Of a DNA stretch of 64,000 bases, positions 1 to 64,000 are shown piece after piece. How positions within the stretch are numbered: the first letter of the stretch is position 1; every line of letters starts with the position of its first letter. This DNA comes from Eledone cirrhosa (taxonomy: Eukaryota). Location of the stretch: contig OZ024740.1 of assembly GCA_964016885.1 (NCBI GenBank), positions 197,718,001-197,782,000 of the forward strand. The letters are read 5' to 3'. The notes under the pieces were generated by a model that was given only the letters and a program-made list of their open reading frames with translations, was not told where the DNA came from and searched no databases. Made by a program: the position numbers and the translations under genes.

Positions 1-420
1 GAAAGACAAGTATAAGAAATTATTATTCATTCATACATCTCTACGAACGTTTCAACGCGGCTAGAATATCGCATCTATTTACGGAGCAACTGGAGATTAC
101 CAGTTAACAATTATTTCCATTATGTGTGTTTATATATAGAGAGAGAAAGAGCCAGATATCGTATAAGAAACACGGTATATTGTATATATACCAAATACAT
201 ATTCTATAGAAGAATATGTACATAATTCCACCTGTGTACATATTCTTCTATAGAATATGTATTTGGTTTATATACAATATGGCTCTTTCTCTCTTTATGT
301 ATATATATGTCTTTTTCATTTGGTCATTATGGGTCTAGATAAAGTCTATTGAGCTTGCTTTTTGAGAAACACAAAATCTTAAGCATATTTAATACACCTT
401 GATTCATTATTTGTAAATAT

Positions 421-696
421 ATCTATCTATCTAGGGCGGGTAAAATTCCCGAGATCCATGGACGAGTTCTCTCCAGCGGTCTCTGTCCCTCATTATCGTG
501 GCCATGTCCTGCGTCCCCAATAGACCAGTGTCTGTCCTTAGGGCATCAACATACGTCAGCTCAAAAGTGACACAGAGGAGACTGAAGTTAGCTGGACATG
601 CTCACCGACATTCAGAGTAGACATTGCACTCAGTGCTCCTGTGGGAGCCCCTACATGGACACACTGGAAGAGGAAGACCAAGGTTAACGTATGTTG

Positions 697-698
<2 letters not shown>
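421..698 (-). mobile_element. RTE-clade LINE 3' remnant with internal inversion and (ATAG)n tail
   Basis: Plus 561-698 reads KVTQRRLKLAGHAHRHSE*..VLLWEPLHGHTGRGRPRLTYVD. Minus 560->431 continues LTYVDALRTDTGLL..MRDRDRWRELVHG..* followed by (ATAG)n. These are typical RTE C-terminal motifs. Confidence 0.75.
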
Positions 699-728
<30 letters not shown>

Positions 729-757
729 AGATCAAAAGATGGTTAAAGGAGTTCCAT

Positions 758-829
758 GTATTTTATTATGCGCATTTCAAAAACAAACATCATCATGCAA
801 TAATATTTGTGTTTTCATCAGATAAAACA
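758..829 (-). ncRNA. Hammerhead ribozyme motif (inverted-arm copy)
   Basis: Reverse complement of 6343-6413: CTGATGA...GAAA-TGCGCA-TA with stem I TTTTAT/ATAAAA. Confidence 0.8.
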
Positions 830-2008
830 GGAGAACATGATATGAAGGCTAAAAAACACTTGTGGATAGTGCAGTTTTAAATCAACATATGAAAAGTGGT
901 TTTAGATTGATGTGTGATATTGGGAAAAATATTTTATTTAGAGAGGGGGGGTGGAAAGGATGAAAAAGGGGAGGAGATGAGAGTGAAGGTGGAGAGGGAG
1001 AGATGGGTGATAGAGAGAAAGAGATAGTTTTTATAACTGAGAGAAGATATATTGTTTTACATAGAGAGTTTGAAAGCCGTTGGAAGATAATGTATAAATT
1101 AAAAGAATTTGAAAATTAACGAAGGGAAAAATATGTACGAGGAAAAAATATTTTATTTAGGGAGGGGGGTGGAAAGGATGAAAAAAGGGGAGGAGATGAG
1201 AGTGAAGGTGGAGAGGGAGAGATGGGTGATAGAGAGAAAGAGATAGTTTTTATAACTGAGAAAAGATATATTGTTTTACATAGAGAGGTTGAGAACCGTT
1301 GGAAGATAATGTATGAATTAAAAGAATTTGAAAATTAAAGAAGGGAAAAGTATGTACGAGGAAAGATAGGGAGTTTATGTATGAAGATAGAGAGAAAAAA
1401 AAAATAATTGCGGATGAATATTCTAACGTCAAAAAGGTGTATGTTGATAAGTATTGTGGCAATTTCAAAATTAACGAAGAGAAAAAAATTATTAAGGTTT
1501 GTGTGTAGAAGGATTTGAGAAAAATAATGTGAAGTTAAAGTTTGTATATTGAAGGAATTGATAATATGTGCGAAGAAAGAGTTAATATGTATTAAAAAAT
1601 TATTAAGGTTTGTGTATTAGATGATTTGAGAAAAATAATGTGAAGTTAAGGTTTGTATATTGAAGGAGTTGATAATATGTGCGAAGAAAGAGTTAATATG
1701 TATTAAGAATGAGTTCGTTGATGGGGAGAAAAAAATAAATAAATTAAGGATGAAATTGAGATTAAAGAGTTTTATGATAGAGAGAAAAAATAATAATAAT
1801 TGCGGATGAATATTCTAACGTCAAAAAAAACAAATGTATATGTTATGAAGGATTTTACAAGGTGAAGATAAAATGAGGGTAATGAGTAAACAAGTATTAT
1901 AGAGTGTATAATGCCCTTTGAAGTAAGGTAGGAAGATGGGTATATTTTAAAGAGGTGTATGTATATGTGCCTTTGAGAAAAGATTCTAAATTGATAAAGA
2001 ATTGAATA

Positions 2009-3371
2009 TTAGCTGTATACTTTGTGAAAAGTCCTATGGAATTTATGCAGGCAGATAGAAAACAAATCTGTACGTCTATTTATTATAGAATCTAGATTAG
2101 AGATAATGGTAAATTTTTCATTTAGGCAGAGATTACAGATTTTAGATAGAGAGCTGTTCAAGTATGAGAATGCAGAAGAAACCTTCTTCCAAAAGATGGT
2201 ATATTTAATGTTTTTGTCTTTCAAGGACCATATGAGTTCTGAGAGAGCCGTGTTGGTTCTTTTAAGTTTGTATTTAAAAGATGAATGGTGATTATAGAGA
2301 CGAGCTTTAAAAGAGGTGGAAGTGGAGCCAAAATAGGTGAAGGAATTGGTGGTAGTTATAACTTTACATTCATAAATTAAATTTTTATCAAGACAATAGT
2401 TGTTGAGAGGACATTTATTTTTAATGCGTCAGTTGCAATTAGAGAGATTATTAATGAGTGACCTAGTGTTATCTATAGAAGGAATTGGATTGGAGAAGTT
2501 GTTTGCGATAGGAATAATAGGAATAATAGTTTCTTGATTTAGAGTTGGATTATGAACATTTAGCGAAGTTGTGTTTGACGTTGTATTTGGGTTTACAGAA
2601 GTTAGCCTAGGGTTTACAATGACGTCGGGAGTACTATTACTATTATTATGAAATTCAATGTTGGAAGGAAGAGATTTAGTATTTAGTATTTTATTGTTGT
2701 GTTTAGAGATGATGTTGGAAATATTGGAGGATGTAGAATAAGAAAATTTGATGGTGTGTTTGTTAAATATTTTACTATAGATATGTGAGGGAGGGAAGCA
2801 TTTATTTAAGGCACTAAAAAATAATTTAGGAATATTGTTATTAATAGAGATGGAGAAAGGAGCATTATACCAGATTATGTTTTTGTATCTAGGTCTTTTA
2901 TTAAAATTATTGGAATGATCATGATTAATTATTCTACTGTAAGTTTTTCTAGAATTTGTTTCTTTACTATATTTGATTTTATCTGGATAGCCGGCTTTAG
3001 AAAGTGCGTTATTATAGTAATTGGCGTTAGCATCAAAGATGTTTTTATTAGAAGATATGTTAGATATTCTTTTTCCAATATTACTAACTATAGCATTCTT
3101 GATATTGGTAGGATGGTTAGATTTAAAGTTAACATAATTTAGGTTCTCATTGTTTTTATGGTAAGGGTAATATAGGCCAGTGTCAAGATTAAGAGATACA
3201 TCCAAGAAATTAGCTAGTTTGATACTATTATCAAATTCAATTTTTAGGTTATGTTGGTTAAAGAGATTACGTATATTGTTCTTAATAATATTAAGGTTAA
3301 CTATATTGCAATTTAAGATAGTAAAGAGTTCATCGTCACGATAAATTCCACCGCGAAGTTGAGGAATTTTC
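2009..3371 (-). pseudogene. Inverted truncated copy of the Nematis RT-thumb/GIY-YIG coding region with an in-frame TGA
   Basis: ORFs 2429..3205 and 2009..2224 match the 3489..5162 protein. TGC>TGA at 2429-2431. RDDGL>RDDEL. Confidence 0.9.
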
Positions 3372-3488
3372 TGTATGAAGATAGAGAGAAAAAATAATAA
3401 TTGCGGATGAATATTCTAACGTCAAAAAGGTGTATGTTGATAAGTATTGTGGCAATTTCAAAATTAACGATGGTTTGGTACTTCTGAA

Positions 3489-5162
3489 GTGATTGGCTGG
3501 TTCAACAAATTGGATAATAAAAACAAACTAAAATTTATTCAATTTGATATTGCCAGCTACTATTCCTCCATTTCGCCTTCACTTCTCAATAATGCTCTAT
3601 CTTTCGCACTTAAATATTCTGACATCACCACAGATGAACTTCACATCATCCTCACCGCACATAAAACCATCCTAGAGTTCAACAACGAATATTGGACCAG
3701 AGCCGACACCTCTAACAACTTCGACATCACAATGGGAGCATCCGATTCATCCCAATTGACTGATTTAATTGGTATCTTTATTTTGAACTCTTTGAGTCGG
3801 AAAATTCCTCAACTTCGTGGTGGAATTTATCGTGACGATGGACTCTTTACTATCTTAAATTGCAATATAGTTAACCTTAATATTATTAAGAACAATATAC
3901 GTAATCTCTTTAACCAACATAACCTAAAAATTGAATTTGATAATAGTATCAAACTAGCTAATTTCTTGGATGTATCTCTTAATCTTGACACTGGCCTATA
4001 TTACCCTTACCATAAAAACAATGAGAACCTAAACTATGTTAACTTTAAATCTAACCATCCTACCAATATCAAGAATGCTATAGTTAGTAATATTGGAAAA
4101 AGAATATCTAACATATCTTCTAATAAAAACATCTTTGATGCTAACGCCAATTACTATAATAACGCACTTTCTAAAGCCGGCTATCCAGATAAAATCAAAT
4201 ATAGTAAAGAAACAAATTCTAGAAAAACTTACAGTAGAATAATTAATCATGATCATTCCAATAATTTTAATAAAAGACCTAGATACAAAAACATAATCTG
4301 GTATAATGCTCCTTTCTCCATCCCTATTAATAACAATATTCCTAAATTATTTTTTAGTGCCTTAAATAAATGCTTCCCTCCCTCACATATCTATAGTAAA
4401 ATATTTAACAAACACACCATCAAATTTTCTTATTCTACATCCTCCAATATTTCCAACATCATCTCTAAACACAACAATAAAATACTAAATACTAAATCTC
4501 TTCCTTCCAACATTGAATTTCATAATAATAGTAATAGTACTCCCGACGTCATTGTAAACCCTAGGCTAACTTCTGTAAACCCAAATACAACGTCAAACAC
4601 AACTTCGCTAAATGTTCATAATCCAACTCTAAATCAAGAAACTATTATTCCTATTATTCCTATCGCAAACAACTTCTCCAATCCAATTCCTTCTATAGAT
4701 AACACTAGGTCACTCATTAATAATCTCTCTAATTGCAACTGCCGCATTAAAAATAAATGTCCTCTCAACAACTATTGTCTTGATAAAAATTTAATTTATG
4801 AATGTAAAGTTATAACTAGCACCAATTCCTTCACCTATTTTGGCTCCACTTCCACCTCTTTTAAAGCTCGTCTCTATAATCACCATTCATCTTTTAAATA
4901 CAAACTTAAAAGAACCAACACGGCTCTCTCAGAACTCATATGGTCCTTGAAAGACAAAAACATTAAATATACCATCTTTTGGAAGAAGGTTTCTTCTGCA
5001 TTCTCATACTTGAACAGCTCTCTATCTAAAATCTGTAATCTCTGCCTAAATGAAAAATTTACCATTATCTCTAATCTAGATTCTATAATAAATAGACGTA
5101 CAGATTTGTTTTCTATCTGCCTGCATAAATTCCATAGGACTTTTCACAAAGTATACAGCTAA
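3489..5162 (+). CDS. PLE (Nematis-type) reverse transcriptase + GIY-YIG endonuclease, 5'-truncated
   Basis: FIQFDIASYYSSI, FDITMGASDS and GIYRDDGL RT motifs; CNCRIKNKCPLNNYC linker; NLIYECKV..YFGST (GIY-YIG); RLYNH; CNLCLNEK..INRR..CLH. Confidence 0.92.
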   Translation: MIGWFNKLDNKNKLKFIQFDIASYYSSISPSLLNNALSFALKYSDITTDELHIILTAHKTILEFNNEYWTRADTSNNFDITMGASDSSQLTDLIGIFILNSLSRKIPQLRGGIYRDDGLFTILNCNIVNLNIIKNNIRNLFNQHNLKIEFDNSIKLANFLDVSLNLDTGLYYPYHKNNENLNYVNFKSNHPTNIKNAIVSNIGKRISNISSNKNIFDANANYYNNALSKAGYPDKIKYSKETNSRKTYSRIINHDHSNNFNKRPRYKNIIWYNAPFSIPINNNIPKLFFSALNKCFPPSHIYSKIFNKHTIKFSYSTSSNISNIISKHNNKILNTKSLPSNIEFHNNSNSTPDVIVNPRLTSVNPNTTSNTTSLNVHNPTLNQETIIPIIPIANNFSNPIPSIDNTRSLINNLSNCNCRIKNKCPLNNYCLDKNLIYECKVITSTNSFTYFGSTSTSFKARLYNHHSSFKYKLKRTNTALSELIWSLKDKNIKYTIFWKKVSSAFSYLNSSLSKICNLCLNEKFTIISNLDSIINRRTDLFSICLHKFHRTFHKVYS

Positions 5163-5464
5163 TATTCAATTCTTTATCAATTTAGAATCTTTTCTCAAAG
5201 GCACATATACATACACCTCTTTAAAATATACCCATCTTCCTACCTTACTTCAAAGGGCATTATACACTCTATAATACTTGTTTACTCATTACCCTCATTC
5301 TATCTTCACCTTGTAAAATCCTTCATAACATATACATTTGTTTTTTTGACGTTAGAATATTCATCCGCAATTATTATTATTTTTTCTCTCTATCATAAAA
5401 CTCTTTAATCTCAATTTCATCCTTAATTTATTTATTTTTTTCTCCCCATCAACGAACTCATTCT

Positions 5465-6250
5465 TAATACATATTAACTCTTTCTTCGTACATATTATCA
5501 ACTCCTTCAATATACAAACCTTAACTTCACATTATTTTTCTCAAATCATCTAATACACAAACCTTAATAATTTTTTAATACATATTAACTCTTTCTTCGC
5601 ACATATTATCAATTCCTTCAATATACAAACTTTAACTTCACATTATTTTTCTCAAATCCTTCTACACACAAACCTTAATAATTTTTTCTCTTCGTTAATT
5701 TTGAAATTGCCACAATACTTATCAACATACACCTTTTTGGCGTTAGAATATTCATCCGCAATTATTATTTTTTTTTCTCTCTATCTTCATACATAAACTC
5801 CCTATCTTTCCTCGTACATACTTTTCCCTTCTTTAATTTTCAAATTCTTTTAATTTATACATTATCTTCCAACGGTTCTCAACCTCTCTATGTAAAACAA
5901 TATATCTTTTTTCAGTTATAAAAACTATCTCTTTCTCGCTATCACCCATCTCTCCCTCTCCACCTTCACTCTCATCTCCTCCCCTTTTTTCATCCTTTCC
6001 ACCCCCCTCCCTAAATAAAATATTTTTTCCTCGTACATATTTTTCCCTTCGTTAATTTTCAAATTCTTTTAATTTATACATTATCTTCCAACGGTTTTCA
6101 ACCTCTCTATGTAAAACAATATATTTTCTCTCAATTATAAAAACTATCTCTTTCTCTCTATCACCCATCTCTCCCTCTCCACCTTCACTCTCATCTCCTC
6201 CCCTTTTTCTTCCTTTCCACCCCCCCCTCTCTAAATAAAATATTTTTCCC
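5465..6250 (+). repeat. Internal tandem duplications in the PLE 3' UTR (~110 bp x2 and ~215 bp x2)
   Basis: ttaatacatattaactctttcttcg occurs at ~5464 and ~5575. The atcacccatctctccctctccaccttcactctcatctcc block occurs at ~5941 and ~6160. Confidence 0.8.
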
Positions 6251-6342
6251 AATATCACACATCAATCTAAAACCACTTTTCATATGTTGATTTAAAACTG
6301 CACTATCCACAAGTGTTTTTTAGCCTTCATATCATGTTCTCC

Positions 6343-6413
6343 TGTTTTATCTGATGAAAACACAAATATTATTGCATGATGATGTTTGTTTTTGAAATGC
6401 GCATAATAAAATA
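6343..6413 (+). ncRNA. Type I hammerhead ribozyme motif with palindromic stem III
   Basis: TGTTTTAT-CTGATGA(6351-6357)-stem II (CAAATATT..GATGTTTG)-GAAA(6394-6397)-TGCGCA-TA-ATAAAA. Minimal hammerheads are a known feature of PLE pseudo-LTRs. Confidence 0.82.
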
Positions 6414-6534
6414 CATGGAACTCCTTTAACCATCTTTTGATCTTATATTATGTATACTCCAGTCCTACAAACTGTAGAGTGCTTCTTATCCGATATCTGC
6501 ATTGCTTTATTGTACTACAATAAAACTCACCTCC

Positions 6535-6649
<115 letters not shown>

Positions 6650-6653
6650 GGAG

Positions 6654-7880
6654 GTGAGTTTTAAGCCTAATGAGAAACTTATTTACGTAGATACCAAGTC
6701 TAATCACCCTAGATCAATATTAAACTCTATCTCTAAGGGGGTGTCCAATAGAATCTCTAGTCTGTCCTATGACGCAAACATATTTAGCAAAAACTCACAA
6801 TATTACAATCAAGCATTAGCTAGCTCCGGCCATAATATAGAAATTGAGTTCCTACCTAAGAAAACACATAGCTACAACATCATCTCGCACAACATGTCCA
6901 TGAGGAAATCTAATAATAGGAATAGCAACCACAAGTACACCAAAGCGGAGGGTGCCACCGGAAGTAACCATTACCATGGAAACTACTGTGAGGCCTTAGG
7001 AGGAAGCAACACACCAAACACTAAAAGCAAAAATAGAAGAAGAAATAATACATTTTTCAACCCTCCTTTCAACCTAAATGTCTCCACCAACATACCTAGG
7101 GATTTCTTCTCACTACTAGATAAAAACTTCCCTCTAGGACACAAGTACCACAACCTCTTAAACAAAAACACCATTAAAATCTCATACTCTACGACGCCTA
7201 ACTTAGCATACCACATAGCTAGCAGCAATAATAGTAAAATTAGTTCTTACTTCCAACAAACAAAATCACAACGGGATGCAAACCCTCTAAATACCACTGT
7301 AGCAAGCAACAATAGCAACGGCAGTAACAATAGAAATAACACTAGTATAAGTAATAACACCAGGGTTGTCAACCCGAACACCCAAAATCCTATATCCACC
7401 ACACAGACTTCCGCATTGCATTATAACCAGTGGACTAACGCACAGAATAATTGTAACTGTAGAGCTAATAGAACCTGCCCTTTAGATAAAAAATGCCTAA
7501 CCAAGGATGTCATATACTCATGCACAGTCACGACTAATAACTCTTCAGAAACCTATGTAGGCTCCACTTCTAACTGCTTCAAAATCAGATATAACTCGCA
7601 CATCCACTCGTTCAAAAAGCACAGCCTAGCCAACTCCACCTCACTTTCTAGCTACATACACTATCTAAAATCTAAAAATAAACCATACACACTCAAATGG
7701 GAAGTGATAGGCAGCGCGACCTCATACAAACCACCTAATAAATTCTGTAACCTCTGTATACTAGAGACACACAATATTATCTTCTCCAACCGTAACCTAC
7801 TTAACAAAAAATCTGAGGTGTTTACAACTTGCCAGCACCGCCTCAGACATTCCTTCCAAAACTTTAAGCCCTATATATAG
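6654..7880 (+). CDS. PLE (Nematis-type family 2) RT thumb + GIY-YIG, 5'-truncated
   Basis: KPNEKLIYVDTKSNHP, FFNPPFN, KISYSTTPNL, CNCRANRTCPLDKKC, DVIYSCTV..YVGST, RYNSH, CNLCILE..LNKKSE..CQH. The start codon is probably an artefact of the truncation junction. Confidence 0.9.
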   Translation: MSFKPNEKLIYVDTKSNHPRSILNSISKGVSNRISSLSYDANIFSKNSQYYNQALASSGHNIEIEFLPKKTHSYNIISHNMSMRKSNNRNSNHKYTKAEGATGSNHYHGNYCEALGGSNTPNTKSKNRRRNNTFFNPPFNLNVSTNIPRDFFSLLDKNFPLGHKYHNLLNKNTIKISYSTTPNLAYHIASSNNSKISSYFQQTKSQRDANPLNTTVASNNSNGSNNRNNTSISNNTRVVNPNTQNPISTTQTSALHYNQWTNAQNNCNCRANRTCPLDKKCLTKDVIYSCTVTTNNSSETYVGSTSNCFKIRYNSHIHSFKKHSLANSTSLSSYIHYLKSKNKPYTLKWEVIGSATSYKPPNKFCNLCILETHNIIFSNRNLLNKKSEVFTTCQHRLRHSFQNFKPYI

Positions 7881-9571
7881 CAATGTCGGACTGGAACCTA
7901 ACACCACATCTAGCATCAAACACCAGAGACACACCCTATACTACATACCCAACACTAGCTGATCCATTATAACACAAACAACGACATCCCTCTGGAACCC
8001 TTCGCAGGGAAAATACCCATTTATACCTCTACGGCAGGTGTGACAACATCCACCCACTTGGACGGCACTACACCGCTCTAAGGGTAATTTGAGCATGAAT
8101 TGATCGGTTGGATGGTGTTGGGCAGAGGAAACACCTTCCTTAGACAGATGTAAAATGATTTAATCGAGTAGCGCTGTTGACCAGTAGGACCGGGCTGCTG
8201 AGCGCAGTGAGTGAATGCAATGCAACTGCCGTGCGGGTTGTACGTATATGGATGATCTGACGGTCAGAGAGGGGTCGCGAGGACTGCGGATTGACCTTTG
8301 GCCTGCCTGGGGACGATTATCTTTCGACATCCAATGTAGCAAGCGATGACCCAGATCTTACCAGAGATCATTGGGTCCTGAAGCAATCCTGCAATCACCG
8401 CGCCTGGTCATATGAGCAGACTACAACCACAGAGATCATTAATTTAGAATCCTCGCTCATCATCTATAATTTCCATTTGTAGCACCTTAAGATGGGTTAA
8501 TCCACCTTAATAATAATATGATCACCTTCAGCATAATTTAGTTAAACTACTCTATAGTTAGTACACTTTATGCTTTAAAAGTCTCTCTTGGAAGGTGCAC
8601 CTCATCATAGAATTTAGGGTCTATATTGGGACACATTTTAATGGCTAGATATAGAAACCCCAGAGTTACCTCCCCGCATGCATTAACTCCCCTTAGCCAC
8701 ACACACACTTCCGGTATTCAATGGCGTTTCTCGAAACGTAACAACCTCCTGTATCGAATTAAAGAACACCAGACTACGATCTCTAACTGGATTGTCGTGG
8801 ATTATGTGAAAGGCATATAATCGAAATATACACTCCCTTGACCATGAAAATGCCGAAGTACATGAATTACTTGACATCCCTGCGCTGTGCATCTCCAATA
8901 CTTATAACACTTTTAATGCTTGCACTATCTTTAATGCTTATAATATTTCTCCACACACAGACTATATCAATCATATAAAGACTTTGCCACCAGATCTACC
9001 AACCTAACACTCTTATTTACCTACCTAAGTGCCTCTACCACACATATCTCTCTGCCACACTATATAAACAAGACGCACATGCGTGCCACACATATAACAT
9101 TTGCACTATATAACCACTTATCTTCATGTTGTACTTTAACCTATATCTTTGATTTTTGATTGTACCTATTAATATAAATGTAATCTCGAAGTGTGTACTG
9201 CCACTCTAAATTCTGTAATGAATGTTGACCCACAATGTTTGAATATGTATCAATGTTTGAATATGTATTGGTATGTCTCTCGGCTGAAAAGGAGGTCATA
9301 TAACTGTCCATGCATTAATAAATTGCTCCGAAGAATCCAAACCTCGGTTTGGAGGAAACAGCTGTAAGCACAATAATGTTTTGAACAGTTCTTTGATTCT
9401 TATATTTCATATAACTGCTCTGTAAATCATCTGATGTTTTTACATTGAGCTACTTAACTTACTGGTAATAAGGTAGTAATACATTACTGCCTACCACTAT
9501 TTAGGGTGTGTGTAAAATACTTACAACTGCTTAAGGTTTTGTGTTTACATAACCATAAATAGTATAACTAA

Positions 9572-9576
<5 letters not shown>
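6663..9576 (+). mobile_element. Penelope-like element, Nematis-type family 2 with ~1.7 kb 3' region
   Basis: ORF above, hammerhead-like motif at 9322-9374, bounded by (TA)n at 6538-6645 and 9576-9654. The 3' boundary is inferred from the TA tract. Confidence 0.8.
9322..9374 (+). ncRNA. Hammerhead ribozyme-like motif (core CCGAAGA, U4C variant)
   Basis: TGCT-CCGAAGA-A-TCCAAACC-TC-GGTTTGGA-G-GAAA-CAGCTG-TA-AGCA. All three stems are present and stem III is palindromic. Confidence 0.7.
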
Positions 9577-9658
<82 letters not shown>

Positions 9659-9884
9659 TACAAACACACACACACATATATATAGCTGTCTGTAATTTCG
9701 TACCTAACCAGAAAATGAACAAATGAACAATTTTCCACCATAATTCATTTTCTATTACGAATGTTACTTGTCATAGACGGGTAATTTTACGAGTATGTAT
9801 ATATCACTATATGTAACAGCAGCTATATAAATGTATTAATAAAAATAAATAAATTCACGTCGTCTGTATTTGTCTAGAACGTTT

Positions 9885-10648
9885 CCGTCGGACAACATGC
9901 TTTGCGGCATATATTTACGGGCTTTTACGATCTGAGTTCAAATCCCACCGAGTTAGCTTTGCCTTCCATCCTTAAAGGGTCGATATAATAAAGCACCAGT
10001 AATTAATGTGAGAAAAGGGATAAACTTTCATGTGTATATTCTATTCATCAAAGAAAAAATGGTGAAAAGAAAACGTAACTTCGTACACACGCTATAAACA
10101 TTCGACCATCATTCAGTATCGGTAGAGGGTTTGACGCCTTGCTTTGCAGCAAAGAATTACGGCCCTTTATGGTCTGAATTCAAATCCCGCCAAGGTTAAC
10201 TTTGCCTTTCATCCTTACGGGGTCGATAAATTAAAGCACTGGGATAATTACTGGCCTTGTGCCAAAAGTAGAAACAATTATTATGTGCGCGCGCGTGTAT
10301 ATGTATGCGTGCATGTGTATGTATGTGTGCGAGTTCGTACATCACTGTATCTCTCTCACTCTTTACCTGCCTCTTCGGTCAGTATGTGTACGTTTTCAGC
10401 CCGTACGTTGAACTCTCTATCCTCTTTTACTTTCTCTCCTCATCCCTAAATGTCAGAAGCATGGCAACTGACCAATAAAATAGGACATCGAATAATATAT
10501 GTTAGAGATTAGTATTATTTTCTACGTTCTGAGTTCAAATCCCGCCGAGGTCAGCTTCGCCTTTCATCCTTAAGGATCGATAAAATAAAGTACCAGTAAT
10601 GCATTGGGGTAATTGCTGGACTTTTGACAAAAACAGAAACAATTATTT
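9885..10648 (+). mobile_element. Cluster of three tRNA-derived SINEs, family M (~9885-10003, ~10110-10283, ~10520-10648)
   Basis: B-box GAGTTCAAATCC, central GCCTTTCATCCTT..GGGTCGATAAA..AAGTACCAGT (resembles the Meta domain, from memory), tail GCCTTGTG..AAAGTAGAAACAATTATT. Confidence 0.85.
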
Positions 10649-10649
10649 T

Positions 10650-10945
10650 CATTGCTTGCTGTCACTGCATTACAGAGAACAGATCTGTGTGCCTTGGGTA
10701 AGTGTCGTGTTGTTGTTTTTATTTTATTGAAAGTACTCTTCGTAATATGTGTACAGAGTCTAGTACTGCTATTTTCTTTGTGATGTATACATTTGTACGT
10801 CCTGGAGTTTTTTTTTCATTTTCTATCTGGGTGTTTTTAATCGTTCCAAGAGCACCTATTATTATAGGGGTTGTTTCTATTTTCATCATACACCTTTGGA
10901 TTATTTCTATTTCTATATTTTGATATTTAAAAACATTCTCTATTT
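10650..10945 (-). mobile_element. Degenerate R4/Dong-clade 3' remnant
   Basis: KYQNIEIEI..TTPIIIGALGTI..KKIAVLDSVHILRRVLSI aligns with the C-terminus of ORF 50618..52357 (KYKDLEIEI..TIPVVVGALGMI..QKIVLMGTAHILRKILSI). Confidence 0.8.
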
Positions 10946-11218
10946 CTTTTGGAGAGATATATTGTCCACCCTCTGAATGGAAAAAAGGATGAGTATTGAC
11001 GTACATGGAACACGAACCCACATCTTTGGTTTTCCGGACCAATGTGTTACCATTACACATTCAGAAGGTTTTTTTTAAAATCCCAACTAACAGAGTAATT
11101 CTATGTAGTCAAATACGGCGTAAGCACATGTGACTACCTAGTTTTCAAATTCGCTAGCCGTTTGTAAACAAAGCCTGCTATGTGTCTCCCTATTTACATA
11201 CACATATATATATATGTG

Positions 11219-11256
<38 letters not shown>

Positions 11257-11842
11257 TATGGAGAAAGAGAGAAAGAGAGAAAGAGAGAGAGCGAGAGGGA
11301 GATAGAGATGTATATGTGTGAGTGTGACTGTGTTTATGTCCTGTAACATAGCCACTCAACAAAAACAAGATCGATGAAATAAATACAAGACTTCAAAAAA
11401 ACAAAAACAAAAAAAAAAACAGGCATTGATGTCGATTTGATCGATTAAAGCAAGGCAATGCTCCAGCAAGAACGCAACCTAATGTAGGAGACCGGTAAAA
11501 CAGTAAAGCATTAAAAGTGAAGAAGAATAACCGTGAGTAGGGCGTTGATTCTGTAGAATATCATATACAGAAAAACATATATAATTAATTAGACAGAAAA
11601 CCTTCGAAAATATTGTTAGCAGAAAATTTATGGGTAATGCAATCGTTGACAATGAATTAACACTGTAACACTGTGTGGTTATTTACAAGGTTCACAGCAG
11701 TTTTAATTAACATCGACAAATTGTTTTTAATTAGTGAACGAGATTGAAAAATGGATTACATGTCAATAAAGCAGTAATGGAAAGATTATTTAGTCACACT
11801 TCAAAACAAAACTATCAAGCACATCAGGTGTGTGGGACAGAG

Positions 11843-11942
11843 AAAGGTTAACTTTGCTTTCATCCTTACGGGGTGGATAAAATAAAGTACCAGTAATGTA
11901 CTGAGTAATTGCTGGCCTTGTACTAAAAGTAGAAACAATTAT
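11843..11942 (+). mobile_element. SINE family M, 5'-truncated
   Basis: Central domain plus AAAGTAGAAACAATTATT tail. Confidence 0.8.
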
Positions 11943-12087
11943 TTACAATTCTTCAAATGGTTAATTTCAAGTATTATGGCATGATGAACAATGGTATTGG
12001 TATTATTTAAACAAGTATTGTAAAGGTTTTCATGTGATACCAGGCACAAATGCCTATCTGTGATGAGTTGATATCTGTATACAACAA

Positions 12088-13660
12088 CTACAACGGTACG
12101 CGATGGGGCCCACCCACAGCCCCGGCGGACAGAATGGAGAAGGCGTTTCCCCGGAGGACGGCAAGGGAGACGCGCTGGAAAAGCCACTCCAACTCGCGGG
12201 GCTCACACCTGCGGCTGGCTAGCTCAGCGCCTATGGTAGCGAGTAAGGAGGTAGCCCTGGGGTCGAGGACACCAAAAGTCTCCACTGCCAGGGGTACGAC
12301 CGCAAACCTGTCGGAGAGCGACCGGTATTTAAGGAGTTTGGCCCCCTCAGTCCGACGTGCAGCAGAACCTGGGTCAGTCGCAGACTGCACCAGGTTGCGC
12401 CTGCAGAAAGTGTCGGTGCAAGTGGCATCCCAGACGCGAGGTTTGCCTCCGCGGAACAGGAAGATGGTCATGACATCTGGCCTTTTGCCGTCCCCTCGAT
12501 CCAGCCCCACCGGCTCGAGCTGGGAAGGGAAGCCTGCAGCGCCCAAGCCATGCTTAATGACCTCGTTGAGGGCAGCATGGCGTGGAATGCGGCCGGCACT
12601 GTGGCGACATGAAAGCGGGTGGAGGCCGAAAGAGTACACGTTGGAACCGCAGCGACATTGGTGTGGCTGGCAGATCCAGAGGCCGAACCTCAGGGAAACG
12701 CCGATGCGCAGGATATGGTTGACTAGCTGCGTGCCAGTGGAGAAGGAGGGCAGGGCATGGAGCCAGGCACCACTGTGGTGTTTGGAAGCCGCACGAAAAC
12801 AAGCAAGGCGGTGCTGGTCGAGCTGGCGCGTGGGCCTGTCAGAGGCCAGGCTGCACTGGATGGCATCCCACGTGCGATGGGGTGACTTGACGTCAACAGG
12901 GGGAGAAGGAGGAGGGACGTCTACTAGGCTAAGTCTCAGCCGGTCCCACGTCTCACAGGCGGCCTCATGTTCTCTGAACACAGAGGGTGCTGTTGTGTTT
13001 TGAAGAACCCTGCTGACGAGGACGCGGCACAAGGTTACGGACGAAAGATACGCCGGCAAAGCTAGTGAGATCGGGGACCGGAGGCTAAGGCCGCCATACC
13101 TGACAGGTAAAGTGGCCTGTTGCCACCCTATGTCGTCAAACTTGACGTTGCATATCTCCTCGGCTGCTGCCCGGATACAAGTATCGAGGTCAGCGAGGAG
13201 AGATGTTTGGGTGTAGCACGGAGCTCTGCGGAGTGTATAGAGGAGCTTCGGCATGGCGAAGCAGTACCTCAGCAGTTCCTCAGCAGTTCCTCAGCAGAAA
13301 GAGAGCTGGGTGGTCGTCAATCAAGCCCACTCGGCTCGTGAGAGTCTGGAGCTGTTGAAGCCTGGACCTGATGGTGGAGCGGATGGCCGGTGGGTGGATC
13401 GGTGACCAGAGGATGAGGACATCCTCTTTGGGGGTCACCTGAACCTGGCAGAGAATGGACCGCACGTCCAAGACGGAGGCTGCAAAGCTCGCAGCATCGA
13501 GGTTGACATTCACCACCTCCGACTTGGCCGAGTTGACCTGGAGCCCGATTCCCGCCAGGGCAGTAACCGATTGAAGGTCATGGCCCGCCCAACGTAGCAT
13601 CATCCAGATACCAAACGTTGAGAGGGGCCGTGCTACTCCGGGCGATGTGGTCAACTGTCA
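12088..13660 (-). mobile_element. CRE-clade non-LTR retrotransposon (RT + restriction-like endonuclease), 5'-truncated and frameshifted
   Basis: NVWYLDDATLGG at ~13585-13620; LPVRYGGLSLRS; SGAWLHALP; CRCG..HPLSC..RHAALNE; KRPD..VWDATC; PLAVETFG; FQRVSLAVLRGNA. GC-rich, with short CAA-rich flanks. Confidence 0.85.
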
Positions 13661-13759
13661 TCAACAATAACACGATGTACACACACAAACGCTTGCATAT
13701 ATATACGTGCAGCATGTACATATACACATACGCACAAACACATATTCATATATATATCG

Positions 13760-13799
<40 letters not shown>

Positions 13800-13800
<1 letters not shown>

Positions 13801-14506
13801 TAGCTAAACTACCCGTCCTTTGGACGGTTCAAGTAGCTTTCGATGGAGCTCATTAAACTGAATACATAGAATACATAGAAGAAAAACGTACTTTATGTAA
13901 ACATGAAAACCTTAGGCACTATTCCAGCGAAATAATTAATATGTGAGCTCGGTGTCTTTTTTTTACAACAGTAAAAGCGCATCATGAAATAGAGAAGTGA
14001 AGTGAATAATAGACACTATTATGTACAAAGCATAATATTGTAAAAGTTATGACATCACTTAATGTATGAACATCAAGCTTGAAACGATAAATTATACAAT
14101 TTCAAATCTATAACTTAACTTAGTAATCTGTTAGAAATTGCTGGTTGTGAAATACAAAATGATATTGTTAGTCTCAAGGAAGCGTACCTTTTGTTTCAAG
14201 TACAAAGAGTAAATTAAAATCCGAATGAGCTGAATTACGAAAGATAACTATTGTCTTACTTAAAGATAACTCTTATCTTACTTAATCACGAAAATTCACA
14301 CAAATAACCGAAAACTTTTTAATGTCTCCAAAGGCCCCAATATCGATTTTTGAAAGCCTTTGTAGATCATGTACAGGTTTTGTGTAAGGAGAAGCTCTGC
14401 AAAAAATTTCAAAGAAATCGCATGAATGGTTTAGAATATATGAGCCCTCATTAAAAATTGTCCACACACACATATACAGAAAACTTCGTCTTTATATATA
14501 TACAGA
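13800..14506 (-). mobile_element. Non-autonomous Helitron
   Basis: Minus strand starts A|TCTGTATATATATAAA and ends with the hairpin CCGTCC-AAA-GGACGG then ...GCTAG|T. AT target, no TSD. Confidence 0.75.
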
Positions 14507-14782
14507 TAAGGTAAAGGTAAAGCCCTCCTTCAGTCACGAATGACCATGGGATTTTCATATAGAAAGTTTCCCTCCGAGGCACAAATCTCCCCGCCTCCGA
14601 TGATTCCCAAGGGAAAAGCAATGGCCGATACAGCTTGGCACCAGTGATGTCGCAACTCATTTCCACAGCTGAGTGAACTGGAGTGACGTGAAATAGATTA
14701 TCTTGCTCAAGAACACAAGGCAAAGTCTGGTCCTAGAATCGAACTGACAACCTCATTATTGTAAGCCCGACACTCTAACTAG
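14507..14782 (-). mobile_element. tRNA-derived SINE, family N, with (TTTACC)n tail
   Basis: Minus strand GTTCGATTC B-box, TTGTGTTCTTGAGCAAGA..TTTCACGT..CTCCAGTTCACTCAGCTG central block, short-repeat tail. Confidence 0.7.
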
Positions 14783-15048
14783 AAAATATTACAGAACACT
14801 ACGTTAATTCTGACTGACAAATTTTCCACCGAAATATTAAGAATAAAAGTCCCCGAATTGTTTCGCGATAGATCTAAAAGAAACATCATTTCCACAAAAG
14901 AATATGAAACTCGGCTGCTGACCTACTCTTATACTGGACACTACAGTAGGAACGCGTTCATTTTAAATCAGATGGTATGGAAACATTGATTGGTTATGTG
15001 CCTTCTCGAGTATAAATCAGAATCTATCGCTAGAGATTTTAATGGTGT

Positions 15049-15345
15049 TTCTTCTTCTTCTTCTTCTTCTTCTTCTTCTTCTTCTTCTTCTTCTTCTTCT
15101 TCTTCTTCTTCTTCTTCTTCTTCTTCTTCTTCTTCTTCTTCTTCTTCTTCTTCTTCTTCTTCTTCTTCTTCTTCTTCTTCTTCTTCTTCTTCTTCTTCTT
15201 CTTCTTGAGAGCGTCGTGGATCCAGAGTCCTCAAACACTCTTTCCAGTGGGTCGGTCCTGTCAGAAGCAACTGTCTCCAACTGATCCGGCTGGATCCCCA
15301 AGCGTGACCAGCCAAGCTCATGGATATTATCCAACCATCTTGGTT
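15049..15345 (-). mobile_element. RTE-clade 3' end with long (GAA)n tail
   Basis: Minus strand WLDNI..LGIQPDQLETVASDRT..W motif directly followed by (GAA)n at 15049-15206. Confidence 0.6.
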
Positions 15346-15629
15346 TAAGTGTATATTTCTAATATAAGTTTATATAATTTTGCTTTTAGATATATTAATG
15401 CAGTCACATTCCATGTAAATGTATTGCAGATTCTACTATAGGAAAGTAATTCAAACGATTTTAATGTAGGTTGCTTAGTTTGATATTCTTGAAAATTATG
15501 GCAGAAAGAAACCTTGTGTCTTTTCCATTAGTCTCCACCTCATTAAATAGTTACAGATATACATCCCTGTATTTTAGTTTATTAAATATAAATAAACTCT
15601 AAGTAGCCTACGTTGAAGAAATATATTAG

Positions 15630-16620
15630 TTTAACGTTTGAAATAGAAGGAAAAGAGTCTTAACGTTTCATCAGAAGATAATAGAGTTAAAAATAAAAAA
15701 TAAATACAAAGAAAAAGACTGAGAAGAGGAAGGAATGGGAAAGAATGAGAAAAAATGGGAAATATATATATATATATATATAGATAATTTAATATATCTA
15801 CTAACATAAGCGCACAGATGTACGCTAATGCCAGCAAATACACAGGTTATGTCATAGTACCTAGGTGGTTCAATGCAGGAGGATGCAGAACAATAATATA
15901 AAAGACGTAACATAAGAAAATTAAAAAAAAAAAAAAAATTAACTCACTTACTTAAATTTTCACTCCAACTAATTAGTTTCTGCAATGGGATAAAGACAGT
16001 TACGTAATGAACTGTTGAGAATTTCATTGCGTCATCAGGGAGGTCTATTCTCAGCCAAGTCTCCAGGCAATGCGCGGACACTGGGGACTCATATAAAAAT
16101 AATAATAATTCGGTAAATGGAACAGCTATCGGGGACTGGATTCCAAGCACTGAAAATTCTCGCTGCCACTGGTCAAATGGCCGATTCTAAAGAATCAATC
16201 ACGTGACACTGAGGCTAGTCGGTAGGAGTGGGATGGTAAGATGACAGACGCCTACTAACACCCCAAAAAAAATTTAGTAGTGGTTTTGGCAGGTTTGCTC
16301 GACAAATCAGTGATTTGGAGATAAATATAGATAATTTAATATATTTACTAACATAAGCGCACAGGTGTACGCTAATGCCAGCAAATACACAGGTTATGTC
16401 ATAGTACCTAGGTGGTTCAATGCAGGAGGATGCAGAACAATAATATAAAAGACGTAACATAAGAAAATTTAAAAAAAAAATAAAAAAAAATTAACTTACT
16501 TACGTAACTGTCTTTATCCCATTGCAGAAACTAATTAGTTGGAGTGAAAATTTAAGTAAGTAAGTTAATTTAAAAAATTTTTTTTTTTTAAATTTTCTTA
16601 TGTTACGTCTTTTATATTAT
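15630..16620 (-). mobile_element. ORF-less PLE-like unit with direct and inverted partial terminal repeats
   Basis: ~15780-15950 is repeated directly at ~16328-16503. 16501-16620 is an inverted copy of ~15893-16006. Collapsed hammerhead-like motif at ~15655-15678. TA-tract flank. Confidence 0.55.
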
Positions 16621-16758
16621 ATATATATATATATTGTAGGTTATTCAGTAAGTTTGTTGATTACTCAGATGAGAAGATCGATGGTGTCAAATCTATCACA
16701 TCGATAATGACATCGAGTGCAATAAAATATTTTAAAGCGAAACTTTGTTACCTTATAC

Positions 16759-16811
<53 letters not shown>

Positions 16812-16813
<2 letters not shown>

Positions 16814-17010
16814 CAAAGAGGGTGTGGTAAGATACCAGGTGGACGATAATGTACCAGAGTAAACGATACTTGAGGTAGTAGAGTGGGTAATATGAAGATT
16901 CAGGGCCCCGACGGCTGCGGTCCGGCAGTTTCGACAGCTAGATCCGAACTCGGATCTAGCTGTCGAAACAGCCGGAGCTCAGCCGTCGAGGTCCTGAATC
17001 TTTTCATATA
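16812..17010 (-). repeat. Short TA-flanked element with terminal fold-back, homologous to 43082-43282
   Basis: GTGTGGTAAG..GGTAGTAGAGTGGGTAAT matches the reverse complement of 43203-43282. Hairpin at 16890-17010. Confidence 0.7.
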
Positions 17011-17023
17011 TATATATATACAC

Positions 17024-17124
<101 letters not shown>

Positions 17125-17562
17125 TATATATATATATCATATATATATATATATCATATATATATATATATATATGGCTGTTGACTCTGCCGGTGACCTC
17201 TGCCCTTTGGCGGAGGAAGTCAGCAGACTCAACGGCCATCCAAATAGTAGTTTTTCTTTTTTCACCTGGGAGTGAAAGGTCCCCAGTTGTTGTCAGAACT
17301 CCTTTCTAGGAGAGGGAAACTCTGATAAAAATCCTGTGACTTCGGAAACATCCGATCACGATGACCAGTTCTCCTTTCTGATGCTCAGAGAGTGGGATTG
17401 GTCGAGTGCAAGACCTTTCCCCGCTTAAAAAGCCTCCAAAGCACAGGCATTGCTTGTGCAGTATATGTTACAGGTTCGTATGGTTGGTGGTAGCCTAAAA
17501 GTGCACCAAACTCTATAATCTGACAAGCTATTGCAATACTCTTAGCAGAGTTTGCAGACATC

Positions 17563-17638
<76 letters not shown>

Positions 17639-17642
<4 letters not shown>

Positions 17643-18132
17643 TGGTAAACGGAATAGAAAATGCTGACAAATTGTTCACAGTTGAAAAATGGTTTAATTA
17701 GGAATAAAAGAGTATTAGTGATTGTATGGGTTAGCATTCAGTTGTGGTTTTAAGTTTTTAAGTTTTTACCGGTTGCGCATTTCTAAATGCTTTTCAAAAA
17801 TAATTTTGAGATAGAGTGTCCGTGCTGTTTGCTCTGATCTGATTAGTTTTGGGAATTCTACCTGTTTTTATGTTAAAAAAGTGGCTCCAGCGTTATTTTT
17901 GTGTTGCAAAAATGCTTGTGGTCAAAACAATTTTGATTGGTCGGTAGAGGTCATGTGAATGTAAAAAGTTGATTTTGCGCCAAGACTGTTTTTATGTTAA
18001 AAAAGTGGCTCCAGCAAAAATTCTTGGTCAAAACAATTTTGATTGGTCGGTAGAGGTCATGTGGATAAACAATTGGTTTTGCGCCAAGATTGAGAAATGA
18101 CTCTTTCACAACAAATATGTGTGTGTGTGTGT

Positions 18133-18218
<86 letters not shown>

Positions 18219-18923
18219 GTGTGTGTGTGTGTGTGTAGTAGTAGTAGTAGTAAAATACGGGAATACAGGAAAATACCACCGAGTGAACACATTGACACCT
18301 CTGCCGCCCAAAATTATCCCAACTTCAGAATCTTTCCCCTGTACAAATTTAAAGATAATGCCACCCACGCCCAGCGCATCAGCAAGGAATCTTACTTCAT
18401 TAACAAATACGGACCCCGTCTAAACACTTCTCCCTAAGACGAACCCACAACATACACACATCAACATACATACCTACATCAGCACACATCTCTACCCACA
18501 TATAAACACAATGACACACGTAAACACACATGCTCTATGGTGCAATACAAAAAAATATATGTGCATATATATGTATGTATATATGTAGTGATTATGTGTA
18601 TGTGTATATATATATAGTGAATATCATTTCACACCTTTTATTGTTAAGATTTTTGATGTTCTATTAAGAGAACCGATTTTACTGAAAAAATCGAATAATG
18701 TACACCATTTTACCAGGGGAAAAAAAATACTGGTCCCCCCCCCCCCCCCCCCCACACATATATACACAAACACATACACACGCGTACATCAACATACAAA
18801 GAGACTTATACACACACACACACTTCTCCGTATAAGACAAAAGCTGAAAAATATCTTTTGACATGCTAAAATACCCCCCCACTGCTTTCAGACACATTCT
18901 TACTGACCATCGAATTACTCTGC

Positions 18924-19015
<92 letters not shown>

Positions 19016-19185
19016 CACACACACATACACACGCGTACATCAACATACAAAGAGACTTATATATACACACGCACTTCTCCGTATAAGACAAAAGCTGAAA
19101 AATATCTTTTGACATGCTAAAATACCCCCCACTGCTTTCAGACACATTCTTACTGACCATCGAATTACTCTGCTATACACACACA

Positions 19186-19220
<35 letters not shown>

Positions 19221-19293
19221 TTATCTTAATAGCCATTTGACACACATCGCTGCTGGCCATTGTCGCAGCATCGAACACCTTACTACTACTACT

Positions 19294-19349
<56 letters not shown>

Positions 19350-19875
19350 ACACACACACACACATATTTGTTGTGAAAGAGTCATTTCTCAATCTTGGCG
19401 CAAAACCAATTGTTTATCCACATGACCTCTACCGACCAATCAAAATTGTTTTGACCAAGAATTTTTGCTGGAGCCACTTTTTTAACATAAAAACAGTCTT
19501 GGCGCAAAATCAACTTTTTACATTGACATGACCTCTACCGACCAATCAAAATTGTTTTGACCACAAGCATTTTTGCAACACAAAAATAACGCTGGAGCCA
19601 CTTTTTTAACATAAAAACAGGTAGAATTCCCCAAACTAATCAGATCAGAGCAAACAGCACGGACACTCTATCTCAAAATTATTTTTGAAAAGCATTTAGA
19701 AATGCGCAACCGGTAAAAACTTAAAAACTTAAAACCACAACTGAATACTAACCCATACAATCACTAATACTCTTTTATTCCTAATTAAACCATTTTTCAA
19801 CTGTGAACAATTTGTCAGCATTTTCTATTCCGTTTACCAATATATAATAACTTGTGTGTTACACCTCTATTCTTT

Positions 19876-19880
<5 letters not shown>
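17639..19880 (+). mobile_element. Neptune-type family 1 PLE, severely 5'-truncated, with inverted 5' arm
   Basis: 18252-18437 encodes [26 protein letters not shown], near-identical to the end of ORF 56570..58012. 17639-18252 is the reverse complement of ~19280-19843. (TA)n flanks. Confidence 0.9.
19682..19718 (+). ncRNA. Variant hammerhead-like motif (TTGAAAA core, GCAA); also at ~17764-17800(-), ~55229-55263(-), ~55508-55543(-), 59131-59167(+)
   Basis: TTT-TTGAAAA-GCATTT-AG-AAATGC-GCAA-CCGG-TA-AAA. Confidence 0.55.
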
Positions 19881-19962
<82 letters not shown>

Positions 19963-20112
19963 AGTTAAAGAAAACGACAAAAAAGAGAAAGGAAGTTCGA
20001 CTTGTCAGGCTTTAGCCCTTCTTCAGGATTATAAAAAATAGAGGCAGGATCACAAAGGATAGAAAACAATACAGAAAATAAAAGGCAGACTGTAGTAAAA
20101 TAACACACATAT

Positions 20113-20322
20113 ATATAATTGTTTCTACTTTTGGCACAAGGCCAGCAATTATCCCAGTACATTATTGGTACTTTATTTTATCGACCCCGTAAGGATGAAA
20201 GGCAAAATTAACCTCGGCGGGAATTGAACTCAGATCGTAAAGGGACGTAACTATGCTGGAAAGCATGTCCGACCCTCTAACGATACTGCCAATTCTCCGC
20301 CCTTACATATATATAATACTGC
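20113..20322 (-). mobile_element. SINE family M, full length
   Basis: Reverse complement of the head, central domain and tail seen at 31084-31267. Confidence 0.88.
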
Positions 20323-20374
20323 CAATTCCCCGCCCACACATATATATAATGTAGGTTAGTAGAGTATATATATT

Positions 20375-20685
20375 ATGTGGTGAGTGTATTCGACTCACAA
20401 TCGTAAAGTCGTGAATTCGTTTTCCGGCGGCACGTTGTGTCCTTGAGTAAGGCACTTTATTTCACGTTGCTCCAGTCAACTCAGTTGGCAAAAAAGGAGG
20501 TGTACTTGTAATTCGAAGGGCCAGCGTTGTCATATTCTGTGTCACGTTGAATCTCCCTGAGAACTACGTTAAGGGTACGCGTATCTGTGGAATGCTCAGC
20601 CACTTGCACGTTAATTTCACGAGCAGCCTATTCCGTTGATTGGATCAACTGGAACACTCATCGTCGTAACCAACGGAGCACCAGA
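20375..20685 (+). mobile_element. tRNA-derived SINE family N (related degenerate copies ~21490-21950 +, ~33700-34010 -, ~35285-35485 +)
   Basis: tRNA-like head, then TTGTGTCCTTGAGTAAGGCACTTTATTTCACGTTGCTCCAG and a shared body (..CCCTGAGAACTACGTTAAG..CTCAGCCACTTGCAC). Confidence 0.75.
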
Positions 20686-21021
20686 TATATGTATATATTA
20701 TATGGATGGAAGAAGCCTGAACGGAATTGAACCAACGACTTCATGATCATGAACCCAACACCTGATATAACAATTATTTACAAAAGAAATATATTAATAA
20801 TATATTTAAATGTGTCAGTTTATACAATATAGATATATCACTTCGATAACTGATAGTTATTTCGGTTGCATGACGGCATTGGTCTCTATTGACAGCAGCG
20901 AATGATAAATAATAAATGAGGTATGTGAATATAACACACGCACACACACGTACACACACACGTACACACACACGATACTCATACATACATAAACACACTT
21001 ACACACACATATCCCTATTTG

Positions 21022-21063
<42 letters not shown>

Positions 21064-21190
21064 GATTCACAGGAAAACAGGCACATACTCAATACGAATA
21101 TACATACACACAAAAGCACACTCGCACATGTATGCATATATTACATACAGATATACATATGAGTATGTATGTATTACTTAAGTATGTATG

Positions 21191-21275
<85 letters not shown>

Positions 21276-22698
21276 ATATTTGTGTAGGTATGTATGTGTG
21301 TGTTTGTTTGTATGTGTGTGTAAAGGTCAGTAAATATGTAACGGGAATGTGCGTATTTCTGGGAAATAACATTTGTCTTAGTTACTGCAATAAGAAATAT
21401 TTCCAAAAATACATTAACCCTCTCTCGTGATATTTTCAAGTTTTCTCATAAATTGAGTTGTATTCTTTAACACTGTAGCGTTAGTAAAGACATATGGTCT
21501 AGTGGTAGGGTGTTCTACTCGTGGTAGCATGTTAAGTTCTTGAACAAGACACTCTATTTTACGTTGTTCCAGTGCACTCAGATGGAAAAATAAGAATTGT
21601 ATCTATAATTCAAAGGACCTGTTTTGTCTTACACTGAATCTTCACGAGAATTTCCTTAAGGGCCCATGTGTCTGTGAAATATCCAGCCTCTTGTACTATA
21701 ACAGAAGATAGACTGTACAGGTAATTCAAAGGTCCAGCTTTGCCTTACACTGTATCACGTTGAATACCAAGGTACATGTGAATGGGAAGTACACACTATA
21801 ATAAAAGATGGGTTGTACATGTAATGAGAAGGAGCAACCTTGTCCTATATTGTGTGACACTGAATCTCTTTGAGATATATGTTAAGAGTACATCTTTATG
21901 TGGAATACTCAGCCACTTGCACATTCGTCATTGTAACCGACGCTGATCCAACACACAAATTGCATCAAAATGGTATCAAAATTGCATCAAAATCCTACGC
22001 TTTCATTGATATTTATTCATTATCAAGGTATATCTCGTTCCTATAACACAATGTTCTTGTTCTACCTCTTTCATTGTCATATTTCTAATGAAAGGCACTG
22101 TTTCTGATTTCGAAACCATTAAAAAAATAATGATTTCTACTATAGTACAAGGCTAACAATTTTTGTGGGGAAAGCGGAAAATCGATTAAATCGACCCCAA
22201 TGTGTTACTGGTACTTTATTTTATCGATCTCGTAAGGATGAAAGGTAAAACTAATCTCAACGGGATTTGATCTCAGGACATAAAGGGCGGTAACTCTATG
22301 CTGCAAAGCATAATGTCTGACACTTTAACGTCTGACACTACTAACATATTTTTGAGAGATAGAGAATTATAACTAAATTTCTCACTATTAAGTTTGTTTG
22401 GAACATATCTTAAAAAGAATTTCTTTTTTTTAAGTACAATCATCACAAAAAGTTTTTAGATAAATATAAACACTTTGAAACAAACACTTCTGCATCGTAA
22501 AATCAGGTCTCGTTTCAGTGAGTTTGGTATCAAAAAGGTTAAATACATAAAGTTGATTTCGCTCTCCTGTCCAGTGTAATTAGATGCGCTGTGCTACTGA
22601 TCATTAGCTGCCAAACTAGAAACACCTTTGACATTTTCACATAGAACCTATTATTCGACATCACGTGTGTATACTATTGTATTATAGATATCAACAAC

Positions 22699-22804
<106 letters not shown>

Positions 22805-23030
22805 CTCTTTATTAGACGTGTGTAACTTCGCGGAGAAGTTTCCGTTAATTTATGTAAGAAAAAAACGTGAGTTTTCAATTAAATTTTATATTATTGTGTA
22901 ACTTGACCTTCAGGTGGTGGGTCTTCAGGTGGTGGGTCAACTCATTTTCGCCCCTACAGGGGCGAAATATTCGTTTGAAATTTTTTTCTCCATCGAATTT
23001 TTGAAAAAAAAATATAAGATTGATTACGTT

Positions 23031-24962
23031 ATGTACGCTGCGTTCAACGATAATGGTGGTGGAGAGTCGGTAAGACTACAGAGCTCGCAGTCAACATCGT
23101 CTTCTTCCCTTTCCTTCTCAATAGATACTATAGAGATGGAAAGACGAATAGAAAATGTAAAAACAAATTCATATCCAAACAACACAAATGACACCAAACA
23201 GTTCAATGACAACAAAAATAACAGCAACACCAATAATGATGATAAAAACAACAATGATAACAACAACAAAGAAAAAAATAAAGACAACACCAATAACACC
23301 AGCATCAAAGACAACAACAACACCAACACCAACACCAAGGAAAATACGAATAATATCAACATCGGTGACAACAAGAATAACAACAACAATAACAACAATA
23401 ATGACAACACCACCAACACGGATAATTCCACAAAGAAACCAAAAATCTCCTTTGCACAGACAGTTCAGAAAAAGGAGGAACTGAGATATCTCGACATAAC
23501 AAATGCCCAACAACTTTTAAAGGACGCTAGGAGATATGTCACTTTCGAAAAAATGGTGCTTTCAGCATCAATTCTCCGGTAGAAATTCGCAAGGAAACTG
23601 CTCTCAAAACGATAGTTTTAGGACAGTTTCCAATTCTACCCGAAAACCAGTCCAATTGTCACAGAAAGAAATTGAACTGGTTTTCAAAAATTCAATGAAT
23701 GATATTGCATTCATTCAAAGAAGCAAACTTTTTGGGAGTATTTCGGTACTCATGAAGGATCAATTGACGGCCCAAAATTACTCTGTGTCGCCAATTGTAT
23801 CCAACCTGTACACCTTTTTCCCTATATACATGGGAAAAAGGACACAAAAGATCAAAATCACGAGTGTCACACCAAAGGTGAACATATGGTGGATACTGTG
23901 CGGCTTCATCAATTTTGATGAAGACAGAATACTGTCAGTAGGAAAGTCCCCCAGAGATGTATTCAATGGGACTAGCATTGAAGTTCTGGTGCAAGAGCGA
24001 ATAGCTATGATCCCACAACGTGTACTCCTGGACGGACTCACCTACATAAACTTTTCGGTTGAGGGTAGGCGGCCTTCATGTTACCATTGCTTTAGCAGGG
24101 GTCACCTGAGGGCTTCCTGTCCTAAATTAATGAATAAAAAAAGGCTCTTCTGCCGACACCCATCAAAACAACACAACCACCAACACCACCACAACAACAA
24201 CAACACCAACACACAAAAATAACCACAACAAACACAGTTCCACCCAACCCCACTCCACCTAAAACCACTGCAAAATCACATACAGACACAACAGCTCCCC
24301 AAGACATACCCCTCCCCAATCACACAGACGATACAACAGATGAGGCTATCTCGCCATCACCCAGTGAAGACGAGGGAGAACCCCATCGCTCGAAAAGAAA
24401 GAAAAGACATCACAAAAGCAAAAAACCAGCAAACACTACCACAAACATACAACCACCAACACAAACAACGAAAACATCACAAACAAAACCCCCACCTCCT
24501 GAAAACAAAATACCTACAACAAAACGAAAGCACACACAAGAACTACAGACAAAAACAAACACAACACAAGAAAATTACACTTACACTTACATAAACACTG
24601 AAAACAAAACACTAATGGAGACCATCACGAACGACCCTTCGGTGAAAACCGAAGGGAAAACTTTCGCCCACTCTATTAAAAATAACAAAAAACTGAACCT
24701 AAAACTGATTAGGGTCCCTATACAAACTTATAGGTCCCTAAAAGAAATATTTGAGAAGGATGTGGGGAATTCCTGCGTGAAACCACTTAACCGCGTCCTT
24801 CTCAAATGTCTCCCCACCCCAGACACCCCCATCCCACAAGACCCCACCCCACCAAACATCTCCGTCCCCACCCTGCCGGAAACCACCACCCATCCAGACA
24901 ACTTCTCCAACACCCCCATGGAAATCGTGCAGCCTAGTCCCCAGGAGACGAAGGGTGAGTGA
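23031..24962 (+). pseudogene. Tx1 ORF1 (gag-like), frameshifted
   Basis: Asn-rich N-terminus, KISFAQTVQ, CYHCFSRGHLRASCP (CX2CX4HX4C) and a Thr/Pro-rich tail, spread over several frames. Confidence 0.8.
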
Positions 24963-24995
24963 TCTCTTTTCCTCTTTTAACTTTTCAGCACCAAC

Positions 24996-27900
24996 ATGGC
25001 CAATATAAGAGTTGGATGTGTGAACGTACGCGGCCTGGAGTTGCCCTGGAAACAGGGCAAACTCTTAAACGACCTCAGGTCGCAGAGTATGGATGTGGTA
25101 GCCTTTTTGCGAGTCCAGGATCCACAACGAGCGACAGCTGGCCCCCATCTTCGATGACTTTGAAATCTACGCATCTCTGTCATCGAGGGGTGGGGGCGGA
25201 GTTGCCGTTTTGCTGCGGAAACACCTGGGCCTCGTAACACAGACGGTACATCTGGACCCGGAGGGTCGACTGGTGGTCCTAGACGTTGATGGTAGTGAAG
25301 GTGGAGCCATCAGGCTGGTAGCCGCATATGCCACATCCGGGACACCGCGGCCAGACTTCTTCAAACGTCTAGAGACTTTTCTGGGAACGTCCCGCTCCTT
25401 ACTTTTAGTGGGGGACTGGAATGGAATCCTAGATGCACGTTGGGACTATGTGAGAGCATGTCCCGATTAAGGGGGTGTAACAGCCTCAAACAGTTAATCG
25501 ACCGATTTGAGCTGGCCGATAGATATCGACTAGATTTTCCGACTGCGCCACTGTGGACGTGGAGTAATCGCAGCGGAACATCTAGATCGTACCTAGATAG
25601 GGTTCTAGTTAGAAATAAGGATAGGGACATGTTAAGCTGTTCATGGTTGCCTATTCAGATCACAAACTAGTGACCTGCATGGCCAACCTTGATAGAACCC
25701 ATAGACAAGGACTCGATAGAACCCATAGACAAGGACCCGGCTACTGGAAGCTGAACTTGTCGTTACCGACAAGCAAAACCTACAGTAGACGGATTAGCAC
25801 TTTAGTTAAACAGCACTTGACAGGGGCCATTGTCAACAACAGATGGTGGTACTCTCTCAAGAGGGCAGTTAGATTAGACTCGATAGTTTTTAGTAAAGAA
25901 TTAGCGTTAGATAGAAATAGAAACGAGAAGGAACAAGTAGAAGAGGCAATTAGAAGTGGCAACGGAGCCAGCGTGCTAGCAACGAGAATGGCCTTGGACC
26001 AGTTCTTCGACGCAAAGCGCGAGGGCTGCGTTGTCAGAAGCAAAATACGTGCTCTGGGAAACGAGGGAGCCAAAGCTGTTAGCTGGGCCCGAGTGACGGA
26101 GGCAAAAAGTGGCAACAAGTCCACGATTCGGTCTTTGAAGGACCAAAACAGACGCGTGATACGTGAGCCGAAGCAGATGTGTGCGGCCTTTCAGCGACAC
26201 TTTGCTCAACTGTTCGGGAGGGGCGGCGCGCCGGGAGGGGCTATGGATTTCGGTCCATATCTCGACGGCCTACCTCGACTCTCGGACAGCGAGGCAAAGT
26301 TCTGCGAAAAGCCGATTTCAGCCGCTGAGATAGGGGACGCGATGAACCAATGCGACAAACGCAAATCTCCAGGTCTCGACGGTCTACCCTACGAATTTTA
26401 CGTAGCAATGCCGGACTTATTCTCCGGTCTCCTGGAAGCGGTCTACTGCAACTGGCAACAGAACGGGAGAATTCCCAGTTCTGTAACCGGGGGCGTGGTC
26501 ACACTAATCAGGAAGGACGAGAATAAGGGGGATGACACAGGAAACTTCCGGCTCATAACTCTGCTAAACACACAGTTACAGATTTTGGCCAAGATGTTGG
26601 CAAAGAGGCTGGTGCTTGTCGTCGAGAACCTGGTGGGAGAAGCGCAGACATGCGCAATCCCGACCAGGTCCATACACGACAACCTCCATCTCATGCGATA
26701 CATCATAGAGAAGGTAGAGTGTAAACCCGGCTTCGGTGGGGCCCTGATCAACTTCGGTCAGTCTAAGGCTTTCAATAGGGTTGACCATCGTTACCTGGAT
26801 GCGGTGCTTGAGGCAGCAGGCTTCAGACCCGTGTTCAGGGGCTGGATTGCTGCAATGCACAACAGCAACATCTGCTCAAGGGTCAAGGTGAACGGCTACC
26901 TCTCGGAGCCGTTCCATATTATGCGATCCATTCGACAGGGATGCCCTCTCTCCCCCCTTCTGTACGTACTGACTCTCGAGCCACTACTGCGGAAGTTGGA
27001 GCTATTGCAGGGCATCCCTCTGGAACCGGGACTGCGGAAAGCGGCGTCGGCCTACGCCGACGACGTGACAGTAATGGTGTCGAGCGCCTCGCAAATCGAG
27101 GAAGTCGGCACCTTACTGAAGGAATACGAAAGTTTCACAGGAGCGAAGCTGAACCGGGACAAGTCCACCGGTTTGCAACTCAGATCGTGGAGAGGCAAAC
27201 CGATGCCTACCGATGGCGTCGTCGGACGCTGGACGGAAGGACCGGTAAAGCTTCTCAGGGTCTGGTTTGGTCCGGACCTCCAGGTGGAGAAGAACTGGAA
27301 CGAAGTGACGGCGAAGGTGTTTGCACTCACCCAGAAGTGGTCCGAGTGCAAACTATCCTTGAAAGGTCGAGCGGAGGTGGCGAACACTTTTATAGCGTCC
27401 GCCATCTACTACCGCTTGACCGTCGTGCCTTGCCAGCCAAAACGCTCGCCAAAATGGAGCGCGCGCTCTTCCGATTCCTTTGGAAGAGGCGCGCTCCTTT
27501 GGTGAGAAGATCTATCTGCTTCCAACACCCTTCTAACGGAGGGCTGGGGATGCCGTGGTTGACGATGCGCAAACACGCGCTCAGGCTGCGGTATCTCTAC
27601 GTATTCCTGACCGGACAACCGGTGTGGGCCCCGTTCGAGAGGCGAGCCTTCCCACGACTCGTCTCGCTGACCGAGCTGCAGTCCTGGGTCAAGCAAAGAC
27701 CGAGGAAAATGGGCGACTGGCACATCGAATGATGTGCTCAGGCGCTCACAGCCCTCTGGCAGGCGGACCCGGCGATCAGTGGAGACTCCACTTCGTCATT
27801 CTATAGAGAGTTGATCCGCAGCAAGTGCGACGACGCGCTCGGTGAAACTCTAGGCGTAGAGGAAGATGAACTGGCCAGACTGTTCGGTAGGACCTTCCGC

Positions 27901-28432
27901 CCGGGACCGATGGACAACTTCCAAAAGTCCCTGGCAGTGCTACCGAGGAGCTCTACCAGTTCGACACAAGCTCTACAGACATGGGCGCCCGGGAAGGGAC
28001 CCTGCAAAAAAGATCTGTCCGAGGTGCGTGCGAGACGAAGAAACAGTCGCGCACGCATTCATACACTGCCCGGCCGTCACTGACCTGTGGGGCTATGTAG
28101 AACGACTATTGTCGCGGGTGGGACCAATCCGGTTGACCACCGAGTCCATTGTCATGATCAAACCGCCACCCTCCTTGAAAAACGAAGGAGAGGCGGTTTT
28201 CCTTTGTGTGATAGCTATGGCGAAAGAGGTTGTATAGTGGACAAGGTTGAAAGGGCTGAGGTCAGACACCTTTCTCTCCGGCCAACAACTGATTCTTTTT
28301 TTCAAATACCACTTTGGAAGAAGAATCAGGATGGAGAGAGAGGTGCTGTACCCCAGCAAGTTTTATGAAAAGTGGGTGAAAGTGGCGAGAATGGTCCGAG
28401 TGAATGGGCCTTCTCTCTATATCAGCCTGTAG
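24996..28432 (+). pseudogene. Tx1 ORF2 (APE endonuclease + RT + C-terminal zinc finger), multiple frameshifts
   Basis: MANIRVGCVNVRGL, LVGDWN, SYLDRVLV, SDHKLV, GPGYWKLN, KSPGLDGLPYEFY, RQGCPLSPLLY, AYADDVTV, GGLGMP, CPRC..ETVAHAFIHCP. Confidence 0.92.
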
Positions 28433-28671
28433 GTTGAGGAAAAGGAGGAGGAGAGGAAAGGAGTACAAACTCTTCGTACTCCTAGAGATGAGGGTTGCAC
28501 ATTTTTTCGGGGGTATGTGTTACCCATATAAACTGTCTCCCTCTATTGGGGAAAATCGACTAACTTTTTAAATTGCATTTGTGATAACATTTTACACGTT
28601 TTTATTGTATGTAAACTTCCCCCTTTGTATTTGTCCCCTTCTTTTGTGCCCCTTTGGCTAATAAAGAAACA

Positions 28672-28728
<57 letters not shown>

Positions 28729-29590
28729 CTTTGTACGTTACAAGGGTGACGACGTGCTCGGAGAGACTCTGGGCGTCGAAGACGAGAGCTCACCAGTCTG
28801 TTTGGTAGGACTTTCCGCCCGGGACCTATGGACAACTTCCAGAGGTCCCTGGCCTGGAAGTGCTATCGAGGAGCTCTACCGGTTCGTGACAAGATCTACA
28901 GGCACGGACGCCCCGGCAGGGATCTTTCCAAGAGGACGTGTGCAAGATGCGCGCTGGTCATTGAAACAGTCCTGCACGCAATTGTACACTGACCGGGCGT
29001 AACCGACCTGTGGAACTATGCAGAACAACTGCTGTCGCGTATGGGACAAATCCAGTTGACTGCTGAGCCCCTAGGAAGGATCAAACCGCCAGCCTCTTTT
29101 AAAAACGAAAGAGAGGCGGTTTTCCTCTGTACGGTGGCTATGGTGAAAGAAGTTATATGGTGGACGAGGTTGAGAGGACAGAGGACAGATACCTTTCTCT
29201 CCGGACAACAATTGATTCCCTTCTTTAAGTATCACTTTAGAAGGAGAATTAGGGTGGAGAGAGAGGCACTGCACCCCAGTAAATTTACTGAAAGGTGGGT
29301 GAATGAAGCGAAAATGGCCTGAGTGATTGGGCCTTCTCTGTTTATAAGCCTGTAGCTTGAAGAAGGGAGCAAAAGGAAGAAAGGAGCACTTGCACAACAC
29401 GCTCCTGGAATTGAGGGTTGTTCTATCGACGGGGTATTAAACAACCCATTTGTGGCGCCTCTCCCCTATTGGGGATTTCGATTGTTGTAATTGTTTGTTT
29501 TTATATTTTTTACACGACTGTATGTAAAATCCCCGGCATGTCTTTGTATTGTCCCCTTTTCTGGTGCGCCCTTGTGGCTGAAAAATAAAT
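28729..29590 (+). mobile_element. Second Tx1 3' fragment in tandem, also bounded by (ATCT)n
   Basis: GDDVLGETLGVED..GPMDNFQ..KEVIWWTRLRG..FFKYHFRRRIR matches family A. Similar 3' end CCCTTGTGGCT..AATAAA. Confidence 0.88.
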
Positions 29591-30071
29591 ATATCTATCT
29601 ATCTATTTATGTATCTAACGATGTATCTGTATGCATACGTGAACACACGCACACACATGTATACATAAATGCTTACTTTTCTCTCTATCCCCCTCTCTCT
29701 CTAGAACTAAGAAGACCGAAGTTGAACAGAAAGACCGAATGGAATCACAACAACCATACCCAAACAAACAATACTGACTGAAGGGAAATATAAATAAATA
29801 AATAAATAAATATATACACAAGTACAATAACAACAAGCACATATAAACACACACTAGTGAACAAAGATAGAATACAAAAACACATACACTCAAACGCGAA
29901 CACACACGGCAAACGTTATACACACACGCAAACGCATGCGCAGAGACAGAGACAAGAATAAATAAATAAATAAATAAAAATGGCGTAGACATTACAGTAC
30001 AATACAATATGACGAAACATAATAGTACCACTGATGATGTTGCAGATGAGCGACGAAAGAACTTTGATAGA

Positions 30072-30114
<43 letters not shown>

Positions 30115-31083
30115 GGAAAAATTTGAACAGGGACAAAACAGAGAGGCAGTACAATAAATGTTTATTAATTTCATATATATATATTTATATCTGTATTTTT
30201 AACCGCTGGTCAATCAATGATAAACAATGATTGCGAAATAAATTAACTAATGAAGATATAAAAGATACAGAAACGAAAACCAACCAAATAGTGAGTGTGT
30301 TCTGTTATTATTTCTGGCAATATTATAACAATATGACCATCCCCAAGTATAACAATATATATATATATATATATATATAACATAGAAGTGACTTTCCTGA
30401 ACTGATGATTTCATACGAATGAAACAGTTCTAGTTCGGTCGAAGTCATTTCTATATAAAATAAAGATACATATTAACGTATTGAGTACCTATTTTAACTG
30501 TGGTCCCCGTCGGTATTGAAAGTTTCCCGACATTTGCTCCACACCCATCACTTCCCAGCTCTACCGCCCTCCACGCATTCTCTGATTCCACACTTCATAG
30601 TTCAGCTGTTTACACTTGTACTGCCATATAGCAGAGCTGGCAACCTCTAAAAACTCAAACGGGTAGTACCATGAAAAAAGTTCCCTCAAACGGGGAGAAA
30701 TGAGGCAAAATGGGGAGATTTTACATAATGAAAGCTATACCAATTTTCACAAGAGAAGACATCTCTCACCCACTCCAAAGTGGCTGAGAGATTTCCTCGT
30801 CGGACGGAGAGAATTGACATGTCTGACTATGGTAAAGGAATCCAGGGGTATAAAAATGCAGAGCGAATTTTTTAACCATTTGCCATGTTGCGTTCACATG
30901 TTGGTGTTGAATTATGTATTTATATGAGGTTTTCAGTCATTATGGTAAAGATACATTTAGAACAAGTATTGGATATTGTGGTGCTAGAGAAATCGTGTCA
31001 ATCTAGCTTATAAAATTTCTACATTCTAGCTTCTGTTTCTAAATACCACGAGAGACGTCTTCATTATTATATACATTGAGAAA

Positions 31084-31267
31084 GGCGGTGGATTGGCAGT
31101 ATCGGTAGAGGGTCAGACGCCTTGCTTTCCAGCATAGTTACGTCCCTTTACCATCTGAGTTCAAATCCCGCCGAGGTTGACTTTGCCTTTCATCCTTACA
31201 GGGTCGATAAAATAAAGTACCAGTAATACACTGGGTAATTGCTGGCCTTGTGCCTAAAGTAGAAACA
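31084..31267 (+). mobile_element. SINE family M with 21-bp target-site duplication
   Basis: TSD ATTATTATATACATTGAGAAA at 31063-31083 and 31268-31288. Confidence 0.92.
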
Positions 31268-31859
31268 ATTATTATATACATTGAGAAACAATCGAATGGC
31301 TGACAAAAGTATAACTGGTTTTGATAAAAATCGAACATTACTCTTGAGAAATTAGTATTATTTATAAAGAAAACTATTGAATATTGTATGTTGAAAATTA
31401 ATGTTTTGCCTACATAAGAAACAATTCAATAGTGTGTATTGAAAATTTACTTTTACCGAAGTATGAAACCAATATTTGATATTGGAAAGAAAAATAATAG
31501 TATTATGAGGCAAAATGGGGAGATTTTACATAATGAAAGCTATACCCAGTTTCACAAAGAAGACATCTCTGACCTACACTGAAGTGGGTGGGAGATCTCC
31601 CCGTCCAACAGGGAGAGTTGACAGGTCTGATATCGTCGTATTTGAAGCCAAATAGTTTCTCATACGACCATACAATGAAATGAAACAAGGTTATGATCAT
31701 ATTTAATACCACCTCCATTTCTCTATAACCACTTGCGACTGTCTCTGCATGTGTGTGTATGTATGAGTACGCAGAATTTCACCGTTGGTAGGTGTCGAAC
31801 CTGCCAAAGTCCACCTCAACGGCCGATGAGCCTGGAGTTCTGTGTCCTTCGTTCGTAAA

Positions 31860-32145
31860 ACCTTTATTTACAATTGTACAAATAATATTACAAATGGGGA
31901 AGGGGTAAAGAAGGGCAGATCTGGCTGCGAGGGAAAGTATAGGAAAGGATGTAAAAGCCATAAATGAGAGAAAAAGGAGAGGGAAGGGGAAAGTGTGATG
32001 GACTCTGGGCCAAGGACGCAGCGGTGTTAGGGCTGCTCCCTGCGGATAAAACTGCAAAAGCATCTCCGCAGACAATGGCCAGCGACACCCGTTGCAACAG
32101 CCACCCCATATGACGCGGCTCCTTCCTCTGATGGTCTGCTGACGT
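31860..32145 (-). mobile_element. CRE-clade 3' remnant
   Basis: WLLQRVSLAIVCGDAFAVL is similar to WLFQRVSLAVLRGNAFSIL of the 12088 element. Pyrimidine-rich 3' UTR with AATAAA. Confidence 0.7.
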
Positions 32146-35042
32146 TCCGATTGGTGATGTAATTAATTAGATAATTACATATTACGTATATTAGAAAATC
32201 AAGATAAATTAAATGAAGGTATAATTATATTTTATAAACCTCGCTGTGAAAATTGAAAGAAATGATTAAAACCAGGTCAGCGCTAATCTAATCGGGCAGA
32301 GTTATGTTCAAAGAAACGTAAGAATTTTTGTATTTATGATTAGGTTATCCGATGCGTTCTTCCTTTTGTCCATGATAGATGAGTGTGATTTGAGGGAGAT
32401 TTGCGTTATTGAATACTTTGAAAATAATTTATAATAGTCATTGACTTCAGCGAGAACTGTTTTATCATTAATATTTGATAAAAAAAAAATTGAAGCAACC
32501 GATCGTAAGATCGAACTCAGTAAACAATGTCATTGGCTTTTCCATTGATGATAGTCACTGTGAACCAGAACTCCTAGCAGAAGGAGCTACGCGAAATAAT
32601 GTCAAATAGACAACGCACCGTTAGGTTCAAAAATTGAACCCTTGACTTTATGACCGTTACTCCAATACCCTAACGACTAGACCACTTACCTACGTTGCTA
32701 ATAAAGCTATTGTTTGTTTTTCGTTCTCGTTTACTAAAATATTTTCACACACACCTTCATTTGAAATTTCTAAGACATTAATACTATTATTTTTCTTTCC
32801 AATATCATATATTGGTTTCATACTTCGGTAAAAAGTAAACTTTCAATACACACTATTGAATTGTTTAGTATGTAGGCAAAACATTAATTTTCAACATACA
32901 ATATTCAATAGTTTTCTTTATCAATAATACTAATTTTTATCAAAACACGCTATATTTCTGTTAGCCATTCAATTGTTTCTCAATGTATATAATAATGAAG
33001 ACGTCTCTCTGGTATTTAGAAACATAAGCTAGAATGTAGAAATTTTATAAGCTAGATTGACACTATTTCTCTAGCACCACAATATCCAATAATTGTTCTA
33101 AATGTATCTTTACCATAATGACTGAAAACCTCATATAACTACAATAATTCAACACCAACATGTGAACGCAACATAGCAAATTGTTAAAATATTAGCTCTG
33201 CATTTGTATACTCTTGGATTCCTTTAAAATAGTCAGATTTGTCAATTAAATCCGTCCGACGGGGAGATTTAGATTTTTAGAGGTTACCAGGTCTGCATAG
33301 CTTTGTGAATGAAATTGGGTAGAAAGAAGCTGTTTGAAAGACCGTTGGATAGACAGACTGTACCTGTATTTCAAAGGGCCAACATTTTCGCACACTGCCA
33401 ATCTCCCTGAGAATTACGTTAAGTGTAGTAGAAGTGTTGGCAGAAAGCTTAGTTATTTACACGTTAATTTCATGAGCACGCAATTCCATACATCGGACAA
33501 CTGGAATACTGAGGTCCATCTAATTCCATTCCATTTCAGCGCCTACATTATAAACATGTTTCAGATACAGCAACAGATTATATACATACACATAAAATAT
33601 TACAGAGATCACTCAATTATTGGAGTCGATTTCATTGACCATGTCATTAAAAAAAAGTTTTGAAATAATACCTTACTCCAGTCCACTCTGGTTGGTATTC
33701 CCGTCTCTTCCAATGATGAGTGTTTCTGCTGTTTGATTAACGGAAACGCCTGATCATGAATTTAACGTATAAGTGACTCAGAATTTTACGGACACGTGTA
33801 TTTTTAAGGCAGTTCTCAGGGAGATTTAGCGTGACACAGTGTATGATAAGGCTGACCGGCCCTTTGTCTCATAACTACAAATCATTTTTATCAGCAGCGT
33901 GGACTGGAGTAATGTGAAATAACGAGATTTGCTCAAGAACGTAGCGCGTCGTCGAGAATTTAACTCATAAATGTGATCCGAACACTCTACCAACTACATT
34001 ACGCCCCTTCACGACAAGCAATTCATCTATCTTTGAATGATAAAAAAAAAAAAAATGCTAAATACGTCATACCATTTTTGAACTGAGAAGTCAGAAATCA
34101 GAATATAGACTTACAAAAGTACATACTGAATAAAAAATAACAAAATTACATATTGTTTTTGATGTCGTCGTTGTTGTGATCCAAGAAACAATACTCCTGT
34201 AAGAAAAGTAGGGTGGTTACGGCTGAAATGCCTTCGTTTGTATGTCTTCTGGATCATGGATGATTTGGAGCTAAATAACAACAATAAAAACAACTGTCAC
34301 TTCATCCTTGAGTAAATAAAAGACACAGTGGAGAAATATCGATTTTGAAAGTAATAAGCGGGAAAAGGACACACGAAATCATTTTGCCAATTCCACTTTC
34401 ACAAATGTAAATATTTAAAATGAAATGTCATTCTTATATTCCAGTCAACCACATAATATTGATTTTTTAACATTCGCATAAGTTCAAAAATATTTTTAAA
34501 TGATACAGTCGATAAATTCGATTCCAGTAATTGAGAATCATATATTTTCTCGATCACCAGCAAGATAAAAAATAAAGGTTGTGAACTGAAAATATAAAAT
34601 GACACAAATTAACAGCGTCGTCTATTTTATTCTAATATTCAATATATGTTTCTCATCTCGACAGAAGGTCTGAAATTTTGCTGGAATTACCAATCAATAA
34701 TATCGACCTAAATACTTAAATGATGGTACTTATATTAAAGATCACGGAAAGGTGAAAGGCAAAGCCAGCCCTGGGGTTCGGGTGACGTCATCCAAAATCA
34801 TAAAATAACGCAATGACACAGCTCTAAGCATTTTGTTAGACACATTAATACAAAATGTTCAAAATTCTGCACGTTGTTTTTTTCAGTGTATCGATTTCCT
34901 ATATTTATATCATTTAAATATTTTACATCCAACGAATATTTCACAGATCTTATACGTTTACAGGTTTCAGTTATTTGACTGCGGTTATGCTGGGGTAAAG
35001 CCCTTCAAGGGATTTAGTCAATCATATTGACCACATATATGC

Positions 35043-35081
<39 letters not shown>

Positions 35082-35203
35082 TATACATATATATATGTGT
35101 GTGTGTGCGTGAGTAAGTAAGCGTGTATAGTTATAGATATACATACATAATACATTCACGCATATATACGATATATACGTAGGTGTGTGTATTTGTGTGT
35201 GTT

Positions 35204-35262
<59 letters not shown>

Positions 35263-35521
35263 GTATATTAAAAAAGAGACAGTGATGCCTGTATGGTTAG
35301 CAGACTGATTTCACAATGTGGCATTTTGGACAATTTTACACACTTCTTTATGACAGTTCTCTCTGAGAATATTATGTGAAAGGTATACATGTCTATGGAA
35401 TACTCAACCACTTACATATTAATTAAATGAGTAGGTTATTCAGTTAATCGAACAACAGTAATTCTCACCATCGAAACTGACAGAGATATATTTACTATAT
35501 ATTTACTCATTTACATACATA

Positions 35522-36273
35522 CATTGGCGGACTGCGTCTAAAAATAATGGTTGCCAGGAAGAGACAAAGGGGCCCACACAGAACTACAATAATATCATTT
35601 AATTTTTATATCAAATGAATAAAACTTTTAAAGAATCCTCTCCATTTCTGTGTATGCAATTGACCATAAAAATGAAAAGTAAAAATACGGATTATAGAAT
35701 ATATAAAAAATGTCTTACCTTCTCCAATAAAAAAGATCTTGTGAAATATACACATCCACAAAATAGCAGTAATGAGCTTCGGTTTTCACACTAAATATAT
35801 ATATGTGTGTTTGTATACATGATGATGATGATGACTGCTATAGCCAATGGAAGCTATAGCCGGATACCAACGCTAGGGCTTGTGAGGGAATCATGGCAAT
35901 GCCCAGCACTGCCAATACAAACCATAGCCAGAAACACAACGCTAGAGCTTCCTAGCAGAGCGAAGCTGAAGGAAGCTATAGCCACAGAGCAACAACTAGA
36001 GCTTCCGAGCCTACTTCTAGCAAAACGAGAAACAAAATTCTTCTTCTTCTTCTTCTTCTTCTTCTTCTTCTTCTTCTTCTTCTTCTTCTTCTTCTTCTTC
36101 TTCTTCTTCTTCTTCTTCTTCTTCTTCTTCTTCTTCTTCTTCTTCTTCTTCTTCTTCTTCTTCTTCTTCTTCTTCTTCTTCTATATATGTATTGACCCCT
36201 AAAGTACTACCGTGGGCCACCGAGGGGCCCACTTGCGATCAAGAAAGCTGACGACCTGGCCAGTCCGCCACTG
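35522..36273. mobile_element. hAT (Tip100-like) MITE
   Basis: TIRs CATTGGCGGACTG / CAGTCCGCCACTG. 8-bp TSD CATACATA / CATACACA. GGGGCCC subterminal motifs. Confidence 0.75.
36038..36181. repeat. (TTC)n microsatellite
   Basis: Perfect trinucleotide tract of ~144 bp. Confidence 0.98.
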
Positions 36274-37391
36274 CATACACACACACACACACATCTATAT
36301 ACGGAAGGAACAGGGAAAGAAACGAAACACATAGAACGAACAAATAAAAGCATTCATCCTGCCCACAAACCATCCAATAGGCAACGCAAGTCCGTGCATA
36401 AAAGTTGCACGACGGCTTGAACAAACCGCCGGAAAGATGCATTTGAGACAACAAAACACCATAGAGACAACCATAGCAAAGCGAGCACATACTAATAACA
36501 GTAAACGCCCTACCATTGAAAATAGGCTATGATACTGTGCAGGGAAATTGTGTAAATAGTAACGCAGGAAGGAGGGAATATATAAGTAGACTTTCGTCAA
36601 AAACGTGGAGACAGAGGGGAGTGAGAGAGAGAGAAGAGAGTGAGAGGGAGAGAAAGAGAGAGCAAGGCAGAGTGAAAGAATTGTAGCAATGTATAGCAAA
36701 GTTCCACACGGGAAATAACGAAACACGTATGAGGAATGAAGAAAATCATTCAACTTTCCCGCCAGCCAACCCTGGTATTGCATAATATTGAGCCTTGGTT
36801 GCACGATGGCTTGAACATACTGTTGGTGTGTGTTGTATCTACATATATACTTCTTTATATGTCTGTATATGTGTTTCTGTTGTCTATGTGGGTAAGTGTA
36901 TAAGTAGTGTGTATGTATATGTGTGTGTAAATGAGTAAATATATAGTAAATATATCTATCAACCTGGAACAAAAGATTTGTGCGATATTAACATGTTTTG
37001 TAAATCAAAATTGTAGTATATAATGGATTGCTTTCGATAAACTTATCCTTCCTATTAATAAGTTTACGTCTGTCATGTTTTTAAATTCTTTGGATTTTGA
37101 TGTAAAATATGAGACTAACTCATTTTTCATCTCTTCTCTTGATAATGTCTCCATCAAAGCAACTACCAAACAGAGCGTATGAAGTAACAAGGGAGGAAAA
37201 GGAAAAACAAAGTTGTAACTTCAAACCCTCAAATTGACCTAGAGCTTAGCATTCGCTGCCTTCATTCGCTGTCGTCATTGCCCTAAGCTACTTCGAACCA
37301 TCTTCGTATATACAGATAAAGCATTATTTTCATCACCCTTCCATTTCTTCTTACGTGTATGAGGCGAAGTCATAATGGAGGAACATTATAT

Positions 37392-37573
37392 GGTGGATTG
37401 GCAGTATCGGTAGAGGGTCGGACGCCATGCTTTGGCGCATAGAGTTACGGCCCTTTCCATTCTGAGTTCAAATGCCGCAAGGTTAACTTTGCCTTTCATC
37501 CTTACGGGGTCGATAACATAAAGTAGCATTAATGCATTGGGTAATTGCTGGCCTTGTGCGAAAAAGTAGAAAC

Positions 37574-37578
<5 letters not shown>
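37392..37578 (+). mobile_element. SINE family M, full length
   Basis: GGTGGATTGGCAGTATCGGTAGAG head, B-box, central domain and tail. Confidence 0.88.
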
Positions 37579-37612
<34 letters not shown>

Positions 37613-39059
37613 TTGAGTTACGATAATGATTGATATATGGAAGATAGTGTCACAGAGTAGGAACAAATAGCATCGGTTTAATGAAGTATTCGCCATGCTG
37701 TGGGCAAATAATGGTTGAGAATGACGATGATTCTAGCAAATATTTCAGTGCATTCGTTTTTCTATAATCTGATATAATATGAGATATGTAGCTTGTTTTA
37801 AGATGACAGATTTTAATAAATAACATATACTATTTTGAATACATACATATTTATTTTCAACTGACATTTGACAAATAGTTTCTCACGAGGCGTTGTCTCT
37901 AGATTAAATAGAATTTCTGGTGAGAAATACCTAAAGCTTTCTTTCTACTTTATCCCCACAATCAAAGCAACAGAATGATTAGTTGAAAGGTTTTATATGA
38001 AAACATTCAGATTTGAACCGGTATTATGATTGGAATCAATTTTCGGTTAGAAGTTATTCGAAATACGGACGTAGAACAATGTCTAATTTTTATCACTAAC
38101 ACTTTGGCTGCAACTTAGAATGTATCTTCCTTGATGAATAATCTCAAGTAAAAATAAAACAGGTTCTGTGTACCGTAAATGTACCACTGAGGATTGTTAG
38201 CTTCATGTAATATATTGAAAAATCTAATAGTATATAAATTATATAAACAGACGTCAACTGAGGCCTGTAAGCCAAGATTCAACCGATGACTGGAAGCTAA
38301 GAAACTATTCTTCAATTTTACAGTACCGCCAATGGTTATTGTATTGGAATGTCAAATGCTTTGACTCCTTGCACACCACAATGAGATTGAAAGAATTCGA
38401 ACCTTTAACCTTTAAACTATTTGTCGGGATCCTATCGGCAAAATACATCCGCGCATTTAATAGCATTTTAAAAGTAAAATAAAGGGAATAAGAATATAAA
38501 AGACAACGAATGATAAAGAATACGATAAGAGGAACAATTAAAGAGCGAGACTAAAAATCTATATAAGAGAATATTCGTGCCACAATGAAGAAGTCGGAGT
38601 GAATTTGTGAAACGAAGAAAAAAATAGAAGGAATTAAAAAAAAAAAACATAAAAAAATATTATTGGCTCGAGAAAATGTTCAGGAAAAATTCTTTTATAA
38701 TAATTTTTGGCAGGTAATAAAGAAGTAATAACTCCATGTTGCTTTGTTTCAGACGAAATTTTGTTGTTTTCGTATCTCTATTTAAAATTCGTTATTACTT
38801 GACTTCTGTTGAATGTGTTTCATGTATGGCTAGTGAATTTATCGGCATTTTTATACATTTTATACATTTTATAAATTTTATACACTTTTCCTACTGTGTT
38901 TTTCGTTATGCCTGATAATGTGTAAAGTTGACAATAAGTTTTCGTAGATAATATTCAAGTCAATCCAGTAGAAAAGAATTGAAAAAAGAAAAAAAGTTAT
39001 GTACTTTCATTGTACTTCACTATGACTTGAAGATAGAATTAAAAGATAAATGTATATAA

Positions 39060-39082
39060 TATTACATACATGCGTATATGTC

Positions 39083-39155
<73 letters not shown>

Positions 39156-39157
39156 AT

Positions 39158-39198
<41 letters not shown>

Positions 39199-39235
39199 AT
39201 GTGTGTGTATATATGTATATGTATATATATATATA

Positions 39236-39286
<51 letters not shown>

Positions 39287-39291
39287 GTGTG

Positions 39292-39350
<59 letters not shown>

Positions 39351-39590
39351 GTGTGTGTATATATATATGTATATATATATATGTATATATATATGTATAT
39401 ATATGTGTATATACATATATGTGTGTGTGTTCGTACATGTGTTTCTGTGTGTGGTCCGCTGCTACTGGTGTCATACTTTTTAAAAATTTAAATACAAGTT
39501 AGCCGCAATAAAAAAGGATTTAGTAACTATAGATCATGTATTTATTTTAGCTTAAGCACAAGCAATAACACACCCATACAAGCAAACATG

Positions 39591-39621
<31 letters not shown>

Positions 39622-39627
39622 GCATAC

Positions 39628-39701
<74 letters not shown>

Positions 39702-39720
39702 GTGTGTGTGTGTGTACATA
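39060..39720. repeat. Compound (TA)n/(TG)n/(CA)n microsatellite field
   Basis: Directly visible; representative of dozens of TA/CA/GA tracts in the window. Confidence 0.97.
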
Positions 39721-40457
39721 CAGGAAAACGGAGAACAAGACATTAATTTCTATCAACATAGTTTTGTGTATTCTCCATTTTTTCTTTAATAAAATAACAC
39801 TTTCGGTTTTCTATAAAATCTTAAATGTCTTGATATGTTTATTGTGAGAAGCAGTTGCTTGCAAAGTGACTGATAACATTTACTTCCTTCCGTCCCTGTA
39901 TTAATTTACCTCGAACGAAAAACGAAACTTTATATATTTATATTTTATACATTCAAAATATTCTATAAAATTATTTTTTTAGATTAAGAACCGAGATGAT
40001 AAAAATAGTAAAAAAGAGATAAAGAATGCTATTAAATACATGATTGTCTTTTTGTTGCCTGATGGTTGGTGTTCTATATTTAATCGGTTAGAATTTGGAT
40101 TTAGTAGTTTGTGTGTTTGTGTGTTTGTGTTTATGTTTTATCACATTATCAAGATGTAAGGGCGGTGATAAGACATTTCTAATCAAAGATGATGTGTTTT
40201 GTTTCCTTAATTAAAACAGAGAAATAAATAGCACGCACACAATCATATACTATCATACGCAGAAGAAAGACATACACAGGCATAAAAAATCGTACAAAAA
40301 TCTTATTTGCTTCTGTATGTAACTGCGTATATATATTTGTATGTATGTATGTTCTGGTTTATAAATTTTTACCAGTAGAGAGAGAGTGAGAGAGCGTGAG
40401 AGAGAGTGAGAGAGATTGAAAGAGTGAGAGGGACAGAGTGATAGAGTGAGTGAGAGA

Positions 40458-40518
<61 letters not shown>

Positions 40519-40744
40519 TTTCTAACAGAAACAAGACTCTTTCATTGGAATTTAGACATCGACTAGCTTAATACATATGTATGTCTGTATGTCTGTATGC
40601 GTTTGTGTGTATGTTCAGGTATTGGCGTTATTGCGTGTGTGGGTCTATATGTTCTGAGTTATATGTGTATATGTTTCTGTACCTATACATGTGCATATGC
40701 AGTTATTACATACTGAATTTCTGAAATGTTTTACTTATTTTTTG

Positions 40745-41695
40745 CAGTTCCATTAATGGACTGTACTTGCAACTTTCTAACTAGCCGTGCCCTTTCTAGT
40801 TCTGTGAAGCACAGCTTCTCAAGGTTTGTACTGAGGCAGTTAGTATTAAATCACAGAGCCTCAATGAACACAAGTATAAATCTGAAGGTTTAGTCAGGGT
40901 TGAGTATCTGCAGTTTCCTCATTAGATCAACATAAATGCTCTCCTTTTCACTAATCTTTAGCATTATATTGACATCTGCTGGGCAGCTGATTTTCACAAC
41001 TATGTATGACTTATTTTCTCTGTCTCACCACACTAAGTCTGGTCTGGTGTGTTTACATTTTATTAGGGTTTTGACTAGAACATTCCACCAGTACGCTTTC
41101 TTATTATGCATGCATATGTCCTCCAAACTGCTATAACGTTTTGTGTTTAATCTTAGGGCTAGTGATTTAGCTATTACATCATGCCTCATAGGTAGATAGT
41201 ACTGTGAAAACATCTTTGGAGAGCTGCTGAGGATGTAGGTCACATCCTCAAAGCTTATTCCGTAGAGTCTGCATCTGTTGTCACATCTAGATGTTTTGCC
41301 TGCATCCTTATCTCTTTTGTGCATTAGATATTTCTTGGATTGCAATAGCATATCCTTCAAAGAGAGAGCGAATATACCTGCTGTTGCCCAAAGATAGTCT
41401 GCTTTGCTTATCTCTATAACATAGCCACGCACGATGTTTTGCTGATAAGCAAGCAGCTTTTCATCCATGGATTCATTGCGGTATTTCAGTGCAATTTCTC
41501 TGGGTGTGTGTTGGTTATGATGTAGGAAGTATTTCTGAATGAGTTCCTTTTCAACTTTCATATTTGTCTCATGCAGAGAGACTTGTTCTATAGATGGGTT
41601 TCTGCGCTTGATGGTTCATAGATGTTGTCGGAGGGCTACGCTGCATCACTCAAATACTGTTTACCAAGGCTGGTAGTTTTGGCATTACTGTCGGT
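40745..41695 (-). mobile_element. Old R4/Dong-like (RLE) LINE remnant
   Basis: CDNRCRL..EDVTYILSS.P..YYLPMRHDVIAK..WWNV..HTRPDLVW, a degenerate CCHC-RHD-RPD endonuclease region. Confidence 0.7.
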
Positions 41696-41751
41696 GATAA
41701 ATGTATGTATGTATGTATGTATGTATGTATGTATGTATGTATGTATGTATG

Positions 41752-41782
<31 letters not shown>

Positions 41783-42530
41783 GTCCGGGAGAGATGACCC
41801 ATTAGCCTTTGTCAAGGCAGAATTCTAGGAGAAGGAAAACTCTGATATAACACCTGCAACCCTGATGGTATCCAATGATGTTGACTTGTTCTTCTTTTTG
41901 GTAAATATCATCTTGGTTAAGAGAGTGGGACTGGCTTTGTGCAGTGCCTTTGCTCACTATAAAAGCTTCAGGGCACAGGCATTGCTTTATATCTGGAGAT
42001 CTCTCTGCACTTGTCGTCACATGGTAACATGGGCCCAGCACTATGTGTCAATAATTGTCACAAGTGTAGTGTTTGTACCAGAGTTTTCAAGTCGCTGGCT
42101 GGACTAAAAAGTCACACTCGTTCAGCGCATCGGTAGGGGTTCTCCTACATGGATATAAAGTAGTGGCCGTACTCGAAAACGATTAGCAGCCACCATATAT
42201 GTATGCATGAAGAATGTTATTTAAAATAAAAGAGAATTCACACGCATACACACATGCTCGCATATATATATATTTATGGAGGGTCTGCAGTGTGAAGACC
42301 GGGATGATCACAATACTCGATGCATGATGCGATGGAAAGTGGGTATGTCAATGAGGTAGAGGCCCAACCGCGATTTCGAGCGGTTTCATCTTGTAATCTA
42401 TCCAGGCTACGCCAGGGTACTTACAGAACCAGATAAAAATATATAGCTTTTGTGTGAATATGTTTTGCTTCTGTGTATAGGATCATGTTTAAAGAGGTTA
42501 ATAGCTGAAACCGCCTGAGCTCGCGGTCGA

Positions 42531-42573
<43 letters not shown>

Positions 42574-42594
42574 CACAAAAATATCTTATCTATA

Positions 42595-42677
<83 letters not shown>

Positions 42678-42987
42678 AAAAGGTAAATAGAAATAAAAAA
42701 AAGCAAATGACATATTACCTCGAAGAATTATATATTAAATTAATGCTTGAAATAAATGGAAGAAAATCTAAACGTTTCAGACATTAGTCCTTTACCAGAA
42801 GATATAGTTAAACATAGAAGATTAATAAAAGGAAAAGAGTGAGAAGAGGAAGGAAAGAGAAAAATGAGGAAAAAAAGAGGAGAAAAATACACGTGCATAT
42901 TCAGTCAGCCGCCTTGGAGATGTGTGTATATGTATATATATATATTTATTGATATATGTATGTTTGTCTGAATGTATGTATGCATAT

Positions 42988-43078
<91 letters not shown>

Positions 43079-43081
43079 TAT

Positions 43082-43280
43082 ATGGGAAAATGTTTGGCCC
43101 CAATGTTTGAGCTCAAGCTGTTTAGACGGCTATTTCTGGACTCAGTCCAGAAATAGCCGTCTAAACAGCTTGAGCTCAAACATTGGGGCCAAACATTTTC
43201 CTATTACCCACTCTACTACCGTAAGTATTGAGTACTCTGATGCGTTATGGTCCATCTGGTTCCTTACCACACTTCCTTGG

Positions 43281-43348
<68 letters not shown>

Positions 43349-43388
43349 CAAAGGGAGTGTGGTAAGGAACCAGATGGAGCATAACGCA
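43082..43388 (+). repeat. Short element with a perfect 58-bp-arm palindrome at one end and an inverted copy of its other end across (TA)n
   Basis: Arms 43085-43142 / 43144-43201. 43346-43388 is approximately the reverse complement of 43241-43283. Confidence 0.85.
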
Positions 43389-43527
43389 CTCTCTCTCTCA
43401 CACACATACAAATACACACATATATAAGGTTAACTTTGCCTTTCATCCTTACGGGGTCGATAAAATAAAGTACCAGTAATACACTGGGAAATTGCTGGCC
43501 TTGTGCCTAACGTAGAAACAATTATAT

Positions 43528-43609
43528 TCATATATAATTGCACGTCCACATATACAGTATATGTACGCATTTATATATATACACACATACACACACATAT
43601 GTAGGTATA

Positions 43610-43673
<64 letters not shown>

Positions 43674-43684
43674 TGTGTATGTGT

Positions 43685-43715
<31 letters not shown>

Positions 43716-44059
43716 ATTTTATTATGAGTGTTTCATAAACACATGGAGTCATGCACTGAATGAAACATTCATGTAGTGTGTATAGAATCAATATACTACT
43801 TTCTATCAATATTGATTGTTCATTTCGAGATCTCACCGAAGTTACCCTGTTACATGAATTACGCTGTTTTATGTACACACGTATAGAGAACGTTCGGACT
43901 TTATCTGAATGAGTTCCCAATACATATAAGAGAATGCTTCTAATAGATACCAGTGATGGGGTGTGGTACCTCTTCAAATAGTATGTTTGAATCTTTCTTC
44001 GAAATCGCAAACAGAAAAGGCCCCACCACCGCGCTCCAAAGTCCCTGTCACCTTTTCTA

Positions 44060-44062
<3 letters not shown>
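43528..44062 (-). repeat. Unclassified young dispersed repeat, second copy at ~62966-63550 (+)
   Basis: Near-identical sequence in opposite orientation ~19 kb away. Both copies abut (TA)n. Confidence 0.9.
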
Positions 44063-44095
<33 letters not shown>

Positions 44096-44227
44096 AAATG
44101 GGGAGAAGAATACTGCAGGTTGCACATGGATAACATGTAATAAAATAAGTCCCTCATCAGTGATTTGCCGACGATCATAGATATTTCATTGCATTAAAAA
44201 TCATATACCTCACGTCGGTGCAATAAT

Positions 44228-44412
44228 TGTTTCTACTTTAGGCACAAGGCCAGCAATTACCCAGTGCATTACTGGTACTTTATTTTATCGACCCCGTAAG
44301 GATGAAAGGCAAAGTCAACCTCGGCGGGATTTGAACTCAGATCGTAAAGGGACGTAACTATGCTGGAAAGCATGGCGTCCGACCCTCTACCGATACTGCC
44401 ATTCCACCAATA
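44228..44412 (-). mobile_element. SINE family M with 16-bp TSD
   Basis: TSD ACGTCGGTGCAATAAT at 44212-44227 and 44413-44428. Confidence 0.92.
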
Positions 44413-44893
44413 ACGTCGGTGCAATAATAACTAAATTAAGTTATTAGGACAATTAAAACGCGTAAAGCGAGTGAGACAAGATAACAACAAAGAGGAGAGC
44501 TAACCGTAGAAGGAAGGGAACAAGCTTCATAGTTATTCTGTTAGCATAAGCTAGGTGAATATATGAGCGCTTAGAAAAAAGAACTTTCGGGAACGAATCC
44601 AAATGTGAGAAAGAGAGAAAATGTTTTCGTCACGAACGGGGTATATATATATATATACGTGTATATATGCATATATACATTCAAACAAACATACATATAT
44701 AAATATATATATATATAAATATATACGGGGTAACAAATAATAGTTAAATGCAGTCCACTTAGGTATAGTCCAGTTATGGTATTCCAGGTAGTAGATGATA
44801 TCAACGCTTGGCTTGGTTTGACTCAACAAGGCGTTTTCATAGTGATGCTGCGGGTATGCTGTAATTCCTACGTTGTAAACACTTGGAGTAATA

Positions 44894-46407
<1,514 letters not shown>

Positions 46408-46754
46408 ATATACTCACACATGTATATATATATATATATATTTATTCATTAGGTAAGCAAAACAAGACGACAAATTTCACAAGGAAGTCATTATTTAAAG
46501 ATTGTCAACATAGTTGTAGTTTAATGTAAGGAATGCAAAGTATAATAATAATAATACAATTGTTTCGCTACTCCATATAATGTTTCTGGATCAAATGATT
46601 ATAGATAATTATTGATCTGGTTCAGTTGAAGATAATCAACTTAGGAAAAATTGGAGCAGTTTATCGGAACTTCAAAAGGAATATAAATTAAGGTAAAGAA
46701 AATGGTTACATGAATGGTTACATTATATGGAGTAGCGAAACAATTGGAAACGGA

Positions 46755-46785
<31 letters not shown>

Positions 46786-46789
46786 TTTT

Positions 46790-46906
46790 TGTTACATCCT
46801 CTGTTTTTGCTTTTTACACGCAGAAATGCCCATTTGTACCGTCCTGTATTGTCCTGCACTGTCCTTAATGTCTACTTTATGTAAACCCTTGTGGTTAATA
46901 AAGAAA

Positions 46907-46907
<1 letters not shown>
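46790..46907 (+). mobile_element. 3'-terminal fragment of Tx1 family B in (ATT)n
   Basis: Matches 50311-50431. (ATT)n on both sides. Confidence 0.88.
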
Positions 46908-46965
<58 letters not shown>

Positions 46966-49900
46966 GGTAGGTGAAGCCACGCATCTTATCGCCTCCAGTC
47001 TTTTTCAACGTTTTACCTCTTTTTCAACCATTCTAAACTTTTTATTCAAGTTTTAAATTTGATAAAAGTTTAGAAGAAGTGACCCACCTAATACAGGGGT
47101 TCACTAGTAAATAATACGGCACCCCTTTACGGGGTGTCGTATTCGTATTTGTGTAAAAATATTTTTTGAAAAATTTCAACATGGATAACACAAAAAAGAG
47201 AGAGAGCGCTGTCAGACAACACAGAGAGAGGGAGACTTTATCAGCATGTCAACAAGACAGCGTTCCAGCGGTGGTAAATATAAACGAAAATATTACAAAG
47301 GAAAAAAAGATTGTTACAGATTTAAAATTAACAAATATTTCTAACACAAACAACACCAACAATAACACCAACAACAACACCAAAAATAACAGCGGTAAAG
47401 TCGAGAACGACAATAACAAAAATAACAGCGGTAAGGTCGAGAACGACAATAAGACTTCATAGACAAGGGCCTGGTTACTTGAAGCTGAACGCGTCTTTCC
47501 CGGCGCGCAAGGCCTACAGAGACCGGATTAACGTATTAGTTAAGCGGGCGTTGACGGGAGCGGTCGTTACAACAGGTGGTGGTTCGCCCTGAAAAGGGCA
47601 ATTAAAGTAGAGTCGATTAGGTTTAGCAAAGGAGTAGTGATAGAGGAAAATAGAGTAGAGGGAGAGCTAGTCAGAAAGCTAGAAGAGGCGTTTAGGACAG
47701 GCATCGCAACCGACGTGCTTGCGGCGAGATTGGCACTCGACCAATTCTTCAACGCTAAACACGAAGGCTGCGTTGTCAGAGCTAGAGCGCGTGCTCTGAA
47801 ACACGAGGGGACAAAAGCCGTCCAATGGGCCCGGGTGGCAGAGGCGCGACGTGGCAATAAAGCCACAATTCGGTCTTTGTCTGACCAAAACGGGTGCGTG
47901 ATGCTCGAACCCGAGCGGATGTGTGAAGCTTTTCAGCAGCACTTTGCTGAACTGTTCGGGAGCGGCGGCGGCCCAGATCGGGACATGGACTTCAGTGCAT
48001 ACCTCGACGGACTGCCTCGGCTCTCGACGGACTGCCTCGGCTCTCGACGACCGCAGCACAGTGTTGCGAAAAGCCAATAACAGCCGGTGAAATACGGGAA
48101 GCGATGGCTAACTGCACAAGAGGTAAATCGCCAGGTTTAGATGGTCTGCCCTACGAGCTTTATGCATTTATGCCAGACTTGTTCGATGACCTCTTGGCAG
48201 ACGTCTACTGCAACTGGCAGCAGAACGGGAGCATTCCCAGTTTTGTGAGCCGGGGAGCAGTGGCGCTGCTGAGAAAAGACCCGAACAAGGGGGATGTTAT
48301 TGATAATTTCATGCCCATAACTCTGCTAAACGCAGAGTTCAAGATTTTGGCCGAGGTGTTAGCAACGAGGTTGGCGCTTGTCGTCAAGGGTCTGGTGGGA
48401 GAGGCGCAGACATGCGCCATCCCGGACAGATACATACACGACAACCTCCACCTCATGCGATACATCATAGAGAAGGTGGTTAAGGAACCTGGCAAGGGTG
48501 GGGCCCTGATCAACTTGGATCAATCCAAAGCATTCGATAGGGTCGACCATCGGTACCTGGCGGCGGTCCTCGAGGCAGCCGGTTTCGGGCCCGTTTTCAG
48601 GCGTTGGATCGCAACAATGTACAGCGACATCTGCTCAGTTGTGAGGGTGAACGGTCACCTGTCGCAGCCGTTCAGCATCATGCGCTCAGTCCGCCAGGGT
48701 TGTCCCCTCTCGTCCCTCTTGTACGTATTGGTTCTCGAGCCGTTACTGCACAAACTGGGGGCGATGAGGGACGTCCCACACGAACTAGGATGCGGGAAAT
48801 CCGAGTCGGCTTACGCTGACGACGTCACCGTGGTGGTGTCGAGCACCAGACACGTCCAGATGCTCGGCACGGCTCTCAAGGAATACGAAACGGTACAGGA
48901 GCAATGATCAACCAAGAAAAGTCAGTGGGCCTGCAGCTCGGCACCTGGAGAGGCAGGTCCATGCTGTCAAACAGCGTCGTCCGTCGGGCGCTGGACGGAC
49001 GGACCGGTTAAATTGCTAGGGGTCTGGTTCGGTCCGGACCTCCAGACGGACAAAACCTGGGACGAGGTGACGAGCAGGGTGGCTTCTCTCACCCACAAAT
49101 GGGCGGAGAGGAAGCTATCTCTGAAAGGTCGAGCGGAGGTGGCTAACGCGTACATCGCGTCCGTCATCTGCTACCGCCTGACCGTCGTACCTTGTCCTAA
49201 GCCCCGCCTAACTGCGCTGGAGCGTTTGCTATTTCGCTTTTTGTGGAAGGGACGCGCTCCGATGGTCAGGCGGTCCATCTGTTGTCAACACCCGCTACGT
49301 GGAGGTCTGGGCATGCCGTGGCTGATGATGCGCAGACACGCGCCCAGGCTACGACATCTCCACCTCTTCCTCGACGGTGATCAGGTGTGGTCGCCGTTTG
49401 CTAGACGCGTCTTTGCCCAGCTCGTTTCCTTGACGGAGCTGCAGTCCTGGGTCAAGCGAAGACCGAGAGGGAGCGCTTGAAGACTGGAATGTCTTCAGGT
49501 GCTCACAGCCCTCGACCAATCGGGCAATGTGATCGGTGGAAACTCTACCTCGGCGTTCTATAGAGGATTAGTGGAGGGGAAGAGCGACGACGTACTTGGG
49601 GAAACTCTAGGCGTCGACGAAAATCAACTAGCCAATCTCTTCGGAAGAACTTTCGGGCCGGGGCCTATGGACAACTTCCAGAAATCCCTGGTCTGGCAGT
49701 GCTACCGAGGAGCCTTGCCAGTTCGGGATAAACTCTACAGGCATGGAGGTGCCGTCAACCGGGCATGTCCGAGATGCGCGCAGGGCGACGAAACCGTCCT
49801 GCACGTACTCGTCCAGTGTCCGAGAATTGCTGACTTGTGGGTTTATGTCGAACCCCTGCTGTCACGTGTAGGACGAATCCGGCTATCAGCTGAGTCCATC

Positions 49901-50431
49901 GTGAGGATTTCCCCGCCCTCTTCCTTTAGTCGGGAAGGGCAGGCAGTTTTTATCTGTTTGGTGGCCATGGTGAAAGAGATAGTATGGTGGACACGTTTGA
50001 AAGGGCTGAAGACGAGCACTTACCTCTTCGGTGATGCCCTGATTGATTTTTCAAATTTCATTTGAAAAGGAAAATCAGGGTAGAGAGGGAAGTGCTCTCT
50101 TCCCAGCATTTTGTTGAAAGATGGGTGAGAGAAGCAAGAATGGCCCGAGTGAATGGGCCTACTCTGAGTATGTGTCTGTAAATGAAAGGTGGAAAACTGG
50201 GAGAGGGCACTTGCCCTGGTGGTCTGTGTCACTGTGGCTTTTTAATGAGCTTTCTCCACCAATGTCCCTCGGAAGTCTCCCCCCTATTGGGGAATTTTTT
50301 TCATTGTTCTATTATTACATCCTCGTTTTCTTATTTTTTTACACGCAGAAATGCCCATTTGTCCGTCCTGTATTGTCCTGTACTGTCCTTAATGTCTACT
50401 TTATGTAACCCTTGTGGTTAATAAAGAAAAC
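46966..50431 (+). mobile_element. Tx1/L1-clade LINE family B, internally deleted and disrupted, inside (ATT)n
   Basis: Asn-rich ORF1 start is joined at ~47457 to RQGPGYLKLN. RT motifs KSPGLDGLPYE, DQSKAFDRVDH, RQGCPLS, AYADDVTV; CPRC..ETVLHVLVQCP; AATAAA + (ATT)n. Confidence 0.92.
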
Positions 50432-50473
50432 ATTATTATTATTATTATTATTATTTTATTATTATTATTATTA

Positions 50474-53400
50474 CAGTTGCATTTATCTTGCTTTATGTTC
50501 ATACGAGTTATCACCAAGTCACAACCAGTGACCTCAAGAGACAACAAGGTCCGCCATGTTCAAGAAAGAACATACATATTCACATATGCATCTTTAGTGT
50601 TTAGACTTGTGATGTACTTATATTGACAGAATCTTCCTTAGTATATGGGCAGTTCCCATTAGTACTATCTTTTGTATTTCTCCTATACGCGGGTTTCCTG
50701 GGATTTGAGATAAGTAATCATTAGACCCCTTAGGTATCATTCCCAGAGCGCCTACAACCACTGGTATTGTTTTAGTTCTCAATTTCCACATTTTTCCAAT
50801 TTCTATCTCCAGGTCCTTATACTTGCTCAATTTTTCAAATGTTTTTATAGATACATTCTTGTCTATTGGAACAGACATATCAATTAGCAGGCATACCCTC
50901 TTTTTGAAGTCCTTCAATATTATATCAGGTCTATTTGCATCTATTTTTCGGTCTGTTTGGATGCTAAAGTTCCACAAGATTGAGATGTGATCTTTTTCAA
51001 GTATGGGAGGTGGTTGATGCTCCCACCAATTCTTTTGATGGGGCAGGTCAAAATGCTTACACATTATCCAATGTATGTATTGTGCAGCTCTGTCATGCCT
51101 GTTTAGGTATTCGGTTGGAGCTATAGGACTGCACATTGAAATTATATGGTCAATGGTCTCTGGTTGTTTTTTGCATACACGGCATAATGGGCTGCATCCA
51201 TTTTTTATTATGTTGGCTTGGTAATTTTTTGTTGGCAGACACTGATCTTGTGCTGATATAATCAGTCCTTCAGTCTCCGATTTCAGTCCAGAGGATGCCA
51301 ACCACTGATGGGTTAAAGTTTTGTCAACATCAGGATTGTTAGCTCGCTCTGGGTATTTTTCATACAGAGGCTTTTCTTGCCATTTCTTAGCCAGTTTCTG
51401 TAGCAGTTCTTTCTTTGCAGTTACTTTTACCTGCTTTGCTTTTTCTGTGTTTTCCATTTCAGCAGTAAATGGGACTTCTGAAATTTGTAGTCCATTACTG
51501 TCTCTTTGTGCATCTTTTGTAATGGAATATGATCTTTTGATGCTTTCGTGTTTCAAAACGAGTTTGATCATCCAATCATGTGATTCCCTTAGATATGTAG
51601 ATAATCCAATTGTTGCAGTTTTCAACGCAATGTCTAACTGGATTAACCCACGTCCTCCTTCTTTCCTAGGGAGATATATTCTATCTATATCGGCCTTAGG
51701 GTGATGCATTCTGTGCATGGTTAAGAGTTTTCGAATTTTTGTATCGAGCCCACGGATCTCTGTGCTTGACCAGTTGATGACATTGTAACTGTAGGTTACT
51801 ACTGGTATGGCAAGCGTGTTTATGGCATCGATCCTATTCCTTGCATTCAATTCCGTTCTTAAGATTGCTCTTACTCTGCGGTAACATTCCTTCCTTATCC
51901 TTTCCCTCATTGTCGAGTGCTTGATTCCGTCTCCTTCACAAGCACCTAGATATTTGTAAGTTTTTTCTTGATCAAGTTCTCTTATTACATCCCCCCGCAG
52001 CTTTCCTCTGGTGAACGTTGCTTTGGCGCATTTGTCTAGTACAAACTCCATTTTAATGTCATCACTGAACTGGTCCACAGTGGATAATAGCCCTTGCAAT
52101 TGTTCATCATTTTTTGCAAATAGTTTCAGGTCATCCATGTAGAACAAGTGATTAATGGTTTTGTCATAGACTTTATATCCATGTTTTGTTTCATTGAGCA
52201 TTTTACTTAATGGTATAAGTGCGATGCAGAATAAAAGCGGTGATAAAGTGTCACCCTGAAAAATTCCACAATTAATATTAACTTCTCCAGCTTCCAGTGA
52301 TTTTGTTTCACTATTCAAAAGGAGTGTCGTTTTCCATGTCTTCATACTGAATGACAAAAACCTCCTGACAACGGGGGATATTTTGAAAATCTCTAAACAT
52401 TTTTCAATTCAACTGTGTGGCAAACTATCGAATGCTTTTTTATAATCTATCCAAGCAATCGATAGATTTTTGTGTCTATTATGACAATCTTCCAGTATCA
52501 TTTTGTTAACCAGAAGCTGATCCTTACAGCCATATGAGCCTCGTTTACACCCTTTCTGCTCAATGGGAAATAGGTCATTTGTTATCAGGTGGTCATATGT
52601 GTATTCAGTTAGGACTGATGTTAAAATTTTATACAGTGGTCAAGCAAGTTATCGGTCTGTAATTTTTGGGATTGTTTGTCTCATCATTCTTCGGAAGCAG
52701 GAATGTAATGCCGTTAACTAGCCATGATGGTATCTTTTCTGGCTCCTTAACTATTTCATTGTAAAGTTGGGCTAACAGCTCATGAGACTCTGTGAAGGCA
52801 TTTATCCAAAAGTTTTGTATTTTGTCTTTTCTTGGGGATTTCCATTTGCTGGTTTTCCTTAGAGCCAAGCGCAACTGTTCAACTGTTATATTTTCCCATA
52901 TTTGTTCCTCAAGGTGAGCTGTATCTTTCATTTGTCTGTCTATCCATGGGGCATGTATGTTATGAACTTTTTCTTCGGCCCAGATCTTTTCCCAGAATTC
53001 TTGCACTTCCTCCTTGGGTGGTATTGATTTAGCAGTTATTGTTGACTTACCAATTTTTCTGTAGAAGTTTCTTTGGTTGTTTTTGAACATATTATTGTCC
53101 TTATAGAATCTAGATCGTTTTTCAAAGCGCCTTATACGAGCAGCTTTGGCCGACACTTTTTGTTTGATTATTTCTATCAGCATGTCTATGTCACTTGTTG
53201 ATTTTATACTGTACTTTTTTTTCAATTTTCTAAGTTTAGTTTGTTTAACATGTTCACCTACTTTATAGTTTGTTAAAATTTCTATGTCAGATCGGAGAAG
53301 GTTTATTTGGCGATTGATGTTCTCTTGCCAAGTAGATTTTTTGTGGGAATTCCTTTGTTTTTTCATCTTCACTCCACATAAGTGAGTGGTGACTTTAGCC

Positions 53401-54374
53401 GATGCATAATAGAGATGATTTAAATCAGTAATGTTTAGTTTGTTTGTGATGATAATGTTTTTGAGAATTATGTTAGTCTTGTGTATTATCTTTTGGTTCT
53501 GTTTGGAGTTCTGGATCTTAGGGAGGGTGTCTCGTTGCCCCATGTCAGATTCTTTCATTTTCATCCATTCGATCATAATTTCATCCTTCAAGTTAGCAAG
53601 TTCATTCTCATTCATTTCTTTATCATTTACGATCTCATTATTTTCATTTTGAGTTTCATCTTGAGCATGCACTCCCTCCACTTTTTCGATCCTTTCTTTA
53701 ATTTGTTCTGTTGCCAGTGATTCCGCCCCAACCCTGGGATTCGAAGTGTTACAATTTACCTCGTTTTCACTGACACATGTTTCATTTTCCGTTCGCTGAC
53801 TTTGTGCTAATAGCTTGATCTGATCAATTTCTATATCAGTTAGTAACTTTTTTCTTACAATATTTCTTCGTATATTGGCTAGTTTGTTGCTGTCAATATA
53901 GCCTCTGTTTTCGGGATGTTTCTTTTTACAGTTGATATATGTCTGTTCTGTATTCGATGTATTTGGGTAGTACATGGCAGTGTAGAAAGCCTCAAGGACT
54001 TCTTTATTATCTTCCCTTGACCATTTTTCTCTCTTTTTCTTTGGATTTCTTGGTGGTGAGCATGGAGGGCCAACAGTAGGAGTATTCCGGTTATGGGAGG
54101 TCTCCAGCTCCGAAGTGATGGGAAGGTTTGAACCATTAGCTGATTTTTCGACCCCAGTCTGGTTCCTCTCTGAGGGACGCGGCCCTTTTTTACCCGGGTG
54201 ACGGCCGATCCGGTATGAGATTTTATCATTAGACATTTACTTTATTTTGTCGCGTTTTATCCTTATCCGCCAAGGGGTAATCATTTCGTGTTACCACTTC
54301 TAGAACGAGTGTCAACCAAGACTAGAGGGGTCGTTCTCCCCTAGAGACACGGCTATTCCCCGCCGGTCGCCATC
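50474..54374 (-). mobile_element. R4/Dong-clade non-LTR retrotransposon, apparently full length, in (TTA)n
   Basis: Single long coding region with a ~140-nt 5' UTR. (TAA)n on both flanks on the element strand. Dong elements are known to target TAA repeats. Confidence 0.92.
50618..54236 (-). pseudogene. Dong RT + restriction-like endonuclease ORF, one frameshift (~52632) and one nonsense codon (52409-52411)
   Basis: NYRPITCL, EQKGC, WIDYKKAFDSLPHS*, GIFQGDTLSPLLF, LFYMDDLKL, YKYLG, GGRGL, CRVC..ETIDHIISMC, RHD, NRPDII, PVVVGALG. Confidence 0.92.
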
Positions 54375-54813
54375 TTATTATTATTATGATTATTATTATT
54401 ATTATTATTATTCGTACCAGTAATACACTGGGAAATTGCTAGCCTTGTGCCAAAAGTAGAAACAATTATTATTATTATTATTATTATTTACATCCCTTAC
54501 ATTAAACTACAACCATGTTGACAATGTTTAATTTATGTTTACCTTGTGAAATTTTTGGTCTTGTTTTGCTTAACTAATGAATATTTCCAGCTCTGCGCAC
54601 CTAACCTCTGCATGAACCCAGCCACCTAGCTGCCTTCCACTGCATATTGCACATTGAGCACATGCCTTTACGCTTTTGGCTTCTAACTAATTCACCAATC
54701 TCTCTTTTCCTCTCCTATCTCAATCTCTCTCTTTAAGATTGCTTACTCTTGAACTGTGTATATATATATTTATATATGTATGTTTGTTTGAATGTATGTA
54801 TGCATATATACAC

Positions 54814-54877
<64 letters not shown>

Positions 54878-54880
<3 letters not shown>

Positions 54881-55357
54881 AAAAAATAGAGGTGTAACAC
54901 ACGAGTTGTGATATATTAGTAAAAGGAAAAGAAAATGCTAACAAATTTTTCCCAGTGAAAAATAGTTTAATTAGGAATAAGTATAAATTAGTAATTGTTT
55001 CTACTTCAGGCACAAGGCCAGCAATTACCCAGTGTTTTACTGGTACTTTATTTTATCGACCCGTAAGGATGAAAGGCAAAGTCAACCTCGGCGGGATTTG
55101 AACTCAGATCGTAAAGGGACGTAACTATGCTGGAAAGCATGGCGTCTGACCCTCTACAGATACTGCCAATCCACCACCCTTATAAATTAGTAATAAGTAT
55201 TGGTTAGTATTCAGTTTTAGTTTTAAGTTTTTACCGGTTGCGCATTTCTAATGCTTTTCAAAAATAATTTTGAGATAGAGCGCTCGTGATGTTTGCTCTA
55301 ATCAGATTAGAGCAAACATCACGAGCGCTCTATCTCAAAATTATTTTTGAAAAGCAT

Positions 55358-55359
<2 letters not shown>
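54878..55359 (-). mobile_element. Diverged Neptune-1 terminal fragment, interrupted by a SINE and ending in a perfect palindrome
   Basis: ATAGAGGTGTAACACAC matches the reverse complement of the 3' end at 19850-19880. Arms 55249-55303 / 55305-55359. Confidence 0.75.
54996..55180 (-). mobile_element. SINE family M with 14-bp TSD
   Basis: TSD TATAAATTAGTAAT at 54982-54995 and 55181-55194. Confidence 0.92.
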
Positions 55360-55388
<29 letters not shown>

Positions 55389-55852
55389 GTAAACGGAATA
55401 GAAAATGCTGACAAATTGTTCACAGTTGAAAAATGGTTTAATTAGGAATAAAAGAGTATTAGTGATTGTATGGGTTAGTATTCAGTTGTGGTTTTAAGTT
55501 TTTAAGTTTTTACCGGTTGCGCATTTCTAAATGCTTTTCAAAAATAATTTTGAGATAGAGTGTCCGTGCTGTTTGCTCTGATCTGATTAGTTTTGGGAAT
55601 TCTACCTGTTTTTATGTTAAAAAAGTGGCTCCAATTTGCAAAAATTCTTGTGGTCAAAACAATTTTGATTGGTCGGTAGAGGTCATGTGAATGTAAAAAA
55701 TTGATTTTGCGCCAAGACTGTTTTTATGTTAAAAAAGTGGCTCCAATTTGCAAAAATTCTTGTGGTCAAAACAATTTTGATTGGTCGGTAGAGGTCATGT
55801 GAATAAAAAATTGGTTTTGCGCCAAGATTGAGAAATGACTCTTTCACAACAA

Positions 55853-55904
<52 letters not shown>

Positions 55905-55973
55905 TAGTAGTAGTAAGGTGTTCGATGTTGTGATAATGGTTAGCAGCGATGTGTGTCAAATGGCTATTAAGAT

Positions 55974-56031
<58 letters not shown>

Positions 56032-56146
56032 CAGAGTAATTTGTGGTGGCAGGGATGGTCAGTAAGAATGTGTCTGAAAGCAATGGGGGGTATTTTAGCA
56101 TGTCAAAAGATATTTTTCAGCTTTTGTCTTATACGGAGAACAGTAG

Positions 56147-58012
56147 GGAGTACAGTAGTCCTAATGGAGACAGAATTCTATATCAACTTAGCGCTCTCCA
56201 CTTTGGAAAACGAAACATACTACGAAAAGGCTGAACACTACAATCAACAGAAAATTATGAGAAACCTAAAAACTCTAATCAACGAATACAAAGAAGGACT
56301 CACTAACAAGGAATTCAGCTTCATCACAGACTTCACAAGTAAATCCAGCCCTTTCTACGGTATCCCTAAAGTACATAAAAGCGAATCAATAAGTAAGGCA
56401 TGCAAGGAAGCCACAGACAGTCATCAATGTCCCCTCACCCAATGATCTCAAATTAAGACCTATAATAGCAGGCCCCGCTTGCGAAACGCACCGTCTTAGC
56501 AACTTCATTGATACCCTTCTCAAACCCTTCCTCAAGCACATCAAAAGCTATATAAGGGACGACCTAGATATGCTCAATCACCTCCCTAATATGCCACTTT
56601 CTGAACAAACCCTACTAGTGACGTTCGATGTAGTCAACCTATACTCCAACATCCCCCACAACCTAGGAATAGAAGCTATCCAATTCTGGCTGGATAATTT
56701 CCACAATGAACTCCCACAACGCATCAAAAAAGAATTCGTGATAGAGGGACTCAAATTTATCTTGGAGAACAATTACTTCGTTTTCAATAACAAACCCTAC
56801 AGGCAGAAATCTGGGACCGCTATGGGAACGAAAACAGCCCCCACTTATGCCAACCTAGTCATGGGATACCTGGAAATCACCCTCTACACTAAAGTCCTAA
56901 CCAAATTTGGAGACACCCTCCACTTACACATTGAAAGGAACTGGAAGCGATATCTAGATGACTGCTTCATCCTTTGGCACGAAAACATCGAAAAACTTAA
57001 AGAATTTCACACCCTTATAAATGGGCTCAACACAAATATTAACTTCACGATGGAATACAGCCATCAACAACTCCCCTTCCTCGACATCCTCATTAAGATC
57101 CATAACAAAAAAATAGAAACAGACATATACTACAAGCCCACAGACTCCAAGCAATATCTCCCCTTCAACTCTTGCCACCCTAGACACGTTAAAATTAATA
57201 TTCCCTACAACTTAGCCAAGAGAATCTGTACTATAGTCTCCAATAAAAACATCTGCTACTTACGGCTACAAGAACTAAAGGACACACTCATAGGCAGGGA
57301 CTACCCTGCATCACTAATTGACAATGGAATCCAACGTGCCCTAAAACTCAGTACCCAGGACCTTAGACACCCTAAAGTAAATCAACCAAAACTAAAAGCT
57401 CTTCCATACATCTCCACACACAACCCCCTCAACAATGAGGCCTTTGACACCATCCTCCAGAACATCCCTGTATTGAAAAAGGACCATAGAATGAACCAAA
57501 TTCTACGAACACACGATATCATAAAGAGCAAAAGACAATCCAAGTCAATGAAAAACATCTTAACACATGCCAAAGTACTACCAACCACAACAACGAAACC
57601 CACAGTAAAAAAATGCGATAGACCCAACTGTGGCATTTGCATCAACCTAATAGAGGGTTCGGAATTCTATTTCAAAGATGGACAACGTTTTATAGTAAAA
57701 CACAATTTCACATGTGCATCGGAAAATCTAATATATGTATTAACTTGTTCAGGTTGTCGAGAACAATACATAGGCCAGACCAAAAACAGCCTCCGCCAAC
57801 GCATGACTGTCCATAGATCTCAAATCAAAATACGGGAATACAGGAAAATACCACTGAGTGAACACATTGATACCTGTGCCGCCCAAAATCATCCCGACTT
57901 CAGAATCTTTCCCCTCTACAAATTTAAAGATAATGCCACCCACACCCAGCGCATCAGCAAGGAATCTTACTTCATTAACAAATACGGACCCCGTCTAAAC
58001 ACTTCTCCCTAA
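56147..58012 (+). pseudogene. Neptune-type RT + GIY-YIG, 5'-truncated at the (DK)GSTVV motif, frameshift ~56415; open frame 56570..58012
   Basis: FYGIPKVHK, LRPIIAGP, FDVVNLYSNIP, GTAMGTKTAPTYANLVMG, WKRYLDDCF, LPFLDI, KCDRPNCGIC, FTCASENLIYVLTCSGCREQYIGQT, RMTVHR. Confidence 0.93.
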
Positions 58013-58152
58013 GACGAACCCACAACATACACACGTCAACATAAATACCTCCATCAGCACACATCTCTACCCACATATAAACACAATGACATACGTAAAC
58101 ACACATGCTCTATGGTGCAACACAAAAAAATATATGTGCATATATGTATGTA

Positions 58153-58304
<152 letters not shown>

Positions 58305-58446
58305 ATATATGTGTGTGTATATATATATAGTGAATATCATTTCACACCCTTTTTTTGTTAAGATTTTTGATGTTCTATTAAGAGAACCGATTTTACTGAA
58401 AAAATCGAATAATGTACACCATTTTACCAGGGGGAAAAATACTGGT

Positions 58447-58498
<52 letters not shown>

Positions 58499-58667
58499 AT
58501 ATATACACACACACATACACACGCGTACATCAACATACAAAGAGACTTATATATACACACACACTTCTCCGTATAAGACAAAAGCTGAAAAATATCTTTT
58601 GACATGCTAAAATATTGCTTTCAGACACATTCTTACTGACCATCCCTGCCACCACAAATTACTCTGC

Positions 58668-58718
<51 letters not shown>

Positions 58719-58787
58719 ATCTTAATAGCCATTTGACACACATCGCTGCTAACCATTATCACAACATCGAACACCTTACTACTACTA

Positions 58788-58823
<36 letters not shown>

Positions 58824-59233
58824 TTGTTGTGAAAGAGTCATTTCTCAATCTTGGCGCGAAACCAATTTTTATTCACATGACCTCTACCGACCAATCAAAA
58901 TTGTTTTGACCACAAGAATTTTTGCAAATTGGAGCCACTTTTTTAACATAAAAACAGTCTTGGCGCAAAATCAATTTTTTACATTCACATGATCTCTACC
59001 GACCAATCAAAATTGTTTTGACCACAAGAATTTTTGCAAATTGGAGCCACTTTTTTAACATAAAAACAGGTAGAATTCCCAAAACTAATCAGATCAGAGC
59101 AAACAGCACGGACACTCTATCTCAAAATTATTTTTGAAAAGCATTTAGAAATGCGCAACCGGTAAATACTTAAAAACTTAAAACCACAACTGAATACTAA
59201 CCCATACAATTACTAATACTCTTTTATTCCTAA

Positions 59234-60349
59234 CTAGCAGTAAAGCCCGGCGTTGCTCGGGGTCGCTCAGTAGCTGTGTTAAAGTTACAATGTTAAGTTT
59301 CTTTTTTGGCTTAAAAACTGTAGTGTCTACTGTGCAGACTTGCATGTGGTGTTTTTGATTAATATTCCCTCAACCAACAATATGCCTTATGAAGTTAAGA
59401 AAACATAACGATAACCCGACTGTTATAACAAAAGAGGATGCTGGGGATAAAAACTGCACTGGTTATTTATTAACAAAGATCGAAAATGTAAACACTGCAA
59501 CGCAGAGAAAAACATTAGCGTAACCAAATTATCAGTTATGTCTGTCTGCACGCCTATATCACCTCTCTGCACGACTATCTGTCTGCACGCCTATATCACC
59601 TCTCTGCACGACTGTCTGTCTGCACGCCTATATCACCTCTCTGCACGACTGTCTGTCTGCACGCCTATATCACCTCTCTGCACGACTATCTGTCTGCACG
59701 CGTATATCACCTCTCTGCACGACTGTCTGTCTGCACGACTGTCTGTCTGCACGCCTAACGAAGTTTACAGATACATATATTTTAAATAAACTTATATAAT
59801 TTTTGCTTTTTTTTACGAAATATTTGCTTGTTTTACGTAGTCTTTAAATAGACTTGTTTTCAAGTAAAAATATTGTTTTAAAATGTTTTTAAATGGAAAT
59901 GAAGCTTGTTTTACGTAGTCTTTAAATAGAGTTGTTTTCAAGTAAAAATATTGTTTTAAAATGCTTTTAAATGGAAATGAAGCAAAACGGAAGCTTAGTG
60001 TTCGAACTGATGAATTTTGCAGGTCAATATTTTGCTGGCTCGACAACTGTTCGTGTATTGTGTTAATGTCATTTTAAACGCTGAGAAAGCCAGCGTAATT
60101 TTTTACGTAAGACGCTCAATGTAAACAGAACAAAGGGAAATAACTGATAACTTACGCTCAAAAATCGATACATTATATTCGATTTCGTCACATAGGGTGG
60201 GTCAATTTGAAATATTTTTTTCCGATGTCTTCGCTAGGGCTCAATGTACAAGTATAGCAATTTCGGTGCAATTCCGTGAGAGATTCTAAGAGGAGATGTG
60301 TGCCAAAAATCGATAGACAGACAGACAACCACAGTTTTATATATATAGA
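59234..60349 (-). mobile_element. Non-autonomous Helitron inserted precisely at an AT dinucleotide
   Basis: Minus strand A|TCTATATATATAAA ... CCCGAGCAACGCCGGG..GCTAG|T. Removing it restores CCTAATTAAACC as in the other pLTR copies. Confidence 0.9.
59540..59756. repeat. ~37-bp minisatellite inside the Helitron
   Basis: About 5-6 head-to-tail copies of TCTGTCTGCACGCCTATATCACCTCTCTGCACGAC. Confidence 0.9.
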
Positions 60350-60445
60350 TTAAACCATTTTTCAACTGTGAACAATTTGTCAGCATTTTCTATTCCGTTT
60401 ACCAATATAATATATAATAACTTGTGTGTTACACCTCTATTCTTT

Positions 60446-60481
<36 letters not shown>

Positions 60482-60757
60482 TTTGCTTGTTTTACGTAGT
60501 CTTTAAATAGACTTGTTTTCAAGTAAAAATATTGTTTTAAAATGCTTTTAAATGGAAATGAAGCTTGTTTTACGTAGTCTTTAAATAGAGTTGTTTTCAA
60601 GTAAAAATATTGTTTTAAAATGCTTTTAAATGGAAATGAAGCAAAACGGAAGCTTAGTGTTCGAACTGATGAATTTTGCAGGTCAATATTTTGCTGGCTC
60701 GACAACTGTTCGTGTATTGTGTTAATGTCATTTTAAACGCTGAGAAAGCCAGCGTAA

Positions 60758-61600
60758 TTCACCTCCAACCATCCAAAGCACACGAAGACGAACATTCCTT
60801 TTAACCTAGCAAGAAGAATTTGCACAATTGTCTCCAATTATGAAACGCGAAATAAAAGACTTCAAGAATTAAAGGAAATTCTACTTGAGAGAGAGTACCC
60901 ACTATTACTAATAAATAATGGAATAGAAAGGGCTAAAGCAATAGGCATTGATGAATTACGGAAACAGAAACAAATTCAAGGTACGTCCAATATTCTATCA
61001 TATATCTCAACACACAACCCAAGAAATGCGGAAGCTTACAACACTATTCACAATAACACCCCACTACTAAAACAAAACCCAAGAACAAAAAAAGCCCTTG
61101 AAACACACAAAATAATCAAAAGCAAAAGACAACCAAAATCACTGAAAACATTACTCACCAATGCCAAATTACCTACCACAAACCCACAACCAAGTATCAA
61201 AAAATGTGGTCGCTCTAATTGTGGAACCTGCACTCACCTCATTGAAGGCAACACGTATACATTTAAATCAGGACAAAATTTTACTGTAAAAAATCACTTC
61301 ACTTGCTCAACAAAAAATCTAATTTATGCCATTAAATGTAAAGGATGCAATGAAGATTATATAGGACAAACTAAACTCACACTCAGAAACAGAATGACAG
61401 TTCATCGCCAACAATTACGAGATCCAACCACGAGACAAATACCACTAAGTGCACATCTAGACATTTGCGCAAGTAATAAGACACCCAAATTCCAAGTCTT
61501 CCCATTTTACCTTTGCGCTAACAATACAACAGAACAAATGCGAATAAATAAGGAAAATATGTTTATTCAAAAATATAGACCAACATTAAATAAGGTTTAA
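60758..61600 (+). CDS. Neptune-type family 2 RT thumb + GIY-YIG, 5'-truncated open frame without a start codon
   Basis: Manual translation is open from 60758: FTSNHPKHTKTNIPFNLARRICTIVS..KCGRSNCGTC..FTCSTKNLIYAIKCKGCNEDYIGQT..RMTVHR..KYRPTLNKV*. Confidence 0.9.
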   Translation, partial: FTSNHPKHTKTNIPFNLARRICTIVSNYETRNKRLQELKEILLEREYPLLLINNGIERAKAIGIDELRKQKQIQGTSNILSYISTHNPRNAEAYNTIHNNTPLLKQNPRTKKALETHKIIKSKRQPKSLKTLLTNAKLPTTNPQPSIKKCGRSNCGTCTHLIEGNTYTFKSGQNFTVKNHFTCSTKNLIYAIKCKGCNEDYIGQTKLTLRNRMTVHRQQLRDPTTRQIPLSAHLDICASNKTPKFQVFPFYLCANNTTEQMRINKENMFIQKYRPTLNKV

Positions 61601-62091
61601 TATACATTATGTCAACACCACAATATGACATACACACACACACATAACACCTACTTTAGAAAATAAAAACCCGAACTAAATAAACCTTAAACATACGTTT
61701 GCACTGGCAATACAACAGCAAACACGAAAAAGTCAGGAAAATATGTTCATTCAAAAATATTCCTACTAAAGGAATCATTTTCCTACACACACACATACAC
61801 ACACACAATATATATATATATATATATATATTCTCTTCATCTTAACATGTTAACCATACTCCCACACACATAACACCCATACACACACATAAAAACCCCC
61901 ACACCTACAACACCCTCCCCATTTCTACTAATAGAACCACTTTCCTACACACATATATATATACACACACAAAAAAAATATATATTCTCTCTATCTAACA
62001 TACTCGCACACACACACATAACACCCATATACACACACACACAACTCCCTCCCCCATCTCTACTAATAGAATCATCTTCCAATACACACAT

Positions 62092-62126
<35 letters not shown>

Positions 62127-62652
62127 AGCACACAAATAAACACATATCTTCAGTCTCAATAGAAAATCTGAACTCTGACACCTGAACTCTGACAGCTGGC
62201 CATATTCACTGAACCAGAACATTTCTCCCAATCCCTTTTCCCTTGACCACTATCTCTCCATTGTCATAACATTCACTATAAAGACTACAGAATAGTTTTC
62301 CAAATAAGGGCGCAAAAATGTAATGAAAACTTGTTCACGTGACAGCCAAATTTCATTTATAACCAACCAAAAAAAAAAAAAAAAAAAAAAAAAGCCTTCG
62401 TGAGCCTCATTTTTTCAAGTAAAAAGAAATTCAAACACTCATATATGAAAAAACAACCTGTGACAACCCCCCTCTCTTATTTGAAGAACTATTGTAACGC
62501 GAACTGGCGCGAAATTTATTATAATTATTGACAAACCAATCAAATTACTTCTCGAAAAACCTGGTTTTCGAGCCAGTTTTTCCATATAAAACAAGTAACA
62601 TTTAGAGACCAACCAGATGTGAGAAAAACCACAGACCCTCCATCTCAACTCA

Positions 62653-62690
62653 CCTTTTGAAAAGCAGAAGAACTGCGAAACCGGTAAAGG
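62653..62690 (+). ncRNA. Minimal hammerhead ribozyme with compensatory U3-A8 core
   Basis: CCTT-TTGAAAA-GCAG-AAGAA-CTGC-GAAA-CCGG-TA-AAGG. Stems I, II and palindromic III are intact, G10.1-C11.1 is kept, GUA cleavage triplet. Confidence 0.75.
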
Positions 62691-62827
62691 AACCAAATAA
62701 ATATATATATTTAAAAAAAAAATAAGACTCCAGTTGCATTTTCGATTTCATCTCTTTTTCTTTATACTTCCACTCGTGTAGGACACCTCGGTTATTTTTC
62801 ATTTTGTAAAAAAAACCTCACTTTCTA

Positions 62828-62861
<34 letters not shown>

Positions 62862-62899
62862 ATGTATGTTTGTTTGAATGTATATATGCATATATACAC

Positions 62900-62969
<70 letters not shown>

Positions 62970-63312
62970 TAGAAAAGGTGACAGGGACCTTGGAGCGCGG
63001 TGGTGGGGCCTTTTCTGTTTGCGATTTCGAAGAAAGATTCAAACATACTATTTGAAGAGGTACCACACCCCATCACTGGTATCTCTTAGAAGCATTCTCT
63101 TATATTTATTGGGAACTCATTCAGATAAAGTCCGAACGTTCTCTATGCGTGTGTACATAAAACAGCGTAATTCATGTAACAGGGTAACTTCGGTGAGATC
63201 TCGAAATGAACAATCAATATTGATAGAAAGTAGTATATTGATTCTATACATACTACATGAATGTTTCATTCAGTGCATGACTCCATGTGTTTATGAAACA
63301 CTCATAATAAAA

Positions 63313-63452
<140 letters not shown>

Positions 63453-63557
63453 ACACACACACACATGTATATATCTATATATGTGTGTGTATGTGTGTAT
63501 ATATATAAAAGCGTACATATGCTGTATATGTGGACGTGCAATTATATATGAATATAA

Positions 63558-63595
<38 letters not shown>

Positions 63596-63645
63596 TATAC
63601 GCGTGTGCGTGTGTGCGTGTGTGCGTGTGTGTGAGTGTGTGTATT

Positions 63646-63681
<36 letters not shown>

Positions 63682-63697
63682 TGAGAGAATGATAGAG

Positions 63698-63748
<51 letters not shown>

Positions 63749-64000
63749 GGGAGAGAGAGAGAGAGAGAAAGAGAGAAAGAGAGAGAGAGAGAGAAAGTAA
63801 GAGATAGAGAGTGAGAGAAAGAGAGAGAGGGAAGGAAAAAAGCGAGTGTTGGATAGACTAAAAAAAAAAGATGATTGGTAGTTTGATAGATCGATAGGTA
63901 CATATGTAGCAGAGTGTGAGAATGCATTTTTCACAGCTAAGCTAAATTTATTGAGGCGTAACATTTCATTATTCATTATCATTATCGCCTTTTTACCTGT

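What the first reader, a model, noticed from the sequence alone, without database searches (positions are those of the whole stretch)
59131..62690. Neptune elements carry hammerheads with a compensatory U3-A8 core (UUGAAAA)
Seen: family 2 has CCTT-TTGAAAA-GCAG..CTGC-GAAA-CCGG-TA-AAGG (62653-62690). Family 1, whose 3' UTR is otherwise dissimilar, has TTT-TTGAAAA-GCATTT..AAATGC-GCAA-CCGG-TA-AA in five copies at the equivalent position near the 3' end. Established: C3-G8 is a tertiary Watson-Crick pair in the hammerhead core, and U3-A8 is a tolerated but rare swap. Both positions change together in two families, while stem II differs in sequence yet still pairs and ACCGGT stem III is kept. This argues for selection on a non-canonical ribozyme that CUGANGA searches would miss. 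Family 1 also fixes A13C, which may be a further variant or loss of catalysis with retained structure (inference).
Basis: partly seen in the sequence, partly recalled or inferred. Interest (0 to 1): 0.75.

Follow-up and report, generated by a model that had tools for sequence, protein, structure and literature searches.

The report
Variant hammerhead ribozyme in Penelope retrotransposons
This hammerhead-shaped RNA motif sits in about 25,000 copies of related Penelope-type jumping genes; its U-A core swap is already published, but one young family also carries a fixed extra core change, and the ends of the copies suggest that full-length daughters are likely copied from an RNA circle that the motif would make by cutting itself.

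Summary
The motifs are real and family-wide: 24,860 exact matches, control 0. The headline is not new. U3-A8 minimal hammerheads in Penelope-like elements were published in 2014 (about 1,300 hits, same UUGAAAA core), and this scan noted them before on other DNA. The two families are homologous around the motif (72% over 126 nt; RT-EN 56%), so the swap is probably one inherited event, also kept in two older families with covarying stems. What is added: (1) C13 is fixed in young, ORF-intact family 1 (11,783 versus 135), and I did not find it in print; (2) the motif lies in the likely 5' leader, about 43 nt after a probable start site. Of copies reaching that site, 121 of 189 terminal copies stop there, but only 1 of 20 full-length copies does; almost none starts at the cut site. 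This fits uncut single-hammerhead RNAs giving dead stubs and a cut, re-joined circle giving live tandems, but strand transfer is not excluded. Cleavage is untested. Verdict: new variant of a known kind, moderate interest.

The parts
56393..58012 (+). Family 1 RT-EN frame, 5'-truncated (539 aa; the full frame is 784 aa), with CX4CxxC linker and GIY-YIG
58846..59089 (+). Family 1 pseudo-LTR promoter region: two ~110-bp repeats, each with an E2F-like site (58851, 58960) and a CCAAT box (58890, 59002); TATA-like word at 59059 (motif names recalled, function inferred)
59090..59095 (+). Inferred transcription start of family 1 (about 43 nt before U3); pile-up of stub 5' ends
59131..59167 (+). Family 1 hammerhead-like motif, U3-A8 and C13; predicted cut 59164/59165; stem I only 2 bp in this copy
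59165..60450 (+). Rest of the family 1 leader and tail, interrupted by an unrelated ~1.1-kb insertion (about 59237-60348)
60758..61600 (+). Family 2 RT-EN frame, 5'-truncated (280 aa; the full frame is 775 aa), with CX4CxxC linker and GIY-YIG
62504..62613 (+). Family 2 pseudo-LTR promoter region: E2F-like site 62504, CCAAT 62535, TATA-like 62583 (names recalled, function inferred)
62614..62619 (+). Inferred transcription start of family 2; pile-up of stub 5' ends at 62612-62624; depth step in public contigs
62653..62690 (+). Family 2 hammerhead-like motif, U3-A8, normal GAAA, palindromic ACCGGT stem III; predicted cut 62686/62687
62687..62830 (+). Family 2 leader downstream of the cut; short-arm copies end at 62766, long-arm copies near 62830 in (TA)n (PLE tail)
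19682..19718 (+). Family 1 motif, complete copy
17764..17800 (-). Family 1 motif, inverted partner of the 19685 copy
55508..55544 (-). Family 1 motif in the inverted arm of the 56393 element
55229..55264 (-). Family 1 (second subfamily) motif in a head-to-head stub centred near 55304

Best explanation
The motif is a minimal type I hammerhead fold with a U3-A8 core in the terminal repeat of two related, recently active Penelope-like retrotransposon families, and it likely works as a slow, dimer- and probably protein-assisted ribozyme that cuts unit-length RNA at both ends so that it can close into a circular template. Shown: the motif, its fixation, stem covariation, its place 170-190 nt before ORF1, and where the copies begin. 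Inferred steps: (1) Transcription starts about 43 nt upstream of U3. (2) RNA from a lone pseudo-LTR has one hammerhead, which cannot form stem III alone, so it stays uncut; reverse transcription starts inside the leader and runs off at the start site, giving the abundant stubs. (3) RNA from a tandem full-length element has two hammerheads 4.7-4.8 kb apart, which pair through the ACCGGU palindrome and cut; the unit is ligated. (4) Reverse transcription around the circle gives more-than-unit copies with a promoter-bearing upstream repeat, the only daughters that could transpose again. Rare cutting would therefore be enough for selection, and a weak core (U3-A8, plus C13 in family 1) is tolerated.
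For: Family-wide motif: 24,860 matches, control 0. Core letters are invariant in all 14 aligned copies from four lineages (U3, U4, G5, A6, A8, A9, G10.1, A14, A15.1, U16.1), while the surrounding 170 nt are 38-59% identical between families. Covariation score 0.142 against 0.075 +/- 0.019, 0 of 500 shuffles; 4 pairs change on both sides, 32 of 500. Cofolding pairs two copies through the palindrome in both families. Terminal copies: 121 of 189 that reach the start site stop there. Full-length copies: 1 of 20 stops there and 19 run on into the upstream repeat (family 1 13 of 14, family 2 6 of 6; nominal P 2e-7). A circular template was proposed for PLEs by Cervera and de la Pena. A PLE hammerhead cleaved only with its protein. 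A13 changes are reported to cost 10-100-fold, less than changes at C3, G5, G8, G12 or A14.
Against: No cleavage was measured. Copies starting at the cut site are rare: 3 of 146 (family 2) and 1 of 98 (family 1) among terminal copies (P 0.07 for family 2), and 0 of 28 among full-length copies reaching the leader. In the Anolis PLE, hammerhead mutants did not affect insertion in vitro and no reads ended at the cut site. In a pairwise scan of another hammerhead only the G3-C8 swap rescued activity; other doubles in that region were low. PLE minimal hammerheads cleave poorly in vitro. In family 1 the predicted minimum-energy fold does not form stem I (probability 0.0 in the leader, 0.2 in family 2). 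The 19-of-20 result is also expected from strand transfer or read-through templates. Arms of one insertion were counted separately in the terminal set. The shuffle control ignores relatedness.
Confidence: 0.55

Rival explanations
1. The fold is kept as a protein-binding or template-positioning structure and cuts little or not at all. More-than-unit copies arise when reverse transcriptase jumps from the capped 5' end to the matching 3' repeat, as in retroviral strand transfer.
For: Cleavage was dispensable in vitro for another PLE. Very few copies start at the cut site. A changed core (C13) is fixed in a family with many intact frames. Naiad PLEs are reported to spread without canonical hammerheads.
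Against: Catalytic-core letters and the dimer palindrome are kept across lineages whose proteins are about 35-56% identical. The base before the cut was A, C or U in the subfamily majority sequences and in the 14 aligned copies. A jump would have to succeed 19 of 20 times in full-length copies but only 68 of 189 times in terminal copies, although lone-repeat RNAs could explain that gap.
Confidence: 0.25
2. Family 2 still cleaves but family 1 lost catalysis with C13. Its remaining core is recent inertia, and it makes tandems by another route.
For: Hand tally of truncation junctions near the cut: family 2 13 of about 37 in the three positions at the cut, family 1 2 of about 27; Fisher P 0.015. 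The family 1 subfamilies differ by only 5-13%, too little to show purifying selection since C13 arose. No paper found reports C13.
Against: The tallies are by eye from the first 100 rows of 363 and 229 matches and are distorted by A-runs and microhomology. Family 1 shows the same run-through at the start site, 13 of 14. C13 is also seen in a run labelled as another organism.
Confidence: 0.12
3. Full-length daughters come from read-through transcripts (host promoters or multi-unit arrays), with the hammerheads only trimming them.
For: Multi-unit tandems exist (L201, L204, L205). Read-through RNA would have no end at the start site.
Against: A strong pile-up at a TATA-preceded site points to an active internal promoter. 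The upstream units seen are mostly 5'-truncated.
Confidence: 0.06
4. The conserved TTTGAA word is a DNA promoter element (CHR-like, recalled) beside E2F-like and CCAAT sites, and the hammerhead look is incidental.
For: E2F-like and CCAAT words lie upstream in both families. The base before U3 is T in 13 of 14 aligned copies.
Against: This does not explain A8, A9, GAAA, the palindrome or the paired changes in stems I and II. The word lies downstream of the inferred start.
Confidence: 0.02

Closest known systems
Minimal type I hammerheads of metazoan PLE pseudo-LTRs, including the U3-A8 variant of Schistosoma mansoni Cercyon (Cervera and de la Pena 2014, PMC4209133; main text parts 1-2 of 4 and supplement parts 1-2 of 3 read)
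   Same: Location in PLE terminal repeats, short stem I, palindromic stub of stem III, G10.1-C11.1, U3-A8 core; the S. mansoni(4) row has the same UUGAAAA start and is marked PLE-linked.
   Different: No extra base between A9 and G10.1, short stem II (3-6 bp), a 2-nt CG insert in the palindrome, about 25,000 near-identical copies, and C13 in family 1; all 56 rows of their Fig. S3 list GAAA (one AGAAA).
Natural hammerhead core variants (Perreault et al. 2011, PMC3088659; passages and section 8 read)
   Same: C3-G8 covarying to U3-A8 in nature, known to be active in vitro.
   Different: Their named variants include A6C, U13a and U15.1-A16.1; A13C is not named in the section read. Figure 5 itself was not visible.
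Poseidon PAc of Anolis carolinensis (Frangieh et al. 2024, PMC11167929; passages read)
   Same: Hammerhead at the repeat-ORF junction, two internal RT start sites giving a tail, uncut RNA used as template.
   Different: PAc has canonical C3-G8 and no Cys linker (Poseidon clade), and its ORF starts inside the hammerhead. Here the motif is 170-190 nt upstream of a separate ORF1.
Neptune/Nematis-type C-terminal EN+ PLEs (Craig et al. 2021, PMC8557442; passages and figure legends read)
   Same: [quoted passage not shown] 1 legend says ORF1 can be separated by a frameshift.
   Different: Clade not fixed against named references. The legend mentions a pseudoknot at the frameshift; I found no strong hairpin in the next 90 nt and did not test pseudoknots.

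Membership tests
Minimal type I hammerhead of PLEs | Core C3/U3-U4-G5-A6-N7-G8/A8-A9 with a Watson-Crick 3-8 pair | tested here: met
   U3-A8 in 14 of 14 aligned copies; 24,860 matches; 0 of 100 C3 matches have G8
Minimal type I hammerhead of PLEs | G12-A13-A14-A15.1 (families 2, 3, 4) | tested here: met
   GAAA in family 2 and in the majority sequences of the two older families
Minimal type I hammerhead of PLEs | G12-A13-A14-A15.1 (family 1) | tested here: not met
   C13 in 11,783 matches; 135 non-C matches in family 1 context, a mix of A, G and T
Minimal type I hammerhead of PLEs | Stems I and II with covariation | tested here: met
   Stem I TTT/AAA, CCTT/AAGG, ACTT/AAGT, ACT/AGT; stem II third pair A-U or U-A, fourth U-A, G-C or A-U; score 0.142, 0 of 500 shuffles; stem I cells paired only 66%
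Minimal type I hammerhead of PLEs | Palindromic stem III allowing a dimer; U16.1-H17 | tested here: met
   ACCGGT in all four lineages; cofold pairs the palindromes
Minimal type I hammerhead of PLEs | Self-cleavage after H17 | not testable with these tools
   No RNA run to lay; genomic junctions at the cut are rare and ambiguous
Canonical C-terminal EN+ Penelope-like element | RT followed by GIY-YIG endonuclease | tested here: met
   RVT_1 and GIY-YIG hits in both full frames
Canonical C-terminal EN+ Penelope-like element | Pseudo-LTRs, tandem and inverted insertions, tail | tested here: met
   Hammerhead-to-hammerhead 4805 nt and 4689 nt tandems; inverted arms with two 3' ends; 28 of 31 family 2 ORF ends followed by the motif
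Neptune clade | CX2-5CxxC linker between RT and EN | tested here: met
   CX4CxxC in both families; shared in reduced form with Nematis
Neptune clade | RT phylogeny grouping with named Neptune elements | not tested
   The 120 listed homologues carry no clade names; no named reference sequences were on hand

The most novel reading that the evidence does not exclude
A doubly non-canonical hammerhead (U3-A8 plus C13) is catalytically active in vivo with help from the element's own protein. The genome then records two template classes: uncut single-hammerhead RNAs that give dead stubs ending at the start site, and hammerhead-made circles that alone give live tandem daughters. That would be direct genomic evidence that Penelope-like elements need their ribozyme to reproduce, and it would widen the hammerhead consensus at position 13.
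Probability: 0.3. Interest if true: 0.7.

Novelty: new variant of a known kind. Interest (0 to 1): 0.42.

Why it matters
The role of hammerheads in Penelope-like elements is stated as unclear in the papers read. These young families give a cheap test: two homologous, ORF-intact elements differ at one core position (A13 versus C13), and copy ends separate stub-making from daughter-making templates. If C13 cleaves, descriptors that fix GAAA miss real ribozymes. If it does not, a highly successful PLE shows that cleavage is dispensable. The U3-A8 swap itself adds only another host for a published variant.

Tried and rejected
Rfam scan of the window: no hammerhead family among the 150 rows shown of 187, so it was uninformative. 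Sequencing runs: no RNA holder listed; only contigs could be laid, which cannot show RNA ends, and X1/X3 may be the source organism's own samples. Decay of a canonical family was rejected: 0 of 100 C3 matches have G8; with CpG decay allowed there are 8 canonical matches, of which 2 are old family 2 relatives, few enough to be double mutants. A canonical core with the same stem III gave 132 matches against 168 in the control, mostly one unrelated repeat. U3-G8 intermediates were not counted. An intron acceptor at the -43 site was rejected because stubs have no common upstream exon. One search had a miscounted pattern and returned mostly intact copies; it was redone. A stimulatory hairpin after the slippery site was not found (-7.7 to -9.4 kcal/mol over 90 nt). 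Literature searches for A13C/C13 or U3-A8 terms and for octopus PLE hammerheads found no report of C13; the word a13c was in no earlier scan note. Lunse et al. 2017, Nelson and Uhlenbeck 2008, Przybilski and Hammann 2007, Scott 2013 and Arkhipova 2017 were not held (titles partly recalled), so C13 may be in print there, above all in Lunse et al. Passages of PMC6155905, PMC12192606, PMC11014351, PMC6431247 and PMC3846280, and part 1 of 5 of bioRxiv 2026.07.22.740005, added nothing on position 13.
Full report
Observation. The window holds one family 2 motif (62653-62690) and five complete family 1 motifs (U3 at 17797-, 19685+, 55261-, 55541-, 59134+) as described. The core 9-mer occurs 7 times against 0.65 expected. 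In the 3.0-Gb own genome a pattern covering both families has 24,860 exact matches and its control none. With C at position 3 there are 100 matches, and all 100 keep A8; 0.4% is what mutation after insertion would give. Allowing CpG decay, a C3-G8 core in this context gives 8 matches, 2 of them old family 2 relatives. U3-A8 is thus the family state.

The carriers. The motif follows RT plus GIY-YIG frames; 28 of 31 family 2 ORF ends have it 0.9-1.4 kb downstream, and 2 of the 3 misses lacked enough sequence. Both families are young: the 150 best-scoring copies are 98-100% identical to the query, and many have open 784-aa or 775-aa frames. Tandem copies put two motifs 4805 nt and 4689 nt apart. 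In them the upstream motif lies 170-190 nt before the ATG of an ORF1 of about 400-435 aa, which overlaps the RT-EN frame in the -1 frame. Both proteins have a CX4CxxC linker, which fits Neptune or Nematis. I could not place them among named references, so 'Neptune' is likely but untested. The host was not identified; earlier scan notes call it cephalopod-like.

One event, not two. The families are homologous across the motif and the 90 nt before it (72% over 126 nt), their RT-EN proteins are 56% and their ORF1s 44% identical. Two older families share U3-A8, GAAA and ACCGGT with different stems (42 matches, control 0); 5 of 30 of their loci have same-strand RT-EN remnants upstream, about 33-65% identical in short pieces. 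In 14 aligned copies the core letters are invariant, while the surrounding 170 nt are 38-59% identical between families. Stem I reads TTT/AAA, CCTT/AAGG, ACTT/AAGT or ACT/AGT. The covariation score is 0.142 against 0.075 +/- 0.019 (0 of 500 shuffles) and every slid control is lower, but only 4 pairs change on both sides (32 of 500), the aligner left 8 cells of the third stem II pair gapped, and the shuffle ignores relatedness. Selection on an RNA fold is well supported. A single inherited swap is the simplest reading; no tree was built.

Prior art. Cervera and de la Pena 2014 report a U3-A8 covariation in PLE minimal hammerheads of Schistosoma mansoni, about 1,300 hits from a dedicated descriptor, and their supplement shows a PLE-linked row starting UUGAAAA. 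Perreault 2011 reports natural U3-A8. This scan has noted U3-A8 PLE or retrozyme hammerheads several times on other DNA, though not these two sequences. The headline is therefore known.

C13. The GCAA form has 11,783 matches, control 1. In family 1 context only 135 have another base, mixed A, G and T. It is shared by three subfamilies that differ by 5-13%. A contig piece from a run labelled as another organism matches 19667-19725 without a difference. One paper cites a 10-100-fold loss for A13 changes against more than 100-fold for C3, G5, G8, G12 and A14 (PMC4075628, one passage). A pairwise scan of another hammerhead found rescue only for G3-C8 in that region (PMC9901934, passages). I found no report of C13, but several key papers were not held.

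Where copies begin. Among copies found through a motif downstream of the hammerhead, plus partner arms, 80 of 146 (family 2) and 40 of 98 (family 1) begin 33-45 nt before U3, and only 3 and 1 begin at the predicted cut +/-1 (exact-motif subset 46 of 88 and 33 of 91). The pile-up falls on a CAGAT word in both families, about 30 nt after a TATA-like word, and public contigs show a depth step there for family 2. I infer a transcription start, so stubs were copied from uncut RNA, as found in vitro for the Anolis element. Targeted searches for junctions near the cut gave 363 and 229 matches. By eye, 13 of about 37 true junctions in the first 100 family 2 rows fall at the cut, and 2 of about 27 in family 1 (P 0.014 and 0.97, Fisher 0.015). 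I dropped rows that were indels, local duplications or internal deletions of intact motifs. A-runs and microhomology blur this tally. By rough estimate, such copies are about 1% of family 2.

Full-length copies differ. I fetched the upstream region of 87 copies chosen by their protein match (60 family 1, 27 family 2); 68 held ORF1 sequence and 28 reached the leader. None began at the cut. Of the 20 that reached the start site, 1 stopped there and 19 ran on into the upstream repeat, against 121 of 189 stopping among terminal copies (nominal P 2e-7). Three of the family 2 loci were first picked as tandem or inverted pairs, and arms of one insertion count twice in the terminal set. Their template therefore had no end at the start site or at the cut.

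Mechanism (inferred). Stem III is only a palindromic stub; cofolding pairs two motifs through it, as published for PLE hammerheads. RNA from a lone repeat has one motif, stays uncut and gives stubs. RNA from a tandem has two motifs, can cut at both and be ligated, and copying around the circle yields daughters with their own promoter. That would keep the core under selection even at low activity. This is the route proposed in 2014; here it gains a genomic footprint, seen in both families including C13. Strand transfer to the 3' repeat or read-through RNA would leave the same footprint, cleavage was dispensable in vitro for another PLE, and predicted stem I is unstable, above all in family 1. 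I put the cut-and-circle model at 0.55, structure without needed cleavage at 0.25, loss in family 1 only at 0.12, read-through at 0.06 and a DNA promoter word at 0.02.

Verdict. The finding is real and well supported as a PLE minimal hammerhead. U3-A8 is already known; the fixed C13 and the two-template footprint are modest additions that make an open question testable. New variant of a known kind; interest 0.42. The figures of the cited papers, part 3 of the 2014 supplement and the supplements of the other papers were not seen and may bear on the novelty of C13.

Noticed in passing
L205:6624-6633 and L201:5010-5019 (full-length family 1 and 2 copies): ORF1 overlaps the RT-EN frame at a shared CAT TTT TTA GAC site (U UUU UUA heptamer in the ORF1 frame), kept in both families with six T in 29 of 29 copies: a likely programmed -1 frameshift. 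An ORF1 frameshift in PLEs is mentioned in the Fig. 1 legend of PMC8557442.
   Followed up: partly
L205:5299-6663, L201:3853-5079: ORF1 frames (455 and 409 aa stop to stop, 44% identical over the N-terminal 295 aa) have no Pfam match at E 0.1; the C-terminal part is rich in N, Q, R and H.
   Followed up: partly
window 58846-59069 and 62504-62591: The pseudo-LTR promoters carry E2F-like, CCAAT and TATA-like words (names recalled), suggesting cell-cycle or germline-linked transcription.
   Followed up: no
window about 59237-60348: An unrelated ~1.1-kb insertion with internal tandem repeats splits the family 1 leader; its ends look Helitron/DINE-like (recalled, not tested).
   Followed up: no
window 60477-60759 versus 59818-60100: A 283-bp near-identical (99.6%) copy of neighbouring DNA abuts the 5'-truncated end of the family 2 element, as if local flank was copied at insertion.
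   Followed up: no
window 3468-5162, 6651-7880; motifs at 6351(+) and 821(-): Two other PLE frames with a CxCX5C linker (Hydra-type) lie in the window, and the first is followed by a canonical C3-G8 hammerhead with an 8-bp stem I.
   Followed up: partly
L041-L046 (G000:C1:348.86-348.91 Mb): Six family 2 motifs with C3-A8 repeat at a ~9.6-kb period: a tandem segmental array carrying one mutant copy.
   Followed up: no
L353, L356: Two diverged family 2 relatives carry canonical C3-G8; they are either double mutants or traces of an older canonical subfamily.
   Followed up: partly
L291-L320: A different repeat with a canonical CUGAUGA start and GAAACCGGT end makes up most of 132 matches; no RT-EN hit was found in these 30 loci.
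   Followed up: no
window 55244-55364: A perfect-looking 120-bp hairpin is a head-to-head family 1 stub folding back near the inferred start site; Rfam scores it as a microRNA precursor below threshold.
   Followed up: yes
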